64,000 nucleotides of DNA from Verrucomicrobiota bacterium (GTDB taxonomy: Bacteria; Verrucomicrobiota; Kiritimatiellia; JAKQHR01), in assembly GCA_029557905.1 (NCBI GenBank), contig JAKQHR010000072.1, positions 23,109 through 87,108 of the forward strand. Reading direction: 5' to 3'. Shown here in pieces: positions 1 to 64,000 of this stretch. Below the pieces are notes generated by a model that saw only the letters and a list, made by a program, of their open reading frames with translations, did not search any database and had not been told where the DNA came from. Position 1 is the stretch's first letter. Each line of letters begins with the position of its first letter. Position numbers and translations under genes: made by a program.

Positions 1-830
1 TCGTCCCATGCGAAAGACCCCTCCGCCATAAGCACGTTGTCGGCTTTCTCCATAACGGCATAATCAATGGATATCTTTTCCAGCGCGCCAAACGCGTCCG
101 CCAAAGCATCCTTGAAGGCTCCTGTTCCAATGGCCGGAGCCAGATTCTGCATCATCTGATACAGCGGCAGACGATGTATGCGAAGGGCCTTTTCGATTGC
201 CTTCACGGACCAGATGAACATGCCCGAATTCCAGGCGAATTTTCCTGACGAAACATATTCGGCGGCTGTCGCGGCATCAGGTTTTTCCACAAAGCGCTCG
301 GCCTTCAAAAAACGTGTCCCGGCGCTGCTTTTGCGAAACTCCTCGCCGGCCTCGATATAACCATAGGCCGTGCTAGGCTCGGAGGGCCTGATTCCGATAG
401 TGATGAGCACATCCTCCTCCAGGGCCAGGGAACAGGCGTCGGCCAGTGTCTGGCGGTACACATCAAGGTCTCCCATGACATGATCGGCGGTCAGCACGGC
501 AAAAGCGGCGTTGGGATCGCGCTTTTTAACCAGTGCCGCGCCCAGCGCGATCGCCGCGGCGGTGTCACGCCCGACCGGTTCACCGACAATGTTTTCAGCC
601 GGCAGGCCTGGGGCTGACTCCCGGGCCGGGCCAATCAAATCGGCATTGGTAAGGACAAACACGTTGTCCGGGGCGATCAGCCCCTCCAGCCGGTCAATAG
701 CCTGGGCCAGGAGCGGCTTCTCCCCCACCAGCGAAAGGAACTGCTTGGGCACGCGGGATGTACTGAGCGGCCAGAATCGCTCCCCTTTCCCTCCAGCAAG
801 AATCACTGCGTAAAAATTGCTTCTGTTCAT
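1..830 (-). CDS. manC: mannose-1-phosphate guanylyltransferase (GDP-mannose pyrophosphorylase), 3' part truncated by window edge
   Basis: Reverse-strand translation from ATG (cat at 828-830) gives MNRSNFYAVILAGGKGERFWPLSTSRVPKQFLSL...GRDTAAAIALGA...GYGYIEAGEE. The N-terminal ILAGGxGxRLWPLS and PKQF motifs match ManC/NTP-transferase. The ATG overlaps the trpA stop (ATGA). It is not in the ORF track because it runs off the window edge. Confidence 0.75.
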   Translation of the reverse strand, partial: MNRSNFYAVILAGGKGERFWPLSTSRVPKQFLSLVGEKPLLAQAIDRLEGLIAPDNVFVLTNADLIGPARESAPGLPAENIVGEPVGRDTAAAIALGAALVKKRDPNAAFAVLTADHVMGDLDVYRQTLADACSLALEEDVLITIGIRPSEPSTAYGYIEAGEEFRKSSAGTRFLKAERFVEKPDAATAAEYVSSGKFAWNSGMFIWSVKAIEKALRIHRLPLYQMMQNLAPAIGTGAFKDALADAFGALEKISIDYAVMEKADNVLMAEGSFAWD

Positions 831-1642
831 TTCCTGATCTCCTTTGCCGCCCGGACCAGTTCCTTCACAAAGGCGGCGGCGCGCGCGCGGCCGCGCGCGT
901 CGTGCGACTCCCGGTTGAACCGGTCCACGATCGCGCTGCCGACTACAATGGCGTCTGCAAAATGCGCCATTTCACGGGCATGACGCGGTTCTGAAATTCC
1001 AAACCCCAGGGCCACCGGCAGATCTGTGGATTTCTTGGTCTGCATGATCAGTTCCGCTGCGCCAGATGCCACCGTCTTCTGCTGCCCAGTCACTCCTGCG
1101 CGCGAAACACAGTACACAAAACCGGTGCAGTATGCCGCAATCTTTGCGATTCTTTCCGGCCGAGTCGTGGGCGTCACCAGCATGATGTTGTTCAGCTCAT
1201 TCCGGTCGAGGATCTTCCTGTAGGGGGCAGACTCCTCCAGCGACAAGTCCACGAGCAGCACCCCGTCAATCCCCGCGGTCTTGCTCCGTCGCATCATTTG
1301 ATCAAAACCCGGCGCCTTCAGGGGGTTCAAATAGGAATAGAATATCAGCGGAATATCTGTATTTTCCCGGACCCGCTCCACGCATGCGAGAACGCCGTCC
1401 AGCGTGGCTCCGGCCTGCAGCGCGCGAAATGCCGCATCCTGATTTGCCCGCCCGTCAGCCATCGGATCGGAAAACGGCACGCCCAGCTCAATGAAATCCG
1501 CTCCCGCATCAGCAAGACGCAGAATGATTTCTTCAGTTCCCGCCAAATCCGGATCACCGGCCGTGATATAGGCCACGAATCCCGTCTCCCCGTTTTTCTT
1601 CAACTCAGCAAATTTCCGGTCAATTCGTGTCTTAAACTTCAT
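827..1642 (-). CDS. trpA: tryptophan synthase alpha chain
   Basis: Protein from MKFKTRIDRKFAELKKNGETGFVAYITAGDPD...GFGISEPRHA is a typical TrpA. The start was moved to the internal Met (offset 41 codons from ORF 827..1765). Confidence 0.85.
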   Translation of the reverse strand: MKFKTRIDRKFAELKKNGETGFVAYITAGDPDLAGTEEIILRLADAGADFIELGVPFSDPMADGRANQDAAFRALQAGATLDGVLACVERVRENTDIPLIFYSYLNPLKAPGFDQMMRRSKTAGIDGVLLVDLSLEESAPYRKILDRNELNNIMLVTPTTRPERIAKIAAYCTGFVYCVSRAGVTGQQKTVASGAAELIMQTKKSTDLPVALGFGISEPRHAREMAHFADAIVVGSAIVDRFNRESHDARGRARAAAFVKELVRAAKEIRK

Positions 1643-2409
1643 GTCTGTTTCGCCTGGTTCAATTCGTAAATATGCCCTATGCCGAAAAGCGTGAGCGAGT
1701 GGTCGAAAATGATTTCGCGATCCATTCCGTCCAGCACCCACGGCGCAAATCCGCCTGTGGCGCAAACGGTGACGTTGGCCTCTCCCATCTCCTCCTCGAC
1801 GCGCCGGAGTATTTCGCGCACCATGCCCAGATAGCCCCAGCGCGCGCCGGAGCGGATCGCATCTTCCGTGCTCTTCCCGATAATCGTCTGGGCCGGCTCC
1901 GGCTTGATGTGAGGGAGGAGCGCTGTTTTCTCAGCCAGATAATCAAACATAAGCGGCAGGCCCGGCGCGATGACTCCGCCGATATAGCCGTTCACGGCCG
2001 ACACGATGTCAAAGGTCAGCGCTGTTCCAAAGTCCGCCACGATGACGGGCAGGCCGTAACGCACCGCCGCTCCGGCGGCATTGGCCAGGCGGTCCGCGCC
2101 AATGGTTTCCGACCGGGGATAGGTGACCGGAATTCCCAGACTGCTTTCACAGGTCACCCTCATGGGCTGAAATCCGAACAGCCGTTCCACGGCCCCGCGC
2201 CAGGTGTCATTTGCATCAGGCACAACCGATGCCATGGCGGCGCCGCAGGGAGTGATTCCATCAGCGGACTCCATCAGGCGGGCATCCAGCAGTTCGGCCG
2301 TGGCGTCCCTGTGCCGGAGCCATGTCTGACGCAGAATCTCCCCGTTTTCGTAGAGTCCCACGGCCACGCTGGTGTTTCCGATATCAATGGTCAGGATGGG
2401 CTTGGTCAT
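1639..2409 (-). CDS. coaX: type III pantothenate kinase
   Basis: MTKPILTIDIGNTSVAVGLY...ADRLANAAG...IVADFGTALTFD matches the CoaX/Bvg accessory factor family. Confidence 0.8.
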   Translation of the reverse strand: MTKPILTIDIGNTSVAVGLYENGEILRQTWLRHRDATAELLDARLMESADGITPCGAAMASVVPDANDTWRGAVERLFGFQPMRVTCESSLGIPVTYPRSETIGADRLANAAGAAVRYGLPVIVADFGTALTFDIVSAVNGYIGGVIAPGLPLMFDYLAEKTALLPHIKPEPAQTIIGKSTEDAIRSGARWGYLGMVREILRRVEEEMGEANVTVCATGGFAPWVLDGMDREIIFDHSLTLFGIGHIYELNQAKQT

Positions 2410-2416
2410 TTGACTG

Positions 2417-3127
2417 TCACACGTTGGGGATTTCAGCGGAACCGCCGCGGGCTATCCACTCCTTAACGAGGGCGTCGCGGCGGCCCTCCAGCGCGGCGGC
2501 ATAATTGCGGTCCAGACATTCCAGCAGTTGAACGGAAGCGTCCATTTCGCTCAGTTCAACTCCTTCCATCCGGCAGGAGGTGGCCGGGGTTTTCAGTTCA
2601 AGGCTGCCCCAATCCTCTTCAGTCTGCTTCAGATTCAGGCCGATCCCGGCCACGGCGAACTCCACATACTCGTCGCCCAGCCGGGGTTCGATCAGTATCC
2701 CCGCGATCTTCCGGCCGGACACCAGCACATCATTTGGCGCCTTGATGGTCACATTTTTCAGGCCGGCCGCATCCAGAACCTGCGCGACCGAAACCGCGCA
2801 CAGCACGGATAGATGGCCTGTTTCGGAGGCAAACCATGGGGGCCGGAACAGGATGGACATATACAATCCCTTTTCAGCCTCTGATATCCATTTTCGGTCG
2901 AACTGCCCGCGACCCTGTGTTTGTTCTCGGGCAATAATCACAAATCCTTCCGGCGCGCCGTGCGCGCCCATTTTCTTCAGGTGCTCACTGGTCGAGGATA
3001 TGGAGCGGTAGGCCAGGATTTTCCGGCCGATCAGCCTGGTCCGCACACGGGCGCTGATCGCCTCGCGCCATTCCGGCAGCGGCTCGGCAATAACACTGGC
3101 GTGGATGACGGGTCCGTTTTCAGGCAT
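2417..3127 (-). CDS. birA: biotin--[acetyl-CoA-carboxylase] ligase
   Basis: GFVIIAREQTQGRGQFDRKW...KIAGILIE matches the BirA ligase domain. The start is set at the internal Met MPENGPV (cat at 3125-3127), overlapping nadC by 8 nt. birA-coaX adjacency is common. Confidence 0.7.
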   Translation of the reverse strand: MPENGPVIHASVIAEPLPEWREAISARVRTRLIGRKILAYRSISSTSEHLKKMGAHGAPEGFVIIAREQTQGRGQFDRKWISEAEKGLYMSILFRPPWFASETGHLSVLCAVSVAQVLDAAGLKNVTIKAPNDVLVSGRKIAGILIEPRLGDEYVEFAVAGIGLNLKQTEEDWGSLELKTPATSCRMEGVELSEMDASVQLLECLDRNYAAALEGRRDALVKEWIARGGSAEIPNV

Positions 3128-3992
3128 CGGGCCACTCCAGTTCAAGCGACAGATCCGCGGTCGGGGCTGAATGAGTAAGACATCCCAGCGATACGGCGTC
3201 CACCCCGCTGGCCGCAACGGCGGAGATATTGCTGAGCGTGATGCCGCCGGAGGCTTCCAGCCGACACTGTCCTCCGCAGATTCTGACACAGCGCTTCATC
3301 GCTGCCGGAGGCATATTGTCCAGAAGTATCCACTCCGGTTTGGCGGCCAGTACCTGGCGCAGATCAGCTTCGGACTCAACCTCTATTTCAACGGCCAGCC
3401 CTGGATATTTTTTCCGGGCGGCATTAACTGCCCCGCACAGATTGTCGCCGCCCCTCTTTCTCCACAGATTGCGGTGATTGTCCTTGATCAGGATGCGGTC
3501 ATAGAGCCCCATGCGATGATTGCATCCGCCGCCGCACTGCACAGCGTATTTTTCAAGCAGGCGGAACCCGGGAGTGGTTTTGCGCGTATCCAGAATCATC
3601 ACTTTCCGCGCCCGCCGCACAAACTGACTGGTCAAAGTCGCCACGCCTGACATCCGCTGCATGAAATTCAGAGCCGTGCGCTCGGCGGACAGGATGGAAC
3701 GGAGGGAACCGCGGACTTCCAGCACGGTCGCCCCGGCGCCGGCGCGCGCCCCGTCCGGAAGAACGGTCTGCGTCTTCAGGCTGGGATCCACCTTTCTGAA
3801 GACAGCCGCGGCCACCGGCCCGCCGGAAATCATGCAGGGGGTTCGGGCCAGAATTACGGCGCGACCCTTTTCCGTCGGGGAAATGAGGCTCTTCGACGTC
3901 ACGTCGCCCGCCCGTCCCAGGTCTTCCCTGAGGGCCAGCGCAATGAGCCTGTCTGCCGCCGCCTGCGTTTCAACTGTCATTTTCATATTCAA
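3120..3992 (-). CDS. nadC: nicotinate-nucleotide pyrophosphorylase (carboxylating)
   Basis: 290-aa ORF with TALNFMQRMSGVAT...LDTRKTTPGFR...IKDNH...ASGGI, characteristic of NadC/QPRTase. Confidence 0.85.
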   Translation of the reverse strand: MNMKMTVETQAAADRLIALALREDLGRAGDVTSKSLISPTEKGRAVILARTPCMISGGPVAAAVFRKVDPSLKTQTVLPDGARAGAGATVLEVRGSLRSILSAERTALNFMQRMSGVATLTSQFVRRARKVMILDTRKTTPGFRLLEKYAVQCGGGCNHRMGLYDRILIKDNHRNLWRKRGGDNLCGAVNAARKKYPGLAVEIEVESEADLRQVLAAKPEWILLDNMPPAAMKRCVRICGGQCRLEASGGITLSNISAVAASGVDAVSLGCLTHSAPTADLSLELEWPDA

Positions 3993-6035
3993 TCAGCCGC
4001 GTTTTTTTCTTCGACGCGGACGGCTGTAATTCAGGCCGCCGCCTTTCCCGCTTCGCTCCCGGATCACCGGCGCCTTCAATTCCGCCAGCTGGTCGCGCAG
4101 AAACGCCGCGCGCTCGAATTCCAGCGCTGCGGCCGCCTCAAGCATTTCGCGCTCGATGTCTGCGATGACTTCCGCGGTATTATAATCAACTCCGCTCTCG
4201 CGAATCACGCTTTTTTCGACCTCGGCCGCCTCCTCGCGCGTCACGAGACTCTCCTGGATGCTTTTCTGGATGCCCTGCGGCGTGATGTTGTGCTCCGCGT
4301 TGTAGGCCAGCTGAATCTCACGGCGGCGGCGGGTCACATCAATCATCCGTCTCATCGAGTCCGTGATGTTGTCGGCATACATGATCACCTGACCGTTCAC
4401 ATGCCGCGCCGCGCGGCCGGCCGTCTGGATCAGGGAGGTTTCCGAACGCAGAAAGCCTTCTTTGTCCGCATCCAGAATGGCCACAAGCGACACTTCGGGA
4501 AGATCCAGGCCCTCCCGGAGCAGGTTGATGCCGATGAGGCAGTCGAATTCCTTCTTGCGGAGCTGGCGGAGAATCTCGACGCGTTCAATGGCGTCAATCT
4601 CCGAGTGCAGATACTGGACCTTGAGTCCGGTTTCCTGCAGATAGGCCGCCAGATCCTCCGCCGTAAGCTTGGTAAGCGTGGTGACAAGCGTGCGTTCATG
4701 CCGGGTTGCCCGCAAACGCACCTCCTCCATCAAATCGTCAATCTGGTTCGCGAGGGGCCGGACCTCCACTGGCGGATCCAGCAGTCCCGTCGGACGGATA
4801 AGCTGCTGGACCATTTCAGCGGACTGCTCACGCTCAAACGGACCGGGTGTGGCGGACGTGAAAATGGTCTGGCCGGCGGCCTTCATGAACTCGTCGAAGT
4901 TCATGGGCCGGTTGTCCAGCGCGGACGGCAGGCGGAAACCGTGCTCCACAAGCGTGCGCTTGCGGGCCTGGTCGCCGTTGTACATGCCGCGTATTTGCGG
5001 GAGGGTGACATGCGATTCGTCAATGATGGTCAGGAAATCGCCGCGAAAATAGTCCAGCAGCGTGTCCGGCCTTGATCCGGCTTCACGGCCGGACAGATGG
5101 CGTGAATAATTTTCGATCCCCTGGCAGTAGCCGAGTTCCTTCAGCATTTCCATGTCGTATTCCGTGCGCATTTTTATCCGCTGGGCTTCCAGAAGCTTGT
5201 TCTGGCTCTCAAACCAGGCCACCCGCTCGCGCATCTCCTCCAGAATGTTCCCGATCGCCGCCTCCACCTTCGAAAGCGGCATCACAAAATGCTTGGCCGG
5301 GGAAATCGAAATCTCGTCCAGCGAGGCCTCGGAGTTTCCGGTCAGCGGATCAATTCGGCGAATGGCCTCGATCTCGTCGCCGAAAAACTCCACGCGGATG
5401 CCCTTTTTGCTGTAGGAGGGCAGAATATCCACCACATCGCCGCGCACAGAAAATGTGCCCGGAGAATTTTCGTAGTCATTGCGGGAATACTGGATGTCCA
5501 CCAGCCTGCGCAGCACTTCATCGCGGTCGGCGGATTCACCCCGCTTCAGATGCACCAGCATGCTCCGGTAATCCTCCGGAGAGCCCAGCCCGTAGATGCA
5601 CGAGACCGATGCGACGATGATCACATCGTCCCGGTTGATCAGCGAATCCGTTGCCGCCAGCCGGAGGCGTTCAATTTCCGCATTGATGGCCGCATCCTTC
5701 TCAATGAACGTGTCCGTCTGCGGGATATAGGCCTCGGGCTGGTAATAATCGTAGTAGCTGACGAAATATTCGACCGCGTTGTTTGGGAAGAAGCTCTTGA
5801 ACTCGGCGTACAGCTGGGCGGCCAGCGTCTTGTTGTGTGAAATCACCAGCGCGGGCTTGCCCCACCGCGCAATCACATTCGACATCGTAAAGGTTTTGCC
5901 GGAACCAGTCACGCCCTCCAGCGTGATAAACCGGCTCCCCTGCTCCAGCCGGCGGCAGATCTGTTCAATCGCCTCCGGCTGATCACCGGTGGGGCTGTAC
6001 CTGGATTCGATCTGATAAACGGCCTTCTGCGACAT
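3993..6035 (-). CDS. uvrB: excinuclease ABC subunit B
   Basis: [26 protein letters not shown]...GVTGSGKTF...[14 protein letters not shown] aligns end-to-end with E. coli UvrB. The start is set at Met21 of ORF 3993..6095 (cat at 6033-6035). Confidence 0.9.
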
Positions 6036-6118
6036 TGGAACAATATAAATCGCGGGTCCGGCCTCAACAAGCCTCAACCGGCGGGATGCAAACAAAAGGT
6101 TGAACCGCTGCAGCCGGG

Positions 6119-8080
6119 ATGCTAGGTATCGGTCTTCAATTCATGATTACGATTTTTCAGTCTGTTGCGCATCGCCTGTTCGGCCCCTCAGGCGCTCTTC
6201 TGGATGCGAGGGTTCTGTGCGAAGAAAATCTGTGTGAGACCTGCTCTCTGACGGCGAGTTTTCTCCTCGCGCTCGGAGGAGACCGGGATGCGCTGCTGAG
6301 ACTGCAGCGGGCGGAAGGTTCCAATGAATATGCCGGATTTCTCCGCAGGCATCTGGGAACGGTTGAGGAGGAGATTCGCCGCGCCTGTGAATCTCCGGAT
6401 TTCAGGAAACGGCTTCAGGCGCTTGATAAGAATCCATCGGACACCAGCGCACTCCGGATGGTGTTCTTTCCCGAGGGCGCGGGACTGCCGGAAACCCGCG
6501 AAGAAAAAATCGAAGCTCTGCGCCAGAGGAGAACCATACGGATCACAAGCCTCAACCCCAGTCCCCTCTCCGATCCTGTCCGGCAAATGCTGTTCACATC
6601 CAATGTGCTTCTGACGGTGCCCCTGTCCGGCTCGTCGCTTGACGAAATCAACTGCACGGATGAGCTGAAGGCTCGCATTCGCAGTGTTGCAGGCGAAGAG
6701 CAGATGTACTGGTATGATCATCCCATCCCGGTCGGGGTGCGGCCAGAGGCCAATGAAATCCTTTATGGTCTGCGCGGGCTGGACACAGCGGCGGAATTTG
6801 AGCGCGCGCGGGGACTTATGGGCCCCGGAAAAATTGCCTGTGCGCTTTCAGTTTCTGTAACGCACAGGGGGCTTCAGGACATCGCCAGGCAGTACATCGA
6901 GTCAGAAATCCGCAGCGCGGGCGGTTTCCGCAATGTGGATGTTTATGTTTTCACCGAGGCTGACACCAGACGCCTGATCAGAGAAGTGCTCGTCCCGGCC
7001 GGCGGAGATGAGGGGTCCCTGAAAATATTCGGGGTCGATGGCGAATACGGAAGGCACTACAGTTTTCTCAAGGCTGTGGCGGCGCTTTGGCAGGCTGCCG
7101 CAGATCCCGGCGTCCAGGCCACTTTCAAGATCGATCTTGATCAGGTTTTTCCGCAGAAAGAGCTTGTGGAGCAAACGGGAAAATCGGCGTTTGAACACTT
7201 CAAGAGCCCGCTGTGGGGTGCGCACGGACAGGATGCGGACGGATTCCCGGTTGAACTGGGCATGATCGCCGGAGCGCTGGTCAACGAGCGGGACATTGAT
7301 CGGGGAATTTTCACTCCGGATGTCTCCTTCCCGGACGGCCCCGCCGCTCCTGATGAGCGCATCTTCTTCAGCCGAATGACGATGGCCCTTTCAACCCGGG
7401 CCGAGATGATGACGCGATACCGCCCGGACGGCATTGACGGAAAAACGGCATGCATTCAGCGCATCCACGTGACGGGAGGAACAAATGGAATCCGCATTGA
7501 CAGCCTCAGGAAACACCGTCCGTTCACGCCGTCTTTCATCGGCCGGGCCGAGGATCAGTCCTACCTGCTTTCCGTCCTGCTGGAAGAAGGTGAAAAACTC
7601 CGTTATGTTCACAAGGACGGACTGATCATGCGGCATGACAAGGAGGCCTTTGCCGGTGACGCCATTCGGGCCGCATCATTCGGGAACATCATTGGCGACT
7701 ATATCCGCACGCTCTATTTCTCAGAATATGCGCGCGTGCTTGATCCCAGGGGCCTTGAGCGGATCAAGAGCATGGTTGATCCCTTCACCGGCTGCTTCAT
7801 CACCCCCATTCCGGTCATCGTGGTCATGCTGCGGTTCTGCCTGAAGGCTGCCGGGTATTTTCTGGCGGGCGACGGGAAAACCGGAACTGAATTTGTTGAG
7901 GCAAACCATAACCGGCTGGAGCGCGCCATGGCCTTTGCCCGTGAGGAACTGAAGCAGCAGTATGAGCGGGAGCGGGAAGGCTGGAACCGGTATTACGAGC
8001 TGCTTGACCGGCTTCAGCATGAACCGTCGCTGAAAAAGCGCGCCGGCCAAATCATTCAAGACTGCCGTGTCCGGACTTGA
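6119..8080 (+). CDS. large hypothetical protein (653 aa), no recognisable family
   Basis: Long uninterrupted ORF with coherent coding composition. It is divergent from uvrB and convergent with the metalloprotease gene. No signal peptide, TM segment or catalytic motif that I can assign. Confidence 0.5.
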
Positions 8081-8093
8081 ACGGCATCCGGGC

Positions 8094-8182
8094 AAAAAGT
8101 TCCAATGACTGGAATATCCGCCGCAAAAAGTTCCAATGGCTGGAAGTTTTCTGGTCAAAAGTTCCAATGACTGGAACTTTTC
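8094..8182. repeat. REP-like array: 3 tandem copies (period ~31 bp) of a 26-bp palindrome AAAAGTTCCA-ATGAC-TGGAACTTTT
   Basis: Copies start near 8094, 8125 and 8157. Each has 10-bp perfect inverted arms around a 5-nt centre. The array sits between convergent genes (stops at 8080 and 8181) and the third copy overlaps the stop codon of the minus-strand gene. Confidence 0.8.
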
Positions 8183-9032
8183 AATTCAAAAAAGCTTCCA
8201 GTTCTTTTTGCAGCTGATCGGCGCTGTCCATTTCATAATGGATGCGGAAGGCCTCTTCCGCGGACATGCCGTTCATGACATCCAGCGTGAAGGGCATGAT
8301 TTTCTCGGCCGGCTGCCTGAGCATCAGCCAGCCGAAGAGCATTTTGGAGGTCCGGTAGAATGCCTCCACTTCCGCCGGATACTGCGTCGCGGCAAAGAGA
8401 TCAGCCAGCGGATAAAGAACATCCCGCTTTTTGAAGTGAGCCCTTCGGCTTTTCTTGATGCCCTTGAAGGCGGCGTACCCGAATTCCTCATACCATTCGG
8501 CCATGCCCTCGTTCAGCCAGAGCGGCAGGCGCCGGGGAAAGAGCCGGTTGATGACCAAATGCGTCATTTCATGCGCGAGCACACTGCCGCTTTCCGCGGT
8601 GCCGTCCGCCTGTTGCAGAAACATCTCCGGGCCTCTGACTACTGAAAAGGCCCACTCCTCTTTCATGCCGCTCGCGCGGATGAACTCCTGCCAGTCCTTT
8701 GGCGAGCGGAAGATGAAGATGTGAGAACGGACCGCAGGGCCCTGAGCCGGTGCATTCAATTCCTTCGCGATGTGATCGAACAGGAATTCAGCCATGCGCG
8801 CCGCTTTCAGGGCAAAGGTCTTGCGCTCATAATGGTACACAAAGCGCTCCGTCTGCGCGTGCTGCCACCTGATCCCCGGCATCTGCAGAACTTCCCGCCC
8901 GAGAAGCGAGAGGCTGCCGGAGTCCATCTGATCCGGCCCGACTTCCTGAAAATCCGCTTGTGCGGAAACGGCCAGCAGACAGATCATCAGGTTCTTCAGC
9001 ATGCGAAAAGGTTTCCCGGATTGAGGCGGCAC
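8181..9032 (-). CDS. secreted zinc metalloprotease-like protein (HExxH)
   Basis: Signal peptide MLKNLMICLLAVSAQA (the start may be Met11 at 9002). HEMTH plus downstream NEGMAEW resembles a zincin-type active site. Family not assigned. Confidence 0.5.
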   Translation of the reverse strand: MPPQSGKPFRMLKNLMICLLAVSAQADFQEVGPDQMDSGSLSLLGREVLQMPGIRWQHAQTERFVYHYERKTFALKAARMAEFLFDHIAKELNAPAQGPAVRSHIFIFRSPKDWQEFIRASGMKEEWAFSVVRGPEMFLQQADGTAESGSVLAHEMTHLVINRLFPRRLPLWLNEGMAEWYEEFGYAAFKGIKKSRRAHFKKRDVLYPLADLFAATQYPAEVEAFYRTSKMLFGWLMLRQPAEKIMPFTLDVMNGMSAEEAFRIHYEMDSADQLQKELEAFLN

Positions 9033-10453
9033 TGCGGATCGAACAGCCGTTTGAGCCGGCGCATGTCCTCGATCCCCCGCGCTCCCATCATTTTAAGGAG
9101 GAACGGGGTTTTGAGTTTGCCGATTCCGTGTTCTGCCGAAACCGTTCCCCCCATGCGGATCACGGCATCGGCCCATTCCAGATACTGGGCTTTCCCCTGT
9201 TCAAATTGCTTCACGGTGCGGGGAAGGATGTTGACATGCACATGATTGCTCCCGATGTGTCCAAAGATCACATATTCGAGCCCCAGGCGCTCAAGCGATG
9301 CGTGATACAGCGCCATCAGCTCGTCCAGGCGGTCGTCGGGGACGGCCATGTCGGTGCCGAGTTTCGTGATCGCGGGATCGGTTTTCCGGCGTTCATCTAT
9401 CAGAGAGTTGACCGCTTCAGGCAGCGCATGACGGAACAGGCGTATGCGCTCCCGCTCATGATCATCCGTGGCAATCCATGTCCTGTCCTCGCTTCCCCCG
9501 CAGCCGTCCAGCGCTTCGCACATGCGCTCCACCATGCCGGAAGCCTCATCCTCGTCCGCCGCATGATACTCCACATAGACCGCCGTGTGATAATCCGCCG
9601 GCACCTCGGGGGCGCCCTCCAGCCTGTGGCTGCGGAGCAGGTTCAATGAGCAGGAATCAAAAAACTCAATAGACGCGGGTTTGTCCTTCAGTCCGCGGAC
9701 GGCATGAACAAACGCCAGCGCATCGGGTTCTTTTCCGAAGAAGGCCATGACCCCCCAGACGGAAGCGGGCCAGGGCTGCAGCTTGAGGTGCAGCTCGGAA
9801 AAAATGCCCAGCGTGCCTTCCGAACCGATGAACAAATCCAGCAGGTCCATGCTGTCGCGGACAAAATATCCCGAAGCGGTCTTAATGGCCGGAGTGGTAT
9901 AGGAAGGCAGGTCGCCTTCAATTACACGGCCGGATTCCGTTTTCAGCCTGAAATTCCGCCCGGTGGCCATGCACTGGCCGCGGCAGAGCGCGATGACATC
10001 ACCGTCTGCAAGAACAAGGCGGGCGGCGAGGATAGATTCACGCGTGGCCCCGTAGCGAAACGAGCGGGCGCCGGAAGCGTTGCAGGAGGCCATGCCTCCG
10101 ATGGTCGCTGTGGTCTCCGTGGGATCCGGCGCAAAGAAAACATTCCCCCGGCTTTTCAGGTGCGCGCGGATTTCATCCAGCGTCACGCCGGGCTGCACGA
10201 TCAGATCATCCCTGTCCGTGATCGTCTTCATCCGGCTGAGATTCAGGATATGTCCGCCGGAAGGCACAGCCCCGCCCGTTAATCCTGTGCGCGCGCCCTG
10301 TGTGGTGATGCACTGCCCGTTTGCCGCGGCCCAGCGAACGGCATCCGCAATCTCTGCCTCGTTCAGCGGGAATGAAATTGAGTCTGCCGTGCCGGTTTTC
10401 CGCGATTCGTCGCGCAGATAATCGGGCCCGATGTCACTGTGAATCTCCGGCAT
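8996..10453 (-). CDS. FAD-binding oxidoreductase (GlcD / D-lactate dehydrogenase family)
   Basis: FAD-binding PCMH-type N-terminal domain (QGARTGLTGGAVP, IGGMASCNASG) and C-terminal GHIGSNHVHVNIL...AEHGIGKLK typical of FAD-linked oxidases. The start is set at MPEIHSD (alternative upstream start at 10513). Confidence 0.7.
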   Translation of the reverse strand: MPEIHSDIGPDYLRDESRKTGTADSISFPLNEAEIADAVRWAAANGQCITTQGARTGLTGGAVPSGGHILNLSRMKTITDRDDLIVQPGVTLDEIRAHLKSRGNVFFAPDPTETTATIGGMASCNASGARSFRYGATRESILAARLVLADGDVIALCRGQCMATGRNFRLKTESGRVIEGDLPSYTTPAIKTASGYFVRDSMDLLDLFIGSEGTLGIFSELHLKLQPWPASVWGVMAFFGKEPDALAFVHAVRGLKDKPASIEFFDSCSLNLLRSHRLEGAPEVPADYHTAVYVEYHAADEDEASGMVERMCEALDGCGGSEDRTWIATDDHERERIRLFRHALPEAVNSLIDERRKTDPAITKLGTDMAVPDDRLDELMALYHASLERLGLEYVIFGHIGSNHVHVNILPRTVKQFEQGKAQYLEWADAVIRMGGTVSAEHGIGKLKTPFLLKMMGARGIEDMRRLKRLFDPQCRLNPGNLFAC

Positions 10454-10454
10454 G

Positions 10455-11528
10455 TCACTTGTCCGCCATGTGAATGGTTTGCGTCGGGAAGGCGAACTCA
10501 AGACTCTCGTCATTGAACTTGCGCAGGATTTCCATGTTGATTTTGTGGCTGAAGGCCATATAGCCGAGCCAGTCGTTCTTCCCGTACCAGTAGATCACCT
10601 TGATGCCGAGTGAAAAATCATTGAAATCCGTGAAGAATACCAGAGGAGGGAATTTCGGATCCATGTATTCATGATTGTCCAGAATGTCCTTCAGGATCTG
10701 GACCGCCTTCTCCATTTTATCGGGCGGGGTGCTGTAGACCAGTCCGATGTTGAGTTCCCTCTTCAGAAACGGCCGGCGCGATATGTTGGTGATGCTCTTC
10801 ATGGACAGTTCGCCGTTCGGGACGATCACCAGATGCCCGTTTAAAAGCCTGATTTTTGTTGAACGGAATCCAACGCTTTCCACATTGCCGTCAATTCCGT
10901 CAAAAACAATGCGCTCTCCAAGTTCAAACGGCTTGTCGGCCAGGATCACGAGCGAGCCGAAAAAGTGCTGCAGGCTGTCCTTGGCGGCGAGCGCGACGGC
11001 GAGACTGCCGACCCCCAGACCGGCGAGAATGGATGTGATGGGCTTGTCGCTGAGTATCTGCGCAACCTGAATCAGCGTCAGGACCACAACGGTGATGCGC
11101 AGGGATTTGGTAACCATGGGCGCAAGAATCTCGTTCATTCTGCTGGAGGACCGCGCCGTGGCGCGCGCGAGCCCCACCTGCACGGCATCGGTCAGGCAGT
11201 AGACAATGAACCCGACCGCACAGGTGGTTAGAACCGAAACCGTGGTCGAGATCAGCTGCTGAAACTGTTCCGTATAAACAAGGAAAGACAATCCCATGCG
11301 AAAACCGAACAAAAACAGCAGGAAGACCATTCCTCTGGCTATGGCGCGAAGCAAGGCAGAAACCGCCGTCTTTTCGCGTGCCGCCATGACTTCCGATCTT
11401 TTCAGCAGCACATGGCGGAGAATTCGCCCTGTCAGCAGTGCCGCGAGCACAACCACAAAGAAACTCGCTATCCGCCAGATGCTGTTTCCGGCCAGAGTCC
11501 AGTTCATCATTTGTGTCAGTCGTTCCAT
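10455..11528 (-). CDS. mechanosensitive ion channel (MscS family)
   Basis: N-terminal TM helices, then a GDxI/V-type beta domain (GERIVFDGIDGNVESVGFRSTKIRLLNGHLVIVPNGEL) as in the MscS superfamily. Confidence 0.75.
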   Translation of the reverse strand: MERLTQMMNWTLAGNSIWRIASFFVVVLAALLTGRILRHVLLKRSEVMAAREKTAVSALLRAIARGMVFLLFLFGFRMGLSFLVYTEQFQQLISTTVSVLTTCAVGFIVYCLTDAVQVGLARATARSSSRMNEILAPMVTKSLRITVVVLTLIQVAQILSDKPITSILAGLGVGSLAVALAAKDSLQHFFGSLVILADKPFELGERIVFDGIDGNVESVGFRSTKIRLLNGHLVIVPNGELSMKSITNISRRPFLKRELNIGLVYSTPPDKMEKAVQILKDILDNHEYMDPKFPPLVFFTDFNDFSLGIKVIYWYGKNDWLGYMAFSHKINMEILRKFNDESLEFAFPTQTIHMADK

Positions 11529-11680
11529 CAGATCTCCTGTTTTTTATTCATATAAACGAAACCGGCGGATGAATATCAAGCTCTTCATGATTCGACCCTT
11601 GCCGCGAGCGGAAGAAATGCGCGGCGCAGGTGTGCAGAGAATCCCTGCCCGGAATCATGCAGTCGGTCACCGCGTTTTGT

Positions 11681-14600
11681 TTACGGGAGCGTCACCATGG
11701 TGCGGTAATAGCCCGCAGAGCCGTTGTTGGTCACAGAGAGCACAACGGCCCCTCCGGTGCCCGGCAGGTTCAGATTGAGCCGGGTCCAGTTGACCATGCT
11801 TTCCGTCAGATTCGTGCTCCAGACAACATCATAGACCCGGTCGCCTGAAGTGGGCGGGCCTGCTGTGATGTTCAGGACAGTCCTGCCGACGGCGCTGGTG
11901 ATGGTGTTCTGATAGAAGGACCCGTCATCCAGCGGATCCGTGTCGGTAATATATTCGTAATGGTTGCTCTTCCCGTCACCATCGGCATCGTCAGCCGGGT
12001 TGTTGGTCAGACTGGAAAAGCGGTTCCACTCCCAGTCGTCTCCGATGCCGTCCGCGTCCCAGTCGGCCGGCACCACAATAACTGTCGAGTTTGTCACCAC
12101 GCTGCTGGCTTCGCCCTGCCCGTCGTTCGCAACGAACACCACCAGGCTGGTCGAGCCGGCGTCCGATGCGCCGGCGGTCCATGAGAACGTCGTGCCGACA
12201 TAGGTTGCGCCTGCGGGCGCGACGGTGTTGGTCAGCGTCACCGGATCGCTGTCCGGATCGCTGGCGGTCACCTCGAAGTTCGTGTAAGCGCCGACTGGTA
12301 GAATGTGAGGCCCGGGCAGGCTGATGACCGGCGCATGGTTCTCATCCACCTCAACCAGCTTCAAGTACTGAACCAGTTCCCCGTCGTTTGTGATGGAGCC
12401 GCCGGCGGTTCCTCCGTTGAGCTGCACGAATATTCCGTCATTGTACAGCGACGCTCCGCTGATCGGCGAACCCCAGACTTCCGCGGACGCATCACTGGAG
12501 GCAAGATTGCGGACCTGATAAAGCGTTCCGGTGTCGAGACCCAGAAGATCCCACGCGCCGGTCAGATCATAGGTGGCGGAAGCTCCGGTGTGCGCCTCGC
12601 CGTGCCGGAACATCAGCGCAAAGGCCAGCACGACATCCTTGTCGTTCGGCGAAGCATAGGGTTCTTCATATTTCGCCACCGCGAGGATCCTTCCTTCTTC
12701 ACCGCCGCCAACCTTGCTCAAGAAATACCGGTTCTGACTCTGAAGCGCGGGGCTGTTCAAGCGGGCCCAGTTCACGCGGCCGTACCACTGCGCAAGGCCT
12801 TCGGCATTCGGCGGCGGATTCGACCAGACCATGAGCTGGTTCCACTGCTTGAAGTGCGGAATGAACTTGCCGAAGTTTTCCTCATGATCGGTGCGGAAAC
12901 CGTCATAGTACCAGTAGGAGGGGTCGGCATTGTAGTTCTGAATGCCCTGTTCCTGTCCGTAGAAGATCATCGGGATGCCGTCCACGGTCGAAACCGCTCC
13001 GTAGCGGCTGGCGACCAGCCAGCAGTCGTTGTCGGGCAGGACTTCATCGTGCGATGTCAGATTCAGAAGCACCGCGCCGCCGTTATATGCATTGCGCCGG
13101 TCTTCGAGGGCGGAGCGGACCGACCACGAATCGTTGATTTGCGCCTGCGTGAACTGGAAAACCAGGTTTTCATTAAGCACATCAAAATGGCGGTTCGACC
13201 GGTATCCGGGTTTGCCGCCGTCCAGCGTTTCGGCCATGAAAATGAAATTCCATTTCATGGAGCGCGTGCGGTTGATGATGTACTCCCAGGTTTGCGGCGG
13301 GAGCCCCTGCCCGAAGTCGCAGCGGAGCCCGTCAATGCCCCGGTCATCGTCGGCCCGCACAAAGGTGTTGGTGCCGGAATGACCGGTCTTCTTCAGCCAG
13401 TACTCCGTGTAGTATCCGAAATATTTCCACAGATCGATGGTGTCCGCGGACATGCCCGTGTAATCGTAGACATCGTCCTCATTCAGATAATCCCCGTTGT
13501 TGTCGGGATTGTGGCGCACCAGAGCGGAATATTTTCCAAAATAGAATTCGGCCACATCCGCCCATTTGCCGAAATCGCCGCGGTCGGGCGCGGTGGCGAA
13601 ATCGTTGCTGTAGACTGAATGATAATACGTGGCCGGCTCGCCATAGTCGGTCCACAGGGCATACCAGCCGGGCTTGAACCAGCCGATGTGATCGTTTTTG
13701 TTCGTGCAGAATCCCAGATCGAGACCGCCCTGCCCCATGACCGCGTCCCAGGCCGTGTGATTGAACACGCCGTCCAGCATCACGTTCACGGTGCCCACGG
13801 AACCGGTATAGGCATCACACGCGGCCACGAAATTCGTGAACTCCGCCAGCGCGCCCGTTTCCGTTCCGTCCGCGCCGAGATAGGGCGACACGGCATAATA
13901 GTCGCGTGTCGCATAGGGGCTGCCCGGCTCGTATTCGGAGGGGTCGCCCCGGAAGGTCTCCGCGCTGGGATGGATCGGCTGGAACCACAGGCAGTTGGCC
14001 TGGATGTAATTGAGATATTCAAGATTGAACGGGTCGAAGCCGTCGGTGTCGCCTTCCGAGGAGCCCAGCAGGTCGCGGAAGGTGCTGCGGCCCGCCTCGT
14101 CATTATACGTCGCCTCAACAGTCAGAGGGTTGAGTTCGTACATCGTCATCTCCAGCACTTTTTTCGGGGAAACGACGACGGCGTGATCCCGGCGGCCTGC
14201 GGATGAATACCAGTGCCAGGAGCCGGCCGCCATGCCGTTGGTTGAATATCGCGCCGTAAGGCGGTACGCCCCGCACCTGCTCACCGTGCCGGTCCAGACA
14301 TAGGCCCCGCCGCCGACAGGCGTCATCGGATACGCCCTGAAATACGCGCCCGTGTCGTTGGTGGTGATCAGATCGCCCGAAGGCGGCCTGATCCCGTCCG
14401 GAACGCCGTCAGTGTTGTAGTCCGCATCCGCATAGTCGCGCCGGTCGAGATTTGAAAATATCTCCACCTTGTCAAGGTTCAGCGCGCCGGGAACATACGT
14501 CACAACTATCTGCTCCGTGTCGCCGTTCACTTCATCAATGAAGAACTTGGTCGTGGTGTAATCCGCATTGAGCGTGCCCACGGTGAGCTGCTGGGCCCCC

Positions 14601-16195
14601 GCGGTTCCGATTGCGAACGAGAACGTATTGCTGGCTGTTCCCGCTGTGCCGTAGTCGGCATAACGCTCGGTGTCGTTCGTGGTTTTCCACGCGCCGATCT
14701 TGTACTTGATGGTCGTCAGGGACGGCAGGCCGGTCGCGGTTCCCTGCCACCACATGGCGTCGGCATCGGGATAGCTGTCCTCCTCCATGTGATCGAAACT
14801 CATCGCCACGACCTTTGTGGAGGCATTGCCCGCCGCGCCGTAATGCCCGTGCGGCTCGGTGCCGTTGGTGGTGTAATAAACGGCCGCATAATCGGCCCAC
14901 CGGTTGGTGCCGATGCCCTGCGCATAGCCGATCTTGGCCCAGAACTGGGCGCTGGTTCCCGACACCACGCGGTTGTCCGCATGCCAGACAAATTCAGGCG
15001 ACTGCCCGGCGGCGGACGAATAGGTGAAAGTGAAGGGATTGCCCTGCGCGTCACCGGCATCGGCAAAGGTCAGGCTGGAAGCTCCGCTGTTCGTGGTGCC
15101 GATCCAGGTGTCGTCATGATCGTTGTACGTAATGAGCAGATAATACTGCACCTCATCGGATGCCGCATAGGTTCCGGCCGGAATCAGGCCGACCCAGTAC
15201 TTGTTGTTCGAGTCCACGCTGTCAAAGGAAAGACTGTTCGAACTCCACGAGCCGGCGTCCGTCTTTTTATGGAAGAGCCAGCCGCCCGTCTGGTCGCCGG
15301 GATTGCCCGCCCCCTGATACTGGCTGCCGTTGTATATGTAGACCGCCTGATTTGTGGAGGGATCTCCGGCCGGATTGCGCATGGTCGCGGTGAAGGGCTC
15401 TGTGTTCGTCGGGATATGCCAGCAGTTTCCGAGATTGGCCGGAGGAGTTCCAACCGAATACTGGTAGTTTGTGGCGCCGGATTTCTTCCCGCGCAGCGTG
15501 CACAGATCAAAATCGGCCGTGATGATATTGGAAGGCATGGTTGAGGTCAGAACATAATACTCAATGACTGACCCCGTCGGACTGGCCGGAATCGCGGCGG
15601 TGTAGTTCGTGGAGCTTCCGGCGGCCTGCGCCGTGAGGTAACTGTTCGTCCATGCGTTCTTCGTGTAGCGCACCCAGACATTCTCCTGCGCGCTTTTGGC
15701 CGCGCTGAGCTGGATGGTGACCGTCACCGCATTGGTGGCGGCCGTGTCATGATTGTCGGAGACCGCCAGCACCGATACCGGGCTGCCCTCCGTTCCCATG
15801 ATAACATAGGGCCGGTCCCACCACTCATATGTTCCCTTCAGGTTGAACGTGTACCGCCATCCGCTGGTTTCGCTGAAGGAAAGATCGGAGGGGTCGCCGC
15901 CGTCATTGATGCGGGCCTGGCCGATGGTGGAGTTGACGGCGGCGTTGGTTGAGTAGGCGGCCTTGTATCCCCACTGCGGATTCCAGTTGCCGCTTTGATC
16001 AAACTTGAGGCCGGATGTCGCCCGCGTGGCCGTGGAAGTGATGGTGACCTTGTAGATGCTCCCGAAATCGGTGTCGGCGGTCATCCAGTTGGTGCCCCAC
16101 CCGTTGATGTCGCCGCGCGGGGTTTCGGCAAAAAGCCCCTGAACCGCGCAGAACGCCGCTGTCAAAACAACATGCCGCAGTGCCCTCTTTTTCAT
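11681..16195 (-). CDS. secreted multidomain glycoside hydrolase family 13 enzyme (alpha-amylase/pullulanase-like, about 1500 aa)
   Basis: GH13 catalytic signatures NVMLDGVFNHTAWD and GIDGLRCDFGQGLP...FMAETLDG. Long flanking beta-rich regions are probably carbohydrate-binding or Ig-like modules. The C-terminus has Asp-rich DxDxDG-type repeats. The start is set at ATG 16195 (MKKRALRHVVLTAAFCAVQGLFA signal peptide) rather than the TTG at 16339 called by the ORF track. Confidence 0.8.
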   Translation of the reverse strand: MKKRALRHVVLTAAFCAVQGLFAETPRGDINGWGTNWMTADTDFGSIYKVTITSTATRATSGLKFDQSGNWNPQWGYKAAYSTNAAVNSTIGQARINDGGDPSDLSFSETSGWRYTFNLKGTYEWWDRPYVIMGTEGSPVSVLAVSDNHDTAATNAVTVTIQLSAAKSAQENVWVRYTKNAWTNSYLTAQAAGSSTNYTAAIPASPTGSVIEYYVLTSTMPSNIITADFDLCTLRGKKSGATNYQYSVGTPPANLGNCWHIPTNTEPFTATMRNPAGDPSTNQAVYIYNGSQYQGAGNPGDQTGGWLFHKKTDAGSWSSNSLSFDSVDSNNKYWVGLIPAGTYAASDEVQYYLLITYNDHDDTWIGTTNSGASSLTFADAGDAQGNPFTFTYSSAAGQSPEFVWHADNRVVSGTSAQFWAKIGYAQGIGTNRWADYAAVYYTTNGTEPHGHYGAAGNASTKVVAMSFDHMEEDSYPDADAMWWQGTATGLPSLTTIKYKIGAWKTTNDTERYADYGTAGTASNTFSFAIGTAGAQQLTVGTLNADYTTTKFFIDEVNGDTEQIVVTYVPGALNLDKVEIFSNLDRRDYADADYNTDGVPDGIRPPSGDLITTNDTGAYFRAYPMTPVGGGAYVWTGTVSRCGAYRLTARYSTNGMAAGSWHWYSSAGRRDHAVVVSPKKVLEMTMYELNPLTVEATYNDEAGRSTFRDLLGSSEGDTDGFDPFNLEYLNYIQANCLWFQPIHPSAETFRGDPSEYEPGSPYATRDYYAVSPYLGADGTETGALAEFTNFVAACDAYTGSVGTVNVMLDGVFNHTAWDAVMGQGGLDLGFCTNKNDHIGWFKPGWYALWTDYGEPATYYHSVYSNDFATAPDRGDFGKWADVAEFYFGKYSALVRHNPDNNGDYLNEDDVYDYTGMSADTIDLWKYFGYYTEYWLKKTGHSGTNTFVRADDDRGIDGLRCDFGQGLPPQTWEYIINRTRSMKWNFIFMAETLDGGKPGYRSNRHFDVLNENLVFQFTQAQINDSWSVRSALEDRRNAYNGGAVLLNLTSHDEVLPDNDCWLVASRYGAVSTVDGIPMIFYGQEQGIQNYNADPSYWYYDGFRTDHEENFGKFIPHFKQWNQLMVWSNPPPNAEGLAQWYGRVNWARLNSPALQSQNRYFLSKVGGGEEGRILAVAKYEEPYASPNDKDVVLAFALMFRHGEAHTGASATYDLTGAWDLLGLDTGTLYQVRNLASSDASAEVWGSPISGASLYNDGIFVQLNGGTAGGSITNDGELVQYLKLVEVDENHAPVISLPGPHILPVGAYTNFEVTASDPDSDPVTLTNTVAPAGATYVGTTFSWTAGASDAGSTSLVVFVANDGQGEASSVVTNSTVIVVPADWDADGIGDDWEWNRFSSLTNNPADDADGDGKSNHYEYITDTDPLDDGSFYQNTITSAVGRTVLNITAGPPTSGDRVYDVVWSTNLTESMVNWTRLNLNLPGTGGAVVLSVTNNGSAGYYRTMVTLP

Positions 16196-16340
16196 AATGA
16201 TTCCGTCTCCCGCTGATCCTCTGGAACTACTGTCCACAAGATGCATCAAAAACGGACAGTCTTCAAACCTAATCCGCGAGCATCTCGCGGGATCACCGGG
16301 ACTAAATCTGCCGGACCGCTTCCGCCTGCCGTGATGCAAA

Positions 16341-16364
16341 ATAGTACTAATTTAGTACTATTTA
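16341..16364. promoter_or_regulatory. predicted operator: AT-rich palindrome ATAGTACTA-att-TAGTACTATTTA (11-3-11 with flanks), second copy of the rrf2-promoter motif
   Basis: 21 of 24 positions match the motif at 62466-62489. Perfect inverted repeat AAATAGTACTA/TAGTACTATTT. It lies in the divergent GH13/acd intergenic region. Confidence 0.55.
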
Positions 16365-16486
16365 GATCCGCACGGTGCAGTTTTGCATTTTCCCGCGCGC
16401 GCCCCCTTCATTTCCCCTTTTTTTTCATTTTTCGCGGCCGCAAGTGCCGCCGGGCTGATATTTTCATGAAAATTCGAAAATTCAAG

Positions 16487-16600
16487 GATTTTTGGCCTTT
16501 TTTGACGTTTTTGGGCCGATTTTTGGTCATTTTTTGCATTTTTTGGACGTTTTGGGGCTGTTTTTCGCGTTTTTTTGAGTTTTTTACATGGTATGGCCGC
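16487..16600. repeat. phased T-tract element (about 10 T5-7 tracts at 10-11 bp period; predicted intrinsically curved DNA), copy 1
   Basis: atttttggcc ttttttgacg tttttgggccg atttttggtc attttttgc attttttggacg ttttggggctg tttttcgcg tttttttgag ttttttaca. A core of about 40 bp is nearly identical to the element at 27.3 kb. It is immediately upstream of acd. Confidence 0.7.
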
Positions 16601-16662
16601 CGGGGCAATCGTTGCGTGAAAATAGTTTTTTGTGTATAAAAGAAGGTCAGGAAGTCGGGTGC

Positions 16663-18750
16663 ATGATGCCAAGCGGAAAAACTGCAGAAGGACCGCGTCG
16701 CAAGAACCTGGACGGGCTTTTCAAACCCCGGAGCGTGGCCATGGTCGGGGCGTCAGCCGATCCCCATAAAATCGGCCACCAGATTTTGAGAAATATCGTC
16801 GAAGGCGGTTTTGCCGGAGAGGTGTATCCCGTCAATGCCTGCGCCGAGGCCGTTCTGGGCCTGAAGACTTTTCCTTCCGTTGCGGCCATCCCCCACCCGG
16901 TTGATTTCGCCGTGATTTCCATCCCCGCAACCGCCGTCGCCGCCTGCATGGAGGAATGCGGACAGAAAGGCGTTCAGGCGGTCGCCGTGATCACTTCCGG
17001 ATTCGCGGAGGCGGGCAACATTGAAGAGGAGCACAAGCTCAAGGCGATTGCGGACCGGTACGGCATGGCGCTGGTCGGGCCCAATATTCTCGGCGTGGTC
17101 TATTCCCCCTCCCGGCTCAACGCGACCTTCGGCCCGCGCGACATGGCCAGCGGCGGCACGGCCTTTGTCTCCCAGAGCGGCGCGCTGGCCATCGGCCTGA
17201 TGGGCTGGGCGGTGATGGAGAAGATGGGCATGAGCGCGCTGGTCAGCATCGGCAACAAGGCCGATGTGGATGAGCGGGATCTGATTGAGTACTTCAATCA
17301 TGATGAACACGTGAAGGTGACCCTCGTTTATATGGAAGGCCTGAAGAACGGGCGCGATTTCATGCAGACCAGAATCAGCAAGCCGGTCGTGATGCTGAAA
17401 GTCGGGCGCACGCAGCGCGGCGCCAGGGCCGCGGCCTCGCACACCGGGTCGCTCGCGGGTTCGGATCAGGTCTTTGACGCCGCCTTCCGCCAGCTCGGGA
17501 TGCTCCGCGCGGACACATTCCGCGAGGCGTTCAACTGGGCCCGGGCGCTTGCCCTGCCCCCGATGCCCGGCAGGAAGGTGCTGATCATCACCAATGGCGG
17601 CGGGATCGGCGTCCGCGCCACGGACGAATGCGAGAAGGCGGGGCTGCACCTTCTGGATGATCCCGAATGGCTGGAAGAAACATTCCGGCCCGTCATGCCG
17701 TCCTACGGGAGCACGAAAAATCCAATTGATCTCACCGGCGGGGCCGCGGCGGACAAATACAGCCAGGCCTTCAAGTCCGCGGTGATCTCCGACAAGTTCG
17801 ATGCGCTGCTTGTGCTCTACTGCGAGACGGTGATCACCGACCCGCTGGCCATTGCGCAGGGGGTTTCCCGGGAATATGAGGCCGCAGGCCGCCGCAAGCC
17901 CGTCGTGGCCGCCATGGTCGGCGGAGAACGCTCGCGGCAGGCCATTCATTTCCTGAATCAGCAGGGCGTTCCCGCCTTCACATCCGTGGCCGATGCGGCC
18001 TCATCGCTGAACGCCCTGGCCCAATGGCATGAAATCTCCAGCCGCGAGAAAGATGATCCGGAGTGCTCCCAGGCGCCCCGGGAGGCCGTCAGGATTGTTG
18101 AGCAGGCCCGAAAAGAGGGCCGTTCCGCCCTGCTCGAGCACGAGGCGCGGCAGGTGCTGGAACTCTGCGGCGTTCCCGTGCCGCCCGCGGCTTTCGCGCG
18201 CGATCTGGATGAGGCGAAGCTTAAGGCCGCAGCGCTTTATCCGCTGGCGATGAAGATTGCCTCGCCGCAGATCATTCACAAAAGCGATGCCGGCGGAGTG
18301 GCCGTCAACATCCGGGACGAAAGCGAGCTGGCTGAAAAATACAGCGCCATGATGAAAACCGTTTCGGAGCGCGTCCCGGATGCGCAGATCGAGGGCGTGA
18401 ACCTTGTGCAGATGGCGGAGGGAATCGAATGCGCGGCGGGGCTGAGCAGCGATCCGCAGTTCGGGCCCGTGGTCATGTTCGGGCTGGGCGGCGTGCTGGT
18501 GGAGGCGCTGAAAGACGTGGCCTTCCGGATTGTGCCCTTCGGCCGCGTGGAGGCCGAACGCCTGATTGGCGACATCAAAGCCCGGAACATACTCGACGGA
18601 TTCCGGGGGGCCAGGGCGGACCGGCCCTCGCTGGTGCAAATCCTGTGCGCCATCCAGAAACTGGCGGGTCTTGTGAAGGAAGTGGACATCAACCCGATCC
18701 GCTCAAGTGAAAAAGGCAGTTTCGCCGTGGATGCCCGGATTATTCTCTAG
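16663..18750 (+). CDS. acetate--CoA ligase (ADP-forming), fused alpha/beta subunits (NDP-forming acyl-CoA synthetase family)
   Basis: N-terminal CoA-binding domain (PRSVAMVGASADPHKIGHQILRNI), succinyl-CoA synthetase-like His domain (ASHTGSLAGS) and C-terminal ATP-grasp. The start is set at MMPSGKT (atg at 16663). Confidence 0.75.
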   Translation: MMPSGKTAEGPRRKNLDGLFKPRSVAMVGASADPHKIGHQILRNIVEGGFAGEVYPVNACAEAVLGLKTFPSVAAIPHPVDFAVISIPATAVAACMEECGQKGVQAVAVITSGFAEAGNIEEEHKLKAIADRYGMALVGPNILGVVYSPSRLNATFGPRDMASGGTAFVSQSGALAIGLMGWAVMEKMGMSALVSIGNKADVDERDLIEYFNHDEHVKVTLVYMEGLKNGRDFMQTRISKPVVMLKVGRTQRGARAAASHTGSLAGSDQVFDAAFRQLGMLRADTFREAFNWARALALPPMPGRKVLIITNGGGIGVRATDECEKAGLHLLDDPEWLEETFRPVMPSYGSTKNPIDLTGGAAADKYSQAFKSAVISDKFDALLVLYCETVITDPLAIAQGVSREYEAAGRRKPVVAAMVGGERSRQAIHFLNQQGVPAFTSVADAASSLNALAQWHEISSREKDDPECSQAPREAVRIVEQARKEGRSALLEHEARQVLELCGVPVPPAAFARDLDEAKLKAAALYPLAMKIASPQIIHKSDAGGVAVNIRDESELAEKYSAMMKTVSERVPDAQIEGVNLVQMAEGIECAAGLSSDPQFGPVVMFGLGGVLVEALKDVAFRIVPFGRVEAERLIGDIKARNILDGFRGARADRPSLVQILCAIQKLAGLVKEVDINPIRSSEKGSFAVDARIIL

Positions 18751-18779
18751 AGCATATTAAGAAAAAGTGTAGCCACATC

Positions 18780-18941
18780 TGGAGGGCGGAGCTCCGCGAC
18801 GCCGCTCGGGAGCTATGTCGGGCAAGCCGCGACGCCGCATCAAGACGGTCTCGCAGAGCTCGACCCTCCATTTTTGATGGAGAGTTTTGCTCCGTCAAAA
18901 CCGTTTCCTGTTCATTCGGTCTCGCAGAGCTCGACCCTCCA
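18780..18941. repeat. imperfect long inverted repeat (about 24-nt arms, about 40-nt loop) plus a second direct copy of the right arm (GGTCTCGCAGAGCTCGACCCTCCA x2)
   Basis: Left arm tggagggcggagctccgcgacgcc pairs with ggtctcgcagagctcgaccctcca at 18847-18870. The right arm is repeated at 18918-18941. Located between convergent acd and sufU. Confidence 0.5.
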
Positions 18942-19008
18942 GCTCAGCGGAGCAGGCACAACGGATGGGAATATTTTCATGGCCTCAGCATTTCTGAAAA
19001 TGCGCCAG

Positions 19009-19437
19009 TCAGGCGGACAGCTTGTCCAGGGCCTTTGAGAGGGCCTGCCAGCAGAGGCCGGCGCATTTGACGCGCACCGGAAAATCACGCACGCTCCTGA
19101 GCACCGCGAGATCCCCCAGAGATTCGTCCGACGGGTCGCACGTCCCCTGCACCATCCCGAGAAATTCCGAAATCATGGCGCGGGCCTCCGAGGGAGTTTT
19201 CCCCAGCACCCGTTCCGTCATCATGGAGCAGGAGGAAGTGCTGATTGCGCATCCGCGCCCGTCGAACCGGATGCTGGAAATCCTGTCGCCCTGCAGTTCA
19301 ACTCGAAGCCGGAAATGATCCCCGCAGGTCGGGTTTTCATCCTCCACGGTGGCCTCTTCATCGCTCACGGGGCCGAAGTTCTGCGGTTTCTTGAAGTGCC
19401 TGAGGATCACTTCACGATAAAGGTCTTCAAAGGCCAT
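19009..19437 (-). CDS. sufU: SUF-type Fe-S cluster assembly sulfur acceptor (SufU/NifU-like)
   Basis: MAFEDLYREVILRHFKKPQNFG...NPTCGD...GRGCAISTSS matches the SufU/IscU family. The start is set at MAFEDLY (Met21 of ORF 19009..19497). Confidence 0.7.
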   Translation of the reverse strand: MAFEDLYREVILRHFKKPQNFGPVSDEEATVEDENPTCGDHFRLRVELQGDRISSIRFDGRGCAISTSSCSMMTERVLGKTPSEARAMISEFLGMVQGTCDPSDESLGDLAVLRSVRDFPVRVKCAGLCWQALSKALDKLSA

Positions 19438-20659
19438 GGAAAAACCTCGCTGTCTTTTCGACGACATCCGCCAGGGCGTCCACTTCGTGCCGGTCATTGT
19501 ACAGGTAAAAACTGGCGCGGCTCAGGGCGGCAAAGCCGTAGCGAACCACGAGAGGCTGAGCGCAGTGGTGACCCGCGCGTATGGCAATGCCCTCCTGGTC
19601 CGCGAACTGGGCCATGTCGTGCGGATGCACGTTTTTCATGTGCCATGCGATCACGGCGCCCCGGTGGGCGGCTCGGCCCACGATCTGGATCCCGGAGAGG
19701 GCGTCCAGACGCTGCAGGGCGTACCGGACGAGTTCCTGTTCATGCTGGAAGATGCGGTCCATCCCCGCGGCTTCGAGATAGTCAATGGCCGCCTTCAGCC
19801 CCGCCGCGCCGGCCACGTTGGGCGTGCCGGCCTCGAACTTGTACGGAACATCGGCCCAGACCGCATCCCGAAGGGCTACGCGATGGATCATGCTGCCGCC
19901 TGTTTGATACGGACGCATCCGGTCCAGCAGTTCACGCTTCGCGTACAGCACGCCAATGCCCATGGGGCCCAGCATTTTGTGGCCGGAGAAGGCAAGGAAA
20001 TCGCAGTCCAGATCGGCCACATCCACCTTGAAATGCGGAAGGCTCTGCGCGGCATCTATGAGCACCCGCGCCCCGGCTGAATGCGCGGCGGCAATGCACT
20101 GCCTGACCGGATTGATGGTTCCCAGCACGTTGGACATGTGGGTCATCGCCAGTATCTTCACTTTCGGAGACAGCATCTGCTGAAAGGCGTCCATGTCGAG
20201 CGCGCCGTCCTCCCGGCCGGGGATAAAACAGAGTTCCGCGCCGGTCTGCCGGGCGAGCTGCTGCCAGGGAAGCAGATTGCTGTGGTGCTCCATCACTGTC
20301 AGGAGAATCTGATCTCCCGGCCGGAGCGCCGCCGCGCCGTAAGCTGACGCCGCCAGATTAATGCTTTCCGTGGCGCCACGCGTGAACACCACCTCCTGCG
20401 GAGAACCGGCGCCGATGAAATCCGCCACCCGCGCGCGGGCGGATTCAAGGATTTCGGTCGCCTCCTCGGACAGCTGATGGAATCCGCGGTGCACGTTGGC
20501 GTTGTGGTTCCGATAATAGTCGCACACGGCCTCGATCACGCATTCCGGCTTCTGCGTGGTGGCCGCGTTGTCGAGATAAACCAGGCGCTTCCCCCCGCGC
20601 ATTGTGCGGGCAAGAATCGGGAAATCCCTCCGGATCCGCTCTGTGTTCAGCGCATTCAT
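19427..20659 (-). CDS. sufS: cysteine desulfurase (SufS type)
   Basis: YLDNAATTQKP...FSGHKMLGPMGIGVLY (PLP lysine)...RAGHHCAQP (active-site Cys) is the class II NifS/SufS signature. The start is set at [16 protein letters not shown] and overlaps the lolD stop. Confidence 0.85.
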   Translation of the reverse strand: MNALNTERIRRDFPILARTMRGGKRLVYLDNAATTQKPECVIEAVCDYYRNHNANVHRGFHQLSEEATEILESARARVADFIGAGSPQEVVFTRGATESINLAASAYGAAALRPGDQILLTVMEHHSNLLPWQQLARQTGAELCFIPGREDGALDMDAFQQMLSPKVKILAMTHMSNVLGTINPVRQCIAAAHSAGARVLIDAAQSLPHFKVDVADLDCDFLAFSGHKMLGPMGIGVLYAKRELLDRMRPYQTGGSMIHRVALRDAVWADVPYKFEAGTPNVAGAAGLKAAIDYLEAAGMDRIFQHEQELVRYALQRLDALSGIQIVGRAAHRGAVIAWHMKNVHPHDMAQFADQEGIAIRAGHHCAQPLVVRYGFAALSRASFYLYNDRHEVDALADVVEKTARFFHGL

Positions 20660-21357
20660 TCCTGATCGGTTTCCAGCCGTCCGTCGCGGAGAAACAGGAC
20701 GCGGTCGCACTGGTCGCAAAGCGCGCGGTTGTGCGAAACCAGCAGGAGCGTGACCTGATGCTCCTCCACCAGCCGGAAGAGGCATTGAAGCACAGTGTCC
20801 CCCGTCTTTGAATCCAGGTTACCGGTGGGTTCATCGCAGAAAAGAATTTCCGGGTTGTTCATCATCGCGCGCGCCACCGCGGTGCGCTGCTGCTCTCCGC
20901 CGGATAGTTCCGTCGGGAGATGATGCAGGCGTCCGGAAAGTCCCACGCTGGAGAGCAGGCTTTCTGCGCGGTCTCGCGTTGCACGGCTTTTCGGCTGCAG
21001 TCTTCGCGGGAGGGCCATCGCCGGGAGCATGACATTTTCCAGCACGGTCAGCTCGGGCAGAAGATAATAGGCCTGGAAAATAAAGCCGGTCTGGCTTGCG
21101 CGCAGCGCCGTCCGCCGGGCCGGGGACTGACTGTACACATCCGTCCCGTCAAACATCACGCGGCCGGCGGTTGGAGATTCCAGGCCTCCGAGCACATGCA
21201 GCAGTGTGGTTTTCCCGGCGCCGCTTGCGCCCATGATGGCCGTGCGCTCGCCGCGACCGAGCGACAGTGAAACCCCCTTCAGGACAGGGATCACCACGGC
21301 GCCCATGACGAAGCTCTTGTCAATGGCATCCGCCTGAAGCAGTGGACGGTCATTCAT
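20656..21357 (-). CDS. lolD: ABC transporter ATP-binding protein, lipoprotein-releasing LolD-like
   Basis: Walker [10 protein letters not shown], signature LSGGEQQR, Walker [13 protein letters not shown]. Paired with an FtsX-like permease in the lolC/E-lolD order. Confidence 0.65.
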
Positions 21358-22573
21358 AGTGCAGGGCCCTCGCAGGATCCAGACGGGCGGCGCGCCACGC
21401 CGGCACCAGCCCCGCCAGCGTGCAGATGATCACCACCACCAGGGCCACCATCGCCACATCCGTCAGCGATGTCGTGGACGGGATTTCGCTCAGATGATAG
21501 AGATCCTTCGGAAGCAGTTCCATGCCCAGCCGCCGGTTCATCCAGCTCATCAAATCGTTCCGGTAATAAAGAACAAGCAGTCCGGCGGCCATGCCGGACA
21601 GCGTTCCGAGCACGCCGCAGATCCATCCCTGCCAGAGGAAAACCCGCATGATGCCGCCGGAGCTGAAGCCGAGAGCCTTGAGCAGGCCGACCTCCTTTGT
21701 CTTCTGCACAGCCAGCGTGATCAGGGTGTTGGTGATGCCGAATGCCGCGACCACGGATATGATGATGAGCAGGAAGAACATCATGTTCTTTTCCACCTTC
21801 AGCGCCGAAAAGAGCTGCCGGTTCATGTCCATCCAGGTCTGAACCTCATATTCGGGACCGAGATCCACCTGCATTCGGGCGGCAATGGATGGCGCCCTGA
21901 AGGGATCCCCGGTCATCACCTGAATGCCGTGCACCCCGCGCTCCATGCTGTACATGCTTCGCGCCGTGTCCAGCGAAGTGAGCATGAATCCCATGTCAAA
22001 ATCCCACATGCCCAGCTCAAATATCCCGCTCACCGTCAGCTCCTCCGGGAGCCGCAGTTCGTCGGCCACAGTGAAATTTTTCGGTGAGTAAACCAGAATC
22101 CGGTCGCCAAGGCCCGCGCCGACGCGCGCCGCGAGATCGCGGCCGAGAATCACTTCGTCATCTTCGACCGAAAAGACGCCTTCCGCCATGTGGGCGGGGA
22201 TCTGACTGATGCGCCTCTCCATCTCGGGGTCAATGCCGCGCATGACAGGAGTGTAAACGTGATCCTCGTGCTGGATAAACACGAGCCCCTGCACAAAGGG
22301 CGCGGCACCCTTTACTCCGGGAACCTCCGCAAGCCGCTCCATGACAGCATCCTCGTCCTCCATGATCCCCCAGCCCGTCACGGTGAGGTGCGCGTTGAAT
22401 CCAAGAATCTTGTCGCGCCACATGTCGTCGAACCCGCTCATCACGGACAGGACAATGACCAGCACCGCCACGCCCAGCAGCACCCCCAGCACGGAAATCA
22501 GCGTCACAACGGAAACAAACGTGCGCTTGGGGCGGAGATACTTGAGAGCCAGGAACAGCGAAAACGGAAGCTT
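21350..22573 (-). CDS. ABC transporter permease, LolC/LolE (FtsX-like) family
   Basis: MKLPFSLFLALKYLRPKR N-terminus, large periplasmic loop and C-terminal FtsX-type TM bundle. The start is set at Met21 of ORF 21350..22633. Confidence 0.7.
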   Translation of the reverse strand, partial: KLPFSLFLALKYLRPKRTFVSVVTLISVLGVLLGVAVLVIVLSVMSGFDDMWRDKILGFNAHLTVTGWGIMEDEDAVMERLAEVPGVKGAAPFVQGLVFIQHEDHVYTPVMRGIDPEMERRISQIPAHMAEGVFSVEDDEVILGRDLAARVGAGLGDRILVYSPKNFTVADELRLPEELTVSGIFELGMWDFDMGFMLTSLDTARSMYSMERGVHGIQVMTGDPFRAPSIAARMQVDLGPEYEVQTWMDMNRQLFSALKVEKNMMFFLLIIISVVAAFGITNTLITLAVQKTKEVGLLKALGFSSGGIMRVFLWQGWICGVLGTLSGMAAGLLVLYYRNDLMSWMNRRLGMELLPKDLYHLSEIPSTTSLTDVAMVALVVVIICTLAGLVPAWRAARLDPARALHYE

Positions 22574-22575
22574 CA

Positions 22576-24021
22576 TCAGGCATTCCTGGGTTTCAGATGG
22601 GGAAACAGAATCACATCGCGGATGGTTTCGCATCCCGACAGAATCAGCATCAGACGGTCAATGCCAATGCCCATGCCTCCGGCGGGCGGCATACCGTGCT
22701 CCAGAGCGGTCAGGAAATCCTGGTCCATCTTCTGCACATCTTCGCCGGCCTGTTCCGCAAGGCGGCGGCGCTGCTCCAGCGGGTCATTCAACTCGGTGTA
22801 GCCGGGGGCGATTTCGCACCCGCCGATTTCCAGCTCAAACACATCCACCACCGAAGGATCATCCGCGCAGGTTTTCGCCAGCGGGACCAGTTCCGTGGGC
22901 AGGCGGGTGACAAACGTCGGGTTCATCAGGGTTTTTTCTATAACCTTCTCATACACTTCATGGGTCACTTCAGCCATGCCCCACGCCGGGTCCAGTTCGC
23001 ATCCGAGCTGCTCCGCGCGTTTGCGGGCTTCATCCACCGGCAAATCAAACCAGTCGGCGCCCGCGCGCTCCTTCACCAGATCCCTGTACGCGGCCGTGCG
23101 CCAGGGCGGCGTCAGGTCAATCCGCCGGTCCCCTTCTCCCACAACCAGCGTCCCGAACACCTTCTGCGCCACATGCGTCACGAGGTCCTGCACCAGAGAC
23201 TTCATGCTGTTCACATCGCCGAAGGCCTCGTAGATCTCCAGCATGGTGAATTCGGGGTTATGCGTCCGCGAAAGCCCTTCGTTGCGGAAATTGCGGTTCA
23301 TCTCGAAAACCTTGTCGAACCCGCCCACCAGCAGCCGCTTCAAATAGAGTTCGGGCGCAATGCGCAGATACATGTCTGTCTTCAGGGCGTTGTAGTGGGT
23401 CACGAAGGGCTTGGCGGCGGCGCCGCCGGCCATGACCTGCAGCATCGGTGTTTCCACTTCGGAAAAACCGCGCTCCGCCAGGAATGTTCTGATCTCGCGC
23501 ACCATGGCCACGCGCTTGTTGAACACCTCGCGCACTTCGGGATTGGCAATCAGGTCGAGGTAGCGCTGGCGGTACCGGATTTCCGTATCCTGCAGGCCGT
23601 GCCATTTTTCAGGCAGCGGCAGCAGGGCCTTGGAAAGAAGCTCCCATTTCTGGACCTTGATGGTCTTTTCGCCGGTGCGGGTGACAAACAGTTCGCCTTC
23701 AACGCCAAGCTGATCACCAATGTCAAGAATCTTGAAGGCCGCATAGGCGTCCTCGCCGACCTCATCCTTTTTCACATAAATCTGCAGCCGGCTGCTTCCG
23801 TCGCTGATATGCGCGAAAGTGGACTTGCCCATGTCGCGGCGCGCCAGGAGGCGGCCGGCCGCGCGCACCGGTTTATGTTCTTCAAAATCCGCGGCGATAT
23901 CCGACAGCCGGCCGGTGCGGGAATAGGCTTTCCCAAAGGGCTGATATCCCATCGCCTTAAGCTTTTCCATGTTCTCGAGGCGCTGCGCCCGCACTTCGCT
24001 GCTGTTTTCACTGTTTTCCAT
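22576..24021 (-). CDS. lysS: lysine--tRNA ligase (class II)
   Basis: Anticodon-binding OB fold followed by class II motifs (FRNEG, GGMGIGIDRL). Full-length match to LysS. Confidence 0.9.
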   Translation of the reverse strand: MENSENSSEVRAQRLENMEKLKAMGYQPFGKAYSRTGRLSDIAADFEEHKPVRAAGRLLARRDMGKSTFAHISDGSSRLQIYVKKDEVGEDAYAAFKILDIGDQLGVEGELFVTRTGEKTIKVQKWELLSKALLPLPEKWHGLQDTEIRYRQRYLDLIANPEVREVFNKRVAMVREIRTFLAERGFSEVETPMLQVMAGGAAAKPFVTHYNALKTDMYLRIAPELYLKRLLVGGFDKVFEMNRNFRNEGLSRTHNPEFTMLEIYEAFGDVNSMKSLVQDLVTHVAQKVFGTLVVGEGDRRIDLTPPWRTAAYRDLVKERAGADWFDLPVDEARKRAEQLGCELDPAWGMAEVTHEVYEKVIEKTLMNPTFVTRLPTELVPLAKTCADDPSVVDVFELEIGGCEIAPGYTELNDPLEQRRRLAEQAGEDVQKMDQDFLTALEHGMPPAGGMGIGIDRLMLILSGCETIRDVILFPHLKPRNA

Positions 24022-24154
24022 GATGATTGCTCCAAAAAGACTGCGGAGAGACTAGCCCCCGGCCCCGGTGAAGTCAAGAAACGCCCATTCGCAACATCAG
24101 CGTCCAGATAATGATTGCGATGCCGGGATGAATGTTCTATAGATGCCGCTTCAC

Positions 24155-24240
24155 GCCGGAGTGGCGAAATGGCAGACGCACTGGACTCAAAATCCAGCGC
24201 CTTCACGGGCGTGTGGGTTCGACTCCCACCTCCGGCACCA
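24155..24240 (+). tRNA. tRNA-Leu (anticodon CAA), type II with long variable arm, CCA encoded
   Basis: Acceptor gccggag/ctccggc. Anticodon stem ctgga/tccag with loop cTCAAaa. Variable arm cgcc-ttcac-ggcg. T arm gtggg-ttcgact-cccac. Discriminator A followed by CCA. Confidence 0.85.
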
Positions 24241-24262
24241 TGATGCAGAACAGGTGAGAACA

Positions 24263-25237
24263 ATGCAATGGACGGGTAAAAGTTTGAGAATGGCGGCGGC
24301 TTTGCTGATGCTGCCCGCCGTGCTCGCCGCCAAGCCCTATGAAAAGGGACCTGAAGGCCCCACCTGGCGCTGGTGGCGAAGGCCGGAGAAATCCGCGCCG
24401 GCGGCGCAGATGATCCATGCCCGGGACCTGCTGCAGGCCGGGAAGCTGCGCAAGGCTGCAAAGGAGTTCCGCGCGCTGGTGGACACCTGGCCGGATGTCC
24501 CCGAAGCGGCCGATGCGCAGCGCGAATATGCCCGGGTCCTGCACCGGCGCGGAAAATCTGATGACGCTTTTGCTGAATACCAGTTCCTGCTCGAGCGCTA
24601 CGGCAATCAGGCTCCGTACAATGACACGCTTGAGCAGATGCTGACCATTGCCACCGAGCGGATGAACCGCAAAGCCGCGACGCTCCTTTTCGGCGGATTC
24701 ACTGATCCGCTCAAGGCCGTTCCTCTCTTTGAGAAAATTCTTGAGCTGGCCCCGGGATGGGAAAAGGCCCCGGAAGTGTCCTGGCTGATTGGACGCGCCA
24801 ACGAACTGGGCGGCGAACGGGAGGAGGCGGTGAAATGCTATGCCGCCACACAGTACCGCTATCCCGATTCGCCCTTTGCGGAAAAGTCGGCCTTTGACAA
24901 ATCCTATGTGCTTTACACCATGTCTCAGCAGCGGCTCAAAGATGATTATCTCGCGGAGTCCGCCTGGACCAGCCTGACGCTCTATCTGCAGTCATGGCCG
25001 CATTCCGAGCGCGCGGATAAAGCCATTCAGTACCGCAATCATCTTTTCAGCCAGCGCGCACAGCGGGCTTATGAAAAGGCCAGCTTTTACCACAAGACGG
25101 CCAAAAACCCGGAAGCCGCGCTGATCGCCTACCGCAGATTTCTGCAGCAGTTTCCGAATTCAGGATGGACGACGCTGGCGGAAATGCGTATACAGGAGCT
25201 CACAAACCTTTTGGAGCGGAAAAATGCAAATAAATAG
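24263..25237 (+). CDS. secreted TPR-repeat protein (BamD/YfiO-like fold?)
   Basis: Signal peptide MQWTGKSLRMAAALLMLPAVLAA, then helical repeat pairs. The ORF-track start at 24143 would overlap the tRNA, so it was rejected. Confidence 0.5.
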   Translation: MQWTGKSLRMAAALLMLPAVLAAKPYEKGPEGPTWRWWRRPEKSAPAAQMIHARDLLQAGKLRKAAKEFRALVDTWPDVPEAADAQREYARVLHRRGKSDDAFAEYQFLLERYGNQAPYNDTLEQMLTIATERMNRKAATLLFGGFTDPLKAVPLFEKILELAPGWEKAPEVSWLIGRANELGGEREEAVKCYAATQYRYPDSPFAEKSAFDKSYVLYTMSQQRLKDDYLAESAWTSLTLYLQSWPHSERADKAIQYRNHLFSQRAQRAYEKASFYHKTAKNPEAALIAYRRFLQQFPNSGWTTLAEMRIQELTNLLERKNANK

Positions 25238-25739
25238 AATGTGTGCGGGTCTTTTTTGCGCAGTGCTGCTGTTGAATCTCTGCGGCTGCGTGGGCTATCA
25301 GCTTGGATCCATGCTTCCAGGTGATATTCGCACCGTCTGCGTGCCCACCTTTGTGAACAACACGGATGAGCCGAACATTGAGATTGAGACAACCCAGGCG
25401 ACCATTCGCGAGATTCAGCAGGACGGATCCCTGAAAATCGCATCATGCGAGGAGGCTGACGCCATTCTCGAAGTTGTGCTCAAGGAATACGAACTGGAGC
25501 CCATCAGCTACGGCCGGGACCGCGAAACCACGGCCGAGGAGTACCGCATCTGGATCCGGGCCAGTTATGTGTTCCGGAAACTTTCCGACGACACCGTGGT
25601 TTCCGAGGCCCCCAACGTCCGGGGCCAGTCTACCACCGAATTTTCAGGGGACCTTTCTCTGATGAAAAGGACCGAGTTGCCCCGCACCGCACGCGACCTC
25701 GCCCACGAGATCGTGGAGCGCATGGTCGAAGCATGGTAG
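25224..25739 (+). CDS. LptE-like lipoprotein (LPS assembly)
   Basis: Lipobox LLNLCGCVGYQLGS parallels E. coli LptE CGWHLRD. Size (171 aa) and overall pattern fit. Confidence 0.5.
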   Translation: MQINRMCAGLFCAVLLLNLCGCVGYQLGSMLPGDIRTVCVPTFVNNTDEPNIEIETTQATIREIQQDGSLKIASCEEADAILEVVLKEYELEPISYGRDRETTAEEYRIWIRASYVFRKLSDDTVVSEAPNVRGQSTTEFSGDLSLMKRTELPRTARDLAHEIVERMVEAW

Positions 25740-25770
25740 GAATCCTCCGGCAGGACGGCGGCATACGCAT

Positions 25771-26721
25771 TCAGCGCATGGACCGCAGGACCGTCTTCAG
25801 GCGACCGACAATAACCGGAACCCAGTATTCCTGAGCATCAGAGGTTCCGTCGCGCCAGAACAGGCGGTACAGCCAGTTCATATAGGCGATGCCCTGCAGA
25901 GCCAGAAAAAGATTCAGGTCGCTGTCTGAACAACGGCCGCGTCCATAGGTTTTTGCCACGACTTCCTTGAAAGCGTCGAAACGCGGATCCCCGATGAATT
26001 CAAAAAGAATGTGGGCCAGATCGAAGAGATACCAGCCGAAGCCGCACTCATCGAAATCAATCATGTTCGCTTTACCGTCATCGAACAGGAAATTGCCGGC
26101 ATGCAGGTCATAATGAATGAGACCAAAGGTTTGCGCGGTGCGCGGATATTCCTTCAGGCGCGCCCGGATCAAGTCATTGACGTCCCGCAGATATGAGCAG
26201 GCCTGCGGTTCAATCTGCTTCATGAATTCATCGCCCGCGGTCCACGATTTTTCGCCAAAGAACCAGCCGTCGTCATAAACGGGCCGCACAAATCCGGCGG
26301 GCGGCCGGTAGGCTGAAGAGAAGCCGTGCAGCTGCGCCACGGATCGGGCCATGGATGCCATGTGGGCCGAAGTGATTTCATTTCCCCCGAGATGCACTCC
26401 GCTCACCCAGTTGAAGATGATGCACATGTAATCATGTCCACCGTCGTTAACCATGCAGAAAAGCTCTCCGCTCCGGGCAGCCAGCGGCGCGGGTATATCA
26501 GCGCCCGTGCGCGTATGGAAGTCGTGGAGGACCATCAGTTCCGAGGCAATCTGCTCCTGATAGTCCCCGATGATCCTGCGGATGCGCAGCGCATAATAAC
26601 GGCCGTTGTCTGTTTGCAGTCTGAACACCACGTTTTCCGAAGTGCGCACATGCTCGTATCCGGTCACCATGAGATCGTAGTGATCAAGAAAGCGCGGCAG
26701 CAGTTCGGAATAATTTTTCAC
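25771..26721 (-). CDS. phosphotransferase-family kinase (APH / homoserine kinase II-like fold)
   Basis: LIHYDLHAGNFLFDD (catalytic HxDxxxxN) and IDFDECGFG (DFG-like) motifs of the APH / choline kinase superfamily. Confidence 0.6.
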   Translation of the reverse strand: MKNYSELLPRFLDHYDLMVTGYEHVRTSENVVFRLQTDNGRYYALRIRRIIGDYQEQIASELMVLHDFHTRTGADIPAPLAARSGELFCMVNDGGHDYMCIIFNWVSGVHLGGNEITSAHMASMARSVAQLHGFSSAYRPPAGFVRPVYDDGWFFGEKSWTAGDEFMKQIEPQACSYLRDVNDLIRARLKEYPRTAQTFGLIHYDLHAGNFLFDDGKANMIDFDECGFGWYLFDLAHILFEFIGDPRFDAFKEVVAKTYGRGRCSDSDLNLFLALQGIAYMNWLYRLFWRDGTSDAQEYWVPVIVGRLKTVLRSMR

Positions 26722-27257
26722 TTGCGCTTTTGAGTTCCCGTTATTGGATCAGGGCAGTGCGGCCTGCGGCCGCATTTCCCGCAGTGCACCCCCATCCACA
26801 CCTGGTCGAACTGCTCCATGATCTGCCGGACCATGGATGCATCCGTTGTCACAATCCCGGATTCAAAATTGCGGCGCTGAGGGCTTTTTGCGCCCATGCC
26901 GGCTCCGGTCAGGTTTGCACTTCCGGTATAGGCCACGCGGCCGTCCACAATGACGGACTTGAAGTGCACCCGCGGGCACAGGATGCGCTCCATGCCGGAA
27001 ATCAGATTGGGATACCGGTCAAAATCGCGCCGGAAGTTCGGGCCCGGCTCCTTGGCGTGAAGCAGGCGGATCGCAACGCCCTGCGCGCAGAGCGCGGACA
27101 ACACCCCGAGGAACGGGATCATGCGCCGGCCCTGCGCCACATGGAGGTCCTTCAGGTCCGCCGTCGCGAGCCACAGGAATTCCCTCGCCTGCGGCACGTC
27201 GGTCTGTATCACACGCCGGTAAATCTCCGCATCGCTGATGAATTCGGTGTTTGGCAT
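26718..27257 (-). CDS. phospholipase D-family (single HKD) protein, Nuc-like
   Basis: HFKSVIVDGRVAYTGSANLT is the HxK(x4)D(x6)GSxN motif. C-terminal Cys cluster HCGKCGRRPHC. The start is set at MPNTEFI (ORF-track start 27305). Confidence 0.6.
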   Translation of the reverse strand: MPNTEFISDAEIYRRVIQTDVPQAREFLWLATADLKDLHVAQGRRMIPFLGVLSALCAQGVAIRLLHAKEPGPNFRRDFDRYPNLISGMERILCPRVHFKSVIVDGRVAYTGSANLTGAGMGAKSPQRRNFESGIVTTDASMVRQIMEQFDQVWMGVHCGKCGRRPHCPDPITGTQKRK

Positions 27258-27305
27258 TTCTAAATGGATTTGGCGCCTGTCACAGGGCGTTTTGTCAGAA
27301 AACAC

Positions 27306-27423
27306 GATTTTTCACCGTTTTGGGCATTTTCGGGCATTTTTTGACGTTTTTAGGCCGTTTTTGACCATTTTTTGGCCTTTTAGGGCCATTTTTCATCATT
27401 TTTGAGGCCTTTTCGGCCTGCCA
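27306..27423. repeat. phased T-tract element (about 11 T4-6 tracts at 10-11 bp period), copy 2
   Basis: atttttcaccg ttttgggca ttttcgggca ttttttgacg tttttaggccg tttttgacca ttttttggcc ttttagggcca tttttcatca tttttgaggcc ttttcggcc. It shares ttttttgacgtttttRggccg...tttttgRNcatttttt with the 16.5 kb copy. Confidence 0.7.
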
Positions 27424-28311
27424 TTACCGGATGAGATAAATCATCTTGTCTTCGACGCCATCGCGCTCAAAGTCTATGACGACGGTATTGAGGCGGTTCT
27501 GCATGAACTCCCGGAGCATGTATTCCGCCCGCGACTGGCTCTTCATGATCATCGAGTTGACTTTGCGAATTGTGTCGCCCTCCCGGATGCCCATGGCTTC
27601 AAAAAATTCCTTCTCGCCCTGCGGATCATATATATACCCCAGGATTGCGCCTTCCTTGTTGTAGTCGGGCCGCAGCGACGCATACAGGCTGGTGATCCGT
27701 TCCGGGTCGTCAAGAATCTCCTGGTAGTATTCCAGCAAAGCGGGCCGGCTCAGCACCCAGCGCTTTTCGCCGACACGCTTTCCAAACCTGTTTTCCTCCA
27801 GCGCGCCCTGCTCCGCCGCCGTCACGGTGACGGGCCGGCCCGGAGTGGCTCCCGGCCGGTCTGATCCCTGAAAACTCAGCCAGAGAGTCTCTTCTTTTTC
27901 ATCTTCGCGCAGAACGACATGATCATGAAAAATCGAAACCACAGTGATGCTGTCAAGGGCATCGCCTTCACTCACCAGGTGCTGCGTCTTCTTCGCGAAG
28001 TCGTCCAGAATGGCGCGCTGGTTTTTCCCGGCCGCATCCGAGAAAACGGAAAATGTCCCGGCCAGCCGGAAACGCTGAGCCAGTGACCCGGCGGCGACCC
28101 CCGCCCCGCCATCCAGGGATTTGAATACTTTCCACGTCGCGGGATCAATCTCCAGCGGGGATGACCATTCCGGAGGAGGCGGCTCTGCGGGCGGAACAGG
28201 ATTCTGCGGAAGCGGCAGGTGCCTGGAAGCAAACAGGGCCGCGGCCAGAACAACGGCGGCAAGGGCCGGCATCCGCGCCTTCAGAATGAACTGATCCCAG
28301 GAAAACTGCAT
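27424..28311 (-). CDS. membrane-anchored periplasmic protein with C-terminal PDZ-like domain (GspC-like?)
   Basis: N-terminal hydrophobic anchor MPALAAVVLAAALFA, a Pro-rich stretch and C-terminal GIREGDTIRKVN...VVIDFERDG reminiscent of a PDZ domain. Assignment is tentative. Confidence 0.4.
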   Translation of the reverse strand: MQFSWDQFILKARMPALAAVVLAAALFASRHLPLPQNPVPPAEPPPPEWSSPLEIDPATWKVFKSLDGGAGVAAGSLAQRFRLAGTFSVFSDAAGKNQRAILDDFAKKTQHLVSEGDALDSITVVSIFHDHVVLREDEKEETLWLSFQGSDRPGATPGRPVTVTAAEQGALEENRFGKRVGEKRWVLSRPALLEYYQEILDDPERITSLYASLRPDYNKEGAILGYIYDPQGEKEFFEAMGIREGDTIRKVNSMIMKSQSRAEYMLREFMQNRLNTVVIDFERDGVEDKMIYLIR

Positions 28312-28454
28312 GCGAGGACCATACCTTTTAAGGGGTCCGATGGCAATCTGTTAGACACTTCAGATTGATGTCCTCGAGACGGAACACATCCGGAGACGGC
28401 GGGATCGAATCAAATGCATTGCCAAATTCCGTTTTCTTAAGCTAGGATTGGACG

Positions 28455-29540
28455 ATGAGGAAGATAAAGAAATCAAGGTGCATGCGCTGTTTTCTGCTGC
28501 TGTTCTGGCTGGCACTGCCGGGGCTCTGCCGCAGCGCCGAAACGAACGCGGCCTCAAATGCGGCCATTGAGGAGGAGGAGCTTTATTTCTTCTATGACAC
28601 ATGGAACGTCATTTACAACAAGGAAGACCTTGTCAGGGAAATACCGGATTCCATTCGCATAGCCTCATATAATCTTGAGAACTTCACGGATGGTTACGAA
28701 GACCCGCCCGAACGGACGCCGAAGCGGCTCGCAGCTCACGTCAAGGGGGCCGCAAAAATCATTGCCGAGCTTGATCCCGACATCATCATCCTGCAGGAAC
28801 TCGAAAACAAATACGCCCTGCGGCTGCTCAACAAGGCTTTGACCAATGCCTATCCCCTGGGATACACCACTTTCTTCCGGCACCGCTGGGGCGAAATTGA
28901 CACGCTCAATATCGGGGTTCTATCCCGTATTCCCCTGAAAGACGTGCGCACCATCCGCTTCACCAAGGCCAACGGCGCTGACCGCCCCATTCGCGGCATG
29001 CTGGCTTTTGAAGTGGAAGTCGGGCCCGACGACCACCGGCTGCTGCTTTACGGGATTCACCTCAAATCCAACTACGGCAACGATGCGGCAAACCAGCGGC
29101 AGCGCAAGCGAAGCCTGGAAATCCTGATGACGGATATGGCGGCGGTGGCCAGCAATGCCCCCGGCCGCGAGTACGAAGTGCTGGTGCTCGGCGACACCAA
29201 TGTGGATCCCGACAATGAACAGTTCAAAAAAGATGTTTCGCTCAAGCCCCTGTCCTCCATGTCAGACCTGTGGCGGGGAAGACCGCTGGAGGAGCGGATC
29301 ACCATCCCCACCCGCTATGGCGATCCCGAAATGGAGTTTCCCCCGGCGGCGTTCGACCGCATCTTCGTGAGCAAAAACCTCAAGAAAGCGCCGTGGGTGG
29401 CCGGTCAGGCGCAGGTGCTCCAGAAGGGCTGCCACACCAACGACTCCTCTGTCCTTCCCGGCGACAAGGGGCATGTATCGGATCATTACCCCGTCTGGGT
29501 GGATATCCACCGGAAAAAGCCGTCCCCTGCCTCCAAATAA
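28455..29540 (+). CDS. secreted endonuclease/exonuclease/phosphatase (EEP) family protein
   Basis: Signal peptide. IASYNLENF ... IIILQE ... GDTN ... SDHYPV motifs of the DNase I-like EEP fold. Confidence 0.65.
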   Translation: MRKIKKSRCMRCFLLLFWLALPGLCRSAETNAASNAAIEEEELYFFYDTWNVIYNKEDLVREIPDSIRIASYNLENFTDGYEDPPERTPKRLAAHVKGAAKIIAELDPDIIILQELENKYALRLLNKALTNAYPLGYTTFFRHRWGEIDTLNIGVLSRIPLKDVRTIRFTKANGADRPIRGMLAFEVEVGPDDHRLLLYGIHLKSNYGNDAANQRQRKRSLEILMTDMAAVASNAPGREYEVLVLGDTNVDPDNEQFKKDVSLKPLSSMSDLWRGRPLEERITIPTRYGDPEMEFPPAAFDRIFVSKNLKKAPWVAGQAQVLQKGCHTNDSSVLPGDKGHVSDHYPVWVDIHRKKPSPASK

Positions 29541-29627
29541 CCACGCGGCAGCCGGTTTAGGAAATCCCCTGCTTGAACGCTCCCGGCCGGTTGTGTAGAG
29601 TGGCGGGCCTGAATTGAGGTTATATTT

Positions 29628-30248
29628 ATGGAAATTGCATGTTTAGACCTGGAAGGCGTGCTGGTGCCGGAGATCTGGATCAATGTGTCCAAACGAACGG
29701 GCATAGACGAGCTGAAGCTCACCACCCGCGATATCTCCGATTACAACGTGCTGATGCGGCAGCGCCTTAAAATACTGGAGAAGCACAAGCTGGGGCTGCC
29801 CGACATTCAGGCGGTGATTGAGGCCATGGGCCCGCTGGAGGGCGCTCACGACTTCCTGAACTGGCTCCGGGCCCGCTATCAGGTCATCATTTTGTCCGAC
29901 ACTTTCTATGAGTTTGCCGCGCCGCTGATGCGTCAGCTCGGATACCCCACCCTTCTCTGCCATCATCTGGAGGTGACCGAGTACGGGTTTGTGAGCGATT
30001 ACAAACTGCGCCAGAAGGATCAGAAGCGGCAGGCGGTGAAGGCTTTTCACAAGCTCAATTTCCATGTGATTGCCGCCGGCGATTCATACAACGACACCAG
30101 CATGCTGGCCGAGGCCGATGCCGGCATCCTTTTCTGTCCGCCGCAGAACGTGATCGATGAATTTCCCCAGTTCCAGGTTACAAGGAACTATGACGAGCTG
30201 AAGGTGGCCTTTGCCGCCGCCAGCGCAGCCATTCAAAAGAAAGACTGA
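29628..30248 (+). CDS. thrH: phosphoserine phosphatase / homoserine phosphotransferase bifunctional protein
   Basis: [18 protein letters not shown]...[10 protein letters not shown]...[12 protein letters not shown] is the HAD-family ThrH pattern. Confidence 0.75.
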
Positions 30249-30253
30249 TTCCC

Positions 30254-32782
30254 ATGAACGAAAAGTATCCGTTTTACGAGATCGAACCCAGATGGCAGCA
30301 GTACTGGGAAGACCATAAACTGTTTGAAGTGGACACCGCACAGTCCTCCGGCAAGTACTACTGCCTGATGATGTTCCCCTATCCCTCCGGGACCCTCCAT
30401 GTGGGGCACGGCCGCAACTACATCATTGGCGACGCGGTGACCCGTTACAAAAAAATGCAGGGGCTGAATGTGCTGACCCCCATGGGCTGGGACGCCTTCG
30501 GGCTTCCGGCCGAAAATGCGGCCATCAAGACCGGCACCCATCCTCGCGTCAGCACACTGAACAACATCTCGGTGATCAAAAAACAGCTCCGCGACTGGGG
30601 CTGCTGCTACGACTGGAACCGCGAAGTCGCCTCCTGCCTGCCGGACTACTATAAATGGACACAGTGGCTGTTCCTTAAATTCTACGAACGGGGTCTGGCC
30701 TACAAGACAAAGGCGCCGGTCAACTGGTGCCCGTCCTGCGCCACAGTGCTGGCCAACGAGCAGGTTGTGGAGGGCAAGTGCGAGCGATGCGAATCAGAGG
30801 TGGTGCCGCGCGACCTTGAACAGTGGTTCTTCAAGATCACAGACTATGCCCAGCGGCTTCTGGATGACCTTTCCAAGCTGGACGGCTGGCCGGAGCGGGT
30901 CAAGACCATGCAGAAGAACTGGATCGGCCGCAGCGAGGGCACTCAGGTGAACTTCAGGCTGGTGCCGCGCGATGACGGGAAACCGGATCAAAAGACGGAT
31001 ATCCCCTGCTTCACGACGCGCGTGGACACCATCTACGGCTGCACCTACATGGTGCTGGCCCCCGAATACCGCGAACTGGCCGCAATGATTGAAGGCCTGC
31101 CCGAGGAAAAAGCCGTGCAGGCTTATGTCCGGCAGGCGGAACTGACCTCCAAGATTGACCGCGCGGCCGACACGAACGAAAAAACGGGCGTGTTCACCGG
31201 CCGTTATGTGATCAATCCCTACAACGGCGAAAAAGTTCCCCTGTGGGTCGCCGATTATGTTCTTATGGAATACGGCACCGGCGCGGTCATGGCCGTTCCG
31301 GCTCACGACACCCGCGACTGGGCCTTCGCGAAAAAGTACGGTCTCGAAATCCGCATTTCGATTCAGAATCCGAAAGGCACACTGAAGCTGGCGGAGATGA
31401 AGGAGGCCTATGTCGAGGACGGCATCACGGCGGACTCCGGCCCCTTCACGGGCCAGCCGAATCGCGATGCGATCCGGGAGATGACCGAATACGCTGCGCA
31501 GAAGGGCTTCGGAAAAGCCACGATCCATTACAAGCTGCGCGACTGGCTGATCAGCCGCCAGCGCTACTGGGGCGCGCCCATCCCGATGATCTACTGCGAT
31601 TCCTGCGGCATGGTGCCGGTGCCGGAAAAAGATCTTCCCGTGCTTCTGCCGGACGATGTGGAGTTCCGGCCTCACGGGGAATCCCCGCTGCGCAGCAGTG
31701 CGACCTTCATGAACGTGAAGTGCCCCAAATGCGGGATACCCGCGCGCCGGGAGAGCGACACCATGGACACCTTCGTGGATTCAAGCTGGTATTTCCTTCG
31801 TTATTTGAACGCGCGGGATGACCGGCAGGCCGTTGACAAAAAGATCTGCTCGGAATGGATGCCGGTGGATCAGTACATCGGGGGAATCGAGCACGCCATC
31901 CTGCACCTGATGTATGCGCGCTTCTTCACAAAGGCCATGTGCGATATCGGCCTGATCACGTTTGACGAGCCCTTCGCCCATCTGTTCACACAGGGCATGA
32001 TCTGCAAGAAAAGCGACAAGGACGGACAGCTCTACAAGATGTCCAAATCCAAGGGCAATGTGGTCAGTCCCGCCGAGCTGATCCGCGAATACGGCGCCGA
32101 CACTGTGCGGCTGTATACATTATTCATCGGCCCGCCCGAAAAGGATGCCGAATGGAACGATGCCGGCGTCGAGGGAGCCTACCGCTTCCTGAAGCGCATC
32201 TGGAAAAAGGTTTATGACCATCGTGACCTGCTGATTGCGGCAAAGGCGCTGGAATCCGACTTGAATGCCATGGAAGAACCGGAGCGCAATCTGTACCGCA
32301 AGATGCATGAGTCCATTCAGCGCATCACGCGCGACCTGGAGGGGGCTTTTCATTTCAACACGGCCATCGCTCAGATCATGGAGCTGATGAACGCGCTCGA
32401 TCAATTGTCCGTGTCAGCGGACAGTTCGGAAAACTGCCGCGCAGTTTTCCGTGAAACGGTGGAAACCATTCTGATCCTGATTTCGCCTTTCGCTCCGCAT
32501 ATCGCGGAGGAACTGTGGGCGGAACTGGGACATCAGGGCGGGATTCTGAAGGCCGCGTGGCCGAAAGTCAACGAGCTGGCCCTGCAGCGCGACGAGATTG
32601 AGCTGGTCATCCAGGTCAACGGCAAGCTGCGCGGCAAGATAACCGTTCCGGCAAACTCCAGCAGCAAGGATGTTGAAGCCGCCGCCCTGGCATCGCCTGA
32701 CGCCCTGCGGTGGATAGAGGGAAAAACGGTGCGCAAGGTCATCGTTGTCCCCGGGAAACTGATCAATATTGCAGCATCATGA
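30254..32782 (+). CDS. leuS: leucine--tRNA ligase
   Basis: HVGHGRNY (HIGH), KMSKSKGN (KMSKS), CP1 editing domain. 842 aa full length. Confidence 0.9.
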
Positions 32783-32967
32783 GCAGAAAAATCGTCCAGG
32801 CGCCGGGGTTTGTACGGCTTTGGTTCGGCCTCACGGCCAATGAAAGGCTTTACATCGCGGTGGTGCTGCTGATTGCCCTGATCGGGCTGTTTGCGCGCCA
32901 TGCGCACCTGAAAAGAGAACGGGCCGTGCCGTTTGACCCGGCCGAACTTGAACAGAGAGGATACTGA
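32779..32967 (+). CDS. small membrane protein (62 aa), hypothetical
   Basis: ATG overlapping the leuS stop (ATGA). One TM helix [15 protein letters not shown]. Weak call. Confidence 0.3.
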
Positions 32968-32968
32968 C

Positions 32969-33388
32969 ATGAGCACAGACTGCCTTTTCTGCAAAATAGT
33001 CCGCGGGGATATCCCCTGTGCCAAAGTGTATGAAGATGAGAACTTCCTGGCATTTCTGGATATTGGTCCGATCATCAAGGGTCACACGCTGGTGATTCCG
33101 CGGGAGCACTATGCCTCGCTGCCTGAAACTCCCGCGCCCCTGCTGGCGGACATGATGAGCGTTGTGCAGCGGATCGCGGGCGCGCAGATGAATGCGCTGA
33201 AGGCGGACGGCATCAATATTGTTCAGAACAATGGCCGCGCGGCCGGACAGCTGGTCGACCACATTCATTTTCACATCATTCCGCGTTTCACCACAGATGG
33301 CCACAAATGGAACTGGGCCGCCAAGTCCTATGATTCACCGGCAGAGATGCAAAGCATGGCGGATCAAATCAGCGCCCGCTGTTCCTGA
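32969..33388 (+). CDS. HIT family protein (histidine triad nucleotide-binding)
   Basis: CLFCKIVRGDIP...VDHIHFHIIPR is the HxHxHxx HIT motif. The start is set at MSTDCLF. Confidence 0.75.
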   Translation: MSTDCLFCKIVRGDIPCAKVYEDENFLAFLDIGPIIKGHTLVIPREHYASLPETPAPLLADMMSVVQRIAGAQMNALKADGINIVQNNGRAAGQLVDHIHFHIIPRFTTDGHKWNWAAKSYDSPAEMQSMADQISARCS

Positions 33389-33432
33389 CGGGCCGGGTTG
33401 ACAGAAACGGGAATTGGAGTTTAATTGACTTC

Positions 33433-33858
33433 ATGAATAAGGGGAGTTTCGAAGAAGCGCTGCTGCAGCTGGCGGAGGAAAATCCGCAGTACGACCCCCA
33501 TGTCTACGGATTCATGCGGGAGGCGCTGGATTTCACCATCAAGCTGCTCAAAAAGCCGGCCGAAGGAGAGGCTCGCCATGTCACAGGCCGGGAACTGACA
33601 GACGGCATCAGGCAGTACGCCCTCAGGGAATTCGGCCCTCTTGCCAAGACTGTGCTGAATCACTGGGGAATATTCACAACGGAAGATTTCGGAAAAGTCG
33701 TCTTTCTGCTCATCAGCAAGGGAATTTTTGGAAAGAGTGAAAAGGATTCGGCTGCGGATTTCGCAAACGGCTACGATTTTGAAGACGCCTTCAGAACTCC
33801 TTTCAGGCCGCTGGCCGGCCGGGCGGAGAAATTCTTTGAGCAAAAGGAGCTGTTCTAA
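33433..33858 (+). CDS. hypothetical protein (141 aa), first gene of a translationally coupled trio
   Basis: No motif assigned. Its stop overlaps the next start (TAATG). Confidence 0.5.
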   Translation: MNKGSFEEALLQLAEENPQYDPHVYGFMREALDFTIKLLKKPAEGEARHVTGRELTDGIRQYALREFGPLAKTVLNHWGIFTTEDFGKVVFLLISKGIFGKSEKDSAADFANGYDFEDAFRTPFRPLAGRAEKFFEQKELF

Positions 33859-34238
33859 TGGAAAATCAGGAAAAGGATAAAGCCTCTCTTTTCTCGCAGC
33901 TTGTGGCGATGTTCAGCACATCGGCCATGCATCATCTCGGCAAGCTGGTGGACCCCGGCTCGGGCAAGGCCGAAGTCAATCTCGACGGCGCGCGCATGTC
34001 CATTGATCTGCTGACCATGCTTCAGGAGAAGACGGCCGGGAATCTGACGGAGGACGAGGACCGGATGCTGAAGGAGGTGCTGACCGTTCTCCGCCTGAAC
34101 TACGTGGAAACCGCAAATCAGTCCCCCCCGCCCGCTTCGTCTGCACCCGCGCAGGATGATAAGCCGAAGAGGGAAAAAGCTGAATCCGCGGCAGGGAAGG
34201 AAGAGAAAGAACCCCGCTTCCACAAGTCATACAGCTGA
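33858..34238 (+). CDS. DUF1844-like small protein
   Basis: MENQEKDKASLFSQLVAMFSTSAMHHLGKLVDP..GKAEVNLDGARMSIDLLTMLQEKTAGNLTEDE matches my recollection of the DUF1844 pattern. Lys/Glu-rich tail. Confidence 0.45.
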   Translation: MENQEKDKASLFSQLVAMFSTSAMHHLGKLVDPGSGKAEVNLDGARMSIDLLTMLQEKTAGNLTEDEDRMLKEVLTVLRLNYVETANQSPPPASSAPAQDDKPKREKAESAAGKEEKEPRFHKSYS

Positions 34239-34933
34239 TGGTCAGACTTATCAAATGGGCCGATGCCGCAGCCAGGGAGGTTTGGGCCTTCCTGAAGTTT
34301 GCAGGCCATCTTGCCCGGCCGTCATCGCATCCGGCCGTTCAAGTGAGCGGCCTGCTGAGCCTGGCCATCCTGATCGGCCTTCTGGCCTATATCTCCCGCG
34401 CCACAGTGCACTATGCATATATCCCGCCCGGTGAATCTGTGCTCCAACAGGCGGAACTGCACCTGCTGACCGCGGTCAGGGCGGAACCGGATGCCTTCAA
34501 ACCCAACATGCGGCTTCCGCATCGAAGCGAGATAAGAAGCTCGGGAGCCATCCATCTGAAGGCCTTCTTCCCCGAATATGACCTGATGCATGTGGATGAC
34601 CCCCGCGTCTGGTGGGAAAGCGACCATGATACAGATGACGTGGAGGATGATCATCTGGTGCACTACGCCATGGAAATTCCCTTGAAGCGCCTGATTGAGC
34701 TGGTGCATCGTGAAGGAGGAAAACTGAAGGTTCAGGACGCCTACCGCGCGGACGGGATCCATTACCCCAAATCACTTCACAAGGAAGGCAGGGCCATTGA
34801 TTTGACCTGCGAGAACATGACTCTCGAAAAGCTTGCCAAGCTTTGCTGGGCCGCCGATTTTGACTGGGTCTTCTATGAGGCTCCGAAGGGCGGAGGTCAT
34901 CACATCCATGCCTCCGTCCGCGCCGACCGGTGA
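34238..34933 (+). CDS. membrane-anchored Hedgehog N-terminal signalling (Hedge) domain-like protein, LAS/M15-type zinc peptidase fold
   Basis: KLKVQDAYRADGIHYPKSLHKEGRAIDLTCENMTLEKLAKLCWAADFDWVFYEAPKGGGHHIHASVRADR aligns closely with Sonic hedgehog [69 protein letters not shown], including the Zn ligands H, D and H. N-terminal TM helix VSGLLSLAILIGLLAYI. Confidence 0.6.
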   Translation: MVRLIKWADAAAREVWAFLKFAGHLARPSSHPAVQVSGLLSLAILIGLLAYISRATVHYAYIPPGESVLQQAELHLLTAVRAEPDAFKPNMRLPHRSEIRSSGAIHLKAFFPEYDLMHVDDPRVWWESDHDTDDVEDDHLVHYAMEIPLKRLIELVHREGGKLKVQDAYRADGIHYPKSLHKEGRAIDLTCENMTLEKLAKLCWAADFDWVFYEAPKGGGHHIHASVRADR

Positions 34934-35005
34934 GGTATTTCCCGGCGGCCTCCGTACAATTATGCACTTTACGCAAAGCATAACGGCCGCTATCTTCATT
35001 GCATC

Positions 35006-36319
35006 ATGAATTCAAAGATGGCGGTTGCAATAGGTTCGGATCACGGCGGTTTTGATCTCAAGCAGGCGCTCATTCCATATCTCAAAGAGATCGGTTTCAC
35101 TGTGGTGGACTGCGGCATACGCGACAAGGCCACCGCCGACTATCCCCGCATTGCCTTCGGAGTCGCCCAGCGTGTGGCCTCCGGCCAGTGCGCACGGGGC
35201 ATTGTGATTGACGGCGCAGGCATCGGGTCGGCCATGACCGCCAACAAGGTTCGCGGCGTGCGGGCTGCCGCCTGCTACAGCGTTGCGCTGGCCAACAATG
35301 CCCGCGAGCACAATGACGCAAATGTCTTGACTCTCGGCTCGGGCCAGACCAGTCTGGAGGACGCTAAAGGCATTATAACCAAGTTTCTAGGCACCGATTG
35401 CACCGCGGCGCGGCATCTGCGCCGGGTGCGGATGATAGAGGAAGTCGAGCGCGGCGCGCTGAAAGTTCAGCCGCCGGAATCAGGAAAACAGGAGAACGAA
35501 GTGGACCTTTCACCTCAGGATGTCGAACGGATTGCACAACGGGTCAAACAGCTCATTTCCGGAGGCGGAAGCGCCGCGCCTTCGGGCAAAGCGGCGGGAG
35601 TCACCCCCACCCAACTCGCGGGTATGATTGATCATACCATTTTGAAGCCGGAAACCTCCCGCAGCGATGTTGATCGCATTTGCAAGGAAGCGCTGCAGTA
35701 CAAGTTCTGCTCGGTGTGCGTGAATCCGGTGAACGTGCCCCAGGTGGCCAAGGCGCTCAAGGGCTCAACCGTCAAGGTCTGCTGTGTGGTCGGATTCCCC
35801 CTGGGCGCGGCCGATCCCTCCATCAAGGCCCTTGAAACCCGCAAGGCCATCCGCGAAGGCGCGCAGGAAATTGACATGGTCATCAATGTCGGCGCCCTGA
35901 AAAGCGGAGACTACGACCTGGTTCTGCGCGATATCCGCGCCGTGGTTGAAGCCTGCCAGGAGCGGCGCATCCTTTCCAAAGTCATTCTGGAGACCAGCCT
36001 GCTGTCCGATGAGGAGAAGGTCAAGGCCTGCGAACTGAGCATGAAGGCCGGGGCCAGTTATGTGAAAACATCCACCGGCTTCAGCGGCGGCGGAGCCACG
36101 GCTGCGGACATCGCGCTGATGGCGGCGACGGTGGCCTCCAAGCGGCTGGGAGTGAAAGCCTCGGGCGGAGTCCGAAACTACCAGGACGCCATCAACATGA
36201 TCAACGCCGGCGCCACGCGCATCGGTGCCAGCAGCAGCGTGAACATTATTGAAGAAGCCAAGGCCGTTGCCGAAGGCAGGGAATATAAACCGGATTCGAA
36301 ATCGAAAGGAGCATACTAG
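35006..36319 (+). CDS. RpiB/LacAB-type sugar-phosphate isomerase fused to deoxyribose-phosphate aldolase (DeoC), with an inter-domain amphipathic helix and Gly/Ala/Pro linker
   Basis: The N-terminal half ([15 protein letters not shown]...[20 protein letters not shown]) is RpiB-like. The C-terminal half ([11 protein letters not shown]...CVVGFPLG...KVILET...VKTSTGF) is DeoC class I aldolase. Between them lies [27 protein letters not shown]. Confidence 0.75.
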
Positions 36320-36936
36320 TGGCTGAATTAAGAACATATGTGTTTCTGGACAGTCTGCAACCGCAGCACGCGTCCTTCCTTGCGACCGTGGCGAAGGGAT
36401 TTTTGCCGACGGCCGGACAGGCGTCGCTGTTCGTGGAGATTGCTCCGGGCATCGCGATCAACAGCGTGACCGACGTGGCCCTCAAGTCCACAAACGTGAC
36501 GCCGGGCATGCAGATCGTTGAACGCCAGTACGGCATGCTGGAAATCCATTCGGACTCCCAGGCCGACGTGCGTGAGGCCGGACGCGCCATCCTGCGCGAA
36601 CTGGACCTCAAGGAAGAGGACCGCATCAAACCCAAGGTGCTCACAAGTCAGGTCATCCGGAGCGTGTCCGACTATCAGACGCAGCTCATCAACCGCATGC
36701 GCCATGGAAACATGATTGTCCCCGGCGAAACCATGTATGTGATGGAAATCGCCCCGGCCGGGTATGCCGCGCTGGCGGCCAACGAGGCTGAAAAAGCGGC
36801 GCATATCAACATCCTGGAAGTGCGCGCAACCGGAAGCTTCGGGCGTGTATATCTGGGCGGCGATGAGAAGGATATTGACGTGGCCTACCGCGCGGCGGAG
36901 CAGGCTGTCGAAGCAATCGTGGGAAGAGAAGGTTGA
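36319..36936 (+). CDS. BMC-T shell protein, tandem circularly permuted BMC domains (EutS/PduU-like x2)
   Basis: Both halves show the permuted-BMC pattern (FVEIAPGIAINSVTDVALKS... and MYVMEIAPAGYAALAANEAEKAAHINILEV...GSFGRVYLGG), comparable to EutS [29 protein letters not shown]...FSGALVIYGS. Confidence 0.55.
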   Translation: MAELRTYVFLDSLQPQHASFLATVAKGFLPTAGQASLFVEIAPGIAINSVTDVALKSTNVTPGMQIVERQYGMLEIHSDSQADVREAGRAILRELDLKEEDRIKPKVLTSQVIRSVSDYQTQLINRMRHGNMIVPGETMYVMEIAPAGYAALAANEAEKAAHINILEVRATGSFGRVYLGGDEKDIDVAYRAAEQAVEAIVGREG

Positions 36937-36980
36937 TTTTCCCCGTCATCATCAGAAAACAAAGAAGAGAGAGGTAAGAA

Positions 36981-37283
36981 ATGGCTGAAGCATTAGGTAT
37001 GATCGAAACACGGTCTTTCCCCGCGAGCGTGGAAGCGGCCGATGCAATGGTTAAGGCAGCGAAGGTTGAACTGGTCTCCTTTGAGAAGACCGGCGGAGGA
37101 TATACTTCCGTCGTGGTGCGGGGCGACGTGGCCGCTGTGAAAGCCGCCTGTGACGCCGGGCAGATCGCCGCCGGACGCGTGGGTGAAGTGGTGGCCGTGC
37201 ATGTGATTGCACGCCCGCATGCCAACGTGGACGCGGTCCTTCCGCTGGGACGCGCCACCGAGTCGTCCAAGGCCAAGAAATAA
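36981..37283 (+). CDS. BMC-H hexameric shell protein (PduA/CcmK/EutM family)
   Basis: [60 protein letters not shown] is the canonical BMC domain. Confidence 0.9.
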
Positions 37284-37343
37284 TTTAGCGCGCAAAGCGG
37301 CCGGGCGGTGATGCCGCCCGGCCGCCTTCAGGAGTTCCAAGGA

Positions 37344-37640
37344 ATGAATCTTGGCAAAGTGATAGGCACAGTGGTTGCCACGCGCAAGGAATCCAGCATG
37401 GACGGCTTGAAGTTCCTGCTGGTGCAGCATTTGGATCACGAACGCAAACCCACCGGTTCTCAGGTCGTCGCGGCGGACGCCGTCGGCGCCGGACCCGGGG
37501 AAATGGTTCTTGTCGCAACAGGCAGTTCCGCCCGCCAGACCGCGGCCACCGACAAACGTCCCTGTGACGCCGTCATCATGGCCATCGTGGACAGCTGGAG
37601 CGTGGACGGCGTGACCAAATACTGCAAGTCAGACGACTGA
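37344..37640 (+). CDS. BMC-P pentameric vertex protein (EutN/CcmL/PduN family), paralog 1
   Basis: [28 protein letters not shown]... The start is set at Met13 of ORF 37308 and is preceded by aagga. Confidence 0.8.
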
Positions 37641-37759
37641 TGGTCAGTCGCTGCGCGCGTGGATGATTCTCCCGGACGGACCTCACGGTTTCCGGTTCCG
37701 CGTTGATTTGCCGCCCGCCAAAGCGGGCAATGTGTTCAGTTATAGACGAAAGAAGGTAT

Positions 37760-39208
37760 GCTATGGCAAAACTGACCGATCAGGATATTGAAGCCATTGC
37801 CCAGAAAATAGTCAGCGATCTGAAAGGCGCAGCCCCTGCCCCGTCCGCATCTGTGGAAAGGACTCCGGCCGCCGCCGTCGCCGGGCCCGGCGTGTTTCAA
37901 ACACTGGATGAAGCCGTCGCCGCAGCAGGCAAAGCCCAGCCCGTTTTCGTCGCGCTTCCGATGGAAACGCGCGCAAAGATCATTGAAAATATCCGCAAGA
38001 GCATGATGGAGAATTCCGTCGCCCTGGCCAAGGCGGCACACGAGGAAACCGGGCTTGGGCGCTTTGAGGACAAGATTGTCAAGAATCAGCTGGTGACCAT
38101 GAAAACCCCCGGGATTGAAGATCTTCCTCCGAAGGCCTATACCGGGGATCACGGACTGACACTGGAGGAGCCGGCCCCGTTCGGCGTTATCGGCTCCATT
38201 ACTCCGACGACAAACCCGACCTCCACCATCATCTGCAACACAATCGGCATGATTGCCGCAGGGAACAGCGTCGTGTTCAACTGCCACCCGAGCGCCGTGA
38301 ACTGTTCGATGCAGACCATTGTCCTTCTCAACAAGGCCATTATGGAAGCCGGCGGACCTCCCAATGTAATCACGGCCGTTGCCAAACCGACGATCGAAAG
38401 TGCACAGGCCCTTATGAAGCACCCGGGCATCCGCCTGCTGGTGGTCACCGGCGGCGGCGGTGTGGTAAAGGCGGCCATGGAGAGCGGCAAACGCGCGATT
38501 TGCGCCGGACCCGGCAACCCGCCGGTTGTCGTGGACGAAACCGCGGATCTCGAACAGGCCGGCCGCGATATTGTTCTCGGCGCCTCGACTGACAACAACA
38601 TTATCTGCGCCGATGAAAAGGAAGTGCTGGTCGTCAGCAGCGTGGCCGACAAGCTGATCCAGGTCATGACGCGCAACAATGCCGTTCTGATCGACAAGAG
38701 CAAGCTTCAGGCGCTGGAGAAGGTCATCTTCAAGGAAATGGCCGGGCCGCGCGGCCATGCAACCGTCAACCGTGACTGCATAGGGAAGAATGCCGATGTC
38801 ATCCTCGCGAAGATGGGCATGAATGTGCCAAGCACAACGCGTCTCGGAATCATCGAGGTGGATCAGAACCATCCGCTGGTCTGGACTGAGCAGATGATGC
38901 CGATCCTCCCTATCGTGCGCGTTCCCGACGCCAGCTATGCGATTGATTTCGCAGTGGAGGTTGAAGGCGGATGCCGTCACACCTTTGTGATGCACTCGCG
39001 CAACATTGACAATCTCAGCAAAATGGCGAAGAAGTGCAATGCCAGCCTGTTTGTGAAAAACGGACGCTCCCAGACCGCATTCGGCCTCGGCGGCGAAGGC
39101 TACTGCTCGTTTACCATCGCCAGTCCCACCGGCGAAGGCATGACCGGCCCGCACAGCTTCTCGCGTTCGCGCCGCTGCATCCTTGTGGATCACTTCAGGA
39201 TTGTGTAA
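37760..39208 (+). CDS. CoA-acylating aldehyde dehydrogenase (PduP/EutE-like) with N-terminal encapsulation-type helix
   Basis: ALDH fold with catalytic Cys region (IICADEKEV...NNIICA) and no C-terminal extension. The N-terminus DQDIEAIAQKIVSDLKG is followed by an Ala/Pro-rich linker. The start is set at MAKLTDQ. Confidence 0.85.
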   Translation, partial: AMAKLTDQDIEAIAQKIVSDLKGAAPAPSASVERTPAAAVAGPGVFQTLDEAVAAAGKAQPVFVALPMETRAKIIENIRKSMMENSVALAKAAHEETGLGRFEDKIVKNQLVTMKTPGIEDLPPKAYTGDHGLTLEEPAPFGVIGSITPTTNPTSTIICNTIGMIAAGNSVVFNCHPSAVNCSMQTIVLLNKAIMEAGGPPNVITAVAKPTIESAQALMKHPGIRLLVVTGGGGVVKAAMESGKRAICAGPGNPPVVVDETADLEQAGRDIVLGASTDNNIICADEKEVLVVSSVADKLIQVMTRNNAVLIDKSKLQALEKVIFKEMAGPRGHATVNRDCIGKNADVILAKMGMNVPSTTRLGIIEVDQNHPLVWTEQMMPILPIVRVPDASYAIDFAVEVEGGCRHTFVMHSRNIDNLSKMAKKCNASLFVKNGRSQTAFGLGGEGYCSFTIASPTGEGMTGPHSFSRSRRCILVDHFRIV

Positions 39209-39819
39209 TGAAGAAATTCCCGGCCATGGCACTGGTGGAGTTCAACGGCATCGCCGTTGGCATGCATGCCACCGACGCCATGCTGAAGAAATCGCCCATC
39301 AATCTGCTGAAGTGCGGAACCATCAGTCGGGGGCATTATCTCACCGTTGTGGCCGGAACAACAGCCTCTGTGGACGAAGCCCTTGATGAAGGGCTCTTTC
39401 TGGCCGGAGACAACGTGGTGGACAGCACATTTCTCCCGGATATTGATACGCGTCTGCACAATGCGATACTGGGGCAGTCGCTTCCCATGAGTGCCGGCGC
39501 CATCGCCGTCATGGAAACGCCCACCGTCTGCTGCAATGTGCGGGCTGCCGAAATGGCGCTTAAGGGCACGCCGGTCGAACTGGTTGAAATCCGCCTGGGC
39601 GACTCACAGATGGGCGGACGCGGCATGTCAATTTTTCAGGGGGAGCTGCACGATATCGAGGCATCCATAGACATTGCGGTCGCCTATCTGCAGGGCAAAA
39701 ACATCGAGCCCGTGTATAAAATCCTCACGGCCCCGCATGAAGGAATGCTTGCGCAGATTGAAAACAGCACCAGGTTCCTCAACTCAACCAACCTGGAACT
39801 TGAAGGGGAGTTTGACTGA
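39208..39819 (+). CDS. BMC-T shell protein, tandem canonical BMC domains (PduT/CcmO-like), contains CC motif
   Basis: AMALVEFNGIAVGMHATDAMLKKSP and AIAVMETPTVCCNVRAAEMALKGTPVELVEI are two canonical BMC domains. The ATG overlaps the aldDH stop (TAATG). The start is set at MKKFPAM. Confidence 0.75.
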   Translation: MKKFPAMALVEFNGIAVGMHATDAMLKKSPINLLKCGTISRGHYLTVVAGTTASVDEALDEGLFLAGDNVVDSTFLPDIDTRLHNAILGQSLPMSAGAIAVMETPTVCCNVRAAEMALKGTPVELVEIRLGDSQMGGRGMSIFQGELHDIEASIDIAVAYLQGKNIEPVYKILTAPHEGMLAQIENSTRFLNSTNLELEGEFD

Positions 39820-39820
39820 A

Positions 39821-40108
39821 ATGAAACTGGGCAAAGTCATTGGACAGGTTGTTCCATGCGAGGTTTACGAGGGACTCGAAACCGTTCCCATGCTCTGGGT
39901 GCAGCCGCTCGACAAGAAGGGCCATCCCAAGGGCGCAGCGATCGTCTGTGCGGATTCCACCCGCATGGCGGGTCCCGGGGAGCTGATCTACTATGAGGGC
40001 GGACGGGAAGCCGCAATGACACTGGATCCGGTTTTTGTTCCTGTTGACCATGCCATTGTCGGCATCGTGGACGACATGGCGCTGGACCAGGGTGGAGGTG
40101 ACGCATGA
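39821..40108 (+). CDS. BMC-P pentameric vertex protein, paralog 2
   Basis: MKLGKVIGQVVPCEVYEGLETVPMLWVQPLD... matches the EutN/CcmL fold pattern. The start is set at the internal Met of ORF 39674. Confidence 0.8.
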   Translation: MKLGKVIGQVVPCEVYEGLETVPMLWVQPLDKKGHPKGAAIVCADSTRMAGPGELIYYEGGREAAMTLDPVFVPVDHAIVGIVDDMALDQGGGDA

Positions 40109-40374
40109 TCGCAGGCAGAGTGACCGGCCATATCTTCTCCACGATCAACCATCCCTTCTATGACGGGAAGCGCATGCTTGTCGTCGAGAAGATTGACGAA
40201 AACGGGAAGGCGCTGAACGATTATGTCATTGCCGTGGACACCGTGGATGCCGGACCCGGCGACAAGGTTCTCATCGTGGATGAGGGCAACGGAGCGCGCC
40301 AGATTCTTCAGTCCTCCGACGGCCCCGTTCGCTCCGTGATTGTCGGGATCATTGATCAGATCACAGTGGATTGA
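40105..40374 (+). CDS. BMC-P pentameric vertex protein, paralog 3
   Basis: MIAGRVTGHIFSTINHPFYDGKRMLVVEKIDENG...VDTVDAGPGDKVLIVDEGNGAR is the EutN/PduN pattern. Overlaps paralog 2 by 4 nt. Confidence 0.8.
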   Translation: MIAGRVTGHIFSTINHPFYDGKRMLVVEKIDENGKALNDYVIAVDTVDAGPGDKVLIVDEGNGARQILQSSDGPVRSVIVGIIDQITVD

Positions 40375-40399
40375 TCAGCCGGTCCGGCACGGCTCCGGC

Positions 40400-43300
40400 C
40401 TATTCCTCCTTGATTCCGTACCGCTTCCGGAAAAACGAAGCAACAGACTCTACCGTGCTGTACATCGAAGGCACAAGCAGAAGTGTAAGAATGGTGGCCA
40501 GAAGCAGGCCAAACACCACGGCAATGGCCATTGGCGCCCACCACTGGGTTGATTCGGCTCCGGCGATAATGCGCGGCGGCCACTGATGAAATTCCACACT
40601 ATAGCCCACCGCCATGGGAAGCAGACCCAGTATGGTAGTGACCGCCGTCAGCAGGACGGGGCGCAGGCGCATGGCTCCAGCGGCAATTACAGCTTCTCTC
40701 GTATCCATCCCCTCTTCCCGCCGCTGCAGGATGCAGTCAATGAGCACAATGGCATTATTAACGACTATTCCGGCCAGACTGATCACCCCCAGGCCCGTCA
40801 TGATGATCCCGAATTTCATCCGGCAGAGCATCAGCCCCCACATGACCCCAATAAGAGATAATAGGACGGTAAACATGATAACAAACGGGAGCAGCACGGA
40901 GTTGAACTGGATCACGAGTATCACAAAGATGAGTCCGCTGGCGATCATGAAAGCTCTGCCCAGAAACTCGCCCGACTCCTGCATTTCCTGCGTATCGCCG
41001 GCGTACGTAATCGTATAGCCGCGGGGAAGTGTCATATCGGACAGCCGCACCTTCACATCGGCAAAGATTTCATCCACTCCCCTGTGCTGATTATCCCCGA
41101 TGATCTTGATCACCCGCTTCTGGTTCTTTCGCTTGATGGCACCCTTCCCGCCTGTGTATTCAACACGGCCCAGAGAGGTCAGGGGCACGTTTTGTCCGGT
41201 CGGTGCGGGTATCAGAATCTGATCCAGCAGGGTCACGGTATTACGCTGCTCTTCCGGAAGGCGGAGAGTGATGTCATATTCATCCTCGTCGGCCCGGAAT
41301 TTGCTGCTCTCTGTTCCATAGACCGCCGTGCGCAGGAAATTACCGATCCGGGAGGTGTCCAGACCAAACAGCGCGGCGCGCTCGCGGTTTACGACAAACT
41401 GAATTTCCGGGAGAGCATCCTCCATATCATCGCGCAGCTCCACGAGCCCGGGGACCGTATCTATCCGGTGGAGGATTTCAGAGGCGTAATCCGAAAGCAC
41501 CTCGAAATCATCCCCCGAAATCTCAATTTCAACGGGATTCCCCATGGGCGGACCTTCTTCCTGTTTCGTCACGGTAACCTCAGCCCCGGGAATGAGACCT
41601 ATGTCATCGCGTATCTGCGCGATCAGATCAAAGGTGCTGCCTTTCCGGTCCTGCGCCGCATGAAACTCCACATGAATGTTTGCAATGTGTGTCCCTCCCT
41701 GCCCGCCTCCTATAATTCCACCGGCGGCAGATCCCACCGTGGAGAGACAAAACTTGATATCTTCGTACTTCTTCAGCTTCTCTTCAATAGCCGCAACCGC
41801 TGAATCCGTGCGTTCAATGCTGGTGCCTTCGGGGAATTTAATGCCGATGGTTGCGGAGCGGGGCTCCACTTCGGGAAAGAGTTCAAACCCGAGATCCTTT
41901 CGCGCATACAGCATGAATGAAAACACAAGGAATGCGAAACCCAGCGCCAGCACGGTCAGTCGGTTCGCGAGCACGAACCGGAGCAGTTTCTCATAGCCAT
42001 GAACAAACCAGTGCTGCCGCGGACGAGCCTCACGCTTTCTGGCACTGATCAGCGCCGAACACACAGCCGGGTTAATGACGATGGCGACGAAAAGCGATGC
42101 GCTCAGAACGATCAGCAGTGTGCGCGGCAGAAATCCCATGAACTGCCCCATAATATCCGGCCAGAAAAGGAGAGGACAAAAGGCGGCCAGCGTGGTGAGC
42201 GTTGAGGTGATCACGGGCCAGGCCACTTCAGATGCGCCCCGTCGGGCGGATTCATGCCGGGTCAAACCCAGGGTCCTGTTGCGATAGATGTTTTCTACAA
42301 TCACAATGGCGTTATCCACAAGCATGCCGACCGCCAGCACCAGACTGAACAGCACAATCATGTTCAGCGTCATGCCTCTGGCACTAATGACCGTAAAGGC
42401 AATCAGCATGGAGAAGGGAATAGCCAGGCCCACAAAGAATGCGTTGCGCCATCCCAGAAATACAAGCAGCACCACCACAACAAGAATAAAGCCGGTGGCA
42501 ATATTGTTTTCCAGTTCTTCGATCATCATGCGGACATATTCCGACTGGTCCATAACAATGGTGACCTCGATTCCCGGCGGGAAACCATAACTGTCAAGGA
42601 CTGTGCGCACGCGGTCAATGACCCCCACGGTGTTTTCGCCTGAGCGCTTCATCAGCGAAATGGACACGCTGGGCTTCCCGTTGATGCGTGAAATGGAGGA
42701 TAGATCCTTGTAGGTGTCGGTGATCGTGGCGATATCGCGCAGGTAGACGGACCGGCCACCGCGATCGACCAGCATAAGGTCGCGGATATTTGGGACCAGT
42801 TCAAACTCACCGGGGATGCGGACCTGGAATTTGTCCCCTCTAGTCTCCAGATTCCCGGCCGATATGGTTCTGTTTTCAGAGGCTATCCTCTGGAGCACCA
42901 GGTCCATCGGAATCCCAAAGGCAGCCAGGCGGCTGATGTCAATTTCCACCCGGATTTCTCGCTCCCGCGTCCCGGATATCACTGCCTGTTTCACCCCGGG
43001 AAGCTGTTCGATGCGATCTTCCAAATCCTCAGCAAGGTTTTTGAGACGGTCCAGAGGAGTGTCGCCGGACAAGGTGAAAAGAAGTACAGGCCAGTCTGTG
43101 CTGAAATTGACAGCCTGCGCAACCGGTTCATCCAGGTCGGCCGGCAGATCGGGACGGGCCAGATCAATCTTGTTCTTCACCCGCTGGAGAGCAAGGTCCA
43201 TATCCTCCCCGGAGAGGAACTCAATGGCAATGGAAGATACCCCCTCAGCCGAGGTGGAGGTGATGTCCTTCACGTTCTCAAGGTCATTGAACTGCTCCTC

Positions 43301-43501
43301 CAGCGGAACCGTAACGAGCTTCTCCATTTCAGACGGAGCCGTGCCCTCGTAAACCGCCGTCAAAAAAACATAGGGGATCGTGAGATCCGGCGCGCCTTCA
43401 CGCGGAAGCCTCAAATAGGCGCTCACGCCGGCAAAAATCAGCACCACGATGAATACAAACACCGCGGTACGAAATTTAATGGCATAGTTGCTGATCAGCA
43501 T
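40400..43501 (-). CDS. RND efflux transporter, inner-membrane subunit (AcrB/CzcA superfamily)
   Basis: 1033 aa with 12 TM helices and two large periplasmic loops. Typical RND conservation throughout. Confidence 0.85.
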   Translation of the reverse strand: MLISNYAIKFRTAVFVFIVVLIFAGVSAYLRLPREGAPDLTIPYVFLTAVYEGTAPSEMEKLVTVPLEEQFNDLENVKDITSTSAEGVSSIAIEFLSGEDMDLALQRVKNKIDLARPDLPADLDEPVAQAVNFSTDWPVLLFTLSGDTPLDRLKNLAEDLEDRIEQLPGVKQAVISGTREREIRVEIDISRLAAFGIPMDLVLQRIASENRTISAGNLETRGDKFQVRIPGEFELVPNIRDLMLVDRGGRSVYLRDIATITDTYKDLSSISRINGKPSVSISLMKRSGENTVGVIDRVRTVLDSYGFPPGIEVTIVMDQSEYVRMMIEELENNIATGFILVVVVLLVFLGWRNAFFVGLAIPFSMLIAFTVISARGMTLNMIVLFSLVLAVGMLVDNAIVIVENIYRNRTLGLTRHESARRGASEVAWPVITSTLTTLAAFCPLLFWPDIMGQFMGFLPRTLLIVLSASLFVAIVINPAVCSALISARKREARPRQHWFVHGYEKLLRFVLANRLTVLALGFAFLVFSFMLYARKDLGFELFPEVEPRSATIGIKFPEGTSIERTDSAVAAIEEKLKKYEDIKFCLSTVGSAAGGIIGGGQGGTHIANIHVEFHAAQDRKGSTFDLIAQIRDDIGLIPGAEVTVTKQEEGPPMGNPVEIEISGDDFEVLSDYASEILHRIDTVPGLVELRDDMEDALPEIQFVVNRERAALFGLDTSRIGNFLRTAVYGTESSKFRADEDEYDITLRLPEEQRNTVTLLDQILIPAPTGQNVPLTSLGRVEYTGGKGAIKRKNQKRVIKIIGDNQHRGVDEIFADVKVRLSDMTLPRGYTITYAGDTQEMQESGEFLGRAFMIASGLIFVILVIQFNSVLLPFVIMFTVLLSLIGVMWGLMLCRMKFGIIMTGLGVISLAGIVVNNAIVLIDCILQRREEGMDTREAVIAAGAMRLRPVLLTAVTTILGLLPMAVGYSVEFHQWPPRIIAGAESTQWWAPMAIAVVFGLLLATILTLLLVPSMYSTVESVASFFRKRYGIKEE

Positions 43502-43512
43502 CAGGTGTTCCT

Positions 43513-44586
43513 TCAGTTCATAATATCAAGAAGCACCCCGTCGGACAGCGCGCGATGGCCCTCAATCACCAGCTGATCTCCGGCGGACAGCCCCTCGGAC
43601 AAAACAGCCCGGTCATCCAGAATGCGGTCCAGCTTGACAAGCCGTCGCACGGCACGACCTTCCTCCACAACAAAAACCACATGCTCCCCTTTCTTGGGAA
43701 TGACCGCCGCCAGCGGCACCGCAACGGCATTGTCCATAACGCCAAGCGGAAGATCAACAGCGACCACCATGCCGGGCTTCAGGTCGCCCGCCGCGTTCTC
43801 CACCAGGAGTTCCGCCGGGAATGCATTGTTTTCGCGGTTTGCTGCAGGGGAAACAAATGAAACCGTCCCCGTAAAGGTGCGCCCGCCCAGCGCCGGGCCG
43901 GTGAATCTCATCTCTGTTCCCGTCCCGACGGACAAAATGCGGCGTTCAGGGATATCAAAACGCACCTTGACCCTTGAAGTGTCCACGACAGTGAACACAG
44001 GCTGGCCCTCATTGGCATACTCGCCCTCCTCCACCTTACGGCTGGATATTTGACCGTCCACAGGACTTTTCACGAAGCACTGCGAAAGACCAATATCCGC
44101 CTGTCGAACTGCAATATCAGAGGCCTCCTTGCGAAGTTTGATATCCTCAGATTCCTTGGTGGAAACTGCGCCGCTTTTTTCCATTTCCTGCCAGCGCTTT
44201 AAATCGGCAGCCATCTGCCGGTTCTCTATTTCGGCCTGTTCCAGCATGGCTTTCGACGTCCGGTCATCCAGGCGCATTAAAATCCGGCCCTGTTTGACGA
44301 GATCCCCTTTTTCGGCCAGAATCTCAACCACCCGCCCGGATTTCTCCGCGGAAAGAACGGCTTCCACAAAGGCCTCAATCCGGGCCGGGACCGTGATTCC
44401 CAAAGGAACTGCCTGCGGCTCAATCAGCAGGGTCCGAACAGCAACAGACTTTTCCGGCGGCGCTTCGGGTTCAGGCGCAGCAGGTTTAAAAATCGCCATG
44501 AGAACGATTCCGAGTACAACCAGAGTGAGAATAATCCACAGGATGATTCTGCCGATTACATGTTTCCTGGAATTTTCATTTTTCAT
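43513..44586 (-). CDS. RND efflux periplasmic adaptor (membrane fusion protein, HlyD/AcrA family)
   Basis: N-terminal TM anchor, coiled-coil hairpin, then lipoyl/beta-barrel regions (LVKQGRILMRLDD...). The start is set at MKNENSR. Confidence 0.75.
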   Translation of the reverse strand: MKNENSRKHVIGRIILWIILTLVVLGIVLMAIFKPAAPEPEAPPEKSVAVRTLLIEPQAVPLGITVPARIEAFVEAVLSAEKSGRVVEILAEKGDLVKQGRILMRLDDRTSKAMLEQAEIENRQMAADLKRWQEMEKSGAVSTKESEDIKLRKEASDIAVRQADIGLSQCFVKSPVDGQISSRKVEEGEYANEGQPVFTVVDTSRVKVRFDIPERRILSVGTGTEMRFTGPALGGRTFTGTVSFVSPAANRENNAFPAELLVENAAGDLKPGMVVAVDLPLGVMDNAVAVPLAAVIPKKGEHVVFVVEEGRAVRRLVKLDRILDDRAVLSEGLSAGDQLVIEGHRALSDGVLLDIMN

Positions 44587-45919
44587 TTTCCGCCTGCTCC
44601 ACGTTGTCTTCCAGCAAATCAGTGCCGCAGGCATGGTCCAGTGCGGCCAGGGCCTGCTGATGGCTCTTAAGAGCCATCAGGTGATACAGTTTTGCGTTGT
44701 TTAGTGAGAGATTGCTGTCTGCAAATTCCAGATGAGTGGCCAGCCCCTCGTCATAACGGACGCGGGCAATCTGGAGGGCCTTCTCCGCAAGAGCCACGGT
44801 TTCCCTCGTGCTGAGCACGACTTCTTCGGCATGTTTCAGCGTCAGAAATGCATTCCTGATTTCCAGCCTGATGGCGCGGCGAAGATTCTCCTGCTCTGCA
44901 ACCGCAATATCCCGCTGAAGCTCAGCGGTCCTGAATTCCGCTTTTTTCAGGCCGCCGTCCATGATGTTCCACGAGGCGGAAAGCCCGGCATTCCAGCCCC
45001 ATTCCCAGTCGTCAGCTGAAGGATCTTCGTCCCCGGGATTGGTCCCCTTGTAATTCGCGAAGGCACGGATCTCCGGGCGGTAATCCGAGCGTGCAACACG
45101 TATGTTCTCCTCCCGCATTTGGACGTTCAGCTGGGCCTGCCTCAATTCCGGACGGTTACGTGCAGCCGTCTCAATCAGGCCTTCATATGTGAAATCCACC
45201 GGACGATATTCCAGCTCCCCCTCAATGACAAAATCATCACCATCGGCAAGGATGAGATCCTTGAGAGCGGCCATGACCAGCTCGTACCGGTTCCGGGCCT
45301 GCACCAGCCGGGGCCTTTCATTGGCAAGATTAACCTGTGCGGTCAGCCGGTCATATTCAGAGGCGGCGGCATTCTGATACCGGGTTCGCGCCTGCTGCTC
45401 GAAATCAGACAGCTGCTGCACAGAAGCCTCGGCAACTTCAACGGCTTTCTCGGCATAGAGCGCCTCATAGAAGGCCTGACGGATGTCGCGTATCAGTTCA
45501 GCCTGCTGGCGCCGGGTGTCCTCTGATGCGAAGGCCCGGTAATCGCGCGCGGCTCGCAAAGCGGCGCGAACGCCTCCGCCGGAATAGAGCAGCTGACTGG
45601 CCTCCACTCCGGCCGCATAGTTGTCTTCCCTCCCGAAGGGCTCTTCCATGCCGGGGAAAGTCGGAACTTCATCGAGCCGTGTGAAAGAACTGGAGGCATC
45701 AAGCGAGGGCAGCGCCCGCGCGCGAACCTGCCGGACCTTTTCGACGGCCAGCAGCTCTCCTCGGCGCGCATTTGAAAGATCCAGTGAACGCTGCAGCCCG
45801 AGGGCTATGCAGTCCTCAAGCGAATAGGCATGTTCTGCAGACGGCCGGTCGGCGGCGACCAGCAGCACCGGAAACAGAAAACAGAATAATATATTCCTCC
45901 ACATAGGGATCACACCCAT
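44576..45919 (-). CDS. outer membrane efflux protein (TolC-like OMF)
   Basis: Signal peptide. Duplicated OEP repeats with characteristic LEDCIALGLQRSLDL and coiled-coil segments. Completes the omf-mfp-rnd operon. Confidence 0.75.
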   Translation of the reverse strand: MGVIPMWRNILFCFLFPVLLVAADRPSAEHAYSLEDCIALGLQRSLDLSNARRGELLAVEKVRQVRARALPSLDASSSFTRLDEVPTFPGMEEPFGREDNYAAGVEASQLLYSGGGVRAALRAARDYRAFASEDTRRQQAELIRDIRQAFYEALYAEKAVEVAEASVQQLSDFEQQARTRYQNAAASEYDRLTAQVNLANERPRLVQARNRYELVMAALKDLILADGDDFVIEGELEYRPVDFTYEGLIETAARNRPELRQAQLNVQMREENIRVARSDYRPEIRAFANYKGTNPGDEDPSADDWEWGWNAGLSASWNIMDGGLKKAEFRTAELQRDIAVAEQENLRRAIRLEIRNAFLTLKHAEEVVLSTRETVALAEKALQIARVRYDEGLATHLEFADSNLSLNNAKLYHLMALKSHQQALAALDHACGTDLLEDNVEQAENEK

Positions 45920-45977
45920 ATCCTTGAAACAAAAACCGGAATTCTATCCGGCCGAAGGACAAAATAAAGAACAACCT

Positions 45978-46781
45978 CTACAAATTTCCCCCTGCTTCCC
46001 ACTGCCGAAGATGAGACTGGATAAAAGCGATGATCTGCTGGTTTTCATCCCGGCCGCCCGGACTCTTTATGGAAATAGGCGGACCGAATGCAAAATGAAT
46101 AGGTTTGCTGCGGTCGATGGGCCCGAAAGCCTTGGCCCACCGCGCATTTCCCCACCAGTCGGTCTTAAGCGCCACAGGAATCACGCGCACGCCCGCCCGG
46201 GATGCCAGCTTCACGCCAATGGAGTTAAACTCCTCTGGAATAAATTCCACCTTGCGGGTGTGCTGCGGGAAAATGATGATGGAAACACCGCGAGCAAGCT
46301 TCTCGCACCCTTCGTTCATCACCCGCTTGAAATCCTCCCGGGGATTGGTGCGCCCGACGGGAATGGGATCCCGGGCGCGCATAATCGGCCCGAAAAACGG
46401 GCCCGTCACCAGCCGCTCCTTCACGACATACGTCGCCTCCATGACCGACGCAACGAAAAACGGCATCACCATGGTTTCAAGTGTGCTCATATGGTTGCCG
46501 ATAAAGACAATCGGCTCCTTCAGATCGCGGAAATGCTCGAGTCCGGTGATATGAAAACGGCCGCCGCACTCCTCGATGAGCTGATAAAACTCATACGAAG
46601 CATGAACCCACGCAGCCCGGTCATATTTTCCTTCCAGGGCAATCCGCCGTGACTTGAAAAGATATCCGAGAAAACGTGACATAAAATACACTCGCGAACC
46701 CATCAGCAGGCGGTCACCCAGTTTGCGCGGCATATCCGGCGGCGTGTGATATTCATTCTGCGGAAAATATTCTTCTTTCAT
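45978..46781 (-). CDS. lysophospholipid acyltransferase (PlsC/LPLAT family)
   Basis: FIGNHMSTLE (HX4D/E-type motif) and downstream FPQHTR/PV blocks typical of glycerolipid acyltransferases. Confidence 0.6.
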   Translation of the reverse strand: MKEEYFPQNEYHTPPDMPRKLGDRLLMGSRVYFMSRFLGYLFKSRRIALEGKYDRAAWVHASYEFYQLIEECGGRFHITGLEHFRDLKEPIVFIGNHMSTLETMVMPFFVASVMEATYVVKERLVTGPFFGPIMRARDPIPVGRTNPREDFKRVMNEGCEKLARGVSIIIFPQHTRKVEFIPEEFNSIGVKLASRAGVRVIPVALKTDWWGNARWAKAFGPIDRSKPIHFAFGPPISIKSPGGRDENQQIIAFIQSHLRQWEAGGNL

Positions 46782-46834
46782 AGAACGGGATTAGACAAAA
46801 AAACAGGACATCGAATCAAGCGCAGACTTGCAGA

Positions 46835-47548
46835 CTAATATGGGAGCTTTGGCTCGTCCGTCTTTGGGCGCGCATTTTCACGCACGGGCGTCCTGGACAT
46901 CAGAAAGGCGTGCAAATGCTCCGCCAGCAGGATTAGACAGGTGAGGATCAGCAGTGCTGCCGCCACCCAAATCCAAATAATCTTGGCTGGAATTTTTTCC
47001 GCAAGGGCCCCATCGCCCGCCATGACCGCATGAGTGCCCGCAAGAGCCGCCAGCAGAACAATCCCGATCAGCAGGGCATAACGCAGCACCTCATTTACAA
47101 TGGCGTGGCGTTTTTCATGCGATTGTTCGGCCAGATGGAGCCAACAGGCCTTTGCAGGAATGACGGGCAGCAGAAGGAAGAAAACCAGATTCATAAGCGG
47201 CGTAAAAGAATATCCGAGCCGGATCAGGCTGTTCCAGAGCAGAACGAGGATGGTCCATCCAAACAGATGAAAAATGGTAAAAAGGAGAAACGGGGTGAAG
47301 CGGGATTGCGGTATGACGCGGGAACTGTCGGGGAAATGTGCCAGATGGAGGTGATATCCGCCCCACAATATCAAATGCAGACCCGCAGCAAACCCCAGTG
47401 CCCCCCAGATCACCGGGCCGCTTCGGCCAGGCACGAAAGCAATGGTGAAAAGGGCAAACAGAAGCGGCACCGCCCCCATGGCCTGGGTCCGGCGGTAAGA
47501 TACCCGCCACTCCTGCAAAGACGCTTTGGACAAATCAAACAGTCCCAT
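46835..47548 (-). CDS. polytopic membrane protein, hypothetical
   Basis: At least six hydrophobic helices. No assignable family. Confidence 0.4.
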   Translation of the reverse strand: MGLFDLSKASLQEWRVSYRRTQAMGAVPLLFALFTIAFVPGRSGPVIWGALGFAAGLHLILWGGYHLHLAHFPDSSRVIPQSRFTPFLLFTIFHLFGWTILVLLWNSLIRLGYSFTPLMNLVFFLLLPVIPAKACWLHLAEQSHEKRHAIVNEVLRYALLIGIVLLAALAGTHAVMAGDGALAEKIPAKIIWIWVAAALLILTCLILLAEHLHAFLMSRTPVRENARPKTDEPKLPY

Positions 47549-47676
47549 TCGACTTTCTCCATTCAGTCAGCGGAAGCCTATCACATCACCCCCCAAGGGG
47601 AAAGTCTTCCTTCTGCTTGTCATGCCTCATGCGATAAGCTAATAATCCTGAAAACAAATCTTTCGGAGTTTCTGGC

Positions 47677-48603
47677 ATGACAAGAAATATGATCATTCTG
47701 GGCACAGGTCCGGCGGGACTGACCGCCGCCATCTATGCGGCGCGCGCCAGGCTGGAGCCGCTGGTTGTGGAAGGCATGCAGCCCGGCGGCCAGCTCACCA
47801 GCACCACCGACATTGAGAATTATCCGGGTTTTGAAAACGGCATTGGCGGATTTGAGCTGATGGATATCATGAAACGGCAGGCTGTGCGGTTCGGCACTGA
47901 CTTCGTTTCAGGAACCGCCGTGTCTGTGGATTTCAAGAACCGACCCCTGCGCATCACGTTGTCTGACGGGTCTGTGCATGAAACAGAGACGCTTATCATT
48001 GCCACGGGCGCCAGTGCGCGCTATCTGGGCCTTGAATCAGAACAGAAACTCATGGGCAAAGGGGTGTCCGGATGCGCCACCTGCGACGGGGCGTTTTTTC
48101 GCGATGTTCCCGTGGCGGTGATCGGCGGAGGGGACACCGCGACAGAAGAAGCGCTCTTCCTGACTCGTTTCGCCTCGAAGGTCTATATTATTCACCGCCG
48201 CGACCAGCTCCGCGCATCCAGAATCATGGCCGATCGCGTGCTTTCGCACGCGAAAATCGAGATGGTTTGGAACAGTGTGGTCGAGGATGTCCTGGATGTG
48301 GCCCAGGACAAGGTCACGGCCCTGCGCCTGAAAAATGTCAAAACAGGCGCCTCGTCCGAACTGCCGGTCGAAGGGATGTTTCTTGGAATTGGCCATCAGC
48401 CCAACACAGAACCGTTCAAAGGCCATCTCAAACTGAACGAGCAGGGTTACATTATCACGCAGGAAACCTCCACGGACATCGAAGGGGTCTATGCCGCAGG
48501 CGATGTTCAAGACCCGCACTACCGGCAGGCGGTCACGGCAGCCGGCTCCGGCTGCATGGCGGCCCTGAAGGCTGAGCGCTATCTGGAGGAACATGGTTTC
48601 TAA
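47677..48603 (+). CDS. trxB: thioredoxin-disulfide reductase
   Basis: GTGPAGLTAAIYAARA (FAD), redox-active GCATCDGAFF, GGGDTATEEALFL (NADPH). Confidence 0.85.
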   Translation: MTRNMIILGTGPAGLTAAIYAARARLEPLVVEGMQPGGQLTSTTDIENYPGFENGIGGFELMDIMKRQAVRFGTDFVSGTAVSVDFKNRPLRITLSDGSVHETETLIIATGASARYLGLESEQKLMGKGVSGCATCDGAFFRDVPVAVIGGGDTATEEALFLTRFASKVYIIHRRDQLRASRIMADRVLSHAKIEMVWNSVVEDVLDVAQDKVTALRLKNVKTGASSELPVEGMFLGIGHQPNTEPFKGHLKLNEQGYIITQETSTDIEGVYAAGDVQDPHYRQAVTAAGSGCMAALKAERYLEEHGF

Positions 48604-50335
48604 CACTCCACCCGCCGAGTGGCAAACCTATCGCCGGCTGCTGCATTATGCGAGGCCCTACTCCGTCCGCATTGCCCTGGGTCTTTTTTTCGGCATGATA
48701 TTCGGCGGCTCGTATCTCGGCATTCTCCTTTCGCTTAAAAAAAACCTCGCCGCCATGTTCGATACGTCCACGCTGCCGCTGGGGATCATTCTCTCCATTG
48801 CCGCCCTGCTTCCGGTCTGCACTGTCTTTATGGGAATCGGCAATTTTTTCAGCAAATATTTTGTGGAATGGGTCGGGAACCGCGTGGTGATGGACCTGCG
48901 CACACAAACTTTCGCTCACATTCATGACCTCAGCCTGCTCTATTTTACGCGCAGCCGCACAGGCGAACTGATTTCGCGCACAGCCAATGACAGTGCCCTT
49001 GTTGAACGCGCCGTTTCCACAGTGCTCGGCGATCTGGTGCGTGAACCGTTTGTCCTGGCATCTGCTGTAGGATATCTGCTCTGGCTGGACTGGAGACTTT
49101 GTCTTGTCAGCCTTGTGGTCTTTCCTCTGTGCATCATTCCCGTGGCCATATTCGGCCGGCGGGTGCGCAAGGCCTCGCGCGAAGGGCAGCAGAAGCTGGC
49201 GGACATCGTCACCATTCTCCAGGAGACCATCACCGGGGTTCGGGTGGTCAAAGCCTTCGGCATGGAGGATTACGAGAAGGCCCGCTTCAACAGCCGCAGT
49301 CGTTCCGTGTTTTCCCGCCTCATGCGCGTCACCAAGGCCAAAGCCGCCGTGGAGCCCGTGATTGTGGTGATATCCTCAATCGGACTTTCCGCCGTGCTTG
49401 TTTATGCCCGCATCGTGCATATGCCCATGGAGGAGTTCTTCACATTTGCCGCAGCGCTGATGATGATGTACCAGCCGGTGAAAAATCTCAGCAAACTCCA
49501 CCTGAATATTCAGCACAGCAGCGCCGCCGCCGACCGCATTTTCGAAGTGCTGGACACTGAAATCTCCGTGGTCGAGGCGCCTGATGCGGTTCCTTTTCAG
49601 GAGCGCATTGAAACCGTGCGTTTTGATCATGTGTCTTTCAGCTATGAAGAGGCCAGTCCGGTCCTCTCGGATATCAGTTTCTCCGTCAAAGCCGGCGAAT
49701 GTGTGGCTTTTGTCGGAAGTTCCGGTTCGGGTAAAACCACTCTGGTGGGCCTGCTCCCCCGTTTCTTTGATCCCACCGGAGGACAGATTCTTTTCAACAG
49801 CGAGCCGGCGCAGAAGTTCACGCTGGCCTCGCTTCGCGCTCAAATGGGTATTGTGACACAGGAGACGATTCTTTTCAACGACACGGTGGCCAACAACATT
49901 GCTTATGGGGACCGGAACGCGTCCCGCGAGGCCATTGAGCAGGCCGCCCGAAAAGCCCATGCGCATGACTTCATCATGGAAATGCCGGAAGGATATGAAA
50001 CGATGATCGGCGAGCGGGGGGTTCGCCTGTCGGGGGGCCAATGTCAGCGGCTTGCCATTGCGCGCGCCATGCTGCGCAATCCGCCGGTTCTGATCCTGGA
50101 CGAAGCCACCAGCGCACTGGACACGGAGTCCGAGCGGCAGGTTCAGGCTGCGCTCGATGAGCTTATGACCAGCCGCACGGTCTTTGCCATTGCACACCGC
50201 CTCTCGACCATCGCGCATGCCGACCGGATCATCGTGCTGGACAAAGGGCGCATTGCGGAACAGGGCACACACGAGGATCTCATTGCCCGGGACGGGCTGT
50301 ACAAATACCTCTATGACCTTCAGTTTTCCCGCTAG
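48593..50335 (+). CDS. ABC transporter, fused permease/ATPase (MsbA-like lipid exporter family)
   Basis: Six-TM exporter domain plus NBD with GSSGSGKTT, LSGGQCQRLAIARA, ILDEATSALD. Confidence 0.8.
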   Translation: MVSNTPPAEWQTYRRLLHYARPYSVRIALGLFFGMIFGGSYLGILLSLKKNLAAMFDTSTLPLGIILSIAALLPVCTVFMGIGNFFSKYFVEWVGNRVVMDLRTQTFAHIHDLSLLYFTRSRTGELISRTANDSALVERAVSTVLGDLVREPFVLASAVGYLLWLDWRLCLVSLVVFPLCIIPVAIFGRRVRKASREGQQKLADIVTILQETITGVRVVKAFGMEDYEKARFNSRSRSVFSRLMRVTKAKAAVEPVIVVISSIGLSAVLVYARIVHMPMEEFFTFAAALMMMYQPVKNLSKLHLNIQHSSAAADRIFEVLDTEISVVEAPDAVPFQERIETVRFDHVSFSYEEASPVLSDISFSVKAGECVAFVGSSGSGKTTLVGLLPRFFDPTGGQILFNSEPAQKFTLASLRAQMGIVTQETILFNDTVANNIAYGDRNASREAIEQAARKAHAHDFIMEMPEGYETMIGERGVRLSGGQCQRLAIARAMLRNPPVLILDEATSALDTESERQVQAALDELMTSRTVFAIAHRLSTIAHADRIIVLDKGRIAEQGTHEDLIARDGLYKYLYDLQFSR

Positions 50336-50339
50336 CGGG

Positions 50340-50888
50340 TCAGATGCCCCCGCGATAGCGGGCCAGAATATCCCGCACATAGCGCTGTGTGCCCGGATAG
50401 GTGATGTTGTTCCAGAATTCGCGGGAAGTCCCGTGCGGGACAGCCGCCCACCGCTTCGCGTTGGAATATCCCGCATTATAGTGCGCCAGCGCATAGGGAA
50501 TCGGATCGCTGTATATGGACCAGGTTCTAATCGCGCGGGCAAAATACCAGGTGCCCGCCCGAATGTTGATTTCAGGATTGAAGAGCTCGTGCCGCGCATG
50601 CCGTTCCCCAACCGCCTCCTCCCATTCGCGGTATGCACCCTCCCGCACCTGCATCAGACCGATCTCGCCGGCCTGGCCGGTTCGCACAGGATCAAAGCGG
50701 CTTTCCTTCCAGATAATGGCCGAAATCAGCCGTGGATCCACATTGTGCTCGCGGCCGATCTTTACAATGAGCATGTCATAGGCATGCATCTGCCGCAGGG
50801 AAAGTGTCAAACCAAGGCAGACTACTGTTGCGGCGAACACCACATTCCAATAGAGTACGGTCCATGCTTTCTTGCGCGACAGCGTCAT
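50340..50888 (-). CDS. lytic transglycosylase (SLT domain), membrane-anchored
   Basis: ISAIIWKESRFDP ... GEIGLMQV ... AHYNAG are the SLT family blocks. Confidence 0.7.
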   Translation of the reverse strand: MTLSRKKAWTVLYWNVVFAATVVCLGLTLSLRQMHAYDMLIVKIGREHNVDPRLISAIIWKESRFDPVRTGQAGEIGLMQVREGAYREWEEAVGERHARHELFNPEINIRAGTWYFARAIRTWSIYSDPIPYALAHYNAGYSNAKRWAAVPHGTSREFWNNITYPGTQRYVRDILARYRGGI

Positions 50889-50937
50889 GCCCGAAACCTA
50901 AAGGCTTTTGGCGGTGTTGTCCAGCCGGATGGTGATT

Positions 50938-51588
50938 ATGTCGGTAGAGATACTGAAAATAGCGGAGATTTTCTACAGCCTGCAGGGCGAGTCCACCTTT
51001 GCCGGACTTCCCTGTGTCTTTGTGCGTCTTTCCGGCTGCAATCTTCAGTGCACATGGTGCGACACCGCCTATGCCAATGATCATCCGGCGGAAATGTCCG
51101 TGGACGACATTATGGAGCATGTCTCCCGCTGGCCCTGCCGGCTGGTTGAGGTTACGGGCGGAGAACCCCTGCTGCAGCCGGCCGTCCACCAGCTGATAGC
51201 CGGACTCTGCAGTCAGGGGTACGAGGTCCTTCTGGAAACATCCGGAGCCGAAGACATATCCGGCGTGGATCCGCGCGTGCACCGCATCATGGATATCAAA
51301 TGTCCCGGTTCCGGAATGGGCGCGCACAACCGCGGGGAGAACCTGAGCCATCTGACCGCAAACGATCAGATCAAGATGATCATTGCCGGTCGGACCGACT
51401 ATGAGTGGGCCCGCGACCTTATCCGGGAAAAGCAGCTCGACCGCATCTGTCCCGTGCTGATGGCCCCGGCGTTCGGACGGGTGTCGAATACGGATCTTGC
51501 ACAGTGGATTCTTGAAGATCATCTTCCAGTCCGCTATCAATTGCAGCTTCACAAATACATCTGGCCGGCCGACTGGAAAGGGGTTTGA
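50938..51588 (+). CDS. queE: 7-carboxy-7-deazaguanine synthase (radical SAM)
   Basis: IFYSLQGEST...RLSGCNLQCTWCDT (CxxxCxxC) and the QueE-specific C-terminus. The start is set at MSVEIL (alternatives 50908 or 50929). Confidence 0.8.
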   Translation: MSVEILKIAEIFYSLQGESTFAGLPCVFVRLSGCNLQCTWCDTAYANDHPAEMSVDDIMEHVSRWPCRLVEVTGGEPLLQPAVHQLIAGLCSQGYEVLLETSGAEDISGVDPRVHRIMDIKCPGSGMGAHNRGENLSHLTANDQIKMIIAGRTDYEWARDLIREKQLDRICPVLMAPAFGRVSNTDLAQWILEDHLPVRYQLQLHKYIWPADWKGV

Positions 51589-52016
51589 ACCGCATGAAGA
51601 TCAGCAGAGAATTCAACTGGGAAATGGCGCACCGCCTGCGGGAGCATTCCGGCGGATGCCAGAACGTGCATGGCCATTCCTACCGCATGACCGTGGATAT
51701 CTGCGGTGAGCCCGATCCTGCGACCGGTATGGTGCTCGATTTCGCGGATCTGGGCGAAATGCTCAAGCCGCTGATTGAGGAGCTGGACCACGCATTCCTG
51801 TGCGAGGCGCGTGACGATTCCCTGATTGAATTCCTGAAAAAAGAGAAGATGAAGCACAAAATCGTTCCGTTCCGCACCACCGTCGAAAATCTCTGCGGAC
51901 ATGTGGCCAGGGCCCTGAAGCCGGGGCTGGAAGCCTGCAGCCGGCTGTCTGAATTTTCCGTAACCATCCACGAGACCGCACGAAACTCGGGGACCGTCAC
52001 CGTGAAACTCAAATGA
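51585..52016 (+). CDS. queD: 6-carboxy-5,6,7,8-tetrahydropterin synthase
   Basis: FNWEMAHRL...CQNVHGHSYRM matches the PTPS/QueD zinc-binding motif. Confidence 0.8.
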   Translation: MNRMKISREFNWEMAHRLREHSGGCQNVHGHSYRMTVDICGEPDPATGMVLDFADLGEMLKPLIEELDHAFLCEARDDSLIEFLKKEKMKHKIVPFRTTVENLCGHVARALKPGLEACSRLSEFSVTIHETARNSGTVTVKLK

Positions 52017-52708
52017 AAACAGATTCCGCAAAACCCGTTGCCGTCGTGGCGATGAGCGGAGGGCTCGACAGCTGCGTGACCGCCGCCATAGCGGCCCAGG
52101 ATTACGAGCCGGCCCTGCTCCATGTGAACTACGGCCAGCGCACCGAGGCACGCGAACTCAAGGCCTTCAACGACATCGCCGATTTCTACGGCGTAAAACG
52201 GCGGCTGGTCATCTCGCTGGATGCTCTGAAAGCCATCGGGCATTCGAGCCTGACCGATTTCCAGATGCCGGTGTCCGAAGCCAATCTGGAAAGCACCGAA
52301 GTTCCGGCCTCCTATGTCCCCTTCCGCAATGCACACATGCTGGCCACTGCCGCAAGCTGGGGGGAAGTGCTGGGGGCAAAAGCCATTTTTATCGGTGCGG
52401 TTGAGGAGGATTCCTCCGGCTATCCCGACTGCCGGGCAGCATTCTACCGCGCTTTCGAGGCCGCGATCGAGGAAGGCACAAAGCCCGAAACGCACATGCG
52501 CATCATTACTCCGGTCATCACCCTGAACAAGGCCGCTATCGTGAAAGAGGGCCTCAGGCTGGGGGCCCCGCTGCATCTGTCGTGGTCATGCTACCAGAGC
52601 GAGGACAAGGCCTGCGGCGTCTGCGACAGCTGCGCGCTGCGCCTGCGCGGCTTTCGGCAGGCCGGCGTCGAGGACCCCATCCCCTACGCCATCCGGCCGA
52701 ATTATTGA
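52013..52708 (+). CDS. queC: 7-cyano-7-deazaguanine synthase
   Basis: VVAMSGGLDSCVTA (PP-loop) and C-terminal CGVCDSCALR zinc motif. Confidence 0.85.
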   Translation: MKTDSAKPVAVVAMSGGLDSCVTAAIAAQDYEPALLHVNYGQRTEARELKAFNDIADFYGVKRRLVISLDALKAIGHSSLTDFQMPVSEANLESTEVPASYVPFRNAHMLATAASWGEVLGAKAIFIGAVEEDSSGYPDCRAAFYRAFEAAIEEGTKPETHMRIITPVITLNKAAIVKEGLRLGAPLHLSWSCYQSEDKACGVCDSCALRLRGFRQAGVEDPIPYAIRPNY

Positions 52709-52781
52709 AATCCGCCAGAAAGCATACAGGAGGGGGCGCAAGTCAGAGGGCGGCCCGGCTTTATCTTGTTCAGACACATGT

Positions 52782-53813
52782 TTATTTCCTTCCCGGATGG
52801 AAATTGGACCACAGGGCATATCCCAGCACAACCGCAAGCACAGCTGACGCAATCAGCTTGATCCAGTACGGCAACATTGCATGGGCCATGTCATGAATGT
52901 GGACATGACCCGACATGATGGCATGATCCAGCAGCAGACCGAAGGCGAGCGCCGAAACCGCCACGGTCGCCAGATAAATCAGTGCGGATTTGTTTCCCAT
53001 CATATTGCGGATGATGGCAATGGTCGCCGCGTTGGTGGCCGGACCGGTCATCAGAAACACAAACGCCGCGCCGGGCGTAATGCCCTTCATCATGAAAGCC
53101 GCCGCCACGGGAACGGAAGCGGTCGCACAGACATAAACGGGAATGCCCATCAGCATCATCACAACCATGGATAAGAATCCGGTACCCAGATATTCCGCGA
53201 AGAAATCATCGGGGATAAGCGCCGTAATCAGGGCCGCGAGCGCAAGGCCAATCACCATGTCGCGCGCAATGTGTTTCGGAATGGTGATAAAACCATGACG
53301 GAGGCCGTCCCGGATGCGATGGCGTTTTTCCTCATGAACACAGCAGGCATCATGACAGGGTTCCTGCGCCTGATCAGGTCCCGCCCCCGCCGTGACATCA
53401 ACAAGCCATCCTCCCAGGATTCCCGTCAGCAGCGCGGCAATGGGGCGAACAATGGCAAAGACAAGACCCAGCAGGCTGTAAGTCACAAAGATGCTGTCCA
53501 CGCCGGTCTGGGGAGTGGAAATCAGAAAAGCCGTGGTGGCCCCCTTCCCGGCGCCGTGTTTTCGGAGCGACGCGGATACGGGAATCACACTGCAGCTGCA
53601 AAGCGGGAGCGGAACGCCAAAAGCAGAGGCCTTGATAATCGGCCATATGCCGCGGCCGCCCAGATGCCGCTCCACCGTTGAAGCCGAGATGAACATCGAC
53701 AGGATGCCCGCGACAAAAAATCCGAACAGAAGGTACGGGGACATCTCCACAAGCACCCTCCAGAACGAATTCAGAATGTTCAGCACAGCATTCATTATTC
53801 CCTGATATTCCAT
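52782..53813 (-). CDS. predicted permease (DUF318 / ArsP-like family)
   Basis: Duplicated polytopic halves with the Cys-containing loop PLCSCSVIP typical of this family. Confidence 0.6.
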   Translation of the reverse strand: MEYQGIMNAVLNILNSFWRVLVEMSPYLLFGFFVAGILSMFISASTVERHLGGRGIWPIIKASAFGVPLPLCSCSVIPVSASLRKHGAGKGATTAFLISTPQTGVDSIFVTYSLLGLVFAIVRPIAALLTGILGGWLVDVTAGAGPDQAQEPCHDACCVHEEKRHRIRDGLRHGFITIPKHIARDMVIGLALAALITALIPDDFFAEYLGTGFLSMVVMMLMGIPVYVCATASVPVAAAFMMKGITPGAAFVFLMTGPATNAATIAIIRNMMGNKSALIYLATVAVSALAFGLLLDHAIMSGHVHIHDMAHAMLPYWIKLIASAVLAVVLGYALWSNFHPGRK

Positions 53814-53845
53814 ACATTATACAGCAGAACGTCCGATCCCGCAAA

Positions 53846-54325
53846 TCAGAGCAGATCTTTGAGCGCCGTGTCGTAAACCGAACGCGTATTGAAACCGCTG
53901 ATTTTCCGGAGCAGTTTCCCGTTCAGAAAAAGACGGACATCCGGGATGCTCTGCACTTCAGCCGCCTGTGCTTCAGCCGGATGATGATCCACATTCACCC
54001 CGACAAACAGCACGCGTTCCGACCACACACCGGCGAGATCATCAAGAACCGGCTTTAAGCTTCGGCAGGGAGGACACCAGTCGGCATAATAATCCACAAC
54101 CACGGCACGGTTGCTCTGCACAATGCCGCTGAGAGCCTCACCGCGCTGCAGCATGTAGATGTTCTCCGGAGTCCTTTGTCCGACTTCATGCCATGCAATG
54201 AAACCTCCGATCACGGCACCGATAAAGGCCGCGTTCACAGGAGCCAGCCGGAGTTTTCGCACCTTCAGGCCCGCAATGAATCCGATCAGAGCACCCAGCA
54301 CCGAAGCCGCAATCAATACCGGCAT
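53846..54325 (-). CDS. membrane-anchored thioredoxin-like protein
   Basis: Two N-terminal TM helices, then YADWCPPCR (WCxxC) thioredoxin fold. Confidence 0.6.
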   Translation of the reverse strand: MPVLIAASVLGALIGFIAGLKVRKLRLAPVNAAFIGAVIGGFIAWHEVGQRTPENIYMLQRGEALSGIVQSNRAVVVDYYADWCPPCRSLKPVLDDLAGVWSERVLFVGVNVDHHPAEAQAAEVQSIPDVRLFLNGKLLRKISGFNTRSVYDTALKDLL

Positions 54326-54328
54326 GAA

Positions 54329-54847
54329 TCAGTCCGCGGCGGGGGCCGGCGGGGGAGTGAACACGCGCGCGGCCAGTTCTCGATCCAGCATGAACATGCC
54401 CTGTTTGGAATCACCCGTGAGGCGGATTTGATCCAGGATGCCCGTGGCGTTTTCCTCTTCCTCTATCTGCTCGGTCACATACCACTGCAGGAATATCTCC
54501 GAGGCATAGTCGCCCTCTTCACGAGTAAGCTTCATCAGGCTGTTAATACGGGAAGTCACAAAACGCTCGTGCTCCAGCGTCTGCTCGAAAAGGGCCTTGA
54601 TCTCTGTCCCCTTCAATTCGGGCTTGTCCACGGCCTCCATCACAGGCAGAGCACCCTGACTGCACAGATATTTAAAGAACTTGTCGGCATGAGTCAGTTC
54701 CTCCAGGGCCTGGATGTGGAACCAGTTCGCACATCCCTTGAAACCCTGCGCCTCGGCCTGAGCCGCCATCGCGTAATACAGATAGCTGGAATATATTTCC
54801 TTGTTGATCTGATCGTTAATCGCTTTTGCCAGTTTTTCGGATATCAT
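54329..54847 (-). CDS. ferritin (non-haem, Ftn type)
   Basis: KEIYSSYLYYAMAA...EELTHADKF...EHERF ferroxidase-centre residues. Confidence 0.85.
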   Translation of the reverse strand: MISEKLAKAINDQINKEIYSSYLYYAMAAQAEAQGFKGCANWFHIQALEELTHADKFFKYLCSQGALPVMEAVDKPELKGTEIKALFEQTLEHERFVTSRINSLMKLTREEGDYASEIFLQWYVTEQIEEEENATGILDQIRLTGDSKQGMFMLDRELAARVFTPPPAPAAD

Positions 54848-54922
54848 TTTTTCTCCTGCTGCTGATTAGAGATGAAGCCGGGGGCCTGTGACGGCCCCCG
54901 GCTTTCTGTGATCATACGGACC

Positions 54923-55300
54923 TCAGGACTTCCAGAGACCGTGTACGTTGCAGTACTCGCGCGCGGACACGTCTTTGGCGCTGATTCCGTCAAACACGGC
55001 CACAGGCTGGTCGCCGGGCTTCAGGAATTTGCGGCCCACCTTGTCGTCAAACTGAATCTCAATCCACTCAATGTAATGCTCCGGCAGCATCGGGTGCAGT
55101 GTGCTTCCCACGGTGACCTTGTATCCGGTATCTGTTTTCTCGATCACGGGAACATGTTTTTCCGTGGTCTTGTCGGCGGTCTTCTCTTCGAGCCGCTTCA
55201 TCGGCTCGCCGCAGCACACGAGTTCGCCGTCTCCGGCATGCAGAACACTGACGATGTTTCCGCACATTTCACATTTGTAGATTTCAAGACGCTTTGTCAT
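54923..55300 (-). CDS. dfx: desulfoferrodoxin (2Fe superoxide reductase)
   Basis: N-terminal desulforedoxin CEMCGN...VCCGEPM and C-terminal SOR centre (EKHVPV ... H ... C). Confidence 0.85.
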
Positions 55301-55323
55301 GGGCTTCTCCTTATGTTGTTCGA

Positions 55324-55896
55324 TTACCAGTTTTCCGCCAGCAGTTCAAAGTGAGCCTGAGGATGAGCGCAGGCCGGGCACACGGTCACCGCCTCTTTGC
55401 CGGTGTGAATATAGCCGCAGTTCATGCAGCGCCAGACCACTTCCTTGTCCTTCTTAAACACCTTCTGGGCATCCACATTAGCCTTCAGGTCGAGATAACG
55501 TTTTTCGTGCTGCTTTTCCGCAACCGCGATGGCTTCAAAGACTTTCGCTATCTCGGGGAATCCTTCTTTGCGCGCGGTTTCCGCAAACGAGGGATACATT
55601 TCAGTCCACTCGTAGTGTTCTCCCGCGGCGCCATGCTCAAGATTTACAGAAGTGGATGCAATGGTGCCGGCCGGGAAAGAGGCCGTGATTTCCAGTTCGC
55701 CGCCCTTCAGAAACTTGTAGAGGCGCTTGGCATGCTCTTTTTCCTGATTTGCTGTTTCCTCGAAAATCTCCGAAATCTGACGGAAACCTTCTTTCTTCGC
55801 CGCCCCGGCATAGTAGGTGTAGCGGTTGCGGGCCTGGGATTCCCCCGCAAACGCGGTCAAAAGGTTTTTCTCGGTTTGACTGCCTTTCAATTCCAT
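55324..55896 (-). CDS. rbr: rubrerythrin
   Basis: Di-iron ferritin-like domain (ExxH x2) plus C-terminal rubredoxin-like CMNCGY...CPACAHP. Confidence 0.9.
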
Positions 55897-55912
55897 TTTT
55901 CCTGTCTCCTGA

Positions 55913-57058
55913 TTACAGTTTTTTTCCTATCATTTTTTCATATTTCCTGAAATCCACGGAGGATCCCGCCATCTGGATTCCAATCAGTATCCCCGCTTTC
56001 ACAAGAAGAGCTCTGTGAATTTCAGCACTATTCTCTAAAACTACCTCATCTGCGCCGTTTTCGCAAGCCGGACCGATGGAATTTAAGGAGAACCCCTCAT
56101 ACGTATAGGATACGGGAACATCTGCCGATTTATGCTCAGCCATCGCTCCGCCCTGCGCGGCAGCCAACGCGTTGGCCGCCGCCAGTTTGCCCTGCATGAC
56201 CGCCTCATAAACAGAAAAATGCGGACAGGGCGGCCATTCCACAATGTCGCCCCCGGCAAAAACCGACGGATCCGAAGTCTGCATGCCGGCCGTCACGAGA
56301 ATGCCGGCGCCGCATTTGAGACCGGCCGTGCGCGGCAGGGAAGTGTCCCGCCGCGCGCCCACCGCAAGGATAACCATGTCGGCCCGATCCGAGTCCCCGG
56401 AGTCCATCTGCAAGTGGAAATCACCGGCAGGCGCTTTCTTCAGCGAGCTCACGCATGTGCCCAGACAAAGCCTGACCCCCATGCCCCTGAGGGAATTTTC
56501 AACAACGACCGAAGCCTCCGTTCCAAAATTGGATTCCATCAGATGTCCCAGCCGCTCCACGAGAACAACCTGCAGTCCCGCCAGAACGGCGCGATGGGCC
56601 ACCTCCACCCCGAGAATGCCCCCGCCTACGACCGCCAGTCTCTTCCCGGGAGAAAGCAGGCGCCGTATATCTTCGGCATGGCCCAGATGCCAGAGCGGAT
56701 GGATGTGCTCCAGCGCATGACGGGCAAAAGGCGGCACGGCGGGAAGAGACCCTGTTGCGAATATCAGTGCATCGTATTTTTCCGTTCCGAGTTTGGATGT
56801 CAGGCTGCGCGCGGAGAGATCACAGCTTGTGACGGGTGTATTCAGGAGAAGCGCTATCCCGCGCGATTCATACCACGCCGCATCATGCATGGTGATCTCT
56901 GAAAGAGACGACTGACCAAAGGCATAGCCCACCAGCTTGGGCCGGTAATAGGGCAAAACCGGTTCCGCGGAATACAGATGAACTTCTGCCCCCTGCGCGG
57001 AAGCCGTTTCTGCAGCTTTCACTCCGGCATGGCCCGCGCCTATAATGCCCACTCTCAT
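55913..57058 (-). CDS. FAD-dependent NAD(P)H:rubredoxin / disulfide-family oxidoreductase
   Basis: GIIGAGHAG (FAD) and a second Rossmann fold ([10 protein letters not shown]). Pyridine nucleotide-disulfide oxidoreductase fold without the CxxxxC redox centre. Its position in a rubredoxin/rubrerythrin cluster supports a rubredoxin reductase role. Confidence 0.65.
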
Positions 57059-58653
57059 TCAGTCACCGCCTTTCGAATCAGGGGAATGGCGCGGGGGCTG
57101 CAGCTCACCGAGCGGATGCCGCAGGCCATCAGCTTTTTAACCATGTCCGGCATGCCGGCCAGTTCGCCGCAGACAGACAGAGGTCTGTTCTTTTTGCGCG
57201 CCGCGGAAGCCAGGGTTCTCATCAGTGCCCAGAACACGGGATGATCCGAGCTGTAATCATCCGCAACCAGCGCGTTGTCACGATCCACTGCGAAAAGATA
57301 CTGGGTGAGATCATTCGTCCCCACGCTTGCGAACTCGGCTTCGCGGAATATTTCATCGGCCTGAATGGCTGCGGAAGGGACTTCAAACATCACGCCGAAT
57401 TCAACAGTTCCCGTGCGGATATCAGCCGCATACTCCTTAAAAGCGTCGCGCAGCCTGCAGAACTGCTGGACATCCACGACCATGGGAAACATCACGCGGA
57501 CCGGGCCGGCCTGTGATGCCCGCGCAATGGCGCGCGCCTGATCGCGAAACAGGTCCGGATAGCGCAGCAGCAGGCGGCTTCCCCGCAGCCCCAGTGCAGG
57601 ATTTTCCTCCTGCGGGATTCTCAGCTCCGGCAGAGGCTTGTCCCCTCCGGCATCAAGCATCCGAAACGTGGTGACGCGCCCGTTCATGGCTTCGACCACG
57701 GACGTGTATCGGGCGCACTGCTCCTCTTCCCGCAGGATCTCTCCGGAAGAAATAAACTCGAATTCCGTCCGGTAGAGCCCGATCCCCTCGGCCCTCATTT
57801 CACAGGCCTCGCCCGCTTCCCCGCACAGCGTGATATTCGCCAGAACCTTCAGCTGCGGGACAGGATCCATTGCTTCCGCCCGGCGGGCACGGCCGATGGC
57901 GCAGGAACAGGCCGCCAGAGTCTCCGGCGCGGGGGATATGATCACCTCGCCGGTGTCTCCGTTAACCAGTATGTCGGTTCCGCAGGCGACCGAGCTGTGT
58001 ATGTTCCGGATTCCGCTGACCGCGGGAATGCCGAGAGCACGCGCCAGAATGGCCGCGTGCGAATTGATCCCGCCGCGCTCGGTCACGAAGGCCAGCACTT
58101 CATCCGTGTTCATGCTGATGGTCAGGCTGGGCGTCAGTTCCTCGGCGACCACAACGCGGTTTCTGCCCCGCCGGCAGCGGCCGGCACAGCTCAGGCCGGG
58201 AACTGTATTAGCCAGATTGTTGAGCAGCCGCCGGCGGATTTCACCGACATCCGATGCCCGCTCGCGGATGTACTCGTCATCCAGTGCGCCCAGCCTGGAT
58301 TCATATGCATCCAGCACACGATGGATGGCATGTTCCGCGTTGCTCAGTTCCGCACGGATATGCTCCCGCATCTCCCTTGATATCTGCGGATCCTCGACAA
58401 TCATTTTCTGAGCGCTGAATATACCGGCTTCCGCCGTACCCATGCGCTCATGAACATGGGTGCGGATATCCTCGAGCTGCCGGGTTGTGATCTGCAGCGC
58501 TTCCTCCAGGCGGAGAATTTCATCGTCGATCCGGGAGGGTTCGATGGCGTAGGCCGGAACTTCCTGATGACGATGATCATCAAATAGACAAACGCGCCCA
58601 AGCGCCATTCCTCCGCTTAGCGGAAGCCCCTGAGCGCGTCTCTCCAGGCTCAT
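57055..58653 (-). CDS. phosphoenolpyruvate-protein phosphotransferase (PTS enzyme I family)
   Basis: GGINSHAAILARALGIPAV (phospho-His domain) and C-terminal PEP-utilising TIM barrel (GTNDLTQY, CGE). Confidence 0.7.
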   Translation of the reverse strand: MSLERRAQGLPLSGGMALGRVCLFDDHRHQEVPAYAIEPSRIDDEILRLEEALQITTRQLEDIRTHVHERMGTAEAGIFSAQKMIVEDPQISREMREHIRAELSNAEHAIHRVLDAYESRLGALDDEYIRERASDVGEIRRRLLNNLANTVPGLSCAGRCRRGRNRVVVAEELTPSLTISMNTDEVLAFVTERGGINSHAAILARALGIPAVSGIRNIHSSVACGTDILVNGDTGEVIISPAPETLAACSCAIGRARRAEAMDPVPQLKVLANITLCGEAGEACEMRAEGIGLYRTEFEFISSGEILREEEQCARYTSVVEAMNGRVTTFRMLDAGGDKPLPELRIPQEENPALGLRGSRLLLRYPDLFRDQARAIARASQAGPVRVMFPMVVDVQQFCRLRDAFKEYAADIRTGTVEFGVMFEVPSAAIQADEIFREAEFASVGTNDLTQYLFAVDRDNALVADDYSSDHPVFWALMRTLASAARKKNRPLSVCGELAGMPDMVKKLMACGIRSVSCSPRAIPLIRKAVTE

Positions 58654-58668
58654 TATTTCACATCCCGT

Positions 58669-58830
58669 TCAGTCGGCCGGCTCAAAATCGCTCTTGGGAA
58701 CGCCGCATTCAGGACAGACCCAGGTGTCGGGAATGTCTTCAAACGCTGTGCCGGGAGCAACCCCGTTATCGGGATCTCCGGCCGCCGGGTCATAAATGTA
58801 GCCGCACACGGTGCAAACATACTTCTGCAT
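58669..58830 (-). CDS. rubredoxin (53 aa); absent from the ORF track because it is under 60 aa
   Basis: Reverse-strand translation [53 protein letters not shown] shows two CxxCG knuckles and the conserved YxYDP and W residues. The ORF 58653..58904 listed in the track is in a different frame. Confidence 0.8.
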
Positions 58831-58906
58831 TTCACATACTCCTGTTTGGTTTGTTCATCCAAGACCTGTCTCTGCCATAGTAGCCGCGCGGCCGGAGAGT
58901 GCAAGC

Positions 58907-59263
58907 TTATCCTTCGTCTGAAGCCGCCGACGGCTGGCGGATCATGATCAGCAGCATCTTGAACCGCTTTTCGGCCCAGAGAGAATGAGGCACATCCGCC
59001 GGCATGATCACCATTTGGCCGGACCGGGCAGTTAGAGGGCTCCCCCCTATATTGATCACCGCTTCTCCGTCCAGTATCTGAACAGCCGCATCATAGGGGG
59101 ATGTGTGCTCGCTCAGCCCCTGTCCCGCATCGAAGGCAAACAGAGTGAGAGACCCCACCGGCTTGTTCATCAGAGTCTTGCTGACAACCGAACCGGAGGC
59201 ATAGGCGACCTCCTGCACCAGATCGAGCGGCCGGCCTTTGTAATCCGTGCCGCCCATGATCAC
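58907..59263 (-). CDS. cupin-domain protein
   Basis: Small beta-barrel pattern (GLSEHTSPYDAAVQILDGEAVINIGG...GQMVIMPADVPHSL) typical of RmlC-like cupins. Confidence 0.55.
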   Translation of the reverse strand: MIMGGTDYKGRPLDLVQEVAYASGSVVSKTLMNKPVGSLTLFAFDAGQGLSEHTSPYDAAVQILDGEAVINIGGSPLTARSGQMVIMPADVPHSLWAEKRFKMLLIMIRQPSAASDEG

Positions 59264-59547
59264 TCAGCGGGAGCGGCCGCTTCTTCAGGAGCAGGCGGGG
59301 CATCGGGAAGTTTCGGGGCACAACCGGCCTTCTTCATCATGCAGCATCCGGCTGCTTTATCCCCTGACTTCTTCATCGCTTTGCAGGCCGCCGCTTCCTC
59401 CCCGGACGTCATCGCCTTGCAGGCGGCAGCTTCATCGCCGGACTCTTTTGCCTTTTCCGCCTTTTCGGCGCAGCAGGGTCCGCCCGCATAGGAAACAAAC
59501 GCCGCAGCCGTGACCGCCATTATCGCAACCATCAATTTAAACTTCAT
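59260..59547 (-). CDS. small secreted Cys-rich repeat protein (possible metal-binding)
   Basis: Signal peptide MKFKLMVAIMAVTAAAFVSYA, then CC AEKAEKAKESGDEAAACKAM / TSGEEAAACKAM / KKSGDKAAGCCMM repeats. The underlying DNA has about 36-bp tandem repeats at 59375-59450. The start is set at the internal Met of ORF 59260..59607. Confidence 0.45.
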   Translation of the reverse strand: MKFKLMVAIMAVTAAAFVSYAGGPCCAEKAEKAKESGDEAAACKAMTSGEEAAACKAMKKSGDKAAGCCMMKKAGCAPKLPDAPPAPEEAAAPAE

Positions 59548-59603
59548 CACACAATCCTTTCTTCCCTTGTGGGAGGGTAAGCATACGCGCAATCCGGGAG
59601 AAT

Positions 59604-60383
59604 TCAAATCGCCTTCTGCGAAAGAACATCTCCGGTCAGACTCATGACCGCCTCTTCAATGACCAGATCTCTGCGGCCGCATCTTTCCGCGGCAGCCCGA
59701 ACCATCATGGTGAGCCCCCCGCAGCAGGGCACCTGCATCCGGACCACAATCACTTTGGGGATGGTGGGCTCTGAAAATATGTCGGCCATTTTTTCGACAT
59801 ATCCCTCCGTGCGGTCCAGTTTGGGGCAGGCCACAACGATCCCCCTGCCCCGGAGGAAACGCCAGTGTATGTCCGCCGAAGCGATCGGCCCGCAGGTGCT
59901 CATCACCACCAGTTCCCGGTTTTTGAAGAACGGCGCGCCGGGCTGCACCAGATGAAGCTGAACAGGCCACTGCTGCAGTTCCGACGGGATGGCCGTCGGC
60001 ATTTGCGCATTTGCGGCAACGGCCTGCTTCGCGGCCGGGGCTTCCGGCACACGCATGCGCATGCCGGGACAACCGCCGGACGGAGCCAGCCCATGCTTCT
60101 TCCCGGCCTCATCAAAGCGGGCCACGGCAGCAGGGCCCTCGGTTGCCGCCACATGTTCGCGGGTGGCGGCGAAGTCGAAGGCGTCCGCCTCGCGCTCTTC
60201 AATGGTCAGAGCTCCGGTCGGACACTCTCCAATGCAGTCTCCGAATCCGTCGCAGAACTGCTCCTTGACCAGCTTCGCCTTGCCGTTGACGATCTTCAAT
60301 GCGCCCTCTGCGCAGGATGTGACACATTCGCCGCATCCGTTGCAGAGGTCCTCATTGATCCTGATAATCTTTCGCTTCGCCAT
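59604..60383 (-). CDS. 4Fe-4S ferredoxin-domain protein, probable electron-transfer partner of Hcp
   Basis: N-terminal double CxxCxxCxxxC (CNGCGECVTSC ... CDGFGDCIGEC). C-terminal extension of unknown function. Its ATG abuts the hcp stop. Confidence 0.6.
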   Translation of the reverse strand: MAKRKIIRINEDLCNGCGECVTSCAEGALKIVNGKAKLVKEQFCDGFGDCIGECPTGALTIEEREADAFDFAATREHVAATEGPAAVARFDEAGKKHGLAPSGGCPGMRMRVPEAPAAKQAVAANAQMPTAIPSELQQWPVQLHLVQPGAPFFKNRELVVMSTCGPIASADIHWRFLRGRGIVVACPKLDRTEGYVEKMADIFSEPTIPKVIVVRMQVPCCGGLTMMVRAAAERCGRRDLVIEEAVMSLTGDVLSQKAI

Positions 60384-60384
60384 A

Positions 60385-62034
60385 TCACTTCCCGGCCATC
60401 ATGGCCTCGACATCCGCCTGCACCTCGCCGGTGGGCTTGATGTCAAAATTGTCCACCAGCACCTTGGCCACCGCGGGCGAGAGAAACGCCGGCAGCGTCG
60501 GCCCCAGCCGGATTCCCTTCACCCCCAGATGCAGCAGCGCCAGCAGCACGGCCACGGCCTTCTGCTCGTACCAGGCGATGTCGAAAGACAACGGAAGATC
60601 GTTGATGGATTCCAGTCCGAAGGCCTCCTTCAGTTTCAGCGCGATGACCGCCAGCGAATAGCTGTCGTTGCACTGCCCGGCATCCAGAACACGCGGGATC
60701 CCGCCGATATCGCCAAGGTCCAGCTTGTTGTAGCGGTATTTCGCGCAGCCCGCGGTCAAAATGATCGTGTCCTTCGGCAGGGCCTCGGCCACTTCGGTGA
60801 AATAGTTCCGGGATTTCTGGCGCCCGTCGCATCCGGCCATCACCACAAAACGTTTGATCGCTCCGGACTTTACGGCCTCCACCACCTTGCCGGCGACAGC
60901 CATCACCTGATTATGAGCGAAGCCGCCGACGATTTCGCCGTTTTCCAGCTCCTGCGGAGGCGCGCATTTCTTTGCCTGCGCGATGAGCGGGGAGAAGTCC
61001 TTCTGTTTTCGCGGTTTCCGGTCAGGAATATGCTTCGTGCCCGGCCAGCCGGCCATGCCTGTCGTGTAGAAACGATCCTTGTAGCTGTCCTTCACCGGAA
61101 TGATGCAGTTGGTCGTCAGCAGGATCGGCCCGTTGAATGAGGCGAATTCCTTGTCCTGAAGCCACCAGCTTCCGCCGTAGTTTCCGGCCAGATGCTTGTA
61201 TTTCTTGAAGGCCGGATAGTAATGGCACGGAAGCATTTCGCCGTGTGTATAGACATCCACGCCCGTGCCCTCGGTCTGCTGCAGGAGCTCGTCCATATCC
61301 TTCAGGTCGTGGCCGGAAATCAGGATGCCCGGATTCCTGCGCACCCCGGTTGACACTTTCGTGATCTCCGGACTGCCGTAGGTCTCCGTGTTGGCCTTAT
61401 CGAGAAGCGCCATGGTCGTGACGGCAATTTCGCCCGCCTTCAGCACCATGCCCACCATCTCGTCCACGCTGAGTTTCTGCGTGGTTGAAATCAGTCCGTC
61501 CACGATGAACCGGTAAATGGCATCATCCTCGTACCCCAGCACCAGCGCATGATCAGCGTAGGCTGCAATGCCCTTGAGGCCGATGATCAGAAGCTGCTGC
61601 AGCGACCGCACATCCTCGTTCGGCTCGGAGGGAATGCCGACCAGAAGAGCCTTCACCTGAAGGTCTTCCCCCTTTTTCGGAGCCCAGGTCGCTGCGTCAT
61701 GCAGTTTCTGTGCCCACGTCGCGTCTTTCGCCTCGCATTCCTTGCGAAGCGTGTCGCGCTGAGCAACAGCCTCCAAAATGAGGCGGCTGATGACCGCATC
61801 ATCAAAATTGGCGTTGGTGATCGTGGCGAACAGCCCGCGGATAATTGTCCGGCCGACCTCCCGGTCATAGCGGCCGAGTTCATCGGCCTTTTTGCCGGCA
61901 ATGGCCAGTCCTTTCAGAGTGTGGATCAGAAGATCCTGCAGATTCGCCGTGGGCTCCTGTTTCCCGCATACCCCGCGGACGGTGCAACCCTGGTTTTTCG
62001 CGGTTTCCTGACACTGGAAGCAGAACATGCTCAT
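60385..62034 (-). CDS. hcp: hybrid cluster protein (hydroxylamine reductase)
   Basis: [26 protein letters not shown]-terminal Cys motif and full-length similarity to the prismane/Hcp family (549 aa). Confidence 0.9.
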
Positions 62035-62450
62035 GACTTTCCCTTTCTCTTTTTTGGTTGTTTGTAGATTTCAGCTAAATTGGTTTTGTTGAAAAAATCG
62101 TTCAGGCGCTTCTGCAGAATGCAGACGGAGCCCTTCATCGGGCATTTCCCGCTGTACGGGCACGCATAGCCCTTCCTGTTGCAGACGTTCATGTACACCG
62201 GACCCTGAATGACTTCAACCACCCGGCCCAGACTGATCCTGCGCGAGGGCATCGCCAGCAGATATCCCCCCTGCACGCCGCGAACAGCCTTGACGATTCC
62301 GTCATTCGCCAGCTTCTTCATTATTTTGCGGATGGATGCCAGCGGCGCCTTGCAGTCGCGCGCGAGGGCCATCGTGTCCGTGCACTCCCCCTGGTCCAGC
62401 AGATGCAGCGCCCGCAGTGCATAATCAGTCTCTCTTTTCAGTATTTCCAT
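62031..62450 (-). CDS. Rrf2-family transcriptional regulator (NsrR/IscR-like, Cys-containing)
   Basis: N-terminal w[14 protein letters not shown]...[17 protein letters not shown] and C-terminal Cys ligands (C..C.....C). Directly upstream of hcp with a 4-nt overlap. Confidence 0.8.
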
Positions 62451-62465
62451 GGATGCTCCTTTAAT

Positions 62466-62489
62466 ATAGTACTAAAATAGTACTATTTA
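62466..62489. promoter_or_regulatory. predicted Rrf2 operator: ATAGTACTA-aaa-TAGTACTAT (9-3-9 palindrome) 16-39 bp upstream of the rrf2 start
   Basis: Perfect inverted arms whose half-site TAGTACTA is itself palindromic. AT-rich in a 62% GC background. Matches the site at 16341-16364. Confidence 0.6.
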
Positions 62490-62522
62490 AACGCGATGTC
62501 AACCGGGGCCTTGAAATTTGTT

Positions 62523-62894
62523 TCAGGATATCTTTTTCGGCCACGCCCTGAGGATGCTCATGACCTCCCGGACCCAGGTGCAGACGCACTGGGCCGGACA
62601 CCGCCCGTCCTGTCCCAGATGCGCGCAGTAGCCCGGGCAGTCCGGTCCCCCGTACCGGCATTCCTGCCAGACCGGCCCGTCGTACAAATCCCGGAATTCC
62701 TCCACGGAAACGGCGAGCGTGGTGGTGCACTGCATGATGTGATTGAAAAGGAAATAGCCCAGATGCCGCCCCTCAAACATCGGCTGATATCCCAGAAACT
62801 CCACACGGGAATCGGCCAGGAACGAATCCCTGTCCGGCCAGCTGGTGCCGCACGTCGTGCAGTTCTTGAAACAATGGTCCTTCGCGCTCTTCAC
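62523..62894 (-). CDS. Cys-rich small protein (123 aa), hypothetical
   Basis: CFKNCTTC (Cx3Cx2C) near the N-terminus and CPGYC...CPAQCVC at the C-terminus. Preferred over the overlapping plus-strand ORF 62496..63188, which reads through the repeat array. Confidence 0.4.
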   Translation of the reverse strand: MKSAKDHCFKNCTTCGTSWPDRDSFLADSRVEFLGYQPMFEGRHLGYFLFNHIMQCTTTLAVSVEEFRDLYDGPVWQECRYGGPDCPGYCAHLGQDGRCPAQCVCTWVREVMSILRAWPKKIS

Positions 62895-62965
62895 TATTTC
62901 CTCTGTTCTTTAAAATCTAATGGACGCGCCGTCACTTTGCAAGAACTGCGCAGTCTGCTCCTTCG

Positions 62966-63057
62966 GCTCATGACCCGAAAAGTTCCAGTCATTGGAAGTT
63001 TTCAGACCAAAAGTTCCAATCATTGGAACTTTTCAGACAGAAAGTTCCAGTCATTGG
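62966..63057. repeat. REP-like array, 3 tandem copies (period 31 bp) of AAAAGTTCCAGTCATTGGAACTTTT (inverse orientation of the 8.1 kb array)
   Basis: Copies start near 62968, 62999 and 63030. The core is the reverse complement of the 8094-8182 units. It lies between two minus-strand genes. Confidence 0.8.
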
Positions 63058-63161
63058 AAGTTTTGCGCAAGGGCGGAATTTCAGCAGGACGCGGACTGCC
63101 ACAGGGCCCGAACACGGCCGCATATTCGCGAAGGAGCGGCGGATGTATTCGCGCGGATATC

Positions 63162-63347
63162 TTACTTCAGGCCCAGTTTGCGGAATAACATTTCCGCCGG
63201 GCAGAAGCCCGTGAAAGCGGACTGAATCAGGTTGACTCCCACGAAGCAGGTCAGAAGAAGCCACCACGGGCTGACATAATATGCCAGCGCCGCGCTGACC
63301 AGCACCAGTGTTCCCGCCAGAATCCGTACTGCATTTTCAACGGTCAT
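63162..63347 (-). CDS. DUF2892-like small inner-membrane protein
   Basis: 61 aa with two TM helices and the conserved W/CFGxN-type core (TCFVGVNLIQSAFTGFCP) typical of the YgaP-like DUF2892 family. Confidence 0.5.
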   Translation of the reverse strand: MTVENAVRILAGTLVLVSAALAYYVSPWWLLLTCFVGVNLIQSAFTGFCPAEMLFRKLGLK

Positions 63348-63362
63348 ATTTTCTCTCCTGAT

Positions 63363-64000
63363 TTAGAAACTGTACCGGGCGGACAGATAGACATTGTTGT
63401 TGTCCTCAAACTGCCCGAAGAAGGTGTGATCGTCCCGGCCCATGAAGATATTTCCCCCAGCCGTGAATTTCCATTCATCGGATGCCTTGTAGGAAACGGA
63501 CGGACGGAGATAGCCGTCCTCGTCTGACGGCGACCAGTAGGCGAAGAACGAGAGCATCAGGTTCTGGCTGAGAAGCTGCTGCGTGAGCCGCAGGGTCAGC
63601 ACGTGCCGGTTCTCGTCCGCCGCATCCATTCCCTCCGGAAGCGAATCCTCGTACTCGCCATAATCCATCATCAGCTCGACATAGTACTGAACCGCCAGCG
63701 TCAGGTCCCGCATCAGCTCCTGCTGGTAACCGGCCAGCAGGCGGGCTTCACTGTTGTGCACGAAAGGATCGTCGCCGTCACGGTCGTCGCGAGAATCGTA
63801 ATAGCCCGCTTCCAGGTTCGCGATGCCCTTCATGAGCTGTCCCCGCAGACTTGCGCCGTACACTCCAAGCCTGGGGAATATCGCACGACCGGATTCCATG
63901 TCGGACCCCGACGGGCTTTTCCAGAAACCTTCATATCCGTAAAGGGCCAGCTCATACCCCTTCATGTTGCGCGACACGCGAATGCTGATTTCATCGTCAT
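63363..64000 (-). CDS. outer-membrane beta-barrel protein (C-terminal part; gene probably continues beyond the window)
   Basis: Alternating beta-strand pattern and terminal aromatic residue (...YLSARYSF). The reading frame stays open to the window edge. Confidence 0.4.
   Translation of the reverse strand, partial: DDEISIRVSRNMKGYELALYGYEGFWKSPSGSDMESGRAIFPRLGVYGASLRGQLMKGIANLEAGYYDSRDDRDGDDPFVHNSEARLLAGYQQELMRDLTLAVQYYVELMMDYGEYEDSLPEGMDAADENRHVLTLRLTQQLLSQNLMLSFFAYWSPSDEDGYLRPSVSYKASDEWKFTAGGNIFMGRDDHTFFGQFEDNNNVYLSARYSF

Follow-up and report, generated by a model that had tools for sequence, protein, structure and literature searches.

The rrf2-hcp locus and its upstream palindrome

The window, that is, the whole stretch of 64,000 nucleotides analyzed here, comes from an uncultured Kiritimatiellia bacterium that has been recovered in many digester-type metagenomes. 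It contains an operon headed by a gene for an Rrf2-family regulator (rrf2), with a perfect palindrome just upstream of that gene. The features are listed below in the direction of transcription:

62523-62894, minus strand: 123-aa Cys-rich ORF directly upstream of the candidate operator and promoter (conserved in 4/4 Kiritimatiellia species)
62497-62502, minus strand: predicted -35 hexamer TTGACA of the rrf2 promoter (consensus scan; conserved at the same distance in orthologues)
62474-62479, minus strand: predicted -10 hexamer TATTTT, the A/T centre of the palindrome (consensus scan; orthologues have their -10 here)
62466-62486, no strand: candidate operator O, perfect palindrome ATAGTACTA-aaa-TAGTACTAT (direct reading, pattern search and orthologous position)
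62456-62461, minus strand: Shine-Dalgarno sequence AAGGAG, 5 nt before the ATG (direct reading; conserved in Kiritimatiellia orthologues)
62031-62450, minus strand: rrf2, 139-aa Rrf2-family regulator with Cys90/Cys97/Cys103 and Asp9 (PF02082, 85 bits)
60385-62034, minus strand: hcp, hybrid cluster protein/hydroxylamine reductase (NF003658, 834 bits)
59604-60383, minus strand: hcp-associated ferredoxin (frdX-like), 2x4Fe-4S N-terminus and AF_0155 domain (domain search)
59260-59607, minus strand: 115-aa Cys-rich ORF with 4-nt overlaps with its neighbours (no family match)
58907-59263, minus strand: cupin-domain protein (domain search; in the operon across phyla)
58669-58830, minus strand: rubredoxin (domain search)

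The hcp start codon overlaps the rrf2 stop codon (ATGA), and a gene for a PEP-utilising enzyme comes after rubredoxin, also on the minus strand. The initial annotation is corrected here with respect to strand, as rrf2, hcp and all genes involved are encoded on the minus strand. The 123-aa ORF at 62523-62894 has no match in Pfam or NCBIfam, and an Rfam search of the whole window returned one tRNA and nothing else.

On the plus strand, positions 62466-62486 read ATAGTACTAAAATAGTACTAT, a perfect 9-3-9 inverted repeat of 21 bp that can also be read as 7-7-7 (ATAGTAC-N7-GTACTAT) and whose half-site TAGTACTA is its own reverse complement. Direct reading and a pattern search both recovered this 9-3-9 element, which had been proposed before as an operator spanning 62466-62489; the symmetry extends to 62486, but the last three bases (TTA) are flank outside it. 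The distance to the rrf2 start codon had been given correctly: with the A of the ATG at 62450, the palindrome lies 16-36 nt upstream. When the 64-kb window was searched for TAGTACTA-N3-TAGTACTA with up to three mismatches, exactly two matches were obtained, the site at 62466 and another at 16341, against 0.00 expected from 100 dinucleotide shuffles. Perfect 9-3-9 palindromes of any sequence number four, compared with 0.28 expected per shuffled window; apart from the two copies just named, they are a GC-rich hairpin (32429) and one unit of a tandem repeat (63011). A lone 9-3-9 palindrome is thus not very rare, and what makes the element significant is that 18 identical bases occur twice and that the site is conserved in other genomes. 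A search of the window with ATAGKAC-N7-GTMCTAT (up to three mismatches) found only the two perfect sites, against 1.5 matches expected by chance; there are no weaker copies, so that additional members of a regulon could not be detected within the 64 kb.

Three other elements of the window were recorded in passing. The palindrome at 32429-32449 (GAAAACTGCCGCGCAGTTTTC, perfect 9-3-9) is probably a terminator hairpin. Between a ygaP-like gene and the 123-aa ORF, positions 62978-63064 hold 2.8 copies of a 31-nt tandem repeat (AAAAGTTCCAGTCATTGGAAGTTTTCAGACA), each unit of which contains an 8-5-8 palindrome (AAGTTCCA-N5-TGGAACTT) at a spacing of three helical turns, so that the array resembles a triple operator for another regulator. 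A stretch 76% identical to it occurs in L052, and assemblies break at the repeat; an apparent difference in copy number in L007 was rejected as an assembly gap of Ns. Finally, cysteine desulfurase and NifU_N genes end a string of lysS, LolCE-like permease and ABC ATPase genes on the minus strand (19009-24021), which is not a classical suf/isc operon and has neither an Rrf2 gene nor the site.

The encoded regulator belongs to the Rrf2 family by PF02082 (85.2 bits against a cut-off of 30, residues 4-130) and falls marginally under the threshold of TIGR00738 (72.7 versus 73.3). It carries the cysteine pattern of the Fe-S subgroup (CX5-7CX5C towards the C-terminus), here Cys90, Cys97 and Cys103 (CX6CX5C), which is conserved in Kiritimatiellia and Brocadiia members; Asp9 and these three cysteines are invariant in the subfamily alignment.

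A predicted promoter with its -10 element inside the palindrome

The palindrome sits in the 72-nt gap between the 123-aa ORF and rrf2. A consensus scan predicted a sigma-70-type promoter on the minus strand, TTGACA(62502-62497)-17-TATTTT(62479-62474), which matches the consensus at 10/12 positions; the same scan gave TTTAAA-17-TATATT as a weaker alternative. In gene orientation, the left arm of the palindrome fills the spacer and the right arm lies over the expected transcription start. The initial annotation had the site occluding both the -10 and the -35 region. Judged against the predicted promoter, the palindrome covers the -10 together with the spacer and the probable start, but the -35 is outside it. 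The overlap expected of an occluding operator is present nonetheless, with the predicted -10 inside the palindrome and this geometry kept in 30 loci. Neither HcpR-type nor NsrR-type motifs occur in the rrf2 promoter, and no inverted repeat of the TTGAC-N4-GTCAA type was found in 62450-62560.

Conservation of the site upstream of orthologous rrf2 genes

The 30 orthologous loci considered comprise four Kiritimatiellia species, 19 Brocadiia/Planctomycetota genomes and seven metagenome contigs, and thus at least two phyla. Upstream of rrf2, all of them keep TTGACA-N10-palindrome with a central -10, which varies as TAATTT, TAAATT, TATTTT, TATATT or TGnTATAcT behind a 17-nt spacer. In every case rrf2 heads an hcp/flavodiiron/ferredoxin/cupin operon. 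Operon content is alike across phyla (hcp, Fer4/AF_0155 ferredoxin, cupin, flavodiiron protein, HD-domain protein and rubredoxin), and a homologue of the ferredoxin encoded at 59604-60383 is found in all orthologous operons.

In the three other Kiritimatiellia species, the Rrf2 protein is 84, 74 and 70% identical to that of the window. All four species retain the 123-aa ORF, the gap, an invariant GTTGAC (-35), the 17-nt spacer, a TAwwTT centre and the palindrome. The site in L014, ATAGGACTAtttTAGTCCTAT, has G in the left arm and C in the right arm, so that the inverted repeat is kept and the half-site is not self-complementary. The operators of L011 and L015 combine a good left arm with a degenerate right arm (three mismatches).

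A scan of 185,579 species genomes based on the subfamily alignment identified the 19 Brocadiia/Planctomycetota orthologues, whose Rrf2 proteins share 34-43% identity with that of the window. Brocadiia sites follow cTTGACA-N7-ATAGGAsTGrTATAsTCCTAT, with an extended -10 (TGnTATAcT) at the centre and a 17-nt spacer, and the operon order is rrf2, HD-domain Cys-rich protein, Fer4/AF_0155 ferredoxin, flavodiiron protein, hcp and cupin. The protein encoded right after rrf2 in these operons has a Cys-rich N-terminus joined to the HD domain and stands in place of the 123-aa ORF upstream. Most Brocadiia orthologues (L016-L034) have tandem operators 24 nt apart, at about -57 and -33 from the rrf2 ATG, the first (O1) overlying the -10 and the second (O2) located in the leader; in L020, a third good site (ACAGGAGCCTAAAAGTCCTAT) is located at +740, before the next gene of the operon.

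Blind scanning of metagenomes with the exact pattern TAGKACTA-N3-TAGTMCTA yielded at least 120 loci. Among the 120 loci listed, 36 have an Rrf2 ORF, detected with the subfamily HMM, whose 5' end abuts the site; the same HMM detected no Rrf2 ORF at any other position in these loci. At least seven are clear orthologues of the window gene (E 1e-31 to 1e-36), followed by cupin/hcp/ferredoxin or HD-protein genes. These seven have TTGACA-N10-ATAGGACTATATTAGTCCTAT, exactly the geometry of the window, in genomes of 43-63% G+C.

The consensus of the 30 orthologous sites is ATAGGAC-N7-GTCCTAT. Complementary bases are found at pair 4/18 in 22 sites, at 5/17 in 27 and at 6/16 in 29, and pair 7/15 varies among C:G (12), G:C (5) and T:A (2). 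Symmetric base changes, as read from these alignments, thus preserve the inverted repeat across orthologues. Pair 5/17 is G:C in 26/30 sites and T:A only in the window, and the self-complementary half-site therefore arose incidentally, through a single symmetric substitution within this lineage. The earlier description of the arms as palindromic at two scales is accordingly true of the window half-site, but 26/30 orthologous sites have GGAC/GTCC, and this lineage-specific G→T/C→A variant is unlikely to matter for function.

We also considered whether the recognition helix (K versus Q, RKIMK/RKIMQ) had co-evolved with the G→T substitution in the operator. This idea was rejected, as suf-linked sites mix GTAC and GGAC arms freely, so that this operator position looks tolerant.

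A second perfect copy of the palindrome and phased A/T-tract arrays

The matching site mentioned in the initial annotation was confirmed by direct reading as a second copy with identical arms. Two features are involved:

16341-16361, no strand: second perfect copy (site 2), ATAGTACTA-att-TAGTACTAT, reading ATAGTACTAATTTAGTACTAT (direct reading and pattern search)
16381-16630, plus strand: phased T-tract array beside site 2, an associated feature

Given its identical arms, site 2 very probably binds the same protein as the rrf2 operator. It lies in a 467-nt gap between a gene for a GH13-like protein of 1504 aa (minus strand, ATG at ~16195, 146 nt from the site) and the gene for an ADP-forming acetyl-CoA synthetase (acd; plus strand, ATG at 16663, ~300 nt from the site). 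A consensus scan found no sigma-70-like promoter at site 2 on either strand, and visual inspection showed CACCGT and CCTGCC as the hexamers located 10 nt away from the palindrome. Eleven other contigs of the species carry site 2 without change; the spacer is mostly invariant as well, and since a divergent strain with 12 substitutions per 470 nt would be expected to show only ~0.5 in the site, this within-species invariance is uninformative. In the sister species (L155/L156, Acd 85% identical), no palindrome was found between the GH13-like gene and acd with four mismatches allowed. Three extra genes are inserted there, and similarity upstream of the GH13-like gene stops at about the position of site 2 (by eye).

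Two further elements were seen in the gap. A candidate acd promoter, TTGCGT-17-TATAAA, is present at 16617-16645, just downstream of the T-tract array and ~270 nt from site 2, and is conserved with the sister species (TTGCGC-17-TATAAA, L155). A GC-rich hairpin at 16274-16290 on the minus strand (CCGCGAGATGCTCGCGG), between site 2 and the GH13-like gene, is terminator-like with a poor T-tail and is absent at the corresponding place in the sister species.

The array beside site 2 is one of a family of arrays with phased T/A tracts that are found between genes in this Kiritimatiellia lineage. They are built from 8-12 units of ~10-11 nt (roughly GGCCATTTTTTGRCGTTTTTGG) and are probably intrinsically bent DNA. 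The window has two of them (16381-16630 and 27290-27414), and others were found in L155 (3077-3198 and 5822-5964), L015 (1945-2112), L066 (6848-7048 and 7370-7512) and L123 (6065-6295 and 10034-10243). The sister species also has the array that lies upstream of acd.

Besides the window, perfect ATAGTACTA-N3-TAGTACTAT copies occur in three metagenome contigs (L066, L087 and L123), whose tetranucleotide composition correlates with that of the window at r = 0.953-0.962, like that of the window's own strains. In L066 and L123 the palindrome abuts an A-tract array belonging to this family, and a gene follows 135-250 nt further on (for an HNH protein and hisF, respectively); in L087 the A-rich flank is weaker. 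Placed in the same orientation as L066 and L123, site 2 points to the GH13-like gene. The palindrome thus abuts an array in 3/4 extra copies (rough p about 0.01, with arrays taken as about a tenth of intergenic DNA), which is suggestive of an association. One bold reading of these copies is that perfect duplicates of the Rrf2 operator, each fused to a phased A-tract array, have come to occupy at least four other loci, forming a portable cassette of bent DNA and an operator with a built-in -10, and that the change from GGAC to GTAC marks co-evolution of regulator and regulon. We regard this reading as rather unlikely; if it were true, the GH13-like enzyme or acetyl-CoA synthetase, hisF and the HNH protein would come under an Fe-S/NO-sensing repressor.

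A model of negative autoregulation and its alternatives

We consider it likely, from the sequence comparisons above, that the palindrome is the operator of the adjacent Rrf2 protein and represses that protein's own promoter. A site directly upstream of hcp-type rrf2 genes across phyla is a signature of autoregulation, and the autoregulation suggested in the initial annotation gains support from the predicted promoter over the site, the conservation at 30 loci and the abutting Rrf2 ORFs at 36/120 of the metagenome loci listed. In this model, a holo-[Fe-S] Rrf2 dimer would bind both arms (ATAGTAC/GTACTAT) and lie over the -10 and the probable start. Because the -10 forms the A/T centre and the probable start falls under the right arm, the bound dimer would keep RNA polymerase off the promoter, and rrf2-hcp-ferredoxin-(115 aa)-cupin-rubredoxin would be held low. 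Once the cluster is damaged or missing (nitric oxide, oxidants, or shortage of Fe-S or iron), the protein would leave the DNA and the operon would be transcribed. As rrf2 is the first gene of the operon, its product would be made as well; fresh holo-protein would then close the loop, making it negatively autoregulated.

With regard to the signal, the gene content (Hcp, flavodiiron protein and rubredoxin) favours NO and/or O2 stress, and genes of this kind belong to known nitrosative-stress regulons of NsrR/HcpR (PMC1274295). To name NO as the specific signal would be a tentative assignment at most, read from gene content only, and the operator family together with the feoAB sites described below keeps Fe-S or iron status in play. 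Counting against the model, the right arm of the operator is degenerate in L011 and L015, and the second perfect site has no recognisable promoter and has unrelated neighbours, which is a misfit with a simple stress regulon.

It might be argued that the site is an operator for another Rrf2 protein, an IscR/SUF-type paralogue encoded elsewhere in the genome, with hcp reporting Fe-S demand and the adjacent Rrf2 binding something else. TAGKACTA-N3-TAGTMCTA does precede at least 20 SUF/cysteine-desulfurase-linked Rrf2 genes in metagenomes, the motif is also found before feoAB (L036/L097), and its core equals that of IscR type 1. However, 30/30 hcp-type loci, from two phyla with very different G+C, have the site directly upstream of the hcp-type rrf2. 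Moreover, no second Rrf2 gene was found within the 64-kb window, and its cysteine desulfurase/NifU genes (19-20.8 kb) lack the operator motif. We therefore consider such a paralogue unlikely as the cognate regulator.

Site 2 raises another possibility, namely that the palindrome is part of an intergenic cassette of this lineage, with the phased A-tract array, that has a structural or nucleoid role, its identity as an rrf2 operator being secondary. All four perfect copies outside rrf2 are beside A/T-tract regions (site 2, L066 and L123; L087 more weakly), tetranucleotide composition groups the three contigs with the lineage of the window, and the neighbouring genes (GH13-like, HNH and hisF) are functionally unrelated. 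Nevertheless, the rrf2 copy has no array and is positionally orthologous to operators in species without the GTAC variant, and arrays without palindromes exist (27290-27414 in the window and two in L155). A structural role could thus explain site 2 but not the rrf2 site, for which it is quite improbable.

Direct autoregulation could also be positive, with Rrf2 activating from 62466-62486 instead of repressing. Some Rrf2 proteins do activate, for example IscR at type-2 sites. Yet activator sites normally lie at or upstream of the -35, and a dimer centred on the -10 would be sterically incompatible with the RNA polymerase open complex. The second site downstream of the start in Brocadiia is a repressor layout as well, and activation is thus very improbable here.

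Least probable of all, to the point of being hardly tenable, is an RNA hairpin that acts in read-through from the 123-aa gene by attenuation or by masking the rrf2 ribosome-binding site: the RNA folds at -11.5 kcal/mol (z = -3.8), its extended stem comes within a few nt of AAGGAG and no terminator was found between the 123-aa ORF and rrf2, but a U-tail is absent, the sequence itself (ATAGGA...TCCTAT) is conserved beyond pairing, the loop is retained as a -10 box whose distance to a conserved TTGACA is always 17 nt, the site persists in Brocadiia where the upstream gene is different or divergent, and a transcript from the predicted promoter would be without the left arm.

Repression by the adjacent Rrf2 thus remains our preferred reading. 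Autoregulated Rrf2 repressors with palindromic operators over promoters are textbook knowledge (IscR, NsrR and RsrR), and the hcp-linked operator reveals no new principle. What is new is an Rrf2 subfamily of the PVC superphylum that is linked to hcp and has a defined consensus as well as a layout that places the -10 inside the operator. Our literature search found no paper joining TAGTCCTA with Rrf2 or Rrf2 with Kiritimatiellia, nor one describing an hcp-linked Rrf2 subfamily or tying Rrf2 to the ATAGGAC-N7-GTCCTAT motif or to Kiritimatiellia/Planctomycetota. Transcriptional control in Kiritimatiellia and anammox-related Planctomycetota is essentially unstudied, and a regulator, an operator and a promoter can now be putatively assigned to the hcp/flavodiiron/rubredoxin stress operons of both groups. 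These assignments may be used for regulon annotation in MAGs, and the protein offers a tractable case of signal divergence within Rrf2 with DNA specificity kept.

Comparison with known regulators

The cut-offs of all named NCBIfam Rrf2 equivalogs were missed widely by the window protein and by all eight subfamily members tested, with TIGR02944 ranking best, followed by IscR, RirA and NsrR. As the protein falls under every named subfamily threshold, an effector is not transferable from any of them.

IscR (E. coli and P. aeruginosa) provides a close parallel at the DNA level. Its fourth [2Fe-2S] ligand is His107, which probably corresponds to Lys106 here, whereas the three cysteines align (both judged against E. 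coli IscR). Like the proposed regulator, IscR is an Fe-S Rrf2 protein that represses its own operon from palindromic sites over RNA polymerase elements: the holo-protein binds type-1 sites overlapping the iscR promoter, which leads to repression (PMC3899308, where type-2 sites are mentioned as well). The central 11-13 bp, GACTA-www-TAGTC, are the core of the IscR type-1 consensus ATASYYGACTRWWWYAGTCRRSTAT (PMC3899308). The window site matches this consensus at 16/25 positions and the L014 site at 18/25, the core agreeing and the flanks not; the outer positions are off consensus, and the window site has T for the core G. The scores for IscR are low (TIGR02010, 53.4 versus 207.55; NF008110, 38.7 versus 275), and rrf2 heads an hcp/ferredoxin/cupin/rubredoxin operon here instead of isc/suf.

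The best-scoring named family is the SUF regulator TIGR02944 ("suf_reg_Xantho"), with 70.5 bits under a cut-off of 110.65; no suf genes are adjacent here. Metagenome Rrf2 genes before sufB/cysteine desulfurase carry TAGKACTA-N3-TAGTMCTA with a -10-like centre directly upstream, and most other motif matches among the metagenome loci listed are such suf-linked Rrf2 genes, with the site a few nt before the start codon. The subfamily HMM separates the hcp-linked proteins (E 1e-31 to 1e-36) from the suf-linked ones (E 1e-18 to 1e-25).

Two side observations concern the wider motif class. In two short metagenome contigs (L036, 472-492; L097, 276-296), TTGACA-N10-ATAGGACTATTTTAGTCCTAT precedes feoA-feoB, which hints that regulators of this class may also control ferrous iron uptake. 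In L090 (7637-9349, flipped coordinates), the Rrf2 gene is followed by a gene for a SufB homologue with ~90 aa more than usual, and the insertion resembles an intein/homing-endonuclease segment.

NsrR is similar in the probable cluster ligands. Among solved structures, the sole full-length alignment was to ScNsrR (5N07, E 1e-6), with weak overall similarity, and Asp9 and Cys90/97/103 align with Asp8 and Cys93/99/105 of that protein, in which the [4Fe-4S] ligands are three Cys and Asp8 of the other subunit (PMC5411485). NsrR is likewise an Rrf2 repressor of nitrosative-stress genes with a ~19-23-bp palindromic operator over the promoter, and hcp-hcr is part of the enterobacterial NsrR regulon (PMC1274295). 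The two differ in equivalog score (NF008240, 39.2 bits against a cut-off of 182) and in motif, which is gATGyAT-N5-ATrCATc for NsrR (PMC1274295) and ATAGKAC-N7-GTMCTAT here. HcpR controls hcp and the associated ferredoxin (hcp-frdX) in anaerobic bacteria (PMC1274295). It is, however, an activator of the CRP/FNR family with the motif TTGAC-N4-GTCAA or TGTGA-N6-TCACA, whereas the regulator here is an Rrf2 protein, so that HcpR is a functional analogue only.

Judged from these sequence features, the hcp-linked subfamily is sister to the IscR/SUF-type regulators in predicted DNA specificity, NsrR-like in its putative ligands and analogous to NsrR/HcpR in the genes that it heads. An operator core of the IscR type is thus paired in this subfamily with cluster ligands of the NsrR type and a regulon like that of NsrR/HcpR.
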